From Gammaproteobacteria bacterium (GTDB taxonomy: Bacteria; Pseudomonadota; Gammaproteobacteria; JAJDOJ01): a stretch of DNA of 64,000 bases. The position numbers and the translations under genes were made by a program. The stretch is taken from assembly GCA_022340215.1 (NCBI GenBank), contig JAJDOJ010000164.1:290-64289 (forward strand), read 5' to 3'. Positions 1 to 64,000 of the stretch are shown in pieces. The notes beneath the pieces were generated by a model that saw only the letters and a program-made list of their open reading frames with translations, was not told where the DNA came from and ran no database searches. Within the stretch, counting starts at the first letter, position 1. Every line of letters starts with the position of its first letter.

Positions 1-1193
1 CCGGTATCGGGCCCTTCGATCCGGAGGATAACTGGGTCTGGGAGGACAGGGGTGGAGCCAGCATCCAGATCGCCTCGCCAGGCGTCCACACCCTGAACCT
101 GTGGATGCGTGAGTCCGGCATCTCCGTCGATCGCATCCTGCTGACCACCGACCCGTCCTTCATCCCCGGTCCGGGCCTGGCCGAGAGTCCTCGTGGCAGC
201 GCCTGCGGATCGGCGCCGACGGTGGAGATAACGTCTCCCGTTGCGGGAGATTTCCAGAGCAAGACGGACCTGTTCGTCACGACCCGGACCTGTCTCGAAG
301 GCGCTTCACATTCGGGCTGGGGAATCCGGGTGAGGGCTGACGGCGGACCCAGCGCCGGGGGATCGGAGGCCTTTGCCTATACCTCACCATGGTCGGTCAC
401 GCTGTTCGGGCTCGCCCTAGCGGAGCACGTGATCGACGCGGACGTCGTGGACGAATCCGGCAACCCTGTCGCCGGCAGCCAGACGCACGACCAGGTCAGC
501 CAGATCGGGATCGGCGACGGCTATCTCGCCATCGGCGACAGCGTTACCCTCGGCGTCGGGGATGACGACCCGAGCGACGACACCTCGCAGGACGGCAGGG
601 TCACCGGCGGCGGCTTCGCTCCGATCCTTAACGACCTGCTGAGCAGCCCCCCGACCAAGGGATATCCCCACCGTATCATCAATAATGGTGTAGGTGGTGA
701 AACCTCCGCAGGCGGGCTTCAGGAACTGCCGGGTGTGCTGAGCGCACACCCGGATGCGGACCGCGTCCTGATCATGTACGGCATGAATGACGCCCGCCCC
801 TGGCTACCCGTTCCCAGCGGTCTGGGGTTGTCACCCGGTGATGGCGGATATCCCGGCACCTACAAGGACAACATGCAGCAGATTGTTGACCTCGTGAACG
901 CCGACGGCCGTGAGGCAATGCTGGCCACGGTCAACATCGCTCTCGGTGACAGCACGAACACGACGCCGTATCCTGACCCCAACCTCGGAGCCCGCAGCGT
1001 CCTGATCCAGGAATACAATGATGTGGTGGACGAACTGGTAGCCGACAACGCGAACGGAATCAATGTGACACCACCGAACTTCTACAGCCATTTCGAGGTG
1101 AATCACCCGACAGAGTACTCGGACAATATCCACCCCAATGGCGCGGGGTACGACTCGATGGCCGATCTCTGGTTCAATGCATTGACACAATAA
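1..1193 (+). CDS. Secreted multidomain protein with a C-terminal SGNH/GDSL hydrolase domain. The 5' end is truncated by the window edge.
   Basis: The reading frame is open from base 3 with no stop, so the gene starts upstream of the window. SGNH blocks are present: AIGDSVTLG (GDS catalytic Ser), GMNDA (block III), DNIHPN (DxxH block V). Confidence 0.7.
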   Translation, partial: GIGPFDPEDNWVWEDRGGASIQIASPGVHTLNLWMRESGISVDRILLTTDPSFIPGPGLAESPRGSACGSAPTVEITSPVAGDFQSKTDLFVTTRTCLEGASHSGWGIRVRADGGPSAGGSEAFAYTSPWSVTLFGLALAEHVIDADVVDESGNPVAGSQTHDQVSQIGIGDGYLAIGDSVTLGVGDDDPSDDTSQDGRVTGGGFAPILNDLLSSPPTKGYPHRIINNGVGGETSAGGLQELPGVLSAHPDADRVLIMYGMNDARPWLPVPSGLGLSPGDGGYPGTYKDNMQQIVDLVNADGREAMLATVNIALGDSTNTTPYPDPNLGARSVLIQEYNDVVDELVADNANGINVTPPNFYSHFEVNHPTEYSDNIHPNGAGYDSMADLWFNALTQ

Positions 1194-1197
1194 CGGC

Positions 1198-1608
1198 ATG
1201 AAATCGCTCACACGGATTATCGCAGTGGCAACGCTCCTGGCCACACTGGTTTCGCCAGCCACCGCCGGTGACCTGCGCGACGAAGACCCGCAAACCTGGG
1301 AAAGGGCGGAGTCGGAGGTGTTCGTACCGCTGTTCGAGGCTTTACAAGCGGGTGACGTCTCGGCGATCAAGCGACTTCTGGATGCTGACTTGTTCGGACA
1401 GTACCACGTTCTGCTGGAGCGAAACTCGGCGTACCCACAGTACCTCAGAGACTACTACCGTGGCGCGACCTTCGAACTGCGAGGGATCGAGGACGAAGGC
1501 GACCGTTACACGGCAGATGTGGTCATCCAGTGGCCGGACGGCAGGCGCATCCCGGTTCGAATGAGCGCCAAATCCCTGAATGCGAAACCCCGCACCGGAC
1601 AGCGCTAG
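1198..1608 (+). CDS. Hypothetical exported protein, 136 aa, probably co-transcribed with the SGNH gene.
   Basis: N-terminal signal peptide MKSLTRIIAVATLLATLVSPATA. It starts 5 nt after the upstream stop. No recognizable domain. Confidence 0.55.
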   Translation: MKSLTRIIAVATLLATLVSPATAGDLRDEDPQTWERAESEVFVPLFEALQAGDVSAIKRLLDADLFGQYHVLLERNSAYPQYLRDYYRGATFELRGIEDEGDRYTADVVIQWPDGRRIPVRMSAKSLNAKPRTGQR

Positions 1609-1819
1609 ATCGCAACCTGAGCGCGCTACAAGACAAGAATACCCACTAACCTTCATGGATATTGACCATCCACCCCAGAAGATGAAAAACCACGGAAACT
1701 GGCTCGAAACGAACTGTGCGAACTCAATTTTCTGAAGCCGAACGAGCGTGACAAGAGATTCACGCCTGCAAGGGGCATCCGTCAAATCCCGGTACGCCCC
1801 ACCGTACACCCGAACCTGG

Positions 1820-3121
1820 CTACGAGTTGCCGAAAAACAACTGGTTCTGTTCTGCCCGGAGTTGGTCCACGAGACGCCCTTGCGGGACTTCCACGTCGTC
1901 GTACGTCACTGTGGTGTCTTTAGGAATATTCCGTTTCAACCTACATCCCTCTGCTAGCCCTATTGGCAGGAGTCTCTCCGCGGAACAGACATCCGCATTC
2001 TCCGCCTCTCCGTAGGTCATGTAGTATCCCATGCCGTCCAGTACCTGCCCTGCCTTGAGATCGATCTTGGCGGTCGTGACCACGTCGACGCAGGGACCTC
2101 CAGCAGGCATGATAGCGCCGTCATTAAACAATGCAGCGCGGGCTACGGTCGTCGGGACCTCGAAGTGGCATAGGTGATAGGGTGTATAGAAGCAATACAG
2201 CGGGCCTTCTCCCAGTTTGTACAGATTCAGATAGTGCTGCTGTTGCGGGTGATCGTGCGTTCCGAGGACAAACACCCCCGGGCCCGGTTCCGCCCTAACC
2301 ACGTAATCGACGATCCCCGTGCCTTCGATGAGGTCTTCGAGTGGATACCAGTTCACGGCCTCCTTGATCGGGGTGCCCGGCTCGACGGTCGGCCCGTGCA
2401 TGCCGCGTTTGGCCACGCGCATACCGGTCGCATTCGCCACGATGGCCTGCTCGAAAGAGATCTTGGTCCCGTCCGCGAACGAGGTCACCATATGGGCCTT
2501 TTGACCCCATTGCCTGGCAAATCCCTCCTGGGTCGTCGGATTACGGTACGGGTCCTGGAGGCCCTTGATGTTGCCGCATAGCACCGGTTTGACACCGATG
2601 CCCTGAACGAATCGATAGAGGTTCAGAATGACACCGGGCTGGTCACCATCGGCATTCGTGTAAACAACGCCAGCCTTGTCCGCATAGGTCTTCAGCAATG
2701 GCCCGATCGTACCGTCCAGTTCCGCGTTCATGATGACGACATGCTTGCCGTTCTCGATGGCCTCCATCACCACACGGGCACCGAACTCAACCGCCCCTGT
2801 CACCTCAATTAGCACCTCGATATGATCCGACCGGCAAAGAAGCATAGAATCGTCGGTTACGGCATAGGTCCCTTTCTCTATGGCCTCGTCCAGCGATGAG
2901 ACTGAATCCACGCACAGCGTGTCGTCTACATCCGCCTCCCGATAGGCCCTGATCGCACCCTCGACAGACCGATTGGAAATCGCGACCAAATCCATCCCAG
3001 GAGTATATTTCAGAATCTGTAACGCGATTCCCCTCCCCATGAAACCTGCACCTACCATCCCAACCCTGATGGGTCTATTCTCCGCCTCTCTCTGCTTCAG
3101 CGCTGTGTCCACAATAATCAT
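1820..3121 (-). CDS. NAD(P)-binding oxidoreductase with a C-terminal SAF domain (homoserine-dehydrogenase-like, COG4091 type). Last gene of the CDP-sugar operon.
   Basis: Rossmann motif VGMVGAGFMGRG at the N-terminus. 433 aa. Same orientation as the sugar-nucleotide genes upstream. Confidence 0.6.
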   Translation of the reverse strand: MIIVDTALKQREAENRPIRVGMVGAGFMGRGIALQILKYTPGMDLVAISNRSVEGAIRAYREADVDDTLCVDSVSSLDEAIEKGTYAVTDDSMLLCRSDHIEVLIEVTGAVEFGARVVMEAIENGKHVVIMNAELDGTIGPLLKTYADKAGVVYTNADGDQPGVILNLYRFVQGIGVKPVLCGNIKGLQDPYRNPTTQEGFARQWGQKAHMVTSFADGTKISFEQAIVANATGMRVAKRGMHGPTVEPGTPIKEAVNWYPLEDLIEGTGIVDYVVRAEPGPGVFVLGTHDHPQQQHYLNLYKLGEGPLYCFYTPYHLCHFEVPTTVARAALFNDGAIMPAGGPCVDVVTTAKIDLKAGQVLDGMGYYMTYGEAENADVCSAERLLPIGLAEGCRLKRNIPKDTTVTYDDVEVPQGRLVDQLRAEQNQLFFGNS

Positions 3122-3187
3122 GCACGCGACTCCAAAATCTGTCTGGATGGAATATCCCCTTGCGTAAGACCGGTCCGGGCGAGGTGA

Positions 3188-3718
3188 TTAACCCTCAAAG
3201 TCCGGCCAAGATGCATCTTTATCGGAGATAACGGAGACCGTGACCGGCCACTCGATTCCCAGGGCCGGGTCGTTGTAGCGCAAACCCTGTTCGGCACCAG
3301 GCGTATAGAACTCCGTCACCATATAATAGGCTTCGGTGTCGTCCTCCAAGGTCACGAATCCGTGAGCAAAGCCTTCAGGCACGAACAACATCCGATGGTT
3401 ATCCGCGGTAAGTTCTACACCTATCCAATCCTTAAATGTCGGGGAGTCTTCACGAAGATCGACGATGACGTCATAAAGGGACCCGCGCGTGCAACGTACC
3501 AGTTTCGACTCCTCGTGGGGACTGATCTGGTAATGCATGCCCCGCATTGTGCCCTTTTTTGTGCTCAGGGAAACGTTGGCCTGCGCGAGATCCGCCGACA
3601 AACCATGTTCCTGCATTTCCCGCTTGCACCAGGCTCTGGCGAAAAAACCTCTTTCATCCCCCAGTTCCTGGATATCGATGATAAAGGCACCCTTGAATTT
3701 GGTCTCGTCAAACTTCAT
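3188..3718 (-). CDS. RmlC-like cupin sugar-nucleotide 3,5-epimerase (dTDP-4-dehydrorhamnose 3,5-epimerase family)
   Basis: 176 aa. Start KFDETKFKGAFIIDIQELGDERGFF and motif MHYQ...VPEGFAHGF are typical of RmlC-family epimerases. Confidence 0.75.
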   Translation of the reverse strand: MKFDETKFKGAFIIDIQELGDERGFFARAWCKREMQEHGLSADLAQANVSLSTKKGTMRGMHYQISPHEESKLVRCTRGSLYDVIVDLREDSPTFKDWIGVELTADNHRMLFVPEGFAHGFVTLEDDTEAYYMVTEFYTPGAEQGLRYNDPALGIEWPVTVSVISDKDASWPDFEG

Positions 3719-3756
3719 GGCTTGTCGCTTTGTTCTATGTGTTTGGACCCGGCGCC

Positions 3757-4806
3757 TTAGGCGATCCAGCGCAATTCTTTGCCAAGAAGTTTTCTTTCTT
3801 GCAGACCGTTCAGAACCTTTAACCGCATGTATTGGGAGTTCCGGAAGTCCTGGTTGTCAAACCCCATACGCTCCAGTCCCTCTCTCAATTCCCGAATCGA
3901 TTGATCTAGCGGTACCTGAGGGAGGTGACCCGGGGCAAGCGACTTGTACAGACTGAAATCAACTCGATAGGAGCGCTTGTCCGGTTGGGCTTCCGTGTTG
4001 ATCTCCAGCTCCACATCCGGCATCTGCTCCTTTACGGCCTCCGCAAGATCTCGAACCTGGTAGTTCCACTCCGTCCTTCCAACGTTGACTGCCAGGAAAG
4101 CGCCGCCGTTCGATGCTTCACGGCTCACGGCCCAATTCATCGCGCGGCTCATGTCCTTGATGTCGATTAGCGGGCGCCACGGGGTGCCGTCACTGAGTAT
4201 CTTGATCTTCCTCGAAGCGACCGCGGCCGCTACAAAATCATTTAGAACCAGGTCCAGACGCAGGCGTTCGCTCATACCACAAGCCGTAGGAAACCGCAGA
4301 CTGGTGACAACGAAACTGTCTTCAGCCAGACCTTGAATGGATTTTTCCGTGTTTATCTTTGATCTCGCATAGGCGGTTAGTGGGTTTAACTCAGAATTTT
4401 CATCTCGCGCCTCACCCTCGGCGTAACCGTATACACTGCAGCTGGAAGCGAACACGTAGGACTTCACGCCCGCCTCTTTCGCCATCTCGGCAATCCGTAG
4501 GCTGGAACGGTAATTGACTTCGGCGGTTACGTTCTCGAACGCATTACCCATAGGATCGTTGGAGATAGCGGCCAGATGGACAACGCTGTCCACCCCTCGC
4601 AGGAACTGCAGTTCAATATCTCGAACGTCCCTGATGTACTGAACATCGATTCGGGTTTCCGGAAGCACTTCGGCCCCCGTAAGACAGTGACCAAAAAAAC
4701 CCGTGTCTACCCCCACTATCTTCACCCCCGGATAACCCGCCTTTAGCGTACGTACCAGCGTTGGACCGATGTACCCCATGTTTCCAGTAATTAAGATGTT
4801 CTGCAT
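3757..4806 (-). CDS. NAD-dependent nucleoside-diphosphate-sugar epimerase/dehydratase (extended SDR)
   Basis: N-terminal glycine-rich motif ITGNMGYIG, catalytic YARSK (YxxxK), 349 aa. Confidence 0.75.
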   Translation of the reverse strand: MQNILITGNMGYIGPTLVRTLKAGYPGVKIVGVDTGFFGHCLTGAEVLPETRIDVQYIRDVRDIELQFLRGVDSVVHLAAISNDPMGNAFENVTAEVNYRSSLRIAEMAKEAGVKSYVFASSCSVYGYAEGEARDENSELNPLTAYARSKINTEKSIQGLAEDSFVVTSLRFPTACGMSERLRLDLVLNDFVAAAVASRKIKILSDGTPWRPLIDIKDMSRAMNWAVSREASNGGAFLAVNVGRTEWNYQVRDLAEAVKEQMPDVELEINTEAQPDKRSYRVDFSLYKSLAPGHLPQVPLDQSIRELREGLERMGFDNQDFRNSQYMRLKVLNGLQERKLLGKELRWIA

Positions 4807-4935
4807 TTTTACTCGAGTAGTTCCCTAGAAATAATTGAAATATTCATAGTCACACTCAAGCAGAGCGTGCCCGTGCCGTGTTTCATTTTCCCTTGAACCG
4901 CTGGTATGGGGCAATTCAAGGAGATCTCAATACTC

Positions 4936-6156
4936 TCAGGTCAAGGTGGATAGATTACGGTCGATATAGTCGACAACGTAAGCGGAGAATGGGATTGAAC
5001 ACGTCCATCCCGGCGACACAGCATTCAACACATGGGTTGACTCACTATTTCCCTCCAACACGAAGTCCATTTCCAGTTTGCGTTTCTTCGTGTTGACCAA
5101 TTGTGCGCGAATGCCAGGCTTACCCCAATCCCTGAAATGCGACTCGGTAACTCCCGTTGCCAATTTCGTTGCCAGTGAAATCAGATGGTTGCGTGAATAC
5201 TTCCGGATCTCCGTCATCGCCAACCTGGAAAATTTGAATTCGGACGAGGTAAACAGCGATGCAGAACGCAAACCAATATCGACAACCTCACCTAAACTGA
5301 ACCCGTTGAACCCATTGTAATTCTCGCGCCAGAAAGCAGGGATAGCAGTAGGCCCGATTTTGGTTATTCCATCAACGGTAATAGTGAAATGGACGCCGAG
5401 GAACGGATATTCGAGATCCGGAACTGGGTAAATATGCGTCTTGTATGCCCCTTTCTGTTCATTAGATTTCAGGTAGATTCCTTTGAACGGCAAGATCGCA
5501 TAGTCCTCGGAGAAACCAAAATCGCGCGCCACCTTGTCGGCGTACAATCCAGCGGCATTCACTAGATGACCCACCACGTAATCGCCAGATTTGGTAAGTA
5601 TCTTCATTCCGTCTCGCCTGACATATCCAGCGCCGTATCGGAAGTCGATCCCTTCCCGTCTGGCATCCTGCTCCATGTGCTGGATCACCGTGAGTGGATC
5701 GGCGGATGATGTTGTCGGCGAATAAATAGCTCTGCGGTAGGTCTTGATTCGCGGTTCTATCCGCCGTGCCTCCTCCGCGCTCAGTTCCTCGAGCGCCACA
5801 CCATTGGTCGCTCCACGCCTCAATAGTTCATCCAGCAACCTGTCTTCCGACTCATTAGACGCGACGACAAGCTTGCCGCATTTGTTGAGAAATATCCCTT
5901 TATCGTCACAATACTCGGTGAGGGCCTGATTTCCGTCCCGAGTAAATCTGGCCTTCAGACTATCGGCCGTGTAGTAAAAGCCAGCATGCAGCACGCCGCT
6001 ATTCCGACCGCTGGCATGTTCGCCGCAGACGGTTTCCTTTTCCAGGAGGACAACACTGGAACCCGGATTCCGACGTTTTATCTCACGCGCTATGTTGATT
6101 CCGATGATGCCTGCGCCGATGACGAGGAAATCGGCTCGTTTTGCCTTGGTCACCAT
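4936..6156 (-). CDS. FAD-dependent oxidoreductase (DAO superfamily, L-2-hydroxyglutarate-oxidase-like)
   Basis: FAD fingerprint DFLVIGAGIIGINIA at the N-terminus. 406 aa. It sits inside the sugar operon. Confidence 0.65.
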   Translation of the reverse strand: MVTKAKRADFLVIGAGIIGINIAREIKRRNPGSSVVLLEKETVCGEHASGRNSGVLHAGFYYTADSLKARFTRDGNQALTEYCDDKGIFLNKCGKLVVASNESEDRLLDELLRRGATNGVALEELSAEEARRIEPRIKTYRRAIYSPTTSSADPLTVIQHMEQDARREGIDFRYGAGYVRRDGMKILTKSGDYVVGHLVNAAGLYADKVARDFGFSEDYAILPFKGIYLKSNEQKGAYKTHIYPVPDLEYPFLGVHFTITVDGITKIGPTAIPAFWRENYNGFNGFSLGEVVDIGLRSASLFTSSEFKFSRLAMTEIRKYSRNHLISLATKLATGVTESHFRDWGKPGIRAQLVNTKKRKLEMDFVLEGNSESTHVLNAVSPGWTCSIPFSAYVVDYIDRNLSTLT

Positions 6157-6929
6157 ATCTTCCAGGGAGCTTCACCACTATCCCAAATGCTTTCCAGGTG
6201 GTTCTTGTCTCTCAGCGTGTCCATGGGGTGCCAGAATCCATGATGTCGATATGCGCTGAGCTGATTGTCCGATACCAACGCGTCCAGTGGTTCCCTCTCC
6301 CAGACCGTGGAATCACCTTCGATGTAATCCGTTACCTTCGGCTCCAGGACGAAAAAACCTCCATTGATCCAAGCATTTTCTTCCTTCGGCTTCTCACGAA
6401 AATGCTTTATCACGTTCTGCCCTTCTGCGAGAGTAAAAGCTCCAAACCGACCGGTGGGTTGAACTGCGGTAAGGGTCGCTAGTCTACCCTGCTGCCTATG
6501 AAAGCTTACGGCCTCACTAATATTGATGTTTCCGACACCATCTCCATAGGTCAAACAGAATGTCTCGTCGCCAATGTAACCCCTCACCCTTTTTAAACGG
6601 CCGCCAGTCATGGTTGCCACCCCCGTGTCCACCAAAGTGACCTGCCACTTTTCAACCCCACTCTTGTGGATTTGTGTATCCTTACCCTCCCCGTCAAACG
6701 TGAAAGTCACGTCCGACCTGTGAAGCCAATAATTGGCGAAATACTCTTTGATAACATATCCCATGAATCCACAACAAATAACGAATTCACTAATACCATG
6801 GCAATAGTAAATTTTCATAATATGCCAGAGAATCGGCATCCCGCCCACTTCGACCATTGGTTTAGGCCGAATCGAAGTTTCTTCCGACAGCCGAGTGCCC
6901 AACCCACCGGCAAGTATCACTGCCTTCAT
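6150..6929 (-). CDS. rfbF: Glucose-1-phosphate cytidylyltransferase (CDP-glucose pyrophosphorylase). First gene of the operon.
   Basis: MKAVILAGGLGTRLSEETSIRPKPMVEVGGMPILWHIMKIY is the RfbF/DdhA signature. 259 aa. Confidence 0.85.
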   Translation of the reverse strand: MKAVILAGGLGTRLSEETSIRPKPMVEVGGMPILWHIMKIYYCHGISEFVICCGFMGYVIKEYFANYWLHRSDVTFTFDGEGKDTQIHKSGVEKWQVTLVDTGVATMTGGRLKRVRGYIGDETFCLTYGDGVGNINISEAVSFHRQQGRLATLTAVQPTGRFGAFTLAEGQNVIKHFREKPKEENAWINGGFFVLEPKVTDYIEGDSTVWEREPLDALVSDNQLSAYRHHGFWHPMDTLRDKNHLESIWDSGEAPWKIW

Positions 6930-8308
6930 TGCTTCTCCATACTTATCGGATAAACCTTGTTTGCGTCTTTGCGTTCCCTACGGCCGTCTTGGCATGGTTT
7001 CTGGCCCGGACAGACGGCAATCGCGCTAGATTGCGCCACCGGACAAGCACCGGGGCCACGCTGGTGTGGGAGGCGCAGATTTCAGCGCCTAACTCCGCGA
7101 TCCCGAATCGGCGCGCATGTCTTGCGCGTCAAAATAAATCTTCCATGATTTAAAGCACCCACTATAATGGCTAGCACTATTGGATTCAGGCATTTATCTT
7201 GTCCCCACTAGCCTCAAGGTACGAGAATCGGATAAGGAATCATTGCCGCCACACAATTCTATGCATGGTCTTAATTTATCGACACTGAATGCCAAGGATG
7301 TTTGTAGATTAGCGACCAGCGACCATCATGTACAAAAACGCAAATGATGATTACAACGACTTGCAGCAATATTCCATCATTGATGGATACGAAACTGCGC
7401 GGGAAATCTACTTTCGATATTCTTGATTGTCAAATGAGTGGGATCATTCGATCCATTATCGACATTCCCGTAGATGGTGTGGTCATGGGCGTCATATACC
7501 TCCCCCCCAGGTACCCGCCGATGGCTCTCACCAGCCGCCTGTCGCCTCGGAAGCCCAGCAAATCACCCATTCCAGTCGCTACATCAATTGGATGATCGAT
7601 TGTCGCTAGAATCCCGAATTGCCCTGAATCATGATGCGCGCCTTCAGTCAGCGGTTGCGAATCCGTCCCACCATCCACTTCATCTCCTCGACACAGCCAT
7701 CCGGCGCATCCCGGTTCGATGGGCACAGGCGCACAAACGGTGTTCGCGGCAGAAACTGTACGGAGCCAGTAACAGTAGCACACGTAGTCTCAATAGAAAA
7801 AATGCCCTTCCCTCCTGGTCGGCATCGAGCATACCTTTTTACGACCGAACCGTCCTCCTCACCAGAAACCGGCTTAGGAGAACTACGCAGGAATTGAAGC
7901 TGTCCCGGGGTATTCGATACGAGGGCGTCTGCGGCTCCTGATACGAAAAGGCCTCGGGAGATTACGACACGCCAGATGAACCGACTCATCTCTGCGGTTC
8001 GGCAAGTGTCGCGCTCAACACCGCGGCACGGCGCGTACCCCAGCAATCGGCCTCACCATATGCAATTCGTCGCCCGACCGGCCGGGATCCTCAAGTGGAA
8101 TCGGGATCGCGCTCGAACGTCGAGACCCGACCGCGGAACACTGTCACAAAGTGCTTATCCACCGCCCTGGAAACCAGGCCCTGAACAGCGGCAGCGGCCT
8201 GTTCTGCAAGAACTTATTTTTGCCTCCGTTTCGGCAACGTGAGTTCGAATGCGCAGGATCTTCCGAGACAAGTGCACCATGACCGCTCCGAACCACGACC
8301 ACGAACCT

Positions 8309-8956
8309 TCACGACCCGCTCTTCCAGGAATGCCCTTCCGCGCCAGCCTCACCCCAGAGTTCCTCGAGACGCTGGTCACGCCCGCAACGATAGCGGTAGT
8401 ACTTGTAACGGATTGGGTTCTTTTTGTAGTAGTCCTGATGGTAGTCCTCGGCGGGATAGAAAGTCGAGGCCTCCACGATCTCCGTGTGGATCTCGCGCCC
8501 GCCGAGCGCAGGCTCGGCCACTTCCTGGACGCTGCGCTCGGCCAACGCCTTCTGCTGCGCGTCGTGATAGAAGATCGCCGAACGGTATTGATTGCCGCTA
8601 TCACAGAACTGGCGATTCTTCACCGTCGGATCGATGTTATGCCAGAAGACCTCGAGGAGCTCCCGGTAACTGACCTTGTCCGGGTCATAGGTTACCTGTA
8701 CGGCCTCGGCGTGACCGGTCCCCCCCGCCGAGACCTGCTCGTACGTCGGGTCCTGCACATGTCCGCCGGTGTAACCGGATACCGTCTCGACCACGCCGTC
8801 GACCCGGTCGAAGGGTCCCTCCATGCACCAGAAGCATCCTCCTGCGAACGTGGCGACCTGGAATCTGGCCTCGTCGGCCTGGGCCGACGAGATCAGCGCG
8901 ATTGTACCCGCGAGCGTGATGCCGGCCAGGTGCCACATGGCTTGAATCTTTCTCAT
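8309..8956 (-). CDS. msrA: Peptide methionine-S-sulfoxide reductase MsrA with an N-terminal signal peptide
   Basis: GGCFWC active-site motif. Start reassigned to the internal ATG (MRKIQ...), which is preceded by GAGGA. Signal peptide MWHLAGITLAGTIALISSAQA. Confidence 0.85.
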   Translation of the reverse strand: MRKIQAMWHLAGITLAGTIALISSAQADEARFQVATFAGGCFWCMEGPFDRVDGVVETVSGYTGGHVQDPTYEQVSAGGTGHAEAVQVTYDPDKVSYRELLEVFWHNIDPTVKNRQFCDSGNQYRSAIFYHDAQQKALAERSVQEVAEPALGGREIHTEIVEASTFYPAEDYHQDYYKKNPIRYKYYRYRCGRDQRLEELWGEAGAEGHSWKSGS

Positions 8957-8985
8957 CTGGAATCCTCGTCTCACCGAATGGTGGT

Positions 8986-9504
8986 TCATTGCTCGAACAG
9001 CGCCCGGAACTCTCCGTAACCCTCTTTCTCCAGGTCCGCCACCGGAATGAACCGCAGCGACGCGGAGTTGATGCAGTAACGTAATCCGGTGGGCTGCGGG
9101 CCGTCGTCGAAGACGTGACCGAGGTGAGAGTCGGCCTGAGCGCTGCGAACCTCCTCGCGCACCATGAAAAAACTCCGGTCCTTCCTGATCACGATGTTCC
9201 CGCTCTCGAGCGGTCGGGTAAAACTTGGCCAGCCTGTGCCGGACTTGAATTTGTCGAGCGAACTGAACAGGGGTTCGCCGGAAACGATGTCCACGTAGAT
9301 CCCGGGTTCCTTATTGTCCCAGTATTCGTTGTCGAAGGGCCGCTCGGTGCCGTCATCCTGCGTCACCTTGTACTGCAGCGGCGTGAGTCTCTCGCTGAGA
9401 TCGCCCTTGTCAACCGGCTTCCCCTGCGAGCCGGCGATTACGACGATCGCTCCAACCGCCCCCAAAACGGCGATCAGTATTGCCGAAAGGATGCTTGGCT
9501 TCAT
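8986..9504 (-). CDS. msrB: Peptide methionine-R-sulfoxide reductase MsrB (SelR) with an N-terminal membrane anchor or signal
   Basis: GTGWPSF, HLGHVF and RYCINS motifs. N-terminal hydrophobic segment [22 protein letters not shown]. Located immediately upstream of msrA. Confidence 0.85.
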
Positions 9505-9685
9505 TGCATTTCACTCCTGGCCCCCGCGTTTCGGGGCATTACAAGATCGACTGTCAGACCATAAGACCGTAAAAACCCTCGGATCCTTGCAAACGCGCCG
9601 CACTCGGTCGTTGTTTCCGGGGAGCGGAGCTTCAGGGGCCGAAGATATGATCCTCACACCTCCTGTGGTCGGTGCGCGCCCCGGA

Positions 9686-10261
9686 TCAATCCCCGTGAAT
9701 CGTGATCCGGTAACGCCGGATGTCTCCGTTGGTGCGCACGATATCTCCAGATCGCAGGGAGAAATCGCCCGTTCGCCTGTCGCGGTAGTACAGTGCCAGG
9801 GTTTCCCGGATTACCGGGAAGGCGATCTTGTCCCAGGGGATGACCTCCTCCTCGAACAGTCTCACGTCCAGACTCTCTGCACCCGGACCGAACTCCAGAT
9901 CCTGCAGCGCGCCCCGGAAGATCAGATACACCTGGTTGATGTGCGGTAGATTGAAAATCGTGTACAGCCCTTTGAGCGTCACGTGCGCATTCGCCTCTTC
10001 TACGGTCTCGCGACAGGCGGCCTGCAGGGTTGTCTCGCCGTTCTCCATGAATCCCGCGGGCAAGGTCCACAGACCGTAGCGCGGCTCGATGGCGCGCCGG
10101 CACAGAAGAATCTTATCTTCCCACTCGGGGAGACAACCGGCCACGATCCGGGGATTCTGATAGTGGATGGCCCCGCATGCGCTACAGACGTGACGGGGTC
10201 GGTTGTCACCCTCTGGAACGATGAATTCGACTTCCGATGCGCAATTACTGCAGTACTTCAT
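9686..10261 (-). CDS. NUDIX hydrolase with an N-terminal zinc-ribbon
   Basis: Nudix box GFMENGETTLQAACRETVEEANA. Zn-ribbon CSNCAS...CSACG. The ORF extends to 10306, but MKYC at 10261 is the probable start. Confidence 0.7.
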   Translation of the reverse strand: MKYCSNCASEVEFIVPEGDNRPRHVCSACGAIHYQNPRIVAGCLPEWEDKILLCRRAIEPRYGLWTLPAGFMENGETTLQAACRETVEEANAHVTLKGLYTIFNLPHINQVYLIFRGALQDLEFGPGAESLDVRLFEEEVIPWDKIAFPVIRETLALYYRDRRTGDFSLRSGDIVRTNGDIRRYRITIHGD

Positions 10262-10509
10262 CGATGAGTCCATTGTGAAAATCGCGATTCTGGAATTTCT
10301 ACCCATTGGACCGACGCGTTACCGGCGGGTTCTCGAGGCCTGTTGCATATGGACAACAAGAGCCGAATCTGCGACGGGTTCGAGCGCAGGAACCGATCTC
10401 GACAACTCTGGAATAGACCCGGAGTCACACGCTAAAGCATAATGCCGCGCAGTCAACAACGAACACCCGCCGGGTAGTCATCCGACAAATTCACCGCTGG
10501 AGTTACGCC

Positions 10510-12108
10510 ATGCCGAAATTACCCGTACATTCGTTGCATCACGATTTCTACCTTGTCCTGTTTCTGCTCCTGATCAGCCAGGGAGTCTCTGCAGCAACCG
10601 GTAAACCCAATATCCTTGTCATCTTCGGTGATGATATCGGGATGTACAACATCGGCGCCTACCACCGGGGATTGCTCGGCGGAAAGACACCTAATCTCGA
10701 CCGCATCGCGGGGGAGGGCGCGATGTTCACGGACTACTACGCCCAGCAAAGTTGTACGGCAGGGCGAGCCGCGTTCATCACGGGTCAGCACCCCTACCGC
10801 ACCGGCATGCTGACCATCGGGATGCCGGGTGACACGCAGGGGATCCAGGCTAAGGACCCCACCATCGCCGACCTGCTGAAACCTCTCGGCTACAACACCG
10901 GACAGTTCGGCAAGAACCACCTGGGCGACCGCAACGAGTTCCTGCCCACGGTACACGGCTTCGACGAGTTCTACGGAAACCTCTACCACCTCAACGCCGA
11001 GGAGGAACCTGAAACCTATTTCTATCCGACCAACCCGGAGTTTCACAAGAAATTCGGCCCGCGCGGCGTACTCAAATGCGTATCTTCCACCAAGGTTGAC
11101 GACAGTGAAGATCCGCGTTTCGGCAAGGTCGGAGCACAGCAATGCGAGGACACCGGACCGCTATCCCGGGAACGCATGACGACCGTGGACGACGAGTTCA
11201 TGAAATCCGCGCTGGATTTCATCGACAGGTCCCATCGGGACGGCAAACCCTTTTTCGTATGGTTTAACTCCACCCGAACTCATGTCTGGACCCATCTCAA
11301 AGAGGATAGCGTGGGCAAGTCAGGCTACGGCCTCTACGCCGACGCGATGCTGGAGCACGACAAGCAGGTAGGTACCCTGCTCGACAAGCTCGACCAGCTC
11401 GGGATCGCGGACAACACCATCGTGGTCTACTCCAGCGACAACGGTGCGGAGGTGTTCACCTTCCCGGACGGTGGTTCGATCCCCTTCAAGGGAGAGAAAG
11501 GCACGACCTGGGAGGGCGGTATGCGCGTGCCCACGCTCGTTCGCTGGCCGGGGGTGGTGGAACCGGGCCGCGTGATCAACGACATCTTCAGCCACGAGGA
11601 CTGGCTTCCCACCCTGCTGGCTGCCGCCGGCGTTCCCGACGTGAAACAGCAGCTGTTGAAGGGCTATGAGGCGGGTGACAAGACCTTCAAGGTCCATCTC
11701 GACGGTTACAACCAGACCGGATTGCTGAGCGGCAAGGACGAAGGCGCCCGCAAGGAGATCTTCTACTTCGACGCCGGCGGACACATGAACGCGATCCGCT
11801 ACAAAGACTGGAAGATCAGCTTCACGATCATGGAGGGCTCCATCAACGAGGCCTATCGAAAGACGCCGAGCTGGCCGATCGTCACCAACCTGCGAATCGA
11901 CCCGTGGGAACGGGCGCCGTTCGAAGGCAGCGGCTACATTCGCTGGTATGCAGACCAGATGTGGATGTTCGTCCCCGCTCAGGCCGCGGCAACGAAGTTC
12001 CTGTCGACCTTCAAGGACTATCCGCAGAGCCAGAAGGTGGGATCTCTCAGTATCGACAACGCAATCGAGATGCTGGAGAACGCGCAGTCCAGCGCCGTGA
12101 GACAATAG
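10510..12108 (+). CDS. Arylsulfatase (type I sulfatase) with a signal peptide and a non-canonical C-T-A-G-R formylglycine motif
   Basis: 532 aa. Signal peptide present. Motif SCTAGRAAFITGQ is followed by the sulfatase metal/active-site regions (GKNHLGD, SDNG). Confidence 0.8.
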   Translation: MPKLPVHSLHHDFYLVLFLLLISQGVSAATGKPNILVIFGDDIGMYNIGAYHRGLLGGKTPNLDRIAGEGAMFTDYYAQQSCTAGRAAFITGQHPYRTGMLTIGMPGDTQGIQAKDPTIADLLKPLGYNTGQFGKNHLGDRNEFLPTVHGFDEFYGNLYHLNAEEEPETYFYPTNPEFHKKFGPRGVLKCVSSTKVDDSEDPRFGKVGAQQCEDTGPLSRERMTTVDDEFMKSALDFIDRSHRDGKPFFVWFNSTRTHVWTHLKEDSVGKSGYGLYADAMLEHDKQVGTLLDKLDQLGIADNTIVVYSSDNGAEVFTFPDGGSIPFKGEKGTTWEGGMRVPTLVRWPGVVEPGRVINDIFSHEDWLPTLLAAAGVPDVKQQLLKGYEAGDKTFKVHLDGYNQTGLLSGKDEGARKEIFYFDAGGHMNAIRYKDWKISFTIMEGSINEAYRKTPSWPIVTNLRIDPWERAPFEGSGYIRWYADQMWMFVPAQAAATKFLSTFKDYPQSQKVGSLSIDNAIEMLENAQSSAVRQ

Positions 12109-12154
12109 CCGTTACCAAACGGATCGGAAGGACCACGCGCGGCCCTCCCGATCC
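12108..12154 (+). terminator. Putative hairpin terminator after the arylsulfatase gene
   Basis: Imperfect inverted repeat cggatcggaagg...ccctcccgatccg directly after the stop. No clear T-tract. Confidence 0.25.
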
Positions 12155-12249
12155 GCTGCCGGCTCCGGACACGGCCTGCTATCATCCTGGCTGCGGAGTC
12201 GACACACTCGTTCCCCGGGGCCGAAACCGATAGCACGCCGCGCGCTCGG

Positions 12250-12824
12250 TCCGCGGGGCGTCATCCGTTCCACTGCCGGCGGCGAGATCGAGGACACGGG
12301 TCAGCTTACGAAGAAGCGCATGGAGACCGTCGACGACGAGACCTCGGACGCCGCCATCGACTTCATCGAGCGGCAGCACAATGTCGGCAGGTCCTGGTTC
12401 GTCTGGTGGAACGGGACCCGCATGCACTTCCGCACCCATGGTAGGCGATTTCTGCCAGAGGAAGGAAATCTTCTACTTCTCCGACGACGTTGACCTGACG
12501 GCCCTGCGTTACGAGGACTGGAAGGTCATCTTCATGGCGCAGAAGACCCCGGGGACCTTCCGGGTGTGGATGGAGCCCTTCACGCCGCTGCGCGTGCCGC
12601 TGATCGAGAACCTGCGCCGCGACCCCTACGAGCGCGCCACCATCACCTCGAACACCGACTACGACTGGCTGCTGGACCGGACGTACGTGCTGGTGCCCGC
12701 GCAGGCCTACCTGGGGCAGTTCCTGGAAACCTTCAGGGAATACCCGCCGCGCCAGAAGGCCGCCAGCTTCAGTCTGGACCAGGTGATGGAAAAACTGTCG
12801 GAAGGTCCCGGGGCGAGTCACTGA
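12250..12824 (+). pseudogene. Decayed arylsulfatase paralog (internally deleted and frameshifted, N-terminal catalytic half missing)
   Basis: One frame encodes EDTGQLTKKRMETVDDETSDAAIDFIERQHNVGRSWFVWWNGTRMHFRTH, aligning with residues around 215-265 of the upstream sulfatase. It then runs into a stop. A second frame (12381..12824) encodes KEIFYFSDDV...RYEDWKVIF...YVLVPAQAYLGQFLETFREYPPRQKAASFSLDQVMEKL, aligning with the C-terminal 130 aa of the intact sulfatase. Confidence 0.75.
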
Positions 12825-12903
12825 AACCCCGTAATCGCGCTTCCGCTCCTTACCCCGGACGCGCGCATCGCTCGTTTGCGAAGAGAAGACCCTCCGCTTC
12901 GCA

Positions 12904-12937
12904 GAGCCCGGTTGGCGACGAAACGACAACCGGGCTC
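12904..12937. terminator. Strong GC hairpin (11-bp perfect stem) downstream of the sulfatase pseudogene
   Basis: gagcccggttg-gcgacgaaacga-caaccgggctc. Confidence 0.3.
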
Positions 12938-13042
12938 TCAATCGCGGTGAGATTTTCTGGGGAAACCGTAGGGGCTGACGCCGGAGAACGACATCTGGCC
13001 GGGGTTGGAAACCTTGCCCGTGCGTAGATTGGAAGAATCGAG

Positions 13043-13073
13043 CCCACCCGCCCGTGTTTCTCGGGCGGGTGGT
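13043..13073 (-). terminator. Hairpin immediately downstream of the candidate 24-aa ORF
   Basis: cccacccgcccg-tgtttct-cgggcgggtgg (11/12-bp stem), 20 nt after the stop of the small ORF on the minus strand. Confidence 0.3.
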
Positions 13074-13093
13074 GTGTTACGGCGATTCAAGGC

Positions 13094-13168
13094 TCAGCGC
13101 CAGAGGATCCAGCCCAGGGTCAGGACCGGAATCAGCCAGAGCATGCCCAGTACGATCAGGGTGTCCAT
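13094..13168 (-). CDS. Candidate 24-aa single-helix membrane micro-protein
   Basis: ATG at 13168 is preceded by GAGGAG at a 6-nt spacing. It encodes MDTLIVLGMLWLIPVLTLGWILWR, one hydrophobic helix ending in R. A stable hairpin lies just downstream. The annotated 75-aa ORF in this frame is GC-rich upstream noise. Confidence 0.35.
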   Translation of the reverse strand: MDTLIVLGMLWLIPVLTLGWILWR

Positions 13169-13453
13169 CGGATCTCCTCGTATTGATCTGCGTTTTCCCG
13201 GATTCCAATGTAGGGAATGATTCCCTTGGATTCGTCGATGTCCCTCACACTCTGGGATACAGAATCGACGGCGGGCGACGAAACCTTGACGGCAGCCGCA
13301 CGTCACCGGATGCGAGACCACAAGGAGCCATCAAGGAACCCTGAACATATGCGCGGGACGGACACGCCGCGATGCGTTCAGAACGGGCGATGCAGCAGGC
13401 ATTTGTTCAGGATTCTCGGACCATACGTCGCTCCGGCACCGCTGAATCACGGA

Positions 13454-13705
13454 TCAGGCCAGTCGGCTGATATGGGCCTCGTAACGTGACAGTTCGTCCG
13501 GGTCGTTGATGTCGTAGATCGTGCGCTGCTCGCGCACCCTGGAATCGGGATAGAAGTGGCACATCCTGCGTTGCGCCTGTTCGGCATCGCCGAGACTGGA
13601 GAACTCGTCCGGGACCAGCTTGTAGATCATCGACTCGAGCACATCCACGATGAAATAGGACTTGACGGTCTTCAGCATTGCCTTCTCCTCCTGAGAATCA
13701 CTCAC
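13454..13705 (-). CDS. Hypothetical small acidic protein (83 aa)
   Basis: Clean ORF with coding-like composition. No recognizable motif. Confidence 0.45.
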   Translation of the reverse strand: MSDSQEEKAMLKTVKSYFIVDVLESMIYKLVPDEFSSLGDAEQAQRRMCHFYPDSRVREQRTIYDINDPDELSRYEAHISRLA

Positions 13706-13901
13706 TTCCCTTGACGCGAAAGCATCAGCGGCTTTCTTGCTGAATGGTATTAGCGGAATCCAGGCGGGATTGGGATGAATGACATCACAATTTCACCACC
13801 GCCACCCCTTCGGTCACGATAGGCCGTGAACGCCGTAACAGCCCTGCAGGGCTGGTTCTTATGCGCTCGATTGCGGACGTTTTTTCGCGCACCGACCATT
13901 C

Positions 13902-14429
13902 GTGGACTCCACAGTAATGTCGAAATCGACGCCGGATTCAGTGGCGCGCAATCGTAGCGGGACGAAACGAAAGGATTCGGACGATGAAGTCCATTCTGAC
14001 GCGGAGTGGGTGCAGAGCGATGTGCACGGGGAAAATGGCGGACCGGGCATCCGCCGCATCACCAAATCCAGCGATGGCTGGCAGATCATGGCCTCCGCTA
14101 AACCGACGCGGCGGTTACTCTTGAGATGCCACGAAGAACTCCTGGAACTGACGAAAACCGCAGCACCGATCGTAGTGGGCCGACAACTTGACTGCGATGT
14201 GGTTCTCGACGACTTGAATGTCTCCCGATCTCACGCCCGATTCGAGTATTGCAACGGCCGGTGTATGCTAACCGATCAGAGTCTCAACGGAACGTACGTC
14301 GATACGGACTTCGACGGCAGGGTCCACCTCGTGCAGTCGCGGATGTTCCTCTATGGCTACGGAATCGTCAGCCTGGGAAAACCGGTGCGCGCCGGCGACA
14401 GGATGCTGCTGCACTACTTCTGTAGCTGA
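13902..14429 (+). CDS. FHA-domain protein
   Basis: FHA signature GRQLDCDVVLDDLNVSRSHARFEY...LTDQSLNGTYVD. The N-terminal 70 aa are polar and disordered. The start may be an internal Met. Confidence 0.65.
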   Translation: MDSTVMSKSTPDSVARNRSGTKRKDSDDEVHSDAEWVQSDVHGENGGPGIRRITKSSDGWQIMASAKPTRRLLLRCHEELLELTKTAAPIVVGRQLDCDVVLDDLNVSRSHARFEYCNGRCMLTDQSLNGTYVDTDFDGRVHLVQSRMFLYGYGIVSLGKPVRAGDRMLLHYFCS

Positions 14430-14437
14430 CCCCTCCA

Positions 14438-15619
14438 TTATCCGCCACTGCGTATCATCTTGCGTATGCCGCGCACCGCCTGGCGGGTACGATGCTCGTT
14501 CTCGATCAGCCCGAAACGCACGTGGTCGTCTCCATACTGCCCGAAGCCAACTCCCGGGGACACGGCCACCTTTGCCTCGTTGAGCACCTTCTTAGAGAAC
14601 TCCAGCGAACCCATGTCCCGGTACGGTTCGGGGATCGGCGCCCAGACGAACATCGTCGCCTTCGGTCGCTCTACCGGCCAGCCGGCATTGTTGAGACCAT
14701 CGCACAGGACGTTGCGGCGCTCGCGATAGGTGCGCCGCACCTCATCAACGCAGTCCTGAGGGCCTTCCAGCGCGGAAATGGCGGCGACCTGGATCGGCGT
14801 GAACATTCCGTAGTCGAGATAGGACTTTATGCGTGCCAGCGCAGCGACCAACGTCTTGCAGCCGCACATGAAACCGACCCGCCAGCCCGGCATGTTGTAG
14901 CTCTTGGATAGCGAGTAGAACTCCACCGCAATATCGCGGGCCCCCGGCACCTGTAGAATCGAGGGGGCCCGGTATCCGTCGAAGACGATCTCGGCGTAGG
15001 CGATATCGTGAACCACCCAGATCTTGTGTTCGCGCGCGATCTCGACCACCCGCTCGAAAAACGCCAGGTCCACGCACTGCGTGGTCGGGTTGCTCGGGAA
15101 GTTCAGGATCAGCATCTTCGGCTTGGGCCAGGCGTCCTTGAGTGCCTTTTCCAGTTCCTCGTAGAAATCCGTCCCCTTCGTCATCGCGACGTAGATCACC
15201 TCGGCCCCGGCGATCACGCAACCATAGGGATGAATGGGATAGGCGGGATTGGGCACCACGACCGCGTCCCCCGGACCTAGCGTCGCCAGTGTCAGGTGCG
15301 CCAGGCCCTCCTTCGACCCGATTGTCACGATGGCCTCGGTCTCCGGATCCAGTTCGACACCAAAACTGCGCTCATACCAACCCGTAACCGCCTTACGCAG
15401 CCGCGGAATCCCGCGAGACATGGAGTATCGGTGCGTATCCTTGCGTCTCGCCGCCTCCACGAGCTTCTCCACGATGTGTGACGGCGTGGGTTGGTCCGGA
15501 TTGCCCATACCGAAGTCGATGATGTCTTCGCCCCGCGCTCGCGCCGCCGCCTTCAACTCGTTGACGATATTGAACACATAGGGGGGAAGACGTTTTATTC
15601 TGGGAAAATCCTCGATCAA
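14438..15619 (-). CDS. PLP-dependent class I/II aminotransferase (AlaA/AlaC-like)
   Basis: 393 aa. Contains [15 protein letters not shown] (PLP-lysine region) and has overall AlaA/AlaC-type architecture. Confidence 0.8.
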
Positions 15620-15798
15620 GGCGGCCTCTGGTTTCTGCGCGCCGGCGTCCCGGCAAAAGCCGTCAGTTTACACGAACCGTGTGTTCGGTTGAGCCCGTGG
15701 CGTCGGTAAATCCCGCTCGAAACTGCGCATGGTCGCAGCCCGGACCCTCGCGCCCGGATCGCTATAATGGTGTGCACCGAGCGAGCCCCGGAGCCCTT

Positions 15799-16185
15799 AT
15801 GCAGATCACCCTCGAGTCCGACGAGCGTCGTAATCTCATTCAGCGCTACGACACCGCGTCGGTGCAGATCAACGAGGTCGTTTACACCGCCAGCCTCCTC
15901 GTAACACCCGACGACCTGCAATCTGACTGGTCTGTGACCTCCATCGACGATCTCGCCGAAAGCCATGTCGATGCGATCGCCAGTCTGGCACCCGACCTAG
16001 TCATCGTAGGGACGGGGACGACGTTGCGGTTTCCGCGTCCGTTGATTCATGCGGGTTTCGCCGGTCGCGGGATCGGAGTTGAGTTCATGGACAATGCCGC
16101 GGCCTGCCGCACCTACAATGTGGTTGCGGCCGAGGGACGGCGGGTCGTGTGCGCCCTGATCATGCCGCCATCCCGAACGGATTGA
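15799..16185 (+). CDS. Mth938-like (DUF498) domain protein
   Basis: MQITLESDERRNLIQRYDTASVQINEV...DLVIVGTGTTLRFP...GIGVEFMDNAAACRTYNVVAAEGRRVVCALI is characteristic of the Mth938/DUF498 family. The ORF extends to 15679, but the family starts at MQI. Confidence 0.6.
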   Translation: MQITLESDERRNLIQRYDTASVQINEVVYTASLLVTPDDLQSDWSVTSIDDLAESHVDAIASLAPDLVIVGTGTTLRFPRPLIHAGFAGRGIGVEFMDNAAACRTYNVVAAEGRRVVCALIMPPSRTD

Positions 16186-16465
16186 ACCGGGCCGAGATCC
16201 GACTGCGGATACGTCCGGGGATTCAATGCCCGTCTGCCGCATGGTTCCGCGCACACGCCGAGAACCCGTGTGATCTATCATCCTGTATGGGCCCACGGCA
16301 TCGAAATCTCCATACACAGTGAAGGGACGGCGTCACCGATGGTCGGCTGATCTCAACCGTCTGATCCGGCGGGATGACCATGCCAGCGGGTTCACGCTAT
16401 GGGCATGACGTACCGGCCGAAGGGGTCACCGGCAGGAAACGCTTTTATCAGCGACACGTAGGACA

Positions 16466-18274
16466 TTGAGCCCCCAACCACTTGCGCATGCCCCGAATAC
16501 GGACCAGAACCGGCAAACCGAAGCTCCAGCGACCGTGAATCCAGAATCCTTTAGACTGCCACTCGCCTACTACCGTTCTCAGACACGCTATCCGCAGCTG
16601 TCCGATGCGGACTGGCCCCTGCCCGAACAGCTCGGTGAGGTCATCGAGGCCCTCGGCGGTGGTCAACAGGACCCACGCTTTGACACCGCCGCCCGTGCAC
16701 TGGATGTCACCCCCGAGGAACTCCGCGAGGCATCCCGGTTCTTCGTGAGACAGGTCCTGTTCGCACCGAAAGGGGACTTCTATCGCGTCCTCGGTGTGGA
16801 CCCCAGCGCCGGGGCTGAACAGATCAAGCAGCACCATCGCCTGCTGATGCGAATCTTCCAACCGGACCGCCGACACGCGCACGAGTGGGAAAGACACTTC
16901 GCCAATAGGATCCACGAGGCCTGGACGACCTTACGAGACCCAAAAATGCGACGGTCCTACGACCGCAAACTCGGACCCCGACGGATCCGGCCTCACACGG
17001 CCAATGCGCAGGCAGAGGCGGCACGAACACGAGCCAGGGACTTCGGACAGCCCAGGGATTCCCATGACCATTCGCCGAAGCCTGGCGAGATCCTCTACCG
17101 TAGCCGACTGTGGATCCGCAAACCCTCCGCGATCATCTGGAGCGCTATTCTCCTGATCGCGGTGAGCGCCGCCGGCCTTGCAATCTTTACATCACGCCAA
17201 GGCGTCCTCTCCTGGCAGGCTGGCGACCAACAGCCGGTATCCGCCAACCTCGCAGGAGTCGGATCCACTCCACCGACCGCGACCGGCGCGATCGATCTGG
17301 CGCAACGGCAGGACGATCTCGACGAGACGGGTCCCGACGCCGTCGCCACGGAGCCCACCCCGAAACTGTTGAAGTCCTCACCAGCCGGAAGCGTCAAGGC
17401 TGGTCTGGAAACGGACGACAGCCAACCCGCAGAACTCGCAACAATCCGACACGATGAAGAACAAGAGACGGTCGTTCCCGACCAGACAAGAGAAGCCACT
17501 CCGGATAGGATCGATATCGGGATCGACCGGATGATTGCCAGGGTGGAATCGCCGGTAGTGCCAGCGGAAACTCCGCCGTACCGGACCAACGTGGAATCGC
17601 CCGCAACGCCCGCGGAAGTCCGGCCACCCGAGGTCGCGTCCGATTCCCCCGCCCGGGAGGCGACACCACCCTCCCCCGCACAGCCGTCCAAGGCATCCGC
17701 AGCCGCGGTTACGCAATCGAGCGCACAGCCGTCGGCGACAGCCATGTTGAAACCCTCCCCGGCGCCTGCCGAGGCGGATGGAGACACCGAACAGACGATC
17801 TCCCGTTCACCGGCTACCCAGGCAGGGCGTCCGGAACAAACGGCCGGTGGCGCTGCGGCCCTTTCCACGACCAGCACGCTAGCCGACGACTATGGCGATA
17901 TCTCAAAGCTGGAACTCAACATGCTGCTGGCCCGCTTCCTTGCGGCCTACGAAAACGGAGATCTGAAACGGTTCACGCGAGTCTTCTCCCGCGATGTTAG
18001 CCTGAACGATGGCGAGGGCTACCGTGCACTGCTCAAGGCATACAAATCGCTGTTCAGAAATACCGAGGCCCGACGGATGGTGCTCAACGACATCAGCTGG
18101 ATTCCTCTCGACGATACCCATCTGAAGGGCTGGGCGCGGACCGATATCGAACTCTGGCCCACCGGTCAGGAGGGTTCCGAACTGTTCACCGGAAATATCG
18201 TCCTGGTGGTGGAAAAAAAGAGCGACAAGCTGCAAATCACACGATTCGACCACCACATGACATCGCAGCCATAG
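16466..18274 (+). CDS. Membrane-anchored J-like domain protein (QPD in place of HPD) with a Pro/Ala/Ser-rich linker and a C-terminal NTF2/SnoaL-like domain
   Basis: J-domain-like region DFYRVLGVDPSAGAEQIKQHHRLLMRIFQPDRRH...AWTTLRDPKMRRSYDRKL. TM helix IIWSAILLIAVSAAGLAIF. About 200 aa of low-complexity sequence. C-terminal LELNMLLARFLAAYENGDLKRFTRVFSRDVSLND...IVLVVEKKSDKLQITRF resembles the NTF2-like fold. Confidence 0.6.
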   Translation: MSPQPLAHAPNTDQNRQTEAPATVNPESFRLPLAYYRSQTRYPQLSDADWPLPEQLGEVIEALGGGQQDPRFDTAARALDVTPEELREASRFFVRQVLFAPKGDFYRVLGVDPSAGAEQIKQHHRLLMRIFQPDRRHAHEWERHFANRIHEAWTTLRDPKMRRSYDRKLGPRRIRPHTANAQAEAARTRARDFGQPRDSHDHSPKPGEILYRSRLWIRKPSAIIWSAILLIAVSAAGLAIFTSRQGVLSWQAGDQQPVSANLAGVGSTPPTATGAIDLAQRQDDLDETGPDAVATEPTPKLLKSSPAGSVKAGLETDDSQPAELATIRHDEEQETVVPDQTREATPDRIDIGIDRMIARVESPVVPAETPPYRTNVESPATPAEVRPPEVASDSPAREATPPSPAQPSKASAAAVTQSSAQPSATAMLKPSPAPAEADGDTEQTISRSPATQAGRPEQTAGGAAALSTTSTLADDYGDISKLELNMLLARFLAAYENGDLKRFTRVFSRDVSLNDGEGYRALLKAYKSLFRNTEARRMVLNDISWIPLDDTHLKGWARTDIELWPTGQEGSELFTGNIVLVVEKKSDKLQITRFDHHMTSQP

Positions 18275-18358
18275 TTTCAGGTACGAACCATCGAGCCACG
18301 TGGGACCCGGCACGGGAGCACACAGCATTCTGGGCCGAATCTGTAGCACGGCTGCGCG

Positions 18359-19189
18359 TTACAGGCGATTCGCCGATCCCTGTTCCCGGCCAAACAACCG
18401 ACGCAGCCAACCGCCGGCCCGGGCAGCTGTAGCAGACGAATCCTGGACCAGTCCTTCCGGGAACGGTACGGCGTCGGGAGGCGCGTCCTCGAGGATGGCC
18501 CCTGGGCGACCCACCACCATCCTGAGCGCCTCCTCCTCCCCGACCCGCTCGGCCGCCGCATCCCGTCCCTCGGCAAGAAGTGGCGCCCGGTTTCCGAGGT
18601 TGTGCGCATCGGTGGCGAGGACGTGTACGACACCTTCATCCAGCATGCGCTCCGACCAGCGGCGCACACGCCGTCCGAAGCGGCCCGTCAGGCTGCCTGC
18701 CGTGAGCTGCAGCCAGGCGCCGCCCCTGGCGGCGTGGATGAACAGCTCATAGTGGTCCTCGATCCAGCGCAACCTTTCCGGGTGGGTGATCAGCGGGACG
18801 TAACCGGCGGCGAGGACGTTGAAAACGGATTCCGCGAAACGCGGGGGGGCAACATGGTGAGGCGGCTCGAAAAGGAAATACCGGCTGCCATTCAGGGTCG
18901 GTATACGCCCGGCCCTCAACCCCTCCACCAGATCCGGCACGAGGTGCGTGTCGGCGCCGAAGGTCAGGCGCAGCGGAATCCCTGCCTCAGCTAGTCGCTC
19001 CCTGAATCGCGTCACGGCCCTGCGAATCCCCTGCGCATCGTTCTCGTAGACGCCCGGGTAGATGTGCGGGGTACAAGCCACCTGGGTGATTCCGTCTCCC
19101 ACCGCCACCCGGGCCATTTCCAGCGCCGTGTCAAGGTCCGAAGCGCCGTCGTCGATACCTGGTAACAGGTGGCAGTGAAGGTCTATCAT
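18359..19189 (-). CDS. PHP-family (CpsB/YwqE-type) manganese-dependent protein-tyrosine phosphatase
   Basis: MIDLHCHLLPGIDDGA N-terminal signature plus downstream His/Asp metal ligands (THPER, ATDAHN). The ORF extends to 19303, but homologs begin at MIDLH. Confidence 0.7.
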   Translation of the reverse strand: MIDLHCHLLPGIDDGASDLDTALEMARVAVGDGITQVACTPHIYPGVYENDAQGIRRAVTRFRERLAEAGIPLRLTFGADTHLVPDLVEGLRAGRIPTLNGSRYFLFEPPHHVAPPRFAESVFNVLAAGYVPLITHPERLRWIEDHYELFIHAARGGAWLQLTAGSLTGRFGRRVRRWSERMLDEGVVHVLATDAHNLGNRAPLLAEGRDAAAERVGEEEALRMVVGRPGAILEDAPPDAVPFPEGLVQDSSATAARAGGWLRRLFGREQGSANRL

Positions 19190-19455
19190 CGTTTGGGTTT
19201 CCCGCCGCTGCGTGGTAACAGGTTCGCTCCCTGGGTTACGATCATCGATCGAATGACGGCTACACCACCCCTGCTCCCGGACAGGATGCGATTCACGCCA
19301 CAACCGTAGTGGGATGAGTATAGAGGAACCGGCCCGGGCTGTACCGTTTCGAACGACCCTATCGTCACGGAACGCGGCGCAAATCCGGTGTCGGATGCGG
19401 TCCGATCCTCACCGATCCTGACCCGGACACTCATCGAGGAATGATAAGGTGCAGG

Positions 19456-19821
19456 TTATCTCGCCACGTACATCGATTCGGCGTTCGACAGTTTGATCCA
19501 CCCGATCGCGATCCGGTAGATCAGCCAGAGGTATGCCAGGGTCAGGACCAGGTAACCCACCAGAATAACCACGGTGACCGTTCCCAGCACCGTCCAAAGG
19601 ACGCTGTACCAGAAGGTGCGGATCTGCCAGCGATAGTGGGAATCGACCCAGCTATCTCTGACCTCGCCACGGGTCACATAGTTGATGATCACGCCGATCA
19701 ACATCGGGATACCCGTGACCAGCGCCACCGCCTGAAGGGCGTAGACGACATGCGCCAGCGTCCTCCCCGTCGCCGGGGACACATCGGTCACTTCGACCGT
19801 TTGCATTTCATTGTCGCTCAT
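19456..19821 (-). CDS. Small integral membrane protein (DUF4870-like)
   Basis: Two or three hydrophobic helices. Motif INYVTRGEVRDSWVDSHYRWQIRTFWYSVLW matches the conserved-loop pattern of that family. Confidence 0.55.
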   Translation of the reverse strand: MSDNEMQTVEVTDVSPATGRTLAHVVYALQAVALVTGIPMLIGVIINYVTRGEVRDSWVDSHYRWQIRTFWYSVLWTVLGTVTVVILVGYLVLTLAYLWLIYRIAIGWIKLSNAESMYVAR

Positions 19822-19921
19822 TAGAACTCCGAGGGTTCGGGTAGGGTTAAGGTCGCGGCTCCGTGGTGTGGGTGTCGGCCCGGGAAGCGCCGACGCACCC
19901 CGGCACCCTCACCGGCGGCCT

Positions 19922-20995
19922 TTAGGGGGTCTGTTCCAGTATCACACCGCTGCCCGGGGCCTGGTACAGGTCAATGCGATCAAGGTGCGGGATCACGTTG
20001 GCCAGCCGAGTGAAGATCCAGCGGGCGATACCCGCCGGGTCCGTCGAGCCAATGTCGTCGATCTCGTCCAGCCGCCGGTGGTCAAGGAGATCATACACGG
20101 GACCGAACAGCGCCTTGACGTCGCCATAGTCAACGGTCCAGCCCATGAGCGGATCCAGTTGGGTGGTCAGATAGAGCCGTACCCGATAGCTGTGCCCATG
20201 AAGCCGGCGGCGGGGATCCCGCGAAGGCGCGTTGCCAAGACGCAGTGCGCTCTCGAACCGGCGTTCCTTCCAGATCCGATGGTTCGTCCCGTCGAAGTGG
20301 CAACCCGCCGTGGTCGTTTCGTACACGGTGACACGGGACAGCGATGGCACGGGAGGTTTGATCCGTCCCCAGATCCAGGTTGCGATCAACTCACTGGTCG
20401 GGTTCTCGAGACCGGGAAGGTCGTTGAGACAGCCATGGTCGAGTTCACGGAAGAGTGCACCCCATTCCCGGTCCAGCGCGGCCTCCTCGAGCCGGCACTC
20501 CACCTCGTCCAGGGAATGGCGGGTCCGCAGGTCGACATCGAAACCGTGCCCGTGCATGCGCCCGCAGGGGTGTCCGGGCGGCACGTTCGGCAGGCGGTGG
20601 GCGGCCTCGAAACGGACACGTCGCCACGCATGAACCGCGCTTCCGGGTTTGTAATCGATGCCGGAAGTCGGAGCGCCTCGGACGCTGACCCGGACGATCC
20701 CCGGCACGTCGATCCGCCTGGAGATCCAGCGCGCCAGATTCTCGTCGGTGGGCGTATCGAGGCGTTCGTTGAGCAGGGAATAGTCCAGCGGTTCCACGCT
20801 GCGCACCAGGGACCTCTCAAGCGCGGCGGACTCGTCGCCCGGAAAGCGGCCCCAGCCCGACGGAAGGTTCGCCCGAACCCGCGACAGAAAACTGTGGCCG
20901 TGCAGCCCCCTCTCGGAGCGATCGAACGAAGTACCGTCCAGACGGCGTGCAGCCTCGAACGGTGCATGTGCGGTATACAGCAGGAATTCTTTCAC
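19922..20995 (-). CDS. 6-pyruvoyl-tetrahydropterin synthase / QueD-family protein with three tandem PTPS-like modules
   Basis: Three repeats carry the Zn/catalytic signature: FDRSE-RGLHGHSF, FEAAHRL...CGRMHGHGF, FESALRL...RRRLHGHSY. 357 aa, about three times a PTPS domain. Confidence 0.65.
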   Translation of the reverse strand: MKEFLLYTAHAPFEAARRLDGTSFDRSERGLHGHSFLSRVRANLPSGWGRFPGDESAALERSLVRSVEPLDYSLLNERLDTPTDENLARWISRRIDVPGIVRVSVRGAPTSGIDYKPGSAVHAWRRVRFEAAHRLPNVPPGHPCGRMHGHGFDVDLRTRHSLDEVECRLEEAALDREWGALFRELDHGCLNDLPGLENPTSELIATWIWGRIKPPVPSLSRVTVYETTTAGCHFDGTNHRIWKERRFESALRLGNAPSRDPRRRLHGHSYRVRLYLTTQLDPLMGWTVDYGDVKALFGPVYDLLDHRRLDEIDDIGSTDPAGIARWIFTRLANVIPHLDRIDLYQAPGSGVILEQTP

Positions 20996-21066
20996 GATTC
21001 GAAAGACTACATCAGATCGGCCGTTCTCCAGTACGCCCAGCCGGATGCCGCGCAGGCGCTATGAAT

Positions 21067-21657
21067 TCAGGTTGCGATCATGACCAGCGAGCCGACCGGG
21101 ATCAGGTCGTAAAGTTCGATGATGTCGTCGTTCTTCATTCGAACGCAGCCGATGGAGGCGGATTCCCCGATCAGGCCCTCCTCCAGCGTACCGTGAATGT
21201 AGACATAGCGCTCCAGCGTATCGACCCCCACACCCAGATTGAGACCGGGCTCGAGTCCCCGGAGTTGCAGTATCCTGCTGGTGACGGCGTCTTCGCGTCT
21301 GCCCTCGTGGGTGGAGATGATTTCCCCGATCTTCCCGGTGGGCTTTCTGCCCTTGAATATTGACGCCTTCGGTGTGCCGTCACCGATCTTCGCGACGATC
21401 CGGTGCGCGCCCATCGGCGTCTTGTAGCTTCCCTCCACGCTGCCGGTGCCGAAACGCGACGTGGATACCGCGTAATCCCGCACGACATCCCCGACCTCGA
21501 ACAGGAAAAGCCGCTGTTCGCCGATGGATACGAGCAGCACAAATTTCACCTGGGGCGTATCGAAACGATAGGTCAGGAGACGAACCAAACGCCGGTAGCG
21601 CCTGTCGGGCCTCGGGCGAGCCACAGCGATCGTACCGGTGTTTTCAATCATCTTCAC
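21067..21657 (-). CDS. L,D-transpeptidase (YkuD domain)
   Basis: Catalytic motif HGT...[11 protein letters not shown]. Confidence 0.75.
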
Positions 21658-23165
21658 GCATCGTTGTGGAGATCGATCCCCGCGTATTCCTTTTCGTGCC
21701 CCGACTTGGCGTCGTCGTTGCGCTGGGCCTCGAGATGTTCGAGATACCCGTCACTGATCCGGGTGACGTACTCTCCGGTGAATACCGAACAGTCGAACTG
21801 GGTAATGGAGGGATTCCCCTTGCGCACCGATATCACCAGGTCATCCAGTTCCTGATAGAGCAGCCGGTCCGCCCCGATGGCCTTGCGCACCTCTTCCTCG
21901 GAACGCCCGTGGGCAATGAGTTCACTGGCGGCGGGCATGTCGATCCCGTAGACGTTAGGGTAGCGGATTGGTGGAGATGCCGAGGCAAAATAGACCTTGC
22001 GAGCCCCAGCGTCCCTGGCCATTTGCACGATCTCCCTCGAGGTCGTACCACGCACGATCGAGTCGTCCACCAGTACGACGTTCTTGCCCTTAAACTCGAG
22101 ACCGATGGGGTTGAGCTTCTGGCGCACCGACTTCTTGCGCTGCTTCTGTCCTGGCATGATAAACGTCCTTCCGATGTAGCGGTTCTTTATGAATCCCTCA
22201 CGAAATTTCACACCCAGCCGGAAGGCCAGCTCCTGCGCCGCCGTACGGCTGGTATCGGGAATGGGAATCACCACATCGATATCGTGATTCGGCCATTCCT
22301 TCAACAGCTTCTTGCCCAGGCGTTTTCCCATCCGCATCCGCGCCTTGTGAACGGAGATGTCGTCGATAACCGAGTCCGGCCGGGAAAAATAGACGTGCTC
22401 AAATATACAGGGGACATGTTTCGGGTCTTCCGCGCATTGTGCCGTGTGGACCTCGAAGTCCGTATCGATGTAAATGGCCTCGCCTGGCAGGATGTCCCTG
22501 ACGAGTTCGAAGCCCAGCACGTCAAGCGCCACGCTCTCCGATGCAACGATGTACTCCGGCCCGGAACGTGTTTCGCGGCTACCGAAGACAACGGGCCGGA
22601 TTCCATTGGGGTCGCGAAACGCGAGTACCCCGTACCTGGCCATCATGGCAACGACGGCGTAGGCCCCGACGCAACGTCTGTGCACCTCGGATACCGCGGC
22701 GAACACCGCGTCCGAATCCAGTGACAGTCCGCCGCTTCGGGAAAGCTCCTGGGCGAAGACGTTGAGCAGGATCTCCGAGTCCGAGTCGGTATTGATGTGT
22801 CTGCGGTCCTGCCGGAAGAGTTCTCCCCTGAGATCCCCCGCGTTGGTGAGATTCCCGTTGTGCCCAAGCGAGATTCCGTAGGGAGAATTCACGTAGAACG
22901 GCTGGGATTCCGACGATGCGGAACTGCCCGCGGTCGGATATCGCAAATGACCGATTCCCATGTTTCCGGTCAGGCGCTGCATGTGCCTTTCCTGGAACAC
23001 GTCCCTGACCAATCCCTTGGCCTTGCGCAGATTGAGACGCTTCTGACCCTGATCGTAGGTCACGATACCCGCAGCATCCTGTCCTCGATGCTGCAGTATG
23101 GTCAAACCGTCATACAGGGCCTGATTGACCGGCTTGCGGCCGACTATACCGATGATACCGCACAT
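21654..23165 (-). CDS. purF: Amidophosphoribosyltransferase
   Basis: [10 protein letters not shown]-terminal Cys nucleophile. 503 aa with the PRTase domain. Confidence 0.9.
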
Positions 23166-23212
23166 AGGTTTTTAGTCCGGGTCGGAGGCAACGGGGATCG
23201 ACTGGCACCGCG

Positions 23213-23740
23213 TCAACGAAACGAAAAGTACTCGGCATACTTGTCCGGAAGACGCTCGATGACCCGGAACGCGATCGCCTCGAAATGATCGACGAGCGTG
23301 GAATCCTGCCACCATGGGGTCTCGGGAAACCGGGTAAGGCCTCCTGCCATCACGAGAACAACGACAATAATAACACCACGAACCACACCGAAGATTAATC
23401 CCAGCCCCCTGTCCGCCAGATTGAGCGAACCGCGCATCAGGTAGCGCCCGATCACATAGTTCAGGACCGCGCCGACGATCAGCGTGAGCACGACTATCAG
23501 CGTGAAAACGATCCCGACACGCAGATTCCTGACGGTAACCTGGGTCTCGCCCAGAGCGAGGTCGGCCTCGTCCATGGACGCCGGCAGCAAGGGCGCCAAT
23601 GCCCCTGAATAGGCGAATGCGAGCCACAGGGCGATGATCCAGGTCGCAAGCGCAATGAACTCCCGAACGAACCCTCGAAACACACTGACCAGCGCCGAGA
23701 GCGCGATGATCCCGACGATCCCCGCGTCAAGCCAGGACAT
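23213..23740 (-). CDS. cvpA: Colicin V production membrane protein CvpA
   Basis: Four-TM 175-aa protein located between dedD and purF, as in enterobacteria. Confidence 0.8.
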   Translation of the reverse strand: MSWLDAGIVGIIALSALVSVFRGFVREFIALATWIIALWLAFAYSGALAPLLPASMDEADLALGETQVTVRNLRVGIVFTLIVVLTLIVGAVLNYVIGRYLMRGSLNLADRGLGLIFGVVRGVIIVVVLVMAGGLTRFPETPWWQDSTLVDHFEAIAFRVIERLPDKYAEYFSFR

Positions 23741-23963
23741 TCAGCAGCCTGGCCAGGCGCCGCCAGGACCCGGTTGCGGGCACGGTAACGTCCACAGTTT
23801 CGGAAACACGCTCCAACGGGGCAAACTTGAACGAGTAAAACGCGCAGTGGCGCCGCCCCCTTACGCGGTACGTACTGTCTCTCCGGGTGGCTAGACAGGT
23901 TCCATTCGATACCCGCGACTCACCTCGCGCCACAATCTTTTCACTCATTCGTTCGGGAATCCT

Positions 23964-24635
23964 TTAGCGCTGAAGGACCACGATACCACTGAGTTTTTCC
24001 CTGGACTTCAAACGCGTGCGCGTCGTCATCGCCGCCGCCTTGTCCCTATCAGGTCCCACCTTGACGCGATACCGCCGGCTTGTCTCGCTCCCGACGGGTT
24101 CGATGAAGGCCCTGTACCCCGAAGCTTCCAATTTCGCCGCCAAGGTTTCAGCGTTCTTCCTGCTGCTGAAGCTGCCGACCTGCACCACCCAGCCGCGAGG
24201 GTTTGCATGCTCCGGTGCGACCGGCGGCGTCTTCTCGCTGGGTCCCGCGGTCGTGGACCCGGCGCCTGGCGCTTCGTTTGACGTGGCGCTGACCTCTGCC
24301 CTCTTTGCTGCATCTTCTGTCGGGGACTCGAGCGCTTTCGCCTGCTCAGAAATGCGTGGCGCATCACCGGTCACCGAAACAGCGTCTGCAGAGGCACCCT
24401 GACCAGACACCTGCGGTTCGACTGCTGGAGCCACGGGTGGGATCACGTCCCGTCGCGCATCCGACAGGGTGGGCAGGGAACGGGAAAAGGTGAACTCCGG
24501 CTCGGGCGGAATCTCCGCACCACCAGAGCGGCGCTCACGCCAGCCCGTACCGTCGAGTAGCACCGGTACGAAAATGACCGCCAGCGCGATGAGCACCACC
24601 GCGCCGATCAAGCGCTGTTTAAGGAGAATGTCCAT
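23964..24635 (-). CDS. dedD: SPOR-domain cell-division protein DedD
   Basis: N-terminal TM, low-complexity linker, C-terminal SPOR motif GWVVQVGSFSSRKNAETLAAKLEASGYRAF. Confidence 0.75.
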   Translation of the reverse strand: MDILLKQRLIGAVVLIALAVIFVPVLLDGTGWRERRSGGAEIPPEPEFTFSRSLPTLSDARRDVIPPVAPAVEPQVSGQGASADAVSVTGDAPRISEQAKALESPTEDAAKRAEVSATSNEAPGAGSTTAGPSEKTPPVAPEHANPRGWVVQVGSFSSRKNAETLAAKLEASGYRAFIEPVGSETSRRYRVKVGPDRDKAAAMTTRTRLKSREKLSGIVVLQR

Positions 24636-24724
24636 GGAACAGTCCGAGAGTCCCGCGCAGAATGACGCGATGCGTCAGTTTTTCCGGATACCGGTTATAT
24701 GGTAACTTGCAAGCCGTACCAGGC

Positions 24725-25990
24725 TCAATCCGCCAGTGCGGCCATGAGTTCTCCAACACCGAAGGCAGATCCGAAAACAACGACCCGGTCTTCGTCTCCA
24801 GCCCGCGCCATCGCGTCGGTGTACGCCCCGACGATGTCACGGTAGCATGTTACTTTCACACCCGTCACACGGGCGAGCAGAATTTCACGGATAGCTTCCG
24901 CCGCCAGCCCTCGGTCGCTGCCCAACGTCGCAACGAACCACTTGCCGAAACGGCCCCCGACCGCGTCGACGATGCCGGCCACGTCCTTGTCGGCGAGCAC
25001 GGTGAACACCGCCAGATCTGCACCGGGAACCGGGCGGGCGTCCAGATCCGCGGCGAGGCCCGCGGCGGCCGCGGGATTGTGGGCGATATCCGCCACCACA
25101 TTCCCTTCGGTCCCCAGGTGATCGAATCGCCCTGGCAAACGCACCGCGCGCAACCCCGCGTGGATTGCCCCCGGTTCAAGCGGAAACTCGTCCACCAGGG
25201 CGTCCAGCGCCATCAGGACCGCGGCGGCATTGTCCGTCTGCCGCGAGCCCCTCAATGCCGGATACGGAAGCCCCCTGCGCTCGGCATCGAGACCAATCAG
25301 ATTCCAGGTCTCGGCATCGCGGCGGACACCGAAGTCCCTGCCGGATACACGCAGATCGCAACGCATCCCGGCTGCGATCGATAGCAGGCTCTGCGGTGGC
25401 GCAGCGTCACCGCACACGACACGGATCCCCCGGCGCATGATACCCGCCTTCTCCCTGCCGATGGACTCCCGATCGTCCCCGAGCCATTCCTGGTGATCGA
25501 GATCCACACTGGCGATCACGGCGACGTCCGGGTCGACGACGTTGACCGCGTCGAGCCGTCCGCCCAGTCCGACCTCGAGGATCGCGACATCCAGTCGCGC
25601 GTCTTCGAACAACAGCAGCGCGGACAGGGTTCCAAACTCAAACTCACTCAGGCTCGTCCCATCACGTGCCTGATCTACCGCCCGGAAGGCACCAATCAGC
25701 GCCTCGTCCGATACTTCGCGGCCGGCGATCCGTATCCGTTCGTTGTAGCGAACCAGGTGAGGCGAGGTGTATGCACCGACCCGGTACCCACTCGAACGTA
25801 GGATGGCTTCAGCCAGAGCGACACAGGAACCCTTTCCATTGGTTCCGCCGACCGTGATGACGCGCCCGGCCGGGCGCGTCAGTCCCAGTCGGCCAGCCAC
25901 GGCCGCAACACGTGAAAGACCCAGATCGATCTTCCTGGGATGAAGCTGGCGCTGCCAGTCAAACCATTCCGATAGCGTTCGGGCCATCAC
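24725..25990 (-). CDS. folC: Bifunctional folylpolyglutamate synthase / dihydrofolate synthase
   Basis: P-loop VGGTNGKGS, 421 aa, sits between accD and dedD. Confidence 0.88.
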   Translation of the reverse strand: MMARTLSEWFDWQRQLHPRKIDLGLSRVAAVAGRLGLTRPAGRVITVGGTNGKGSCVALAEAILRSSGYRVGAYTSPHLVRYNERIRIAGREVSDEALIGAFRAVDQARDGTSLSEFEFGTLSALLLFEDARLDVAILEVGLGGRLDAVNVVDPDVAVIASVDLDHQEWLGDDRESIGREKAGIMRRGIRVVCGDAAPPQSLLSIAAGMRCDLRVSGRDFGVRRDAETWNLIGLDAERRGLPYPALRGSRQTDNAAAVLMALDALVDEFPLEPGAIHAGLRAVRLPGRFDHLGTEGNVVADIAHNPAAAAGLAADLDARPVPGADLAVFTVLADKDVAGIVDAVGGRFGKWFVATLGSDRGLAAEAIREILLARVTGVKVTCYRDIVGAYTDAMARAGDEDRVVVFGSAFGVGELMAALAD

Positions 25991-26045
25991 CGGCAGACTC
26001 CGCCGTCGTCAGGGGCGGCGATACAGCGTCGGCACGCGGGGCCCC

Positions 26046-26915
26046 TCAGATACCCTTGGCGACCGGTTGCCGCATCATCATCGTCACGAGATTGACCACC
26101 GTCTCGCGCATGTCCCTACGATCCACGATCATGTCGATCGCGCCGTGATCGAGCAGAAACTCGCTGCGCTGGAAGCCCGTTGGAAGCTTCTCGCGTACGG
26201 TCTGTTCGATGACGCGGGGACCGGCAAATCCGATCAGTGCATTGGGTTCGGCGATATGGATGTCACCCAGCATCGCCAGACTGGCGGACACCCCCCCCAT
26301 CGTCGGATCCGTCATCACGGAGATGAACGGCAGCTTCGCCCTCGACATTCTCGCCAGCGCAGCGCTGGTCTTGGCCATCTGTAACAATGAAATCAGGGCT
26401 TCCTGCATCCTTGCGCCCCCACTGGCGGTAAAGCACACCAGGGGCAGTCCGGTGACCATCGCCGCATTGACGGCGCGCACGAAACGCTCCCCCACGACCG
26501 AACCCATGGAGCCCCCCATGAATTTAAACTCGAAAGCGGCACTCACGAGCGGGACCCCCATGACCGCACCCTTGATGACGACGAGCGCGTCCTTTTCTTC
26601 CGTCGCCTTCTGCGCTGCGTGGAGCCGATCCTTGTACTTCCTGCTGTCCTTGAATTTAAGGATGTCGTGCGGTTCGATCTCTTGGCCGATCTCTTCCCGG
26701 GGTTCCTGATCGAGAAAGGTATCGAGCCGGCGCCTGGCCCCGATTCGCATGTGGCTGCCGCACTTCGGGCAGACCTCGATATTTCGTTCCAGTTCCGCCC
26801 GGTACAGGATCGCATCGCAGGTGCCGCACTTCTCCCACAGGCCTTCGGGGACCTTTCGCTTCGCGCTGCCATCCGTGCGAATCCGGGTCGGCATCAACTT
26901 TTCGAACCAGCTCAT
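26046..26915 (-). CDS. accD: Acetyl-CoA carboxylase carboxyltransferase beta subunit
   Basis: Zn-ribbon CGTC...CPKC at the N-terminus plus the carboxyltransferase domain. Confidence 0.9.
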
Positions 26916-27003
26916 AAACTGTTACCCATGGAAGGGAGAGGGGGGGGAAAGGGGAACTCGGGAAATCGACGTCGCGGCCGCGCCCACTATCTGCTGTCGC
27001 GAA

Positions 27004-27831
27004 TCAGGCAGCGTCCTCACCGGGAGAATTCGCGTCCATCGCCGCACGCATCGACGACAACAGACCACCGACATGCTCCCTGATCATTGCCGCATCACCG
27101 GCATTGGCCGCCACCAGATTCACGATCGCGCTGCCGACCACGACCGCATCCGCGATTCGTGCGACCTGCGCGGCGGTTTCCGGATCCTTGATGCCGAAAC
27201 CCACACCGATGGGCAGGTCCGACAGCTTGCGCACGATCTCCAATCTGCTTGCGACCGATGAGACATCCAGCGCGCTTGACCCCGTCACCCCCTTGAGAGA
27301 AACATAGTACACAAAGCCCGATGCGGCAGCGCATATTCGGGAGATCCGCCCCGAGTCGCTGGTGGGCGCAATGAGGAAAATCGGGTCGATCCGCCGGTCA
27401 TGCAACTCCACCAGCAGGTCGTGAGATTCCTCGGGCGGCAGATCAACCGTCAGCACACCATCGACTCCCGCATCGGCGGCCGATGCGGCAAGAGTCCCGT
27501 AGCCCATGACCTCGATCGGGTTGAGATACCCCATCAGCACGACCGGGGTCCGGTCGTCGCGCTGTCGGAAGTCCCTCACCATGGCCAGGACGTCGTTGAG
27601 ACTCATGTGATGCTTTAGTGCACGCTCGCACGCCGCCTGTATGACCGGGCCATCTGCCATCGGATCGGAGAAGGGCACGCCGAGTTCCAGGATGTCTGCC
27701 CCTGCATCGACCATCGCGTGCATGAGCGGTACGGTCACGCCAGGCTCCGGGTCCCCGGCGGTGATATAGGGAACCAGCGCGGTTCGCCCCCGCTGGGCGT
27801 TGCGGTCGAAGACGGCACCGATGCGGCTCAC
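27004..27831 (-). CDS. trpA: Tryptophan synthase alpha subunit
   Basis: [10 protein letters not shown]...[15 protein letters not shown]. Its start overlaps trpB by 4 nt. Confidence 0.9.
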
Positions 27832-29054
27832 AGTGCGATTCCCTCGATCCTGGCGATGGTGTTGATGTCCTTGTCGCCACGACCCGAGAGGTTGACGATA
27901 ATGATCTGGTCCTCACTCATCTGCGGGGCCAGCTTGCCCGCCCAGGCCAGGGCGTGGCTACTCTCCAGGGCCGGGATGATACCTTCGTCGCGAGTCAGGT
28001 CGTGGAATCCCGCCAGTGCTTCCGTATCCGTCACGGCAACGTACTCGACCCGCCCGATGTCCTTCAACCAGGCGTGTTCGGGGCCGACCCCGGGATAGTC
28101 GAGACCGGCCGAGATGGAGTGCGTCTCGATGATCTGACCGTCCCGGTCTTCCATCAGGTAGGTCCGGTTTCCGTGCAGGACGCCCGGCTGTCCGGCACAC
28201 AGCGGTGCGGAATGCCTGCCGGTATCGAGGCCCAGTCCGGCGGCCTCGACACCGACCATTCTCACGGCCTCGTCGTCCAGAAAGGGATAGAACAGACCAA
28301 TGGCGTTGGAACCGCCGCCGACACAGGCGACCAGCGCATCCGGAAACCGCCCCACCTGCTCCTGTATCTGCACGCGCGCCTCGCGTCCGATGACGGCCTG
28401 AAGGTCCCTCACCATCACCGGATACGGATGGGGCCCCGCCACCGTGCCGATGATATAGAACGTGTCGTCCACGTTGGTTACCCAGTCGCGCATTGCCTCG
28501 TTGAGCGCGTCTTTCAGGGTGCGTGACCCCGAGGTTACCCGCACGACCTCCGCACCCAGCAGACGCATGCGGTAGACATTGGGCGCCTGTCGTTCGATGT
28601 CCTCGGCCCCCATGTACACGACGCACTCGAGACCCAACCGCGCCGCCACCGTAGCAGTGGCCACGCCATGCTGGCCCGCCCCGGTCTCGGCGATGATCCG
28701 CTTCTTGCCCATTCGCAGGGCCAGTAACGCCTGACCGACCGTGTTGTTGACCTTGTGTGCGCCGGTGTGATTAAGGTCTTCGCGCTTCAGATAGATCTGC
28801 GCGCCGCCAAGCCTGCGACTCCATCGCGCGGCGTGGTAGAGCGGACTCGGTCTGCCGACGTAGTGCGTCAGATCGGCGTCCAGTTCGGCGACAAAACCCG
28901 CGTCCTGCCGGTATCGTTCCCAGGCCAGACGGAGTTCCTCGAGCGGCTCCATCAACGTCTCGGCAACGAAACGTCCGCCATAGATACCGAAATGACCTGT
29001 CGGATCCGGTAATTGCCCCTTCAAGGGGCGGGCACTATCAATCACGTTGTGCAT
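27828..29054 (-). CDS. trpB: Tryptophan synthase beta subunit
   Basis: [12 protein letters not shown]-lysine motif, 408 aa. Confidence 0.92.
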
Positions 29055-29682
29055 CGATTCGCTGTACCTCCCGGCAGAATGCCGCCATCTTCTCCGGATC
29101 CTTCATCCCTTTTCCGGATTCCACTCCGCTGCTTACGTCCACACCCCAGGGTACGGTTTCGTGTATCGCCGCTGCCACGTTGTCGGGGGACAATCCCCCG
29201 GCAAGGATCAGCACTTGCGACGAACGCCTCGGCCAGCTCGACCAGTCGAAGGTCTCACCTGAGCCACCCGCCGCGCCGCTGGCATGGCTGTCGAGCAGGA
29301 ATCCGCTCGCGTCCCGGTAGCGACCTGTGTATTCGTCGAAATCCACAGCATCGCGCATCGGCACCGCCTTGATGTAGGGTCTGCCGAAACTGCTGCAGAA
29401 TTCGGGGGATTCGGCGCCGTGGAACTGCAGCAGATCCAGCGGTACGGCCTCGAGCACCTTATCGACGGCCGCCTTGCCGGCATCGAGAAAGAGGCCGACC
29501 GTCGTCAGGAACGGCGGCGCCGAACGCACCAGCATCCAGGCCGTTTCCAGCGTCAGGTTGCGCGGGGACGGCGCATAGAATACCAGACCGATGGCGTCGG
29601 CTCCCAGGTACCCCGCAATCCTCACATCCTCTTCTCGGGTCATCCCGCAGATCTTTATCCGTGTGCGTCTGGATTCGTTCAT
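29038..29682 (-). CDS. trpF: N-(5'-phosphoribosyl)anthranilate isomerase
   Basis: TRIKICGMT start region. The ORF extends to 29895, but the family starts at [13 protein letters not shown]. It overlaps trpB. Confidence 0.8.
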
Positions 29683-29737
29683 CGTGCTATCGGATTCGTT
29701 CAGGTGACCCGCCCGGGGAGCGAACGCGGGTAGCGCC

Positions 29738-30520
29738 TCAGAAATGCAGGGGTGAATCGACAGTGGAAGGGAGCCCGAATTCGGGGTCGTAAATCGCGCG
29801 GATGAAATACAGACCGTCGGGTGGCGCCGTAACACCGCCCCGGGTCCGATCACGCATCTCCAGCAATTCCAGGACCCATTCCGGCCGTTGTTCACCGCGT
29901 CCGATTGTCATCAAAACACCGGCAATGTTGCGGACCATATGATGCAGAAAACCGTTTGCCTCCACGTCGATCGACACGAAGTCCGAATGCCTGGATACCG
30001 CTGTCTCGCTCACACACCGAACCGGGCTCTTCGCCTGACATTGAAGCGCGCGAAAGGTGGAGAAGTCGTGTTCCCCTTCCAGGTGTGCGGCAGCCTCACC
30101 CATCCGCACTTCATCCAGCGGATGGTGATGCCAGGTCACCTTGCCCTGGAGTATCGCGGGGCGGACCCATCGATTCAGGATCAGGTATCGGTAACGGCGC
30201 GACGTCGCGGAAAACCTCGCGTGAAAGGACTTGTCAACTGGCCTGACCCAGTTCACGGCAATGTCCGCAGGCAGATTCGCGTTCGAACCAAGGACCCAGG
30301 ACCGCACCGAGCGTTTCGATTCCGTATCGAAGTGTACCACCTGCTCCCTGGCGTGAACTCCGGTGTCCGTGCGACCCGCGCAGATCACTCTCACAGGATG
30401 ATTCGCAACGAAAGACAAGGCGTGTTCGACTTTCGACTGGATCGTTTGGACACCCTGGCGCTGCGCCTGCCAGCCGTGGTAGCCGGCACCGTCATATTCG
30501 ATCCCAGCCGCAATTCTCAC
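29738..30520 (-). CDS. truA: tRNA pseudouridine(38-40) synthase
   Basis: MRIAAGIEYDGAGYHGWQ...RTDTGVHA. Confidence 0.88.
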   Translation of the reverse strand: MRIAAGIEYDGAGYHGWQAQRQGVQTIQSKVEHALSFVANHPVRVICAGRTDTGVHAREQVVHFDTESKRSVRSWVLGSNANLPADIAVNWVRPVDKSFHARFSATSRRYRYLILNRWVRPAILQGKVTWHHHPLDEVRMGEAAAHLEGEHDFSTFRALQCQAKSPVRCVSETAVSRHSDFVSIDVEANGFLHHMVRNIAGVLMTIGRGEQRPEWVLELLEMRDRTRGGVTAPPDGLYFIRAIYDPEFGLPSTVDSPLHF

Positions 30521-30932
30521 CGGGAACTCACGAACCGCGTGCTGGTAAACAGCTCTCTGAGTGTCTCGGGCACGATCGGGGAAACGGGAACCTGAGGAGT
30601 CGAAATATTATGCTGCGGGGAAGTCGAAGTTAGGAGCACCCACATTGCATCGGTCGAACAGACGTTGCGGCCCGCGAAGCCCTTGAACCATCGCGACCCT
30701 GTCCGGATGAGGGATTTTGCCACAACCGGCCCCGGGGGGCACATTGCGGTATCGAGAGAGGAGACGGATCTCGCCGCTCGGAAATGGATGACGGTTGCCG
30801 TCGTCGGCGGGGTTTGTTGCGTGGTCCCAAACAGCGGTGGGGTCGGCGCCCGACGGTCTAGCGGCTCATGCCGGCGTGTCCCGCACCCGGTAGGGTGGTG
30901 CTTTCGCGGACCACCCTACCGTCTTGCAGCTG

Positions 30933-33899
30933 TCAGGCGATCTGCTTGAGTAGCGCTTCGGCCTCGTGGCGCTGATGATCGTCACCTTCACGGACAACCT
31001 CTTCGAGCGTACTCTTGGCCCCCTCGCCATCGCCCATGTCGATAAATGCCCGTGCAAGATCGAGCTTTGTAGCGACCGAGTCACCTTCGGGACCGGCACC
31101 CATGATCTCCGTCTCGAAATCCGCCGGATCGAACTGGGTAGTCTCCTGCGCCGGCCCCGTAGAAGAAAGGTTTTCTTCGAAATGCGCCGCCAGATCCTCG
31201 AGACCGCCCAGACCCTCGACGACTTCGGTCTCGACCTCATCCGGAGTGGTTTGCCCTTCGGGGGTCTCGCCGCCAAGATCGACGACGTTTTCGACCTCTG
31301 CAGTTTCGCCGCCCGGCAATCCGAGATCCTCTTCGAGATACTCCTCGAATTCCGCGGTTTCACCGGCGAAACTACCCGAAACACCGAGGTCCGCCGCGTC
31401 GCCGCCGTCGGTCGTCTCACCGAACTCGCCAGACACATTCAGTTCGGAGATCTCGAAGTCCAGGGTGGCCGCCTCGTCCAGTGAGGCATCCGCAGATACA
31501 CCCTTCGTTTCCGCGTCACCTAATCCGAAGTCCAGGCCGTCGAGATCGAAGTCGAGCGGCTTGTCATCGTCTTCTATCGACTCGACCTCTAGCGTCCCAT
31601 CGACGGGCATCTCCAGCATGTCCGTTTCGCCCTGTTCAGCGAACTCGGGCAATTGTTTGGAATCAACCTCCTCCGGCTGACCGGATTCGAACTCGTGCAC
31701 CCCGGTCTGGCCAGGCTCATCGGCAGACATGTCGAGATCCGTCGATTCAGGCTTGTCCTTGATAAAATCCGCGGCCTTCAGACCGCCCGTATCGACCCCT
31801 GCGAACAAGGTATGTTCCGGGCTGATCTCCTGGCCCATGGCCACGACACGATTCCAGAATTCTCCCTGGTTCTTGCCGGCTGCCGCCATTTCCTCGGCCG
31901 TCTCGACAAAGGCCTCCCGGTTGTCGTCCCGATAATAGGCCTCGGCAAGTTTTGCACGATAGATCTCAGCATCCGGGTCCTTCTCGATCGCATCCTTCAG
32001 CAGATCCTCAGCCTGCTGGAACAATCCGTAGGCCACATACACATCCGCCTCAGACACGGCTTCGTCTACCGCCTGCTCGTTGGTCTCCGTCCCCGGCTGT
32101 ATCGCCCCGGTATCGAGCAGACCCGCTCCGATCTGCCCTGTGACCATGACCTGGGCGGTTCTCTCGAAGGTGTCCGTTTCGGAGGCTTCCTGCGCGGCGC
32201 CCTCATCGGACGGGGTCTTACCACCCATGGTGGCCGCCTGTGCGGCCGCTCCATGCGCGGCTGCGCCAGCACCGGCAACCGCCGCGGCGGGCAACGTGTG
32301 CGCGCCGGTGGCAAACAGCTCGGACATGTCGTCGGACTCATCCACCTCTCGCCGGCGGCGACCGACCATCCAGAGTCCGATTAGCGCCAGAAGGACGGCA
32401 CCACCCCCCAGGCCGTAGAGGATTCTTTCATCCGCGAAGATCCGATCGAACAGTCCCGCGGGTGCCACCGGGGTCACTTCCTCCGTGGATACCTCGGGTA
32501 CGGAAACAGTGACGTCCGTCTCGGCAACCTCTACCCCTGCCTCGGGATCCAGGACCTGCGTCACCACTTCATCCATTACCGGTTCATCCATTACCGGATC
32601 TTCAGTCTCCATTTCGGCGGCAATCAGATCCTCATCGACCAGTGGCAGTTCGGTCTCCTCTCCGGTATCCGTATCCAGACCGGCCAGCACGTCGTCCTGA
32701 GGAACCGCTGCAATATCCTCTCCACTTTCGATCACTACACCTTCGGGGGTAACATCTTCCTGCACCAGGCGATCCTGCAGTACGGACAACTCATCGCTCT
32801 GCAGTGTGATGACGCGCTCTTGCTGGGAGACCATGGCTTCAAGCTCCGTCACGCGCGCCTTCAGCGCCTCGTTCTCGACCGCCCGTGATTTCGCGATCTC
32901 CCGGGCCAGTGCCGCGTCATTGCCGGCGCCGGCACCACTTGCCTCCTCGGTCTCGGATCCCGCCAGGATCTCAAGATTTCCGTCGGCGCGGGTTTCTGCA
33001 TCGCCGGTCGTCTTGACGTCGACCCTGGCCTGTTCGCCGCGCGCCTCGGGCAGTGCTTCCTGGGACTGTACCTGTCTGCCGGCGGCCCTCGCGTGGTACT
33101 CCCGCCAGAGTGCGTTCTGACTGGCCACTTCGGCCACGGCTTCCGGCTGGCTGACGGCGCCGGCTTCCGCGGCATCGGGAATCCGGAGCACCGCACCGGC
33201 TTTCAGATTGTGAATGCTGTTATTGGTAAACGCCTGGGGATTGGCGCGAAGCATCGCGATCATCATCTGCTGGGAACTGACGCGATTCGAGGGATTGACC
33301 TGCCTGACGATGCCGCTGAGCGTGTCACCACGTCGAACCCGATAGGTATCCTGCGAAGGGACACCAGCCGGGGTGGCCACCGAAGGTCGAGGGGGTGCAG
33401 GACTTGCCGAAGCGGCCCGGGGTGCGGGAGCGGGTTCGCGTACCGGCGCACTTTGACGCACCACCGGTGCCACGGGTGCAGCGGCTGCCCGCCGCTCCAT
33501 CAATACCGGCGGATCGAGGAGAATGGTGTACTCTCGAATCATGCGCCCGTTCGGCCACACGACCTCCACGAGGAAATTCAGAAACGGTTCGCGAATCGGT
33601 TCTCGTGAAATGACGTCGATGATCGCGCGGCCGTTGAGCAACGCGGGCTTGAACTGCAATTTCTGCAGCGCCGGTGGCCGCGCTATCCCGACACGCTCAA
33701 ACGCCTCGGGAGGGGCCAGTCCGACTGTGATATCTTCCAGTTCATCGGGGTGCACGGAAAGCATTGTGATTTCAGCCCGCAAGGGCTGATTCAGAGCACT
33801 GTCGACCTCGATCCCCCCGAGTCCCAGCGAGGTCGCCGCGCCTGGAAGGAACACAATGAGGGGGAGCATCCCCCAAACCAGCTTTTTCACGATTGTAGT
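30933..33899 (-). CDS. fimV: FimV-like peptidoglycan-binding pilus/polar-assembly protein
   Basis: LysM motif YRVRRGDTLSGIV. Highly acidic repeat region. Conserved FimV C-terminus LDLARAFIDMGDGEGAKSTLEEV. Probable GTG start at 33899 (GAGGA RBS, signal peptide MKKLVWGMLPLIVFLPGAATSLG). The ORF extends to 33956. Confidence 0.8.
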   Translation of the reverse strand, partial: TTIVKKLVWGMLPLIVFLPGAATSLGLGGIEVDSALNQPLRAEITMLSVHPDELEDITVGLAPPEAFERVGIARPPALQKLQFKPALLNGRAIIDVISREPIREPFLNFLVEVVWPNGRMIREYTILLDPPVLMERRAAAAPVAPVVRQSAPVREPAPAPRAASASPAPPRPSVATPAGVPSQDTYRVRRGDTLSGIVRQVNPSNRVSSQQMMIAMLRANPQAFTNNSIHNLKAGAVLRIPDAAEAGAVSQPEAVAEVASQNALWREYHARAAGRQVQSQEALPEARGEQARVDVKTTGDAETRADGNLEILAGSETEEASGAGAGNDAALAREIAKSRAVENEALKARVTELEAMVSQQERVITLQSDELSVLQDRLVQEDVTPEGVVIESGEDIAAVPQDDVLAGLDTDTGEETELPLVDEDLIAAEMETEDPVMDEPVMDEVVTQVLDPEAGVEVAETDVTVSVPEVSTEEVTPVAPAGLFDRIFADERILYGLGGGAVLLALIGLWMVGRRRREVDESDDMSELFATGAHTLPAAAVAGAGAAAHGAAAQAATMGGKTPSDEGAAQEASETDTFERTAQVMVTGQIGAGLLDTGAIQPGTETNEQAVDEAVSEADVYVAYGLFQQAEDLLKDAIEKDPDAEIYRAKLAEAYYRDDNREAFVETAEEMAAAGKNQGEFWNRVVAMGQEISPEHTLFAGVDTGGLKAADFIKDKPESTDLDMSADEPGQTGVHEFESGQPEEVDSKQLPEFAEQGETDMLEMPVDGTLEVESIEDDDKPLDFDLDGLDFGLGDAETKGVSADASLDEAATLDFEISELNVSGEFGETTDGGDAADLGVSGSFAGETAEFEEYLEEDLGLPGGETAEVENVVDLGGETPEGQTTPDEVETEVVEGLGGLEDLAAHFEENLSSTGPAQETTQFDPADFETEIMGAGPEGDSVATKLDLARAFIDMGDGEGAKSTLEEVVREGDDHQRHEAEALLKQIA

Positions 33900-34030
33900 C
33901 CTCGTTCGCTCGAAAAATTGCTCAGAAACCGACTGCGATAGATTGTTCCGCTGCAATCCGTGCGACGAAAACCGCGCCCGCGAAACCGCTGGGCCGAAAA
34001 TCCGTAGAAGCTTTTGGACGGTAACTGCTA

Positions 34031-35053
34031 TTAAAGATAGTCCGAAATCAGAATTTCAGCTATCTGTACGCTGTTCAGGGCCGCGCCCTTGCGCAGGTTA
34101 TCGCTCACGACCCAAAGATCCAGCCCGCGCGGGTGGGAGATATCCTCCCGAATCCGGCCGACATAGACCGCGTCCCTATCGGCAGCTTCGGTAGCGGCGG
34201 TGGGATAGCCACCGTCGCCGCGATCGTCGATCACCTCGACACCCGGCATGGCTTCGAGCAGTTGCCTGGCGCGTTCGGCGGTGATCCGCTCGCCGGTCTC
34301 CAGATGGACCGCCTCCGAGTGTCCGTAGTAGACCGGGACCCTCACTGTCGTCGAATTCACCTGTATCCGCTCGTCCCCAAAGATCTTGCGGGTCTCCCAA
34401 ACCATCTTCATCTCTTCCTTGGTATAGCCGTTATCCATGAATACGTCGATGTGCGGCAGTACGTTGAAAGCGATCTGTTTCGGATAGACCTGCGCCTGCG
34501 GGGGTCGCCCAGAAAGCAGGTCAACGGTCTGACGGGTCAGTTCCTCTATTGCCTCCTTACCGGTACCCGAGACCGCCTGGTAGGTGGCGACATTGATGCG
34601 TTCGATTCCGACAGCGTCGTAGATCGGCTTCAGTGCCACCAGCATCTGTATGGTCGAGCAGTTCGGATTGGCGACGATGCCGCGATTGGTGTAGTCGGCG
34701 ATCGCAGCGGGGTTGACCTCCGGTATGACCAGCGGGATGTCGTCGTCGTAGCGGAACTGCGAGGTGTTGTCGATGACGACGCACCCGGCGTCGGCAGCCT
34801 TCGGCGCGACGACTTCCGAGATCGAGGCCCCGGCGGAAAACAACCCGATGTCCGCCCGCTGGAAATCGAACGTATCGGCATCCAACACCGTGAGTTCCGT
34901 GTCCCCGAAACCGATCTTGCTGCCCGCAGAGCGGCTGCTCGCGAGGGGAAAGACCTCGTTTACCGGGAAATCGCGCTCGGCCAGAATGGACAGCATGACC
35001 TGCCCCACGGCGCCGGTACATCCCAGGACCGCCACATTGAATTTCTTGCTCAT
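34031..35053 (-). CDS. asd: Aspartate-semialdehyde dehydrogenase
   Basis: VAVLGCTGAVGQ...NCSTIQ. The ORF extends to 35065, and MSKKF is the probable start. Confidence 0.9.
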   Translation of the reverse strand: MSKKFNVAVLGCTGAVGQVMLSILAERDFPVNEVFPLASSRSAGSKIGFGDTELTVLDADTFDFQRADIGLFSAGASISEVVAPKAADAGCVVIDNTSQFRYDDDIPLVIPEVNPAAIADYTNRGIVANPNCSTIQMLVALKPIYDAVGIERINVATYQAVSGTGKEAIEELTRQTVDLLSGRPPQAQVYPKQIAFNVLPHIDVFMDNGYTKEEMKMVWETRKIFGDERIQVNSTTVRVPVYYGHSEAVHLETGERITAERARQLLEAMPGVEVIDDRGDGGYPTAATEAADRDAVYVGRIREDISHPRGLDLWVVSDNLRKGAALNSVQIAEILISDYL

Positions 35054-35083
35054 TTCCTTTACCACCCCAGAAAAATATCGCTG

Positions 35084-35256
35084 ACGGCCGAGCTCAGGCG
35101 ATTTCTGTCAAATGACATACCACCCTGCTTGTCTTTTCGTCCGTCCTCTGTGTTGCGACAACAGTGACATAGTTCGACTATGCGCCTGTTGTCGCGCCTT
35201 GATGACGAACGAAAATCGGGCGCGATCTGGTATGCCATTTTCCGGCAATCGCCTCA
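35084..35256. repeat. MITE-like element copy A (about 173 bp, imperfect terminal inverted repeats), located between asd and leuB
   Basis: 5' end ctcaggcgatttctgtcaaatgacatacca and 3' end tggtatgccattttccggcaatcgcctcagg are mutual inverted repeats (about 24 of 30 positions). It is homologous over its full length to 58066..58243, and its 3' end abuts the leuB stop. Confidence 0.55.
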
Positions 35257-36336
35257 GGCCACGAGGGCCGACACCACCGCATCCCCCATTGCCGAGGTCG
35301 ACACCACGGTTTCGTCCCCGGCGGCGATGTCCGCGGTTCGTAGCCCCCGGTCCAGCGCCTCGCCCACTGCGGCCTCGACGCGGTCCGCCAGGTCGGCCCG
35401 GTCCAGCGAGTACCTCAGCATCATGGCCACCGACAGGATGGTCGCCAGAGGATTCGCCCTACCGGTGCCCGCGATGTCGGGCGCGGAACCGTGAATCGGC
35501 TCGTACATGCCCCTGCCGGATGCATCCAGTGAGGCCGATGGCAACATACCGATGGAGCCTGTGAGCATCGCCGCGGCATCCGAGAGAATATCCCCGAACA
35601 TGTTACCCGTCACGATCACGTCGAACTGCTTTGGTGCCCGGACCAACTGCATCGCCGCGTTGTCCACGTACATGTGACTTAGCGACACTTCGGGGTATTC
35701 GCGTGCGACACGTGTAACGACCTCGCGCCAGAGTTCCGACACCTCCAGGACATTGGCCTTGTCGACCGAGCAGACCTTGCGACCGCGTTTCATCGCAACC
35801 CGGAACGCGGAATGCGCAATGCGCGCAACCTCCGATTCCCGGTACACGAGCGTATTGAATCCCTCCTGCTCCTCGTTTTCCAGGGTACGAATTCCCCTCG
35901 GATTACCGAAGTAGATCCCCCCGGTCAGTTCACGCACGATCATGATGTCCAGTCCACAGACGACCTCGTCTCGGAGCGTAGAGGCCGAGGCGAGTTGCGG
36001 ATACAGGACTGCGGGTCGCAGGTTGGAAAAAAGCGCAAGTTCCGAGCGGATACCCAGCAGGCCCCGTTCCGGTCGCAATTCGCGCGAGAGCCCCTCGTAC
36101 TGCGGTCCGCCGACCGCGCCCAGCAGCACCGCGTCGCTCGCCCTGGCGAGATTAAGGGTCTCCCGGGGCAAGGGGTCTCCGGCCACGTCGTAGGCCGCAC
36201 CACCGATCAGGGCTTCCTTGGTCTCGAGGGCGAGATCAAAACGCTCGACGAGCGCGTCCAGCACCTTCCGCGCTTCGGCGACCACCTCCGGGCCGATGCC
36301 GTCTCCCGGCAGCAAGAGCACTTTTCCAACCGTCAT
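35254..36336 (-). CDS. leuB: 3-isopropylmalate dehydrogenase
   Basis: [11 protein letters not shown]...; NAD-IMDH family. Start taken at MTVGKV. Confidence 0.9.
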
Positions 36337-37007
36337 GCGTCGCACCCTGAGCGTTCCTGCACCGCCGGCCCGTGGAACAGCCAGGGGGCCTCCGGGCTTC
36401 GTCGTACCTCGTATGCCCGAATCTCGTCCGCGTAGCGCAAGGTGAGTCCGATCTCGTCCAGTCCGTTGATCAGGCAGTGCCGCCTGAACGAGTCGACCTC
36501 GAATGGCAGCCGCTCGCCATCCGGGGTCTCGACGTTGAGTCGTTCCAGATCGACGGTCAGAGTGTAGCGGTCATTGCTTTCGACCGCCCGGAACAGCCGA
36601 TCAACGGCATCATCCGGCAGAACGACAGGCAGGAAGCCGTTCTTGAAGCTGTTGGTGTGGAAGATTTCGGCGAAACCCGGTGCAATCACGGCCCGGAACC
36701 CGAACTCGCTCAGGGCCCAGACCGCGTGTTCCCTCGAAGACCCGCAACCGAAGTTCTCGCGCGCCAGCAGTATGGTGGCGTCACGGAAGCGTTCCTGATT
36801 GAGGACGAAATCCGGGTTCGGTCGCCGCGCGGCGTGATCGTCTCCGGGTTCTCCCGGATCGAGGTATCGCCAGTGATCGAACAGATTCGGTCCGAACCCG
36901 GTTCGTTTGACGGACTTGAGATATTGCTTGGGTATGATGGCGTCGGTGTCGACATTGGGCCGGTCCAGCGGCGCCACGATCCCGGTCACGCGGATAAACG
37001 GTTCCAT
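36333..37007 (-). CDS. leuD: 3-isopropylmalate dehydratase small subunit
   Basis: [13 protein letters not shown] motif, 224 aa, overlaps leuB by 4 nt. Confidence 0.9.
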
Positions 37008-37095
37008 TTCGATGATCCCATTGGGCCGATCGGCCCGTGCTCAATAGTTAAGGAGTGCGGAAATTCATTGCCACGATCCCCGCGATCGTCGCACC

Positions 37096-38499
37096 TCAGA
37101 ATTCGCGAACATCCACAAAACGACCGGCGACCGCCGCCGCGGCTGCCATAGCCGGACTGACGAGGTGGGTACGCCCACCGTGTCCCTGACGTCCCTCGAA
37201 GTTGCGGTTCGAGGTCGAGGCGCAACGCTCCCCGGGTTCGAGACGATCGGCGTTCATCGCCAGGCACATCGAACATCCCGGTTCGCGCCACTCGAATCCC
37301 GCCGCCCTGAAGATCTCGTCCAGACCCTCCGACTCGGCCTGTTGCTTGACCAGGCCGGAACCCGGGACCACCATCGCCAGCCGGATGTCGCCGGACACCC
37401 TGCGGCCACGAAGCACATCCGCGGCCGCCCGCAGGTCCTCGATGCGGGAATTGGTGCAGGAACCGATGAATACCTTGTCCAGCGTGATATCGGTCACCGG
37501 GGTCCCCGCATCGAGTCCCATGTACTGCAACGCCCGGGCGATGTGTTCGGCCATGATCGGATCAGACTCTTCCGCCGGATCCGGCACCCTGGCGTCCACC
37601 GGTATCACCATTTCCGGGGAGGTGCCCCAGGTGACCTGCGGCTTGATATCGGCCGTATTGAGCGTGACGACCCGGTCGAAGGTCGCGTCCGGGTCACTGT
37701 GAAGTTGCTCCCACCAGGCGACGGCCTGATCCCAATCCCGGCCTTTAGGCGCCATCGGCCTTCCCCGGACGTAGTCGATTGTCTGGTCGTCGACCGCCAC
37801 CATCCCGGCGCGCGCCCCTGCCTCAATGGCCATATTGCACAGTGTCATGCGTCCCTCGACGGACAGCCCCCGAATCGCCGCACCGGCGAACTCCACGGCA
37901 TACCCCGTCCCGCCCGCGGTTCCGATCCGGCCGATGATCGCCAGGGCGATGTCCTTCGCCGTCAGGCCGGCGGTGGATTCGCCTTCGACCGAGACGAGCA
38001 TGGAACGGGATTTTTTCTGGATCAGACACTGTGTGGCGAGCACGTGCTCGACCTCCGAGGTCCCTATCCCGAAGGCCAGGGTGCCGAGGGCCCCGTGGGT
38101 CGAGGTATGCGAATCACCGCAGACCACAGTCATACCTGGCAGGGTCGCACCCTGCTCCGGGCCGATGACGTGGACAATTCCCTGGCGGATATCCGACATA
38201 CCGAACTGCCGGATTCCGAATTCGCGGCAATTGTCCTCCAGCGTCTCCACCTGAATCCTCGATACCGGCTCCCGGATCCCGCTGGCGCGATCGGTCGTCG
38301 GCACATTGTGGTCGGGTACCGCCAGGATCGAATCGACCCGCCAAGGCCGACGTCCCGCGAGCCGCAGTCCCTCGAAGGCCTGTGGGGAGGTCACCTCATG
38401 CACCAGGTGTCGGTCGATGTAGAGCAGCGCGATGCCGTCTTCGTCCATTCGCACCACGTGCGCATCCCAGAGTTTGTCGTAGAGTGTCTTGCCCGCCAC
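37096..38499 (-). CDS. leuC: 3-isopropylmalate dehydratase large subunit
   Basis: Aconitase-family motifs. GTG start at 38499 with AGGAGG 9 nt upstream, giving [16 protein letters not shown], which matches the LeuC N-terminus. Confidence 0.9.
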
Positions 38500-38508
38500 C
38501 TGATTCAC

Positions 38509-38648
38509 CTCCTGACGTTCTTCCCCGGAGCCGGTTTACCGATGGATGAGTCAACCTCTGCCCACCTCGCCACGATGGTATTACAATATTTTCGTATAAG
38601 ACTAATTTTTATTTTTTATATTTAACATTCCAATAAGGAATAACAGAG
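38509..38648. promoter_or_regulatory. AT-rich divergent promoter region between leuCDB and a LysR regulator gene
   Basis: About 70 bp of greater than 75% AT (tattttcgtataagactaatttttattttttatatttaacattcc) in an otherwise high-GC context, between divergent genes. Confidence 0.4.
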
Positions 38649-39524
38649 ATGGATCCCGCCACCCTGGAGGCCTTCATCGCGGTGGCCGAAGCAGGTTCGT
38701 TCACCGCGGCATCCGAGAGGCTCCACCTGACCCAACCGGCCGTCAGCAAACGCATTGCCCTGCTGGAGTCGGAGCTCGAATCGCGGCTGTTCGATCGGAT
38801 CGGCAGGCGCACCCGGTTGACAGAGGCCGGCCGCGCGCTCGTTCCGGGGGCCAGAAACATCCTTCGCGCGATCGACGATACCCGCCGCTCCATCGAAAAC
38901 CTCTCAGGCCGCATAGGCGGGCGCCTGTCGCTGGCGACCTCACACCACATCGGCCTCCACCATCTACCCAGTGTTCTCAGGGACTATACCGACCGGTACC
39001 CGGACGTTCGCCTCGAACCGACCTTTCTGGACTCCGAAGCCGCCTGCCAGTCGGTGAAAAGCGGTGCCTGCGAACTGGGCATCGTGACCCTGCCGCCGCG
39101 ACCGCTGCCTGCGCTGACGGAACGTATCATCTGGGACGACCCGCTGGCGCTCGTGGTCGCATCCGATTTCCCCCTCGCGAATCGCCACGGCCTGGCAATC
39201 CCCGATATGCTCGGCAGATTGCGCGGCGTACTGCCTTCGCAAGGGACCTTCACCCGGGCCGTGCTGTCCGCCGGACTGGAAAGCGTCGGCCTGTCCACCG
39301 AGGAGGTGCTGGAGACCAACAATCTGGAAACGATCAAGATGCTCGTAGCGGTCGGATTCGGCTGGAGTGTCCTGCCCGCGACGATGATCGACGACTCCCT
39401 GCGTGTCATCGACACCGATCCGGTCCACATGGTGCGCCGGCTCGGTGTGGTCGTTCACGGCAACCGGACGCTCGGCAATGCCGCGAGTGCGTTGCTGGAC
39501 CTGCTGGACGAGAAGCACCGGTAA
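38649..39524 (+). CDS. LysR-family transcriptional regulator (leuO-like position)
   Basis: N-terminal wHTH LEAFIAVAEAGSFTAASERLHLTQPAVSKRIALLE, 291 aa. Confidence 0.85.
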   Translation: MDPATLEAFIAVAEAGSFTAASERLHLTQPAVSKRIALLESELESRLFDRIGRRTRLTEAGRALVPGARNILRAIDDTRRSIENLSGRIGGRLSLATSHHIGLHHLPSVLRDYTDRYPDVRLEPTFLDSEAACQSVKSGACELGIVTLPPRPLPALTERIIWDDPLALVVASDFPLANRHGLAIPDMLGRLRGVLPSQGTFTRAVLSAGLESVGLSTEEVLETNNLETIKMLVAVGFGWSVLPATMIDDSLRVIDTDPVHMVRRLGVVVHGNRTLGNAASALLDLLDEKHR

Positions 39525-39580
39525 CGGAATCGTGACGACCGGTGGCGACGGACGGTATCGTCTCGGGGCAGGCCGATACG

Positions 39581-40615
39581 CTACGCCGCCGGTTCACGCG
39601 GGCCGACGGCGGCAAATCCCCGCAATGCCACGAACAGTCCGAGCAGTGCAACGCCCGCGGCCAGAAGGAACACCCATACCGGCTCCCAGTGCGCCCAGGC
39701 AATTCCGCTCGCGAGGCTGCCGATCGCACCGCCGGCACCGAAACTCACACTGGAGTACAGCGCCTGTCCGCGTCCCTGTGTCTTTCCCGGGAACAGGGAA
39801 TGGACCAGATGGATCGCAGCGGCATGGAGCAGACCGAAGCTCGCCGCATGCAGTGTCTGCGCCAGGACGAGAAACAGGATACTGTCGACCAGCGTGGCGA
39901 TCATGACCCAGCGCAAGACCGTGAGCGCCAGCGCTACGAGCAGGATGTTGGCGGCCCCGAATCGGACCAGCCAGCGGTGTACCGAGAAAAATACCCCCAC
40001 CTCCGCGGCCACACCGAGCGCCCACAGGATACCGATCGTCTCTTTGCTGTAACCGTGGTCTGCCAGGTAGATGCTGAAGAAGGTGTAGTACGGGCCGTGG
40101 CTGGCCTGGGCGAGCAGACAGGCGACGAGAAACGCCACGGTGCGGGGCTGTCGCAGGACATCGAGAAACTCGCCCGCGTCGCGGGTATCCCGCTGCGTGG
40201 CGTACTCGGACACGACCAGGGTGGTCAGCCAGATCGCGACGAGCAGGAAGAATACGACCGCCGGCAGCACCGACAAGCCCAGATCCTCCACCTTCAGCAG
40301 GATCGGCATCAGCAGAACCGCAACGATGAATCCCACCGACCCCCACAGCCGGATCCGGCTGTAGCGGTGTGCATCGCTGCGCAGGTGGTTCAGCGTAATC
40401 GCCTCGAACTGCGGCAGGGAGGCATTCCAGAAAAAGGCGTAGGCCGTGAGCGCGAGGTACATCGACAGGGGATCGGTGCGGAAGAGCAGGACCCCAAAGG
40501 CGGCCACGGAGAGCAGTGACGCGATGCGAATAAGGTCTATCCGCCGACCGGTATGGTCGGCGATCGGGCCCCAGACATTCGGGGCTACGATCTTGGTCGC
40601 CATGATCAGGGCCAT
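39581..40615 (-). CDS. MFS transporter. The conserved N-terminal TM1 lies upstream of the first canonical start codon.
   Basis: 12-TM MFS pattern. The in-frame region 40616..40756 encodes AYIRLSGFYFFYFASLGAFLPYWGLYLKDLGYSPERIGSV (the typical MFS N-terminus) but contains no ATG/GTG/TTG before the upstream TAG at 40757-40759. Confidence 0.7.
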   Translation of the reverse strand: MALIMATKIVAPNVWGPIADHTGRRIDLIRIASLLSVAAFGVLLFRTDPLSMYLALTAYAFFWNASLPQFEAITLNHLRSDAHRYSRIRLWGSVGFIVAVLLMPILLKVEDLGLSVLPAVVFFLLVAIWLTTLVVSEYATQRDTRDAGEFLDVLRQPRTVAFLVACLLAQASHGPYYTFFSIYLADHGYSKETIGILWALGVAAEVGVFFSVHRWLVRFGAANILLVALALTVLRWVMIATLVDSILFLVLAQTLHAASFGLLHAAAIHLVHSLFPGKTQGRGQALYSSVSFGAGGAIGSLASGIAWAHWEPVWVFLLAAGVALLGLFVALRGFAAVGPREPAA

Positions 40616-40786
40616 GACGCTGCCGATGCGCTCCGGCGAGTAGCCGAGGTCCTTCAGGTAGAGGCCCCAATACGGCAGGAATGCGCCCAGGCTCGCGAAA
40701 TAGAAGAAATAGAAACCCGAGAGGCGAATGTAGGCTGAGGCTTCGATACTGTCTCGCTAGCCGGACGATCACCGGCGTCTCGAGTG

Positions 40787-41884
40787 TCAAACTGCCGCAG
40801 GGATTGGGGTGATGCCGGGATCCACGTCGGCGTTCTGGGCACGATGACGAAGCATGTGATCCATCAGGACGATCGCCAGCATCGCCTCGGCGATGGGCGT
40901 GGCGCGGATTCCCACGCAGGGATCGTGTCGGCCGGTGGTGACCACCTCGACCGGTTGACCCTGTACATCGACCGAGCGGCCCGGTATCCGGATACTCGAG
41001 GTCGGCTTGAGCGCGATGCTCACGGTCACGTCCTGACCGCTGGAGATTCCGCCCAGCACACCGCCGGCATCGTTGCCGACAAAGCCCTGTGGCGTCATCT
41101 CGTCTCGATGCTCGGTCCCCTTCTGCTCCACGCAAGCGAATCCCGCGCCGATCTCGACACCCTTGACCGCGTTGATCCCCAGCATCGCGTGGGCGATGTC
41201 CGCGTCCAGGCGGTCGAACACCGGCTCACCCCAGCCTGGCGGCACCCCGGAGGCGACGACGTTCACCCGCGCGCCGATGGAGTTCCCCTCCTTTCGCAGG
41301 GCGTCCATGTAGCGTTCCAGCTCCGGCACCAGCTCCGCATCCGCCGAGAAGAACGGGTTGCGCTCCACCTCTTCCCAGTCGAAACTCGACGGCCTCAGCG
41401 GGCCGAGCTGGGCCAGATAGCCCCGGATCGTCACACCGAAACGCTGATGCAGATATTTCTTGGCGATCGCGCCGGCCGCGACTCGCATGGCGGTTTCCCT
41501 TGCCGAGGAGCGACCGCCGCCACGGTAATCCCGGAAACCGTATTTTCTGAAGTAGGTGTAGTCAGCGTGACCCGGCCGGAACTTCTCCGCAATCGCCGAA
41601 TAGTCCTTCGATCGCTGGTCCTGGTTGTAGATCACCAGACCGATAGGAACACCCGTGGTCACGCCCTCGAAGACACCGGAAAGGATCCGCACCTCGTCAG
41701 GCTCCCGACGTTGCGTGGTGTGGCGCGACTTGCCGGGTCGGCGGCGATCCAGTTCGACCTGGAGGTCGGCCTCGCAGAGCGTCATCCCGGGCGGACAGCC
41801 ATCCACGACGCAGCCGATCGCGGGGCCGTGGCTCTCACCGAAGGAGGTCACGGAGAACAGCTTGCCTATCGTGTTACCGGACAT
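40787..41884 (-). CDS. aroC: Chorismate synthase
   Basis: [20 protein letters not shown] start; 365 aa. The ORF extends to 41935. Confidence 0.9.
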
Positions 41885-41931
41885 GCGCGAATTGTAGCAG
41901 AGTCGTTTCGCGCACCTGTCCGCGCACGACC

Positions 41932-42852
41932 TCACCCCGCGGGCGAATCCGTCGGGGGAAGCTGTCCGGCTTCCAGCAGGACGACACCGTGACCACCGAA
42001 CTCGAACTCGAGCCAGGTAAACGGGAGACCAGGCAGGGATTCGACCAGGGCCCCCTCACGGTTCCCGACCTCCACGACCAGGATGCCCCCCGGATTGAGA
42101 TGTCCGCGGGCCTCGGCAACGATCCGGCGCACCAGGTCCAGGCCGTCCTCGCCACCATAGAGACCGTGTTCCGGTTCGTGGAGGAACTCCGCGGGTAGCG
42201 TCTGCATCTCCTCGAGATCGACATAGGGCGGATTGCTCACGATCAGGTCGTAGGTCTCGGCGGCCAGTGCGTCGAACAGGTCCGACCTGACGGCCCTTAC
42301 CCGATCTGCGACACCATGGCGGCGGATATTCGTTCGCGCCACCTCCAGCGCATCATCGGACAACTCGCCCAGGTCCACGCGCCCATCGGGAAAGGCATGG
42401 GCGCAGGCGATGCCGATACAACCGCTGCCGGCACAAAGGTCGAGCACGTGCCGCACTCGGTCGGTGTCGAGCCAGGGCCGGAACCGGTCCTCGATCAATT
42501 CGGCGATCGGAGAACGCGGCACGAGCACACGTTCATCGACGTAGTAACTTCGACCCGCGAACCACGCCTCATGGATCAGGTAGGCGAGCGGCTTGCGGGT
42601 TTCGATCCGCGTCCGCGCCAAGGTCCTGACGCGTTCAGCCGCGCCGGATTCAACCGGACGCGAGCCCTCCCAGGGATCCTGGACCGGATGGCGCCCGATG
42701 ACATGCGACACCAGCCAGGCCGCCTCGTCTCCCGCATCAACGGTCCCGTGTCCGTAAACCGCAGCTGCTGCGGTCAACAGCACCGTGACCTCCCGACAGA
42801 GCTCGTCCCGTGTCAATCTCGTTTCACCCCGATCTGGTTCGGCTGCGGACAC
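41932..42852 (-). CDS. prmB: Ribosomal protein L3 N5-glutamine methyltransferase (HemK/PrmB family)
   Basis: YGHGT...[26 protein letters not shown]...NPPY. The ORF runs to 43149 and overlaps the sco gene. The probable start is GTG at 42852 (33 aa before YGHGT, as in E. coli PrmB). Start uncertain. Confidence 0.75.
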
Positions 42853-42952
42853 ACCCGCCGAGTTGCTTTCGAATACACTCCGTTTGCATCGCTCCGGGTT
42901 CCGGCAGGCCTCAGGTGATCCCGGACGCGCGTTATGAAATAATATCCCCCCA

Positions 42953-43633
42953 GTGACCACAGAACCATCGAGACCTCCCCCCGTGAAATCCCACCGCCTG
43001 CCGCTCATGCTGCTGGCGGTAGTTGCGCTTGCGGCCGGCAGCACGGTCGGCTGGCTCCTGCAGGGCGACAGGCTCGGGGACCGGGAACCGCTGGCGCTGC
43101 AGGCCGGAACCTCCCTGCTGGGACATGCGCGTGCACTGCCGGCATTCACGTTAGTGGATCACAACGGCAATCCGTTCGACAACGACCGCCTGACAGGGAA
43201 ATGGACCTTCATTTTCTTCGGCTATACCCACTGCCCGGACATCTGTCCGACGACCTTGTCCACCCTGGCCCAGGTCGCGCAACAACTGGAAAACGACGAC
43301 GTCTCGAAGGACACGCAGTTCGTCTTCGTGTCCGTGGACCCCGACCGCGACACACCGCAGACCCTGGCTGAATACGTGGTCTACTTCAACCCGGATTTCA
43401 TCGGCGTGACCGGAGACGAGCAGGCGTTGGCGCAGCTTACCTCGTCGCTCGGGATACTCTATGCAAAGGTCGAAGACCCCTCGAACCCGGAAAATTATCT
43501 CGTCGACCATAGCGGATCGATCCTTCTCGTGGGCCCCGGGGGAGAATTGGCCGCTGTCTTCTCGGCACCGCACGACCCCGCCCTGCTCGCCACGGACCTT
43601 CGCAGCCTGTACAAGGCCTACGGAAGCTATTGA
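42953..43633 (+). CDS. SCO1/SenC-family copper chaperone (thioredoxin fold)
   Basis: CPDICP motif, N-terminal membrane anchor, 226 aa. Confidence 0.85.
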   Translation: MTTEPSRPPPVKSHRLPLMLLAVVALAAGSTVGWLLQGDRLGDREPLALQAGTSLLGHARALPAFTLVDHNGNPFDNDRLTGKWTFIFFGYTHCPDICPTTLSTLAQVAQQLENDDVSKDTQFVFVSVDPDRDTPQTLAEYVVYFNPDFIGVTGDEQALAQLTSSLGILYAKVEDPSNPENYLVDHSGSILLVGPGGELAAVFSAPHDPALLATDLRSLYKAYGSY

Positions 43634-44517
43634 TGCCGGACGCCCCGTCGCCCGTCGAGCGTATCAAGGCCTCTCTGTTCAGGATCCTCCCCCACCACCT
43701 GATCTCCCGAATCGTATTCCGGCTCACACGGGTCCGAACACCCTACGTGCACTACGCGATCCAGACATTCATCCACCACTTCGACGTCGACATGTCCGAG
43801 GCGGCCGAGCCCGATCCGAAATCCTACGCCACCTTCAACGACTTCTTCGTTCGCCAGCTGCGCCCCGGGGCGAGAACGATCGACGATGCCTCTGACGCAC
43901 TGGTCTGCCCGGCAGACGGAAGAATCAGCCAGATCGGCGAGTTGAACGGCGACGAAATCGTGCAGGCGAAGGCGCGATCCTTTTCCGCGTTGTCACTCCT
44001 CGGAGGATCGGCACAACGCTCGGCCCCGTTCGAGGGCGGAAGGTTCTGCACCATCTACCTGTCACCCCGCGACTACCATCGCGTCCACATGCCCTGCGCG
44101 GGGGCACTCAGCGAAATGGTGCATGTCCCGGGCCGATTGTTCACCGTGGCGCCCTTCGCGACGCGCACCGTCCCGGACCTGTTCGCGAGAAACGAACGCG
44201 TAGCGGCGCTGTTCCAGACAGACACCGGACCGATAGCCGTGGTTCTGGTCGGCGCCATCAACGTCGCCGCCGTCGAGACCGTCTGGGCCGGGCTCATCAC
44301 ACCCCCGAAGGGAAAGGAGATCCGGGTTACGCAATATCGCGACGTGCAATCGCCGCTTCACATCGGACGCGGAGAGGAAATGGGCCGCTTCAACATGGGC
44401 TCGACGGTCATCCTGCTGTTCCCCCCCGGGACCGTGGCCTGGGACGAGCGACTCGGTGAGGAGAGCCCGGTCCGGATGGGCGAGCGCATCGGGACTCTCT
44501 CCGGAGAGTCAGCCTGA
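43630..44517 (+). CDS. psd: Phosphatidylserine decarboxylase proenzyme
   Basis: C-terminal GSTV self-cleavage motif (FNMGSTVILLF), 295 aa. Overlaps the sco stop. Confidence 0.88.
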   Translation: MMPDAPSPVERIKASLFRILPHHLISRIVFRLTRVRTPYVHYAIQTFIHHFDVDMSEAAEPDPKSYATFNDFFVRQLRPGARTIDDASDALVCPADGRISQIGELNGDEIVQAKARSFSALSLLGGSAQRSAPFEGGRFCTIYLSPRDYHRVHMPCAGALSEMVHVPGRLFTVAPFATRTVPDLFARNERVAALFQTDTGPIAVVLVGAINVAAVETVWAGLITPPKGKEIRVTQYRDVQSPLHIGRGEEMGRFNMGSTVILLFPPGTVAWDERLGEESPVRMGERIGTLSGESA

Positions 44518-44570
44518 CACTGCTGGTTCACGAGGCGGTGGTTGCGGCAGGTACCACCCGTTCGAGCCCG

Positions 44571-45539
44571 CTACGCCCGAGGCCAGGGGAACGCGATCAC
44601 CTCGTCGATGTGCGTCGCCCCTGCTCTCGCCATGAGCAGGCGGTCGAGTCCCACGGCGACACCGGCGCATGGTGGCATTCCTGCCTCGAGCGCCTCGATG
44701 AGACGCCGATCCATCTCGACCGGAGGTTGCCCCGCCATGGATCGCCGTTTCGTATCCCCCCAGAAGCGCTCGGACTGCTCGGCGGCATCAGTCAGCTCGT
44801 GGAATCCGTTGCCCAGTTCCGTCGGCCCCAGGAAGACCTCGAAACGCTCCGCAACGCGTGGATCCCCGTCCCGTATCCGGGCCAGCGAGGCCTGCTCTGC
44901 GGGAAAGTCGAAGACGAAAGTCAGTCGGCCCGCCGGAAATCCCCGGGCGACCGCCTCGGAAAACAGTAGGTCCAGCCACTGTGAGGCAGTCAGGGATTCT
45001 ACCCGCCCCAGCCCGAGCCTCACGGCCCGGCTCGCCAAGGTTTCGGCGTCGGCAGTGTGCGGATCGATGCCGATCGCCTCACCGTAGGCATCCCGATAGG
45101 ACAGGCGCAGCGTATCCGCGACGATGGCCTCACCCAGCACGGACCTGAATAGTGACTCGACCTCGTCCATCAGGCGCCAGTGATCAATGCCGCTTCGATA
45201 CCACTCCAGCAGGGTGAATTCCGGGTTGTGCCAACGACCCGATTCAGCGCGGCGAAACGCCCGTCCGATCTGATAGATGTCCCCCAGGCCCGCGCACAGC
45301 AGACGCTTCATGGCAAATTCGGGGGAGGTTGGCAGAAAACGTACCGGCCGCTCCCCATCCTCGACCGCGAAACTCTCGATGTTGGGGTCGGTCGTCCCGG
45401 CCAGCGACAGCAGCGGCGTTTCCACCTCGAGGACGTTGCGCTCCGCGAAGAAGGCACGCACCTCTGCCAGCACTCGTGCCCTGAGCGCGATCCGCTCCGG
45501 CGTTGCCGCAGGACGCCAGTCTTCCTCACCCCTCTCCAC
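44571..45539 (-). CDS. epmA: EF-P--(R)-beta-lysine ligase (PoxA/GenX, truncated class II LysRS paralog)
   Basis: Class II aaRS motifs (FRRAESGRWHNPEFTLLEWY; GFPAGRLTFVFDFP; GVAVGLDRLLM). 322 aa. Located just downstream of efp. Confidence 0.88.
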   Translation of the reverse strand: MERGEEDWRPAATPERIALRARVLAEVRAFFAERNVLEVETPLLSLAGTTDPNIESFAVEDGERPVRFLPTSPEFAMKRLLCAGLGDIYQIGRAFRRAESGRWHNPEFTLLEWYRSGIDHWRLMDEVESLFRSVLGEAIVADTLRLSYRDAYGEAIGIDPHTADAETLASRAVRLGLGRVESLTASQWLDLLFSEAVARGFPAGRLTFVFDFPAEQASLARIRDGDPRVAERFEVFLGPTELGNGFHELTDAAEQSERFWGDTKRRSMAGQPPVEMDRRLIEALEAGMPPCAGVAVGLDRLLMARAGATHIDEVIAFPWPRA

Positions 45540-45543
45540 GAAG

Positions 45544-46110
45544 CTACTTGACCCGAGAGACGTACTCTCCGGTTCGTGTATCGATCTTCAGGACCTCCCC
45601 CTGCTCAATAAACAGCGGGACCTTTACCACGGCGCCGGTCTCCAGCGTGGCCGGCTTGGTTCCACCGGAGGCCGTGTCACCCCGGACACCCGGATCGGTC
45701 TCGACGATCGTCAATTCGACGAAATTGGGCGGCGACACCGAAATCGGGTCACCGTTGTACAGCGTTACCAGACAAACATCCTGGTCCTTCAGCCAACGGG
45801 CGGCGTCACCAATCGCCGTGGCACCCGCGGCCACCTGTTCGTAGGTCTCCGGATGCATGAAATGCCAAAGTTCGCCGTCGTTGTAGAGATACTGCAATTC
45901 GGTTTCCATGACGTCCGCCGCCTCGATGGATTCGCCGGACTTGAAGGTCCGGTCGATCACGCGACCGGTCTTCAGATTGCGGAACTTCACCCGATTGAAC
46001 GCCTGTCCCTTGCCTGGTTTGACGAACTCGTTTTCCAAGATGTTGTGTGGATCGCCGTCCAGCATCACCTTGAGACCGGACCGGAATTCATTGGTACTAT
46101 ACGTGGCCAT
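45544..46110 (-). CDS. efp: Elongation factor P
   Basis: [21 protein letters not shown]...[12 protein letters not shown], which includes the modified Lys in KPGKG. Confidence 0.92.
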
Positions 46111-46456
46111 GACACCCTCAATATTCAGTTATTCCATTCGCTGTCCACAAGGTCGGAGCCCCACCATATCGATTCCCGGGATGCGACATGGTCTGACTGA
46201 TATCGCCACAGCCGGGCGATAGGGGCGTTCGCCCCGGCGCGCAGGCACCCGGCGTTCCGGATTCCGCAATGAGCCGAAAACCTTCGCCCGACCGCGTCGC
46301 TGCGCCGGGCCCTGACTTGGACAAGCCGCCTATGATAGCCCTTGGGCGCATGACAGGACAGACGCCGCCGGTATCGGGCAAACGCCGTTCGAGGCCGAAA
46401 GCGGCAGCGTGCATCCGGCGTTCCGTTGGACCCGCACGGAGGTACGCGGCACACCA

Positions 46457-47455
46457 ATGAGGACTGAATTCTCGTCTCAAGGCCCGTCTGCATGGCGGAC
46501 ACGCGCCGAAATAATCACCGATCCCGCGGAGCTGATCGAACTGCTGGGTCTGGAAACCTCGTTGATCCCCGCTGCCAGACGCGCCGCGGAGCTGTTCGGA
46601 TTTCGCGTCACCCGAAGCTTCGCGTCACGGATGCGACGCGGTGATCCGCAAGACCCCCTGCTTCGCCAGGTCCTGCCGGTGACCGCGGAAACGTTGGACG
46701 GCCCTGCCGAGTTCGTCAGCGATCCGGTCGGCGATCTCGAGTCCCGCGCCGCTCCCGGTGTGCTGAACAAGTACCGGGGTCGTGCCCTGATGGTGGTCAC
46801 GGGCGCCTGCGGTACACATTGCCGCTACTGCTTCAGACGGCACTTTCCCTACCGGCACGAGATTCGCCCCGGAACGGCCGCCGCCCTGAGCTACCTGCGT
46901 GAAAACACCGGGATCGGGGAAATCATTCTCAGCGGTGGCGATCCGCTGACCCTCAGCGACAGACGCCTGTCCGGACTGGTTTCCGAACTCGAATCCATCC
47001 CACATATCAAGCGCCTGAGGCTGCATACGCGCCAGCCAGTATTCGAACCCGCCCGCGTCAACGATTCACTGCTGGCGTGGATAAGTTCGACAGGCCTTCG
47101 AGCGTTGGTCGTAATCCACGCCAATCACCCCAACGAGATCGACGGCGATGTCGCCGATGCGATGGGCAGATTGCACTCGACCGGCGCCGTACTGCTGAAT
47201 CAGTCAGTCCTGCTGCGTGGCGTGAACGACGACACCGAGACACTGGTCCGTCTGAGCGAGCGACTTTTCGAAGCCGGCGTCATGCCCTACTACCTGCACG
47301 TCCTCGACCGGGTCCAGGGTGCCGCGCATTTTCTCGTTCCCGATTCCTCGGCGCGCACTCTGCACCGCAGGTTGAGGGCATCGTTGCCGGGATACCTCGT
47401 TCCCAGACTGGCCCGGGAGGATCCCGGCAAGGCCTCGAAGACCCTGCTGGTCTGA
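46457..47455 (+). CDS. epmB: EF-P beta-lysylation protein EpmB (lysine 2,3-aminomutase-like radical SAM)
   Basis: CGTHCRYCFRR radical-SAM cluster motif. Divergent from efp. The ORF begins at 46409, and MRTEF at 46457 is the probable start. Confidence 0.85.
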   Translation: MRTEFSSQGPSAWRTRAEIITDPAELIELLGLETSLIPAARRAAELFGFRVTRSFASRMRRGDPQDPLLRQVLPVTAETLDGPAEFVSDPVGDLESRAAPGVLNKYRGRALMVVTGACGTHCRYCFRRHFPYRHEIRPGTAAALSYLRENTGIGEIILSGGDPLTLSDRRLSGLVSELESIPHIKRLRLHTRQPVFEPARVNDSLLAWISSTGLRALVVIHANHPNEIDGDVADAMGRLHSTGAVLLNQSVLLRGVNDDTETLVRLSERLFEAGVMPYYLHVLDRVQGAAHFLVPDSSARTLHRRLRASLPGYLVPRLAREDPGKASKTLLV

Positions 47456-47533
47456 ACAACCGGCGACTATGTCAGACGATTCCGGCGGTCACACAAGGGC
47501 TTTCCTAAACTACACTATGAGTTAGGTTCTACC

Positions 47534-49414
47534 ATGGCAGGCCCACCGCTACCCACTGGTATCCGGCAGAACAACGTTATGCAACTGAATACCCCGTTTC
47601 AAACCGCCCCCGGCAGCGATTCCCCGTTTGCCGAGCCGCGCAGGGTCAAGCGCTGGCTCAGAGAGCTGCCGCCCACCAACATAGGCGAATCCACGAGGCT
47701 TTTCTACGAGGGATTGAGGGACTCGAACCGCCTCGTGATCGCGCCGAAGAAACGCCTCGAGATCATGGAGTTGATGCGCTCGACCGCGAAACCGATCACC
47801 CGAAACCTGCAGAAGCATCTGCTTGCGCGCAGCTACCCACTCCCCACCAGGACCCGAAAGATCCTGCAGCTCAATCTTTCGATCCAGGAGGAGATGGCTA
47901 ATGGCTACAAGAGCGCAATCAACGATGCCGCCAACGGTAGGGGAAAACTCGATCCGCGCTCCCAGGTGCTGGCCGTTCAGCGTGCGATGCGCTACCTGCA
48001 GGCGCAGTTTCTCTCCTCGATGGAAAGCTATGTGGGCTACAACGAGGGCAACTGGCGGGACCTGTATGCGCTGTTCGCGTTCGCCGAACAGCGCGACCTG
48101 CTCGACAGGGCAGTCAAGGACGAAGAATACGAAACCCTGACTCGCGCCACCATCGAGGACGTGTTCAGACAAACGGTGCTTCTGGAACTCTCCAAACCAC
48201 AAAGCCTGCGCCAAGGCGAGGCGGCGAAACTTGCGACCTACTTCGAGCACACCGCTCGCAGCTGCGTGGTGCGACGGGGCCTGGCCCCCGATGCCGACGA
48301 CAACGCCTGCGTGATGGACCTCGACAGCGACGACCCCCCCGTGTGCGCGATCGCCTCGCAGATCGAAAGTTCACCGTACCTGCGCTTTCTGGATATCAGC
48401 GCGCTGATCGCGTCAATTCAGTCACAAATCCAGGGTGCCGATTCCAACGACGCCATGGGTGCACCACAGGTGACCCTGAGTCTCGATCTCTACCGCCGGC
48501 TCCACCAGCACCTCACAACCAGCATCTCGCGCCGATTCTCCCGCGGTCCGGGGAGATTCGAGACCGAGTCCCTGATCGTGATCGGTCTGCCAAACATTCA
48601 TCTGGCGCATCGTATCGATGCAGGGGCATTCGAGGAAACCGAGATCCCATACGAGCCCCAGAGCGTCGACCCCGTATCCGATGTCCTGTCGCCACCCGAC
48701 ACACTGTCGATCGACCTCAGCACCGAAGAACTGACCAAGCCCGGCCGATTCGAATTCCGGGCAAAGACCGAAACCGGCATGAGCAGCGGCAATGCCTGGG
48801 AGATCGTCGCCCGGGGGAACGTGATCGGTGAAAACAGTTTCAAGGCGACGCCCGGGGGAGAGGAAGTGCCTCTGCCGGATCGTAAGACGGATGAAATCTT
48901 TCACCGTTGGGGTGTCATCAACGTCAGCGCCGGCGGTTACCGGTTGAGGACGCAGGACACAGAGGCGAGCAACGCGCACGTCGGGGAGATCCTCGCAATG
49001 CGGTTTCCCCACGGCTCGAAGACACGCTGTCACGTCGGCGTTATCCGCTGGATGCAGGCGTACGGCTCCGGTGCCCTGGACATCGGGGTGCAGCTCATGG
49101 GTCCCAGGGTGCTACCGATCACGGTGGATTTCATCGACGTTTCGAGACGCACCTCGTCGGAACCCCGCGAAGGACTTGTCCTTCCCAGGGTTCAGGCTCT
49201 CAATCAGCCCTCCACCTTGGTGCTGCCGTACGGGGAATTCTCCGTCGGCGACAGGGTTATCGCGGCGATCGAGAACCGGGAGAATCGGTTGGAACTCACC
49301 GAACTCGTCGGACAGACCGGGTCATTCAGTCAGTTTCGATATTCCACCCTTTCCGAAACGGACGAATCGACGGACGACCAGGACAAGTTCGCGTCGCTCT
49401 GGTCGAAGCTCTGA
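47534..49414 (+). CDS. Large (626-aa) protein with an unassigned N-terminal region of about 450 aa and a C-terminal PilZ (c-di-GMP binding) domain
   Basis: PilZ signatures near the C-terminus: DRKTDEIFHRW (RxxxR-like) followed by VINVSAGGYRL ((D/N)xSxxG). No match recognized for the N-terminal region. Confidence 0.6.
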   Translation: MAGPPLPTGIRQNNVMQLNTPFQTAPGSDSPFAEPRRVKRWLRELPPTNIGESTRLFYEGLRDSNRLVIAPKKRLEIMELMRSTAKPITRNLQKHLLARSYPLPTRTRKILQLNLSIQEEMANGYKSAINDAANGRGKLDPRSQVLAVQRAMRYLQAQFLSSMESYVGYNEGNWRDLYALFAFAEQRDLLDRAVKDEEYETLTRATIEDVFRQTVLLELSKPQSLRQGEAAKLATYFEHTARSCVVRRGLAPDADDNACVMDLDSDDPPVCAIASQIESSPYLRFLDISALIASIQSQIQGADSNDAMGAPQVTLSLDLYRRLHQHLTTSISRRFSRGPGRFETESLIVIGLPNIHLAHRIDAGAFEETEIPYEPQSVDPVSDVLSPPDTLSIDLSTEELTKPGRFEFRAKTETGMSSGNAWEIVARGNVIGENSFKATPGGEEVPLPDRKTDEIFHRWGVINVSAGGYRLRTQDTEASNAHVGEILAMRFPHGSKTRCHVGVIRWMQAYGSGALDIGVQLMGPRVLPITVDFIDVSRRTSSEPREGLVLPRVQALNQPSTLVLPYGEFSVGDRVIAAIENRENRLELTELVGQTGSFSQFRYSTLSETDESTDDQDKFASLWSKL

Positions 49415-49435
49415 ATCCATGATCCTCCTGGTCCC

Positions 49436-51604
49436 GTGCACGCAGCATCAGGCCGCGAAGGCGTACTGACCGTGACGCCTCTCAAGACACGTTTTTCCCA
49501 ATACGACAGAGAGCTGAACGCCTTGCGCAACGAGAATAAACTGCAGGTGATCATCGTCGAGAGCGATCTGAACGACGCGGACAGGGTCATCAGTATGCTG
49601 AAGTCGGCCGGTTACGCCGTCAGGGCGTCCCGGGCGGAGTCGTTGGAGGAACTGAACGAGCAGCTGCGCAAGCGCTCCCCGCAACTCGTACTCTGCACAC
49701 TCGGACTCGAAGAGCTGAGTCTCGAAAACACCATTGCCGCCATCAGGGAAGCCGGCAAGAACATCCCCGTCATCGCGGTCGCTCCCGAAGGTGAGGCCAA
49801 CGACGTGGAGTGCATGCAAGCCGGCGCGCAGGACCTGGTCGACAATGACAACCGCGATCAGTTCGTCCTGGTCGTGGACCGCACCGTCAGGTGCCACAAT
49901 CTGTGGCGCCAGGTCAAGAAGCTCGAAGCCGCGATTGGCGAGTGCGAGCGCCGCAGCCGCGTGCTCCTCGACACCTCCCGGGACTCGATCAGCTACGTTC
50001 ACGAGGGCATGCATGTCTACGCGAACGAGTCCTATCTCGACTTCTTCGGATTCGAGAGCTTCGACGACATCGAGGGTATGCCGCTCGTCGACATGATCGC
50101 ACCGGAGGAACAGGCGCGTTTCAAGACAGCGTTGCGCGAATTCAGCGACAAGAGTCAGAAACCCATCGAAATCGACATCCGTTTGCAGAATGCCGCCGGG
50201 GAGCTTATCGACGGCATCATGGAATTCAGCCCGGCGACTGTCGATGGGGAACCGTGCACCCAGATTCTCATCCGTAACCAGGCCAACGCCCGCGAACTCC
50301 AGGACCAGCTCGCGCAAATGAGTCAGCGCGACGTCGCGACCGGGCTCTACAATCGCAAGCACTTCATGACGATGGTCGACGAGGCCATCCAGAACGCGAC
50401 GACGGGCCAGGGAAACAGTGCCCTGATCCAGATCGAGATCTCTAACATCCAGGACATCCGCAACCGGCTCGGGGTGGCTGCGACCGACATCGTCATCTCC
50501 GACATCGCCCGGGTCCTCGAGGACACGTGCGTGGAAGACGATGTTCCGGCCCGGTTCGCCGAAGAGACATTTTCGGTGCTGACGACCCACGATTGGGAAC
50601 AGACCAATCTACTGGATTGTATGACGCGTCTGGCGTCCGCGGTCGAGGGACACATCTCTGACGTCGAGGGAAAATCGGTGACCGCCGAGATCTCCCAGGG
50701 CGCCGTACAGATCGACGAGAACTCACCGGATTCCGATGAGCTGATCCAGCGCGCGGAAAAGATCCTCTCCGAATCCCGCAAACGCGAGGCCAACCGCTAC
50801 GACATCTACGTCCCCCATGAGGGGGAGATGTCCCAGAAACAGATCGACAAACTGTGGCACGAACGTCTGTTGAACGCCATGGTCGAAAGGCGGTTGTCGC
50901 TGGAATTCCAGCCCATCGTCAGTCTGCACGGCGACGAAGGGGAACGTTACGAGGTCTACGTTCGCCTGCGCGACGAGAACGGGGAGATTGTCCCGCCGAT
51001 GGATTTTCTCCCCAGTGCGGAACGCAGTGGGATCGCCTCCGACATCGACCGGTGGCTGATCCGGGCGGCGCTGGAAAAACTCTCGGCGATTCGCAAGGAA
51101 GGCCGGGACACAACGATGTTCATCAAGCTCAGCTCGGGTTCACTGCAGGACGAGGAACTTGTGATCTGGCTGGCGGAGATCGTCAGGGACACCCGGGTCC
51201 CTCCTGCCAGCGTCGTCTTCCAGATTTCCGAAAACGTCGTCACCGCGTATCTCAAGCAGGCGAAGGCGCTCGCCCGGCAGCTGCAGGAACTACACTGCAA
51301 ACTGACCATCGAGGAATTCGGGACCGGACTGAAGCCCTTTCAGTTGCTGAAACTGGTACCGGCCGACTACCTGAAGATCAGCGCCACGCTGATGGAAAAC
51401 ATCGCTCAGGACAACGAAAACCAGGAGGCCGTACACACCCTGAGCGACACGGCGCACTCCATGAACAAGGAAACCATCGCCCCGTACGTCGAGGACGCCG
51501 GGACGCTGTCCGTCCTATGGGGACTCGGGGTGAACTATATCCAGGGGAATTTCCTGCAGGAACCCGCGGAGTCGATGGACTACGACTTCTCAACAATGGG
51601 ATAG
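49436..51604 (+). CDS. FimX-like c-di-GMP signalling protein with degenerate REC, PAS, GGDEF and EAL domains
   Basis: REC lacks the phospho-acceptor Asp (LVLCTLGLEE). PAS region. The GGDEF site is replaced by RFAEETF. The EAL domain carries QPIV...EVYVRL and EEFGTGL, with substitutions at catalytic positions (N to K in IKLSS, DDFG to EEFG). Confidence 0.7.
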   Translation: MHAASGREGVLTVTPLKTRFSQYDRELNALRNENKLQVIIVESDLNDADRVISMLKSAGYAVRASRAESLEELNEQLRKRSPQLVLCTLGLEELSLENTIAAIREAGKNIPVIAVAPEGEANDVECMQAGAQDLVDNDNRDQFVLVVDRTVRCHNLWRQVKKLEAAIGECERRSRVLLDTSRDSISYVHEGMHVYANESYLDFFGFESFDDIEGMPLVDMIAPEEQARFKTALREFSDKSQKPIEIDIRLQNAAGELIDGIMEFSPATVDGEPCTQILIRNQANARELQDQLAQMSQRDVATGLYNRKHFMTMVDEAIQNATTGQGNSALIQIEISNIQDIRNRLGVAATDIVISDIARVLEDTCVEDDVPARFAEETFSVLTTHDWEQTNLLDCMTRLASAVEGHISDVEGKSVTAEISQGAVQIDENSPDSDELIQRAEKILSESRKREANRYDIYVPHEGEMSQKQIDKLWHERLLNAMVERRLSLEFQPIVSLHGDEGERYEVYVRLRDENGEIVPPMDFLPSAERSGIASDIDRWLIRAALEKLSAIRKEGRDTTMFIKLSSGSLQDEELVIWLAEIVRDTRVPPASVVFQISENVVTAYLKQAKALARQLQELHCKLTIEEFGTGLKPFQLLKLVPADYLKISATLMENIAQDNENQEAVHTLSDTAHSMNKETIAPYVEDAGTLSVLWGLGVNYIQGNFLQEPAESMDYDFSTMG

Positions 51605-51606
51605 GC

Positions 51607-51634
51607 GCGGCAAGGCGCAGAAGCAGCTTGCCGC
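51607..51634. terminator. Bidirectional hairpin terminator between the convergent fimX-like and htpX genes
   Basis: Perfect 8-bp inverted repeat gcggcaag-(12 nt)-cttgccgc, 3 nt after the fimX-like stop and 10 nt from the htpX stop. Confidence 0.4.
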
Positions 51635-51643
51635 GACCGGCAC

Positions 51644-52525
51644 TCACCCACGCTGCAGGGCCTCGATCCGCTCTTCCAGGGGGGGATGGCTCATGAACAG
51701 CTTCTTCAGGCCGTCACCGAGACCGCCGGCGATGCCGAACGCCGCCATCTCGCCCGGCAGATCGCGCGGTTGATGAACTCGCTGTAAGGCGCGCAGGGAG
51801 GCGATCATCTTGTCCCGACTGGCGAGGCTGGCCCCACCCGCATCTGCCTTGAACTCTCGCTGGCGGGAGAACCACATCGCGATGATCGTGGCGAGCAAGC
51901 CCAGCACGAGTTCGGCGACAATACTTCCGATCCAGTAACCCGGGCCGATACCATCCTCGATCCGGAACACCACGCGGTCCACGAGAATTCCCACGATGCG
52001 CGAGAAAAAGATCACGAAGGTATTCAGGATGCCCTGGAGCAACCCCATGGTCACCATGTCGCCGTTGGCCACGTGCGTCACCTCGTGCCCCAGTACGGCC
52101 TCCACCTCGCCTGCGTCCATACCGGCCAGCAATCCGGTGCTGACGGCCACCAGCGCTTCGTTCTTGTTCATCCCCGTGGCAAAAGCGTTGGGCTGATCGG
52201 AGTGGAACACACCGACCTCCGGCATGCCGATTCCGGCCTGCCCGGCCTGCCGCCTGACCGTCTCCACCAGCCACTGTTCGGTTGCATTCCTCGGGTGCTC
52301 GATGATCTGAACCCCCATCGATCTCTTGGCCATCCATTTCGAGGCGGCCAGGGAGATGAACGAACCGCCGAAGCCGATCAGCAGGGCCATGATCAGCAGG
52401 CCGTTCATCTGCCCGGCCATTCCCTGCTCGGCAAGCCAGGCGTCGATGCCGAGGACACGTGCCGATACGCTCAACACCGCGAGCACGCTGAAGTTCGCTA
52501 TCAGAAACAGTACGATTCGCTTGAT
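51644..52525 (-). CDS. htpX: Zn-dependent M48 protease HtpX
   Basis: HEVTH zinc motif. The N-terminus MIKRIVLFLIANFSVLAV matches HtpX. The ORF extends to 52654. Confidence 0.88.
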   Translation of the reverse strand: MKRIVLFLIANFSVLAVLSVSARVLGIDAWLAEQGMAGQMNGLLIMALLIGFGGSFISLAASKWMAKRSMGVQIIEHPRNATEQWLVETVRRQAGQAGIGMPEVGVFHSDQPNAFATGMNKNEALVAVSTGLLAGMDAGEVEAVLGHEVTHVANGDMVTMGLLQGILNTFVIFFSRIVGILVDRVVFRIEDGIGPGYWIGSIVAELVLGLLATIIAMWFSRQREFKADAGGASLASRDKMIASLRALQRVHQPRDLPGEMAAFGIAGGLGDGLKKLFMSHPPLEERIEALQRG

Positions 52526-52710
52526 CATCGCTTTATTACCTGCCTGCCTGTCGTCATTTTCGATCGTCTCGATCTCTCGGGAAGGTGCTTGCGGACCGCG
52601 GACCGGATACCATAGATTGCGACCACCGGATATCGAACCGGTTGCGACCCACAACCGGTTAAGATGGGGGCACCGCGCGCCGATTCAATACCGGCCAACC
52701 GTCGAATCCT

Positions 52711-54960
52711 TCATGTGACCTCCACCGCCGTCACCTTCTGGTATCCCCTCGGCAGCTTGCGTCCGCGCTTTCCCCGTTCAGCGCGGTATCCTTCCAATTC
52801 CGCGGGCTTGAGCAGCTTGTACTGCTTTCCCGCGTGCACGGCGAGCGACTCGCCCGGCGTCAGGACCACCATCTGCACCACCCGCTCGAGCCCTTCCTTC
52901 AGCCTGGCCAAAGGCATACCGACGATGCGGTTCCCCTTGCCCCTGGCCATCTCCGGCAGCGCCGCCACCTCCGTTACGAGCATGTGACCGTCCGAGGTGA
53001 TCGCTACGATGAAGGACTCGGCCGGATCCACGACGCGGACCGGCGGCATGACCTTCGTCCCCGCGGGGACAATCAGCAGGACCCTGCCCGCCTTGTTCCG
53101 GGTCACCATGTCCCCGAACCGGCAAACAAACCCGTAACCGGCGGCGGTGGACAGCAGGAATCGCGTTTCGGAATCCCCCATCATCACACCGACGAACGAT
53201 GCGCCGTCGGGCGGAGCGAGACGGCCACTCAACGGTTCGCCCTGCCCTCGGGCCGAAGGCAGGGTGTGAGCCGGCAGCGAATAGCATCGCCCGGTCGAAT
53301 CCAGGAAGACCGCCTGCCGGTTGGCACGCCCCTGCGAAGCGGCCCGGAACCCGTCACCCGACTTGTAGCTGAGCGCCCCGGGATCGACTTCGAGCCCCTT
53401 GGCCGCCCGCACCCAGCCCTTGCGCGACAGGACGACGGTAACCGGTTCTGAAGACACCAGTGCGGTTTCATCCATGGCCCGCGCCGTCTCCCGCGCCACG
53501 ACGGGGGAGCGCCGTTCGTCACCGTAGGTCTCCGCATCCGCGAGCAGCTCGTCCCGGACCAGGCGCTTCAGGCGCCGGCTCGATCCCAGGGTATTCTCCA
53601 GACCGTCGCGCTCGGCGGACAGATCGTCCTGTTCGGAGCGGATCTTCATCTCCTCGAGCCGCGCGAGGTGACGCAGTTTCAGCTCCAGGATTGCCTCGGC
53701 CTGCGCGTCGGTGAGTTCGAAGCGTTTCATCAGGACAGGCTTCGGCTCGTCCTCGCTGCGAATGATCGCGATCACCTCGTCGATGTTGAGGTAGGCGACC
53801 AGCAGACCCTCGAGGACGTGCAGGCGACTCCGAACCTTTTCCAGACGCCACTCGAGCCGCCTCCTCACGGTATCGGTACGAAAACCGAGCCATTCGCGCA
53901 GCACGGCGACGAGGCCCTTGACCTGCGGGCGGCCGTCGACACCGATGACGTTCACGTTCACCCGGTAGCTCCGTTCCAGGTCCGTGGTGGCGAACAGGTG
54001 GGACATCAGCGCCTCGCTGTCGGTCCGCCCGCCGCGCGGCGAGATCACCAGCCGGGTCGGATGCTCATGATCGGACTCGTCCCTCAGGTCCTCGACCATC
54101 GGCAGCTTCTTCGCCTGCATCTGCTGGGCGATCTGCTCGAGGACCCGCGCCCCGGAGACCTGATAGGGCAGCGCCGTCACGACGATGTCGCGATCCTCCC
54201 GTTCCCAGCACGCGCGCATGCGCACGTTGCCCTGTCCGGTGCGATACATCGAGATGATCTCGTCCCGTGCGGACACGATCTCGGCCCGGGTCGGGAAATC
54301 CGGTCCGTTCACGTGCTCGCACAGATCCTCCAGCGTCGCCTTCGAATCCTCGAGAAGACGAACACAGGCGGCGACGACCTCGCGCAGGTTGTGCGGCGGG
54401 ATATCGGTGGACATGCCGACCGCGATCCCGGTCGCCCCGTTCAGCAATACGTTGGGCAGCCGGGCGGGCAGAATCTTCGGTTCGTCCAGCGTGCCGTCGA
54501 AATTCGGGACCCAGTCGGCCGTCCCCTGCCCCAGTTCCTGTAGCAGGACCTTTGCGTAGTGCGACAGGCGGGACTCCGTATAGCGCATTGCGGCGAACGA
54601 CTTCGGGTCGTCCGCGGAGCCCCAGTTACCCTGCCCGTCGATCAGAGGGTAACGATAGGAAAAATCCTGCGCCATCAGCACCATGGCCTCGTAACAGGCG
54701 CTGTCCCCGTGGGGGTGGAATTTGCCGATCACGTCGCCGACGGTGCGCGCGGACTTCTTGTGTTTGGAGGCGGCCGACAGACCGAGCTCCGACATCGCAT
54801 ACACGATCCGCCGCTGCACCGGTTTGAGCCCGTCGCCCACATGCGGCAGGGCCCGGTCGAGGATGACGTACATGGAGTAGTCCAGATACGCCTTCTCGGT
54901 AAACACGCCGAGCGGCATGCGCTCGATGCCTTCGTAGTCCAGTTCCAGGTTTTCTGCCAT
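52711..54960 (-). CDS. parC: DNA topoisomerase IV subunit A
   Basis: 749 aa (ParC length, not GyrA). Carries the catalytic-Tyr region AAMRYTE. Adjacent to parE. Confidence 0.88.
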
Positions 54961-55011
54961 CGATCAGCTCATATTGACGTGCGTATCGACGCCGGAGGCG
55001 GCTCCGGCGCA

Positions 55012-56898
55012 CTACAGTTGCGCGATATCGCCCTTGCGCTCCAGCCAGCCGCGGCGGTCCGCGGCCCGCTTCTTGGCCAGCAACATGTCAAGCATCCCGG
55101 CGCTGTCGTCGCCGTCTTCGACCACCAGACGGACCAGACGGCGGCTCTCCGGCGCCATGGTGGACTCGCGAAGCTGCAGCGGATTCATCTCCCCGAGGCC
55201 CTTGAAGCGGGTGACCGTCACCTTACCTTTCCTGCGTTCCGCGGCGATCCGGTCGAGAACGCCGTCACGCTCGCTGTTGTCCAGGGCGTAGTAGACCGCC
55301 TTTCCGACGTCGATCCGATACAACGGTGGCATCGCAATGTAGACGTGGCCGGTCACTACCAGTGGCCTGAAGTGACGCAGAAACAGGGCGCTCAACAGCG
55401 TGGCGATGTGCAGCCCATCGGAATCCGCGTCGGCAAGGACGCAGATCTTCCCGTAGCGAAGGTCATCCAGTCTTCCGGAACCTGGATCGACGCCGATGGC
55501 CACTGAGATGTCGTGCACCTCCTGCGAGGCCAGCACGCGCTCGTGCTCGACCTCCCAGGTGTTGAGGATCTTACCGCGCAGCGGCATCACCGCCTGAAAC
55601 TCACGGTCTCGCGCCTGCTTCGCGGACCCGCCGGCCGAGTCCCCCTCGACCAGGAACAGCTCCGTGCGCGAGAGGTCCTGCAATGTACAGTCCGCAAGCT
55701 TTCCCGGCAGGGCGGGCCCTGCCGTCACCTTCTTGCGCACCACCTTCTTGCCGGCGCGCAGGCGTCTGCCCGCATGGCTGATCGCCTGGCGGGCGATCAG
55801 CTCTCCGGTTTCGGCGTGCTGATTGAGCCACAGGCTGAGCGCATCCTTGACTACCCCGGAGACGAAGGCCGCCGTCGCGCGCGACGACAGTCGCTCCTTG
55901 ATCTGCCCCGCGAACTGAGGCTCCAGCATCTTCACGGAGAGTACGTAACTCACCCCCTCCCAGACGTCATCCGGGGCGAGCTTGATCCCACGCGGCAGCA
56001 GGTTGCGGAATTCGCAGAACTCACGCACGGCCTCGGTGAGGCCGGACCGCAGCCCGTTGACATGGGTCCCGCCCTGTGTGGTCGGGACGAGATTCACGTA
56101 GCTCTCCGCCACCCCGTCGCCGCCTTCCGGGAGCCAGATGACGGCCCAGTCCACGGCCTCCTGATGGCCCTCGAAACTGCCGGTGAACGGGGCCGGCGGC
56201 AACAGCTCGTATCCGGCCACGGCCTCGGCGAGATAGGCCTCGATACCGTTCGCGTAGTTCCACTCCAGCGACTCGCCGGTGTTCTCGTCCGAGAACCGCA
56301 CCGTCAGTCCGGGACACAGCACCGCCTTGGCACGCAGCAGGTGCCGTAGTCGCGGGACCGAAAACGTCACGGTGTCGAAGTACCGTGGATTGGGCCAGAA
56401 GCGCAGCACGGTTCCCGTGTTGCGCTTGGCGGCATCGCCGACGACCTCCAGGTCAGAAACCTTATCGCCGTCGGCGAATGCCATGTTGAACTCCTTCCCG
56501 CCCCGGCGCACCCACACCTCCAGGTGCCGGGACAGCGCGTTCACGACCGAGACGCCGACACCGTGAAGCCCGCCTGAAAACCGGTAGTTGTCGCCGGAGA
56601 ACTTGCCACCGGCGTGCAGCGTCCCGAGGATGACCTCGACACCCGGCGCTTTCTTTTCCGGGTGGATGTCTACCGGCATGCCGCGGCCGTCATCGCTGAC
56701 CTGCAGGGAACCGTCCTTGTACAGCACCACTTCGATGGACCGGGCGAATCCGGCAATGGCCTCGTCAACGGAATTGTCGATGACCTCCTGCGCCATGTGG
56801 TTCGGACGGGTCGTGTCGGTGTACATGCCAGGGCGCTTGCGCACCGGATCGAGTCCACTGAGGACCTCGATGTCGGCAGCGTCGTAGGAAGGCGTCAT
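55012..56898 (-). CDS. parE: DNA topoisomerase IV subunit B
   Basis: GHKL ATPase and TOPRIM motifs. Start at MTPSYDAADIEVLSGLDPVRKRPGMYTD; the ORF extends to 57033. Confidence 0.88.
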   Translation of the reverse strand: MTPSYDAADIEVLSGLDPVRKRPGMYTDTTRPNHMAQEVIDNSVDEAIAGFARSIEVVLYKDGSLQVSDDGRGMPVDIHPEKKAPGVEVILGTLHAGGKFSGDNYRFSGGLHGVGVSVVNALSRHLEVWVRRGGKEFNMAFADGDKVSDLEVVGDAAKRNTGTVLRFWPNPRYFDTVTFSVPRLRHLLRAKAVLCPGLTVRFSDENTGESLEWNYANGIEAYLAEAVAGYELLPPAPFTGSFEGHQEAVDWAVIWLPEGGDGVAESYVNLVPTTQGGTHVNGLRSGLTEAVREFCEFRNLLPRGIKLAPDDVWEGVSYVLSVKMLEPQFAGQIKERLSSRATAAFVSGVVKDALSLWLNQHAETGELIARQAISHAGRRLRAGKKVVRKKVTAGPALPGKLADCTLQDLSRTELFLVEGDSAGGSAKQARDREFQAVMPLRGKILNTWEVEHERVLASQEVHDISVAIGVDPGSGRLDDLRYGKICVLADADSDGLHIATLLSALFLRHFRPLVVTGHVYIAMPPLYRIDVGKAVYYALDNSERDGVLDRIAAERRKGKVTVTRFKGLGEMNPLQLRESTMAPESRRLVRLVVEDGDDSAGMLDMLLAKKRAADRRGWLERKGDIAQL

Positions 56899-57105
56899 GG
56901 GGATCGTCTGAGTATCCAGGCTTGGGTTTCGCGCTATTCTAGTACCCTGCCCAACCTGAGTTCCACGGGTTTCAACGCATCGCAAAGGCACTGTTCGAAG
57001 CGACCGGGTTGACAGTCCCGCCACCCGTTTCATACTGTAACCTTGTCGCGCCGGTTCCTGCAGTGCCCCTTGCGCGTTACCTTTCGCACAATGCCGAGGT
57101 CAGCC

Positions 57106-57513
57106 ATGACAAACATGCGCCACGGATCCCTAGCCGCCTTCATGGCGTTGCTGTTCGCCGTCGCCCCCGCTGTGTCGATTGCCTCGGAAGAGGCACCGAC
57201 GTCCGATGAGCCGAAGCTGGGCTACCTCGATCGCCAGAAGACCGGAAGCGAGGACCCGTCGCTGGGTATGAAGGCATTCGACCTGTTCCTGTCACGCCCG
57301 ACCACCCTGGTGGCCTCGCTCGTCGGGACTGTCGGCTGGATCGCAGCCCTGCCCTTCACGGCCACCGGTCTGGCGACGACTAGTGTCGGCGATGCGCGCA
57401 AGGCGATGGTGGACTACCCCTTCAAATACACGTTTACTCGCCCGCTGGGCGATTTCAGCGAACGCCAGGAGCAGGTGGTAGAGACCCGGTATGCGCTCGA
57501 CGCAGGTGAGTGA
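57106..57513 (+). CDS. Hypothetical exported protein
   Basis: Signal peptide MTNMRHGSLAAFMALLFAVAPAVSIASEEA; no known domain. Confidence 0.5.
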   Translation: MTNMRHGSLAAFMALLFAVAPAVSIASEEAPTSDEPKLGYLDRQKTGSEDPSLGMKAFDLFLSRPTTLVASLVGTVGWIAALPFTATGLATTSVGDARKAMVDYPFKYTFTRPLGDFSERQEQVVETRYALDAGE

Positions 57514-57550
57514 GGCGCCACGACGTCCATGAATCCGAGACGGCGCTGAC

Positions 57551-58021
57551 ATGGGACCCATTCCGATCCGCAGTGATGTGACACGTATTGCGGACACCTT
57601 CCGTGAAGCCCTCGTGCGCCACCGCAGGAAACCCCTGCTCAGAGCCGCCATGGCGGCATGCGCGCTCGTGGCGGTTTCCGACGGCAGGGTTCGATTCAGC
57701 GAGCGCGTCAGACTGGACCAGATTCTCGACGCCGTCGACAAGCTCAGGATCTTCAACCCCCACGAGGGGGTCGATCTGTTCGACGGGCACGTCGAGGAGA
57801 TTCTGAAGTCTCCCCAAAATGGGCGGGAGAAGGCGCTTCGGGCAATCGCCGCGGTCTCGGACGACCCCGAGTCTGCCACCCTGCTCGCGCGAATCTGTCT
57901 CGCCGTCGGCCAGGCCGGAGGTGGGGAGGCACTGCCGAAAAAGATCGAAATCGTCAAGCTGTGCAATTGTCTGGGCATCGATCCCGCCACGCTTAATGCC
58001 GATCTGCGATACCTGGACTAG
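57551..58021 (+). CDS. TerB-family (tellurite-resistance TerB-like) protein
   Basis: TerB-like helical pattern LLRAAMAACALVAVSDGRVRFSERVRLDQIL...ATLLARICLAVGQAGG. Confidence 0.55.
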   Translation: MGPIPIRSDVTRIADTFREALVRHRRKPLLRAAMAACALVAVSDGRVRFSERVRLDQILDAVDKLRIFNPHEGVDLFDGHVEEILKSPQNGREKALRAIAAVSDDPESATLLARICLAVGQAGGGEALPKKIEIVKLCNCLGIDPATLNADLRYLD

Positions 58022-58065
58022 CAGACCGCGTTTCCGCTGACTCGATTGAAACCTCGGTGACAACT

Positions 58066-58243
58066 TAGGCGATTTCTGTCAAATATACCCGTCGCGGACA
58101 GGTTTTCACGAGAAAGTGTGTGTCATATTCGTTTCGTGGCAAGGCGCGATGACGCGTAATAGCCGCTCTATTGCAAGGAATCGCAACGCCGCCAACGAAA
58201 ATCCGGCGCATTCTGGTATGCCATTTTCCGGCAATCGTCTTAG
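58066..58243. repeat. MITE-like element copy B (about 178 bp)
   Basis: It shares the 5' end aggcgatttctgtcaaat, an internal gtgtcatattcg block, and the 3' end cgaaaatccggcgcattctggtatgccattttccggcaatcg with copy A at 35084..35256. Both copies are in the same orientation. Confidence 0.55.
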
Positions 58244-58846
58244 CGAAGTGCCCCTCCAGGCGGGTCGGCTGAAGGGACAGCGGCTCACCAGAACGAGGTG
58301 AGCCGCCGCATCCAGCGACAGTCCTGATGGGCGACTGTCCGCCACTTACCTATTCAGGCGGTCGGGATCCCTTTCTGACCCTTGTCAACCGGTCTTCAGA
58401 AACTCGGAGCATTGCGTGGACATGCTTCATCGCTTCAAAGGCGACAGCGACGTAAAGCACATCAGCCTTTCCATGAGCCCAGCCGCAGTTTGCATCGCGG
58501 TTGATCGCCCGCCGTTCATCGATGAAGCGCCAACCAACAGCATGCGGCTCCTCTCGATGACAACAAGTGGACGGGCCTTTGAGGTGTCGCGGCGTTGCTC
58601 CGGTCTGGCCGATCTGGTGTAGATGCGTGAGAAACGACAGCACTTCCTGCCCTTCGCTCCCCAGGTCGACTACCCGGGTCCACCGATTCCCGAAGCACTC
58701 AATGAGGCGGCGTGAATCCGCTCGTCATGACGAGTGAGTCGTATCCCTTCGATTTCGGCCAGGACTCTTTGATGTGCTGTGTTGGAGCGTCGTTTCAAAA
58801 GAGTCTCTACCCGGAAAATTCGATCAAACTCTCGGGAAGATTCGCC

Positions 58847-59100
58847 ATGAGCAAAGTGGGCTTCATTGATTTGGGCGTCATGGGCAGACCCATGGCCGGC
58901 CGGCTGATCGCCGGTGGCCATACGCTGTTCGTTCACTCCAGAAGTGGCGCCTCGCAAGTCATCCTGAACAAGGGCGCCGTCGAATGTGGCAATGGTAAGG
59001 AGGTGGCGGAACACGCCGACGCGATCATCACCATGTTGCCAGACACACCGAAAGTTGCAGTGGTTCTGTTTGGCGGGCGGCATGTGCCTCGAGATATCGA
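58847..59100 (+). pseudogene. N-terminal fragment of a 3-hydroxyisobutyrate / 2-hydroxy-3-oxopropionate reductase family dehydrogenase (GarR/MmsB-like)
   Basis: MSKVGFIDLGVMGRPMAGRLIAGGHTLFVHSRS...ADAIITMLPDTPKV matches the NAD-binding N-terminus of that family. Homology is lost after about 75 aa, and the rest of the gene is absent. Confidence 0.55.
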
Positions 59101-59312
59101 TAGCCCGGCAACGCACGGCTTGAAGTTCGGCAGCACGGTCCATATATTAGACTAATCTAATGTTATTGGGTCTACGAATTTTCGGTTATACAAGGACACC
59201 GTGCCGGTTGCGACATACGGTCCGGCCGGGAGGCATCCGCCGCCCGGCTAAATTCTCAAAACACCTTTGCCGCAATCACGGTTCCCTTTCCGACAGCCAG
59301 GACGAAAAACAG

Positions 59313-60176
59313 ATGAGCGAATCTCCCTATATCACGAATGTCACCCGGGAATCGTTCCCGAGAACGGTGCTACGGAAGTCCCGTGAAGTACCGGTACTGG
59401 TGGATTTCTGGGCGGACTGGTGTGGCCCCTGCCACATGCTGACGCCGGTCCTCGCCAGCCTCGTGGAAAAATACCAGGGCGAATTCCTGCTGGCCAAGGT
59501 CAACAGCGATGAACAGCAGGAACTCGCAGTGCAGTACGGGGTACGCAGCCTGCCCACCGTCAAGGTGTTCCGCAACGGCGAGGTCGTGGACGAGTTCATG
59601 GGCGCGCAACCGGAATCCGTGGTCCGCGAGATCATCGAGCGGCACATCCAACGCGAGTCGGACAAGGTTTTTCTCGCGGCCCGCGCCGCCCTGGAAGCCG
59701 GCGACAAGCGACAGGGGCTGACCCTGCTGGAACAGGCCGCCGGTATGGCCCCGGACAACGCTGAGATCCGCATCGAATGGGCACGTGTCCTGCTCGAAAG
59801 CGGTGACCCCGACGGCGCGTCGGCATTGCTAGATCAACTCGGTCCCGCCGACCGCGACCTGCCGGGTGCCAGAAGGCTGCTCGCGCAGATGGAATTTGCG
59901 CGCAGCGCCGCCGACACACCGGATGCAGGAGAGCTGGCTGCCCGTGTGTCGGCGGCCCCGGAGGATCTCGCGGCACGCTACGGTCTCGGCGCGCACCTTA
60001 TCCTGAAGGGCGATTTCGAGGGCGGCATGGACCAGTTTTTCGAGATTATGCGGCGTGACCGGGCATTCAGCGACGACGCCGGGCGCAAGGCCCTGCTGTC
60101 GGTGTTCGACCTGCTCGGAGAAGGTGACGAACGCGTCAAGCGCTTCCGGTCGAAGATGTTCGCCATTTTGCACTAA
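59313..60176 (+). CDS. cnoX: Thioredoxin-domain co-chaperone with C-terminal TPR-like repeats (YbbN/CnoX family)
   Basis: WCGPC thioredoxin motif followed by a helical TPR-like C-terminal half. The ORF begins at 59160, and MSESPYITNV is the probable start. Confidence 0.75.
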   Translation: MSESPYITNVTRESFPRTVLRKSREVPVLVDFWADWCGPCHMLTPVLASLVEKYQGEFLLAKVNSDEQQELAVQYGVRSLPTVKVFRNGEVVDEFMGAQPESVVREIIERHIQRESDKVFLAARAALEAGDKRQGLTLLEQAAGMAPDNAEIRIEWARVLLESGDPDGASALLDQLGPADRDLPGARRLLAQMEFARSAADTPDAGELAARVSAAPEDLAARYGLGAHLILKGDFEGGMDQFFEIMRRDRAFSDDAGRKALLSVFDLLGEGDERVKRFRSKMFAILH

Positions 60177-60296
60177 CGGAACTGATCTCAAAGGGTAGGC
60201 ATTCCAATGGGGTTTGCCCAGGATCTGAGGTCCTGGAGGCGAAGACAAGGTGGCGGTAAGCGATCAGCGCATGGGGTCTGGTCTTGCATGATAGCA

Positions 60297-60465
60297 TTTG
60301 GCTGCGAATCACCCGCCCCACCGTCGCCGAGCGCAGACCAAAAGGATCGGCAATCGCGCGGTAGCTGTAGACGCCAGTGGCATACGCCGCAACAATGGCG
60401 GCATTGCGCTCGCAGTGCTTGGCGGCTACCGCCTCCAGCGGAGCCGAGGGCCTTCTGCGTTGGGT
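60297..60465 (-). pseudogene. C-terminal fragment (DnaA-like HTH) of a RAYT/IS200-like Y1 transposase-family protein
   Basis: RRRPSAPLEAVAAKHCERNAAIVAAYATGVYSYRAIADPFGLRSATVGRVIRS aligns with the C-terminus of the longer fragment at 63072..63647 (RRPVSRPLTWYFDKHRDRDTAIFEALNSGGYNMREISEHGGLPYSRIGRIV). There is no start, and the stop is lost. Confidence 0.55.
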
Positions 60466-60481
60466 CCTTGAGACATTCAAC

Positions 60482-60544
60482 ACGTAGCGGTCTTGCCATG
60501 GAGGCAGTCTACTCGAGCCACAGTCACGGGACAAGACCTGACCC
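60482..60544. repeat. REP-like 63-bp hairpin repeat, copy 1
   Basis: Identical to 63678..63740: acGTAGcggtcttgcc...ggacaagacctgaccc. It has a GTAG head and a stem ggtcttgcc/ggacaagacc. It sits exactly at the truncation point of ackA. Confidence 0.6.
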
Positions 60545-60547
60545 TCA

Positions 60548-60838
60548 GACTGACCCCACACGGTGCCCGATCGCGGCCAGCTCATTGATATCGTCCATCA
60601 CGTCCGACTCACGCATCGCCTGCCGGATCAGCCCGAACGCAGCATGATGGACCGCGACCGTCTGTTCGTAGACGCGCTTTTGCTGTACGCCCTGTGTGTC
60701 GAGCCAGCCGTGTTTCAGCCGGCTCCCGCTCTCGCCGATACGGTCGAGCACGCCCGAAGTCAGCACACACCGGGCGTCCATCTCGAACAGCTCGTATTTT
60801 ACCGACGAGCTACCGCAGTTAATCACCAGGATATTCAT
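60548..60838 (-). pseudogene. ackA: Acetate kinase, N-terminal 95 codons only (3' end truncated at the REP-like repeat)
   Basis: MNILVINCGSSSVKYELF...AAIGHRV matches the AckA N-terminus. Homology ends at about 60552, and translation runs into the repeat and stops at 60545. AckA is normally about 400 aa. Confidence 0.7.
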
Positions 60839-60842
60839 TCGG

Positions 60843-62957
60843 TCAATCTTTCTGCGCCTGGATCGCGGTGATCGCGACCGTGCTCACGATGTCCGGCACG
60901 GTACATCCGCGGCTGAGGTCGTTCACCGGCTTGTTCAGGCCCTGCAATACCGGGCCGATCGCCAGCGTATTCGCGAAGCGCTGCACCGCCTTGTAGGTGT
61001 TGTTGCCGGTGTTCAGGTCCGGGAAGATACACACGGTCGCCCTGCCGGCGACTTCGTTCGTGCCCGCATCGCCACCCTTCACCTTGGTTTTCGCCACCGA
61101 CGCATCCACTGCGGCGTCGTACTGGATCGGTCCGGCGATTTTCAGGTCCGGTCGCTGCCGCCGGACGATCCCGGTGGCCTCGCGTACCTTGACCACCGCC
61201 GCACCCTTGCCGGATTCGCCGGTGGAATAGGACAGCATCGCAATGCGCGGTTCGACACCGAACTTCATCGCCGTGTCCGCCGAATTGATCGCGATATCCG
61301 CGAGCTGCTCCGCGTTTGGGTTCGGATTGATCGCGCAATCGCCGAACACCAGTACCCGGTCCTGCAGGCACATGAAGAACACGCTGGACACGATCCGGGC
61401 GCCGGGTTTGGTCTTGATGGTTTCGAACGACGGCCGGATGGTGTGCTGCGTGGTGTGCACGGAGCCGGACACCATTCCGTCGGCGAGACCGTGATACACC
61501 ATCATCGTGCCGAAGTAGCTGACATCGGCCATCGCATCGCAGGCCATTTCCTTCGAGATACCCTTGTGCCTGCGCAGGTCGTAATAGGTCTGTGCGAACT
61601 GCTGGCGCAGTTCGGATTGCAGCGGGTCGATGATGTCGACGACGCCATCCAGGTGCAGACCGAGTTCGTCGATTTTGGCGCGGATTTCATCCGGGTTGCC
61701 GAGCAGCGTGATTTTCGCGACATCTCGCAACACCAGAATTTCGGTGGCGAGCAGAATGCGCGGTTCGGTGCCTTCGGGCAACACGATATGCCGGCGCTGC
61801 ACGCGCGCCTTGCGGATGAGTTCGTACTCGAACATCAGCGGCGTGACCCGTGTCGACTGTGTGGTACTGATGCGTTGCAGCAACTTATCGGCTTCGATGC
61901 CGGCCTCGACGATGCCCAGCGCGAGCGCGAGCTTGCGTTCATTACCGGCGCTCAGGCTCGCGGTCACCGCGTTGACGTTCATCGCGGTATTGAATGTGTC
62001 GGTCGATACGCTCAGCACCGCAACCGACACGTTGCCGAGTCCGTCGATCAGCCTCATGATTTCCTTCGCGGGCATCTGGTTGCCGGTCAGCAGCAGTCCA
62101 GCGATCTGCGGATACACGCGCGACGGAAACGACATCAGGCTGCCGAGGATAATATCGGAGCGGTCGCCCGACGTGATGATCAGGCTGTTCGCCTCGATGT
62201 AATTCAGAAAATCCGGCAGCAGCATTGACGCGACCTTGTAGTTGTGCACCTCGCGCTTCAGCGCATCCGGTCCGCAGTACAGGCATTCGGCTTCGAGCGC
62301 GTTCGCGATGTCCCACATCGTGGGCTTGCCAAGCGAGGGGTTTTCAGCGAGCACATACAGCGGCGCGGCCATGCCCAGTGAGCGCTCAACCGCGTACCTG
62401 ACCTGCTCAACCTGCGCCGCATCCACTCTGCTCAGCACGGCAGCAAGAATGTCGCAATCGCGTTCTTCGAGTAAATGAATGAACGCCCTGGCCGCATCGA
62501 CGATCTGCTCCGCGTCGCGCAGATAACCTTTCACGACCGGCATCACATAACAGCCCAGGTTGTTGGCCACGTCCGCGTTGAAGTCGAATTCGAGCGCAGC
62601 GTCGACACCGCTGAAGTCGGTGCCCAGGCAGACAATGTGATCACAATGCACTTGCAGGGATTTGAATTTTTCCAGGATGACCTTGAGCAGGTCATCCTGG
62701 CGATCCCGGGTGATGTAGTCCCTGGCCTGTTCGTGACTGCAACCGAACATCATTTCGAACGGTTGACTCAACGAATAACGCGCAGTCATCAGCTCGATGA
62801 TCGGATCGCCTGAGTGCTCACTGCGAATGACGGGACGGAAAAAGCCCAGACGATTGGTCTGTGTAGACAGCAGTTCCATCAGCCCGAGCGCGACCACGGA
62901 CTTGCCACTTTTCGCTTCCGCGCCGGCCACGTAAATATTCTGTGTCATTGTTCTCAA
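60843..62957 (-). CDS. pta: Phosphate acetyltransferase (long form with N-terminal DRTGG/P-loop-like domain)
   Basis: 704 aa. The C-terminal PTA_PTB domain ends ...GLNKPVNDLSRGCTVPDIVSTVAITAIQAQ. It lies immediately upstream of the ackA remnant. Confidence 0.88.
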   Translation of the reverse strand: MRTMTQNIYVAGAEAKSGKSVVALGLMELLSTQTNRLGFFRPVIRSEHSGDPIIELMTARYSLSQPFEMMFGCSHEQARDYITRDRQDDLLKVILEKFKSLQVHCDHIVCLGTDFSGVDAALEFDFNADVANNLGCYVMPVVKGYLRDAEQIVDAARAFIHLLEERDCDILAAVLSRVDAAQVEQVRYAVERSLGMAAPLYVLAENPSLGKPTMWDIANALEAECLYCGPDALKREVHNYKVASMLLPDFLNYIEANSLIITSGDRSDIILGSLMSFPSRVYPQIAGLLLTGNQMPAKEIMRLIDGLGNVSVAVLSVSTDTFNTAMNVNAVTASLSAGNERKLALALGIVEAGIEADKLLQRISTTQSTRVTPLMFEYELIRKARVQRRHIVLPEGTEPRILLATEILVLRDVAKITLLGNPDEIRAKIDELGLHLDGVVDIIDPLQSELRQQFAQTYYDLRRHKGISKEMACDAMADVSYFGTMMVYHGLADGMVSGSVHTTQHTIRPSFETIKTKPGARIVSSVFFMCLQDRVLVFGDCAINPNPNAEQLADIAINSADTAMKFGVEPRIAMLSYSTGESGKGAAVVKVREATGIVRRQRPDLKIAGPIQYDAAVDASVAKTKVKGGDAGTNEVAGRATVCIFPDLNTGNNTYKAVQRFANTLAIGPVLQGLNKPVNDLSRGCTVPDIVSTVAITAIQAQKD

Positions 62958-63071
62958 TACTCTTGAGTCGGATTCGCCGCCCGGAATATCCAGGCCGGTC
63001 GGCAGTGTCTACACCCCCGTCATCAGGCTCTGATGGAATCAGGCGGTACCTATCGTGCAGCACAAACAGGG

Positions 63072-63647
63072 TCAGGTCTTGTCTCGTGCCTTTTCAGGTA
63101 GATTCACAATTCTGCCGATCCTGGAATAAGGTAATCCACCATGCTCGCTAATCTCTCGCATATTGTAGCCTCCACTATTCAAGGCTTCGAAAATCGCAGT
63201 ATCGCGATCTCGGTGTTTGTCGAAATACCAAGTCAACGGCCGGGACACGGGCCGTCGTTGCGTCTTGGGGATTTCACTCAAGCGTCGGTCTGCGTCTATT
63301 TTGCGCTGCATCGTATCCACAAATGCATCTGAATCCAGATAGATTTGATTCTTGAGTTCTTGCCAGGGGAAAGGCCGATTCTTTCCGTCGGCGACAAACC
63401 GTCGGTACGCGGTCTGTGCCTGTTGCTTGCGTTCGGCGAACGCGGCCAGTATCCAGTCGATCTCCAGCCAATTGGGCACCACGGTCATTCCTACCGTAAC
63501 CCGATAGTTGCTCCAGGGCCAATCCCGTGCCGTGCGTACCATGCGGGCGCGAACGGGATTGAGAACGATGTAGCGAGATAACTCCAACAGATGATCGTCT
63601 TTTTGTACCAAGATGGCCTTGTATCGGCATTGATAGACGTGTCCTAC
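63072..63647 (-). pseudogene. 5'-truncated RAYT/IS200-like Y1 transposase-family gene (catalytic HuH N-terminal part missing; C-terminal DnaA-type HTH retained)
   Basis: It begins immediately after an in-frame TAG with GHVYQCRYKAILVQKDDHLLELSRYIVLNPVRARMV...WPWSNY (conserved core of the family). No start codon. The REP-like repeat lies 30 nt upstream. Confidence 0.65.
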
Positions 63648-63677
63648 CTACCCGATAAGGGCTCCAGCAAACTCTAT

Positions 63678-63740
63678 ACGTAGCGGTCTTGCCATGGAGG
63701 CAGTCTACTCGAGCCACAGTCACGGGACAAGACCTGACCC
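63678..63740. repeat. REP-like 63-bp hairpin repeat, copy 2
   Basis: Exact copy of 60482..60544 in the same orientation. Confidence 0.6.
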
Positions 63741-63812
63741 CCGCTTGCATACAGGAACGCGACCCGTTATCGCTAAGATGCCCGCGGTAACCCGACGATC
63801 TGGCGGCGCAAC

Positions 63813-64000
63813 TACTTCGCGAAGGTCCCAACGAGTTCCGCTTGGGCTATGACATGACCCTGCATTGCCGCTTCGATTCTGGCTTTGGTCGGCGTTTTCA
63901 TCTCCTCGAGCTCGAGGTCCAGCGCATAAAGCTTATGGAAATAGCGGTGTCGTCCGATGGGTGGGCAAGGGCCTCCGTATCCGGCACGTTTCCAGTCGTT
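63813..64000 (-). CDS. YbhB/YbcL (PEBP, Raf-kinase-inhibitor-like) family protein, C-terminal part (the gene continues beyond the window)
   Basis: The reverse translation ends ...GYGGPCPPIGRHRYFHKLYALDLEL...AMQGHVIAQAELVGTFAK*, which is the conserved PEBP C-terminus. Confidence 0.6.

Follow-up and report, generated by a model that had tools for sequence, protein, structure and literature searches.

A pta gene and a truncated ackA between two decayed TIRtron copies, one of them apparently chimeric, in an uncultured gammaproteobacterium

The closest described systems to the locus reported here are the TIR-associated tyrosine transposases (TIRYTs), whose elements are named TIRtrons (Di Nocera, De Gregorio & Rocco 2013, BMC Genomics 14:522). 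According to PMC3733652, most of the terminal inverted repeats (TIRs) that flank TIRYT genes share the motif GGGGWSAS, and in some genomes TIRtron repeats also occur singly, as dimers or in clusters. The equivalent of TIRYT in a second classification is TnpA_Y1 subclass 2.1, with which that study found no associated REPs (Quentin, Siguier, Chandler & Fichant 2018, BMC Genomics 19:475). The searchable literature holds no experimental demonstration of TIRYT transposition.

The window analysed here is a stretch of 64,000 nucleotides (64 kb) from a metagenome-assembled gammaproteobacterial genome whose protein accessions include MCG6869383-85, with locus tags in LJE91_; with its flank, 71 kb of this genome were covered. 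Its last part carries pta and a remnant of ackA between two modules, E1 (60273-60544) and E2 (63069-63740), both on the minus strand. It is quite probable that these modules are two decayed TIRtron copies in the same orientation, that a 63-bp repeat shared by them is the 5’ end of the element, and that a copy of the E2 lineage was inserted in ackA and then underwent fusion.

The 63-bp repeat occurs exactly twice in the window (60482-60544 and 63678-63740), with 100% identity and in direct orientation, as the first-pass annotation had recorded, and the match between the copies extends to 68 nt at 97%; shuffles of the window gave no match of this type. Read on the minus strand, the repeat opens with the TIR GGGTCAGGTCTTGTC, continues with a leader of 30 nt and ends with the first six codons of a transposase gene (the ATG and codons 2-6), which encode MARPLR. 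In the first copy, the TIR lies at 60530-60544 and is followed by the leader, the ATG (60499-60497) and codons 2-6. In the second copy, the TIR at 63726-63740, taken with its preceding Gs, reads GGGGTCAG and fits GGGGWSAS, and the remaining 63678-63725 hold the leader (63696-63725), the ATG (63695-63693) and codons 2-6, identified by translation; the N-termini of the homologs P0002 and P0011 read MARPLRIEFAGALYHV.

The same annotation had described the 63-mer as a REP-like repeat, with a GTAG head and a 9-bp stem, which merely abuts the gene fragments. These descriptions did not hold: the repeat is the 5’ end of the element and no extragenic palindrome, and the gene begins inside it, with the start codon and the rest of codons 1-6. 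The “GTAG head” arises where the codons CTA CGT, for Leu-Arg in the conserved N-terminus MARPLRIE, are read as their reverse complement, and the “stem” is the TIR paired with the ATG-Ala-Arg-Pro codons. Folds of the 63-mer DNA are no more stable than those of shuffled sequences on either strand (z = +0.68 and +0.27, or 0.3 to 0.7 rounded). Sequestration of the start codon by pairing between the TIR and the start region was also considered and rejected: the pairing is not conserved in the intact elements L002 and L007, each of which has 1 uncompensated mismatch, and in the 63-mer it is no more stable than in shuffles.

The E2 module is a 672-bp TIRtron remnant, a whole element that has lost ~235 bp internally, and its limits were taken from alignment to the intact 903-bp elements of L002 (636-1538) and L007. 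A tblastn search with P0002, a full-length homolog of 284 aa, placed residues 1-13 at 63695-63657 (identical) and residues 94-284 at 63647-63075 (83% identity), such that the internal deletion takes out transposase residues ~14-93, including the HUH motif. The ends of E2 (63069-63091 and 63718-63740) are inverted repeats, 91-92% complementary over 23-24 nt, with GGGGTCAGGTCTTGTC at both. The 3’ TIR (63069-63091, plus strand) covers the last codons and the stop of the gene, GAC AAG ACC TGA, or D K T stop, and this overlap is also present in L002. The intact relatives L002 and L007 have the same layout over ~900 bp: 903 bp separate their inverted repeats, of which the 3’ one lies over the DKT-stop, and GGGGTCAGGTCTTGTC stands inverted at both ends of L002, L007 and L035.

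The window transposase fragments alone gave no Pfam match, and the E2 fragment 63075-63647 matched NCBIfam REP_Tyr_transpos partially, at positions 103-146 of 146 (the last 44). In P0002, the Y1_Tnp domain (PF01797) covers residues 13-120, and HTH_28/HTH_23 domains are placed at residues 245-275 of P0002, P0087 and P0071, of which only P0087 (27.4 bits) passes the Pfam cutoff. Bac_DnaA_C had no match in the full-length homologs checked, which indicates the “short” version of the HTH. The minus-strand neighbours of the repeats are thus correctly described as fragments of the Y1/HuH family with a C-terminal HTH, given the 83% match of E2 to P0002 and a diverged HTH piece in E1. Since the repeat fits GGGGWSAS and the C-terminal HTH matches subclass 2.1, these elements belong to the already known TIRYT/TIRtron kind, and both E1 and E2 have lost the HUH region and are now incapable of making an active transposase. 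The E2 ORF has been deposited as “addiction module toxin RelE”, a database misannotation that this assignment corrects. The truncated 179-aa ORF was evaluated as a possible conserved short protein, of which there was no sign: P0017/L163 lacks the E2 deletion and is a nearly full-length copy that decayed separately. A 176-aa homolog from another MAG, P0009, is labelled “partial”.

The likeness to TIRtrons covers the intact homologs, with ~280 aa of Y1/HUH protein and a C-terminal HTH of HTH_23/HTH_28 type, and the position of the gene between GGGGWSAS-type TIRs, the 3’ repeat overlapping the gene end. The copies in the window differ in being dead deletion derivatives, one of them a two-lineage chimera, and in lying at rearrangement breakpoints, where one element end adjoins a truncated housekeeping gene. 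REP/RAYT systems (REPtrons, REPINs) share a related Y1 domain, a gene between inverted short sequences, and doublets dispersed in some genomes, but the flanks here are not GTAG/CGTC-tagged palindromes, they form no fold by themselves, they do not reach high copy number in the 64-kb window and 7 kb of flank, and the protein has an extra C-terminal HTH. The intact relatives also resemble IS200/IS605 elements in having Y1_Tnp with HUH and the catalytic tyrosine and no evident target-site duplication. However, IS200/IS605 elements end in subterminal hairpins instead of TIRs, while the ends here are inverted repeats of 15-24 nt, and their TnpA has about 130-150 aa without HTH, against 284 aa with HTH for the present protein.

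The E1 module is a 272-bp mini-TIRtron that appears to be chimeric. Its 5’ part (the first ~68 nt) holds the TIR, leader, ATG and ~8 codons of the E2 lineage, and the remainder comprises ~66 C-terminal codons and a degenerate 3’ TIR from a distant TIRYT lineage. The C-terminal HTH fragment (SRTQRRRPS...SCKTRP; 60274-60471, minus strand) shares 38% identity with the C-terminus of E2, as measured over 52 aa, and 47% with L035; the 3’ TIR (60273-60286, plus strand) reads GGGGTCTGGTCTTG, with 1 mismatch in its 13-nt core. Among the closest elements compared (P0002, P0011 and L101, with proteins 81-87% identical), the 5’ ends are 84-87% identical, and those of distant elements are about 70-75% identical, a pattern in which the element 5’ end evolves as fast as the gene. 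The identity of E1 and E2 at 63 of 63 positions, despite C-termini that are 38% identical, therefore points to recent copying. The first reading of the fragments as old and diverged and of the repeat as recent was sound, apart from the identity, given there as about 45%. The repeat had been proposed to have moved, as a free REP, onto older remnants; instead, both modules derive by deletion from TIR-bounded elements, the 63-mer is the element’s own 5’ end, and that of E1 came recently from the E2 lineage.

Between the two elements, pta (60843-62948, minus strand) is intact, as had been noted, with 701 aa and the domains AAA_26, DRTGG and PTA_PTB. It matches NCBIfam PRK05632 with 880 bits over positions 1-700, and its dN/dS against relatives is 0.12-0.14. 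The ackA remnant (60556-60838, minus strand) has 94 homologous codons, its open frame running on to a stop at 60545, and it matches positions 2-90 of 392 of the Pfam domain Acetate_kinase. In a tblastn search with the AckA of L011, only residues 1-94 matched, and no further ackA piece was found in the window or in L001. Alignment with relatives that carry intact ackA-pta showed a full-length ackA (398 aa) directly after pta, with a divergent xfp upstream of pta. In all three comparisons (L010, L011 and L164), the ackA homology stops at 60556, which is 11 nt from the E1 TIR. The gene is decapitated beside the element, as first described, but the cut falls after codon 94 and the homology ends at 60556 rather than at the repeat edge, 60545. 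The 11-nt filler in between (60545-60555, minus strand), delimited by alignment to the intact ackA of L011 and L010, reads GGTCAGTCTGA and resembles the TIR with two 1-nt deletions; it may be derived from TIR-like sequence. The ackA junction is also present in L001 (99.986% identity) and L009 (which spans 60365-60975), both assemblies from other samples; the two further samples are JGI 3300037398 and ENA ERZ23500106.

On the other side of pta, an upstream region common to relatives (62949-63021, minus strand) is retained, and synteny is lost past about 63021, 48 nt from E2, again in 3/3 comparisons; xfp is absent upstream of pta in the window. These alignments place both E1 and E2 at points where synteny breaks in an ancestral xfp<->pta-ackA cluster. 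A further 82 nt (60191-60272) separate trx from E1. In the relatives that match the trx side, L160 and L161, a tsdA-like cytochrome gene follows trx; the nearest relative on this side (95% identity) has no TIRtron there, which implies more than one rearrangement at the locus. The earlier view that the locus was rearranged at the elements is retained, and its attribution to REP/RAYT gives way to a TIR-flanked TIRYT subtype. Promoter scanning of 60100-63900 returned 0 promoter-like sites, terminator-like sites in the same interval were at about the shuffle level, and Rfam (gathering thresholds) and tRNA scans of the whole window gave no matches.

The most likely history would begin with the transposition of an E2-lineage copy into ackA after codon 94, which would leave the element 5’ end facing the ackA remnant. 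The inserted copy may then have recombined with an older TIRtron remnant of the same orientation located downstream, with the crossover in the ATG-MARPLR box, the sole block conserved between diverged family members. With such a recombination, the remainder of the inserted copy would have been lost, together with some 300 codons of ackA and anything beyond them. The identity of the two 63-mer copies begins exactly at the TIR tip and stops inside this conserved start box. The corresponding intermediate, an ackA interrupted by a complete element, was not found among the loci compared, nor is an intact master copy known for the E2 lineage: the exact 62-mer has 0 matches in 185,579 representative genomes, and the exact 42-nt leader has 0 matches in a metagenome collection that evidently lacks the sample of the JGI-derived L001. 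Against this history, it leaves the 11-nt filler and the 82 nt at 60191-60272 without account.

An alternative without any third copy is that E2, 3.2 kb away, converted the 5’ end of E1, and that an unrelated deletion cut ackA at E1. At either end of the identical tract lies a block that the whole family conserves, the repeat on one side and the MARPLR box on the other, as would be expected of a conversion tract, and the failure to find an intermediate with the full element in ackA agrees with this proposal. Nevertheless, the flanking homology would be very short (15-18 nt per side), and an independent deletion ending ≤11 nt from the element tip would be a coincidence. Moreover, E1 passes from codon ~8 to the ~66 C-terminal codons right past the identical tract, for which fusion is the simpler explanation, and gene conversion is accordingly held to be improbable.

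Movement of the whole 3.47-kb unit (60273-63740) as a composite, with pta and the remains of ackA for cargo, to a site between trx and the PEBP/egtDB genes, is very unlikely. Both outer flanks do differ from those of relatives, with a tsdA-like gene after trx in L160 and L161 and no xfp upstream of pta, and the outer ends of the unit, the E2 5’ TIR and the E1 3’ TIR, are inverted with respect to each other. However, the sequence to the right of E2 is unlike the post-trx sequence of the relative, which argues against a simple insertion, the 82 nt between trx and E1 are unexplained, both transposase genes are dead, and there is no known precedent for composite movement by Y1 elements.

The proposal that a RAYT mobilised the 63-mer, as an extragenic palindrome of the REP type, to sites beside two old RAYT remnants draws on the relatedness of the protein family to RAYTs (homologs bear the JGI label “REP element-mobilizing transposase RayT”), on the partial REP_Tyr_transpos match, and on the 15-nt repeat occurring in other metagenomes as short inverted doublets without transposase. 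It is scarcely plausible, since the leader, the ATG and six codons lie inside the 63-mer, GTAG falls within the codons of a conserved Leu-Arg pair, shuffled sequences fold as stably, and no free copies exist in the window and 7 kb of flank. In addition, the 18-nt repeat is unamplified in 185,579 species-representative genomes, where it has 26 single matches, the gene adjoining in only 1, and occurs at most once per genome, except for the two inverted ends of the single L035 element; the reported lack of REPs for subclass 2.1 (Quentin et al. 2018) is a further argument against it. A chimeric assembly at the 63-nt exact repeat, a kind of sequence that can be misjoined near the assembler k-mer size in a metagenome-assembled genome such as this one, is barely credible, given that the path through the repeat is the same, apart from one SNP each, in three assemblies from different samples, and that the junction of ackA, filler and repeat lies outside the repeat and leaves ackA interrupted in any case.

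Beyond this locus, internally deleted derivatives are common in the TIRtron family. A mini family of ~295 bp is present in three unrelated flanks (L057, L110 and L140), built like E1 but keeping more N-terminal coding sequence, and 21 short inverted pairs without transposase were counted in 16 loci of 621 kb of repeat-bearing metagenome DNA, with doublets of 46-163 bp. Deletion derivatives of ~270-300 bp with both start codon and C-terminal HTH preserved go unmentioned in the text of Di Nocera 2013 and Quentin 2018. To judge from sequence, E1 (272 bp), the ~295-bp minis and the 46-163-bp doublets would resemble MITEs, keeping both inverted repeats and losing the transposase, although the parent transposase is Y1/HUH and not DDE. 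The minis in three unrelated flanks and the element tip adjoining a cut ackA are indirect indications of a putative TIRYT-driven mobility of the repeats, and no conserved target sequence or target-site duplication was visible beside the 5’ repeat of 13 elements.

These observations add circumstantial support to the notion that the little-studied TIRYT elements are mobile, interrupt genes, recombine across lineages and give rise to miniature derivatives. A bolder proposal, tentative and rather doubtful, is that the locus is a natural record of TIRYT activity, with a precise insertion into ackA, a chimeric mini formed by different lineages at the start box and perhaps the pta-ackA stump moved as cargo between two TIRtron ends. 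If this were true, then together with the minis and doublets it would depict TIRtrons as active, mobile and a source of MITE-like offspring, and not as domesticated single-copy genes.

The analysis also corrects a likely misreading of the locus as a REP/RAYT system. In this uncultured gammaproteobacterial population, the xfp-pta-ackA cluster (the phosphoketolase/acetate branch) appears to have been broken up at TIRtron copies, and pta is left without an adjacent acetate kinase, which is relevant to the metabolic reconstruction of this MAG. On the other side of E2 lie the PEBP/egtDB genes, of which the PEBP gene runs off the window.

E1, on the ackA side of pta, and E2, upstream of pta, are dead TIRtron copies (TIRYT-type Y1 transposase genes with terminal inverted repeats) at rearrangement breakpoints, elements of a kind already known and thinly studied; this replaces the REP interpretation of the 63-mer that they share. 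The 63-mer copies at 60482-60544 and 63678-63740 are identical at all 63 nt and in the same orientation, as the first-pass annotation had reported, and the match extends to 68 nt at 97%. No other copies are present in the window, and shuffling the window never produced a match. On the minus strand the 63-mer consists, in order, of a terminal repeat (GGGTCAGGTCTTGTC), a leader of 30 nt (CCGTGACTGTGGCTCGAGTAGACTGCCTCC) and six codons, ATG GCA AGA CCG CTA CGT, which encode M-A-R-P-L-R. An inverted copy of its outer end (15-24 nt, 91-92% complementary) lies at 63069-63091, and a degenerate one, GGGGTCTGGTCTTG, at 60273-60286.

The full-length homologs closest to the gene fragment next to the repeat have 284 aa, with the N-terminus MARPLRIEFAGALYHV, Pfam Y1_Tnp at residues 13-120, an HTH_28/HTH_23-like C-terminal helix-turn-helix at 245-275, and the C-terminus KARDKT. 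Upstream of their genes stands the same sequence as in the 63-mer, with an identical 15-mer 30 nt ahead of the ATG, and an inverted 15-mer covers the stop and the three codons before it (GAC AAG ACC TGA); the compact element measures about 903 bp from repeat to repeat (loci L002, 636-1538, L007 and L035). Since these genes share the layout of repeat, leader and ATG, the "GTAG head" of the first-pass annotation is the complement of the Leu-Arg codons and not a REP head. Likewise, the "9-bp stem" is the terminal repeat paired with the ATG-Ala-Arg-Pro codons, and the 63-mer as single-stranded DNA folds no better than shuffles on either strand (z = +0.68 and +0.27).

Di Nocera et al. 2013 (PMC3733652) gave the name TIRYT to RAYT-like genes with terminal inverted repeats on either side, and TIRtron to the whole unit; GGGGWSAS is common to many of these repeats, which may overlap the ends of the gene, and TIR families are moderately abundant in some genomes as single, dimeric or clustered repeats. 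The repeat here, GGGGTCAG, agrees with this motif. Quentin et al. 2018 (PMC6006769) assign the majority of TIRYTs to TnpA_Y1 subclass 2.1, whose defining trait is a Bac_DnaA_C/HTH_23/HTH_28 domain at the C-terminus, and report no REPs near subclass 2.1 genes. Every defining TIRYT/TIRtron feature testable here is found in E2 or its intact relatives, whereas the stable GTAG-headed hairpin of REP/RAYT systems and the defining features of IS200/IS605 are absent. In the searchable literature, the term TIRYT occurs only in these two papers and no experimental demonstration of TIRYT transposition was found.

E2 (63069-63740, minus strand, 672 bp) spans a whole element that has lost about 235 bp internally: codon 13 (…AGAL) is joined directly to residue ~94 (VGHVYQCRYKAILV…), the HUH motif is gone and 4 nt are duplicated where the two parts meet. 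The 191 codons that follow are 83% identical to the full-length homolog P0002 and align with the C-terminal third of the NCBIfam model REP_Tyr_transpos. In the database the leftover ORF (63072-63611, minus strand, 179 aa) is labelled "addiction module toxin RelE" (MCG6869385.1), as are several homologs, a misannotation because the ORF is a truncated TIRYT. E1 (60273-60544, minus strand, 272 bp) follows E2 for its first ~68 nt; from there it continues directly with some 66 codons of the C-terminus (SRTQRRRPS…SCKTRP) and the degenerate 3' repeat. The protein fragments are diverged, as first read, at 38% identity over the 52 aa compared and not at ~45%.

The exact 62-mer has no match in 185,579 species-representative genomes, and the 18-nt repeat occurs there in 26 stretches, at most one per genome, with one of the 26 (L035) adjoining a TIRYT gene; these genomes thus show no REP-like amplification. 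A metagenome scan with GGGTCAGGTCTTGTCYC gave at least 120 stretches (621 kb). Among the 120 matches listed, 19 stretches contain a TIRYT homolog, and inverted pairs are full-length (about six, 874-924 bp), mid-size (seven, 292-315 bp) or short (21 in 16 loci, outer span 46-163 bp), the short ones often showing the extended repeat GGGGTCAGGTCTTGCCTTTTGCC and lacking a transposase homolog in all but one of the 16 loci. Four mid-size elements (L057 = L090, L110, L140), 83-100% identical to each other within three unrelated flanks, have the architecture of E1 (5' repeat, leader, ATG, N-terminal codons plus C-terminal HTH, 3' repeat) at only 53% identity to it. Given such internal-deletion derivatives, E1 and E2 fit a family-wide spectrum. 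Some metagenome contigs hold tandem direct TIRtron repeats 24-37 nt apart or several doublets within 2-5 kb (L104, 657-695; L074, 10796-10849; L067; L083), a local clustering like that in the TIR families of Di Nocera et al.

The pta gene (60843-62948, minus strand) is intact, as first described, with AAA_26, DRTGG and PTA_PTB domains and an NCBIfam PRK05632 match of 880 bits, and is under constraint, as its dN/dS against relatives is 0.12-0.14. The ORF downstream (60545-60838) covers only positions 2-90 of 392 of the acetate kinase model, and no further ackA piece occurs in the window or the 7 kb beyond. Relatives with Pta 87% identical have divergent xfp, pta and, 4 bp downstream, full-length ackA (L010, and L011 with both XFP_N and Acetate_kinase, positions 1-357 of 392); in L164 the order is pta, ackA (398 aa), a glyoxalase gene and TumE. 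DNA homology to all three ends at 60556 (…CACCGTGTGG), so ackA is indeed cut, but 11 nt short of the E1 repeat rather than exactly at its boundary; the filler, GGTCAGTCTGA, resembles the repeat minus two single bases. Homology to L011 starts near 63021, leaving 48 nt up to the 3' repeat of E2, and that to L160, a 95% identical relative, is lost at 60190, just past a thioredoxin-TPR gene, beyond which L160, L161 and L162 carry a tsdA-like cytochrome gene. With homology breaks on both sides and TIRtron remnants there, the locus is a mosaic with these remnants at its joints. Misassembly is unlikely because other assemblies agree: L001 (JGI contig, other sample) has the same structure with both 63-mers (99.986% over 7,066 bp), and L009 (614-bp ENA scaffold) covers 60365-60975 with one mismatch, crossing the entire repeat and the ackA junction, which lies outside the repeated segment.

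Against L010, dS is 0.62 for pta and 0.12 for the ackA stump, whose dN/dS (0.36) is above that of pta; over just 94 codons, these suggestive values may point to recombination between lineages with a breakpoint within the pta-ackA operon (60557-62948 compared). L010 also has a second, partial ackA (10270-10882, 3' half, residues ~156-359) some 1.4 kb downstream of the first, so ackA and its surroundings are unstable in this clade even where TIRtrons are lacking.

Across the family, divergence of the 5' 68-70 nt tracks that of the protein: identity to E2 is 84-87% in the closest relatives (P0002, P0011 and L101; 81-87% protein identity) and about 70-75% in distant elements, which keep just the repeat and the ATG-ARPLR box of the 5' end. 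As the E1 C-terminus is 38% identical to that of E2, a largely different leader is thus expected in E1. The 63/63 identity means that the E1 5' end is a recent copy from the E2 lineage. A recent repeat beside old diverged fragments therefore holds; a free REP landing there does not, the 63-mer being the transposase element's own 5' end. The identity begins exactly at the repeat tip and stops inside the conserved start box, with two mismatches in the next 5 nt and unrelated sequence after that. Most likely, a copy of the E2 lineage would have inserted into ackA after codon 94 and later fused, by a crossover within the start box, with an older same-orientation downstream remnant of another lineage, a fusion that would have removed the remainder of the inserted copy together with three-quarters of ackA at its 3' end; no intermediate was found. 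Conversion of the E1 5' end by E2 is a weaker alternative, which adds an unrelated deletion, and a composite move of the whole 3.47-kb TIR-bounded unit is a weak one. As circumstantial evidence, the locus suggests that TIRtrons are mobile, disrupt genes and leave miniature derivatives behind.

Beside the E1 locus, 58046-59093 is unalignable to L160, and so forms a second patch of decay or rearrangement; the NAD_binding_2 ORF at 58712-59155 seems to preserve just the N-terminal end of a 3-hydroxyisobutyrate-dehydrogenase-type gene. An intergenic MITE-like repeat of ~165 bp, unrelated to the TIRtron repeat, lies at 35090-35260, with imperfect terminal inverted repeats of ~30 bp (CTCAGGCGATT…AAATG.CATACCA), a 50-nt partial copy (90%) at 58194-58243 and two inverted copies in L161 (4650-4811 and 16257-16418, 11.4 kb apart); it gave no match in Rfam or tRNA searches. 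Finally, a 73-nt direct repeat (11752-11824 and 12462-12534, 74% identity, 710 nt apart) looks coding (…GACTGGAAG…) and possibly derives from tandem paralogous genes.
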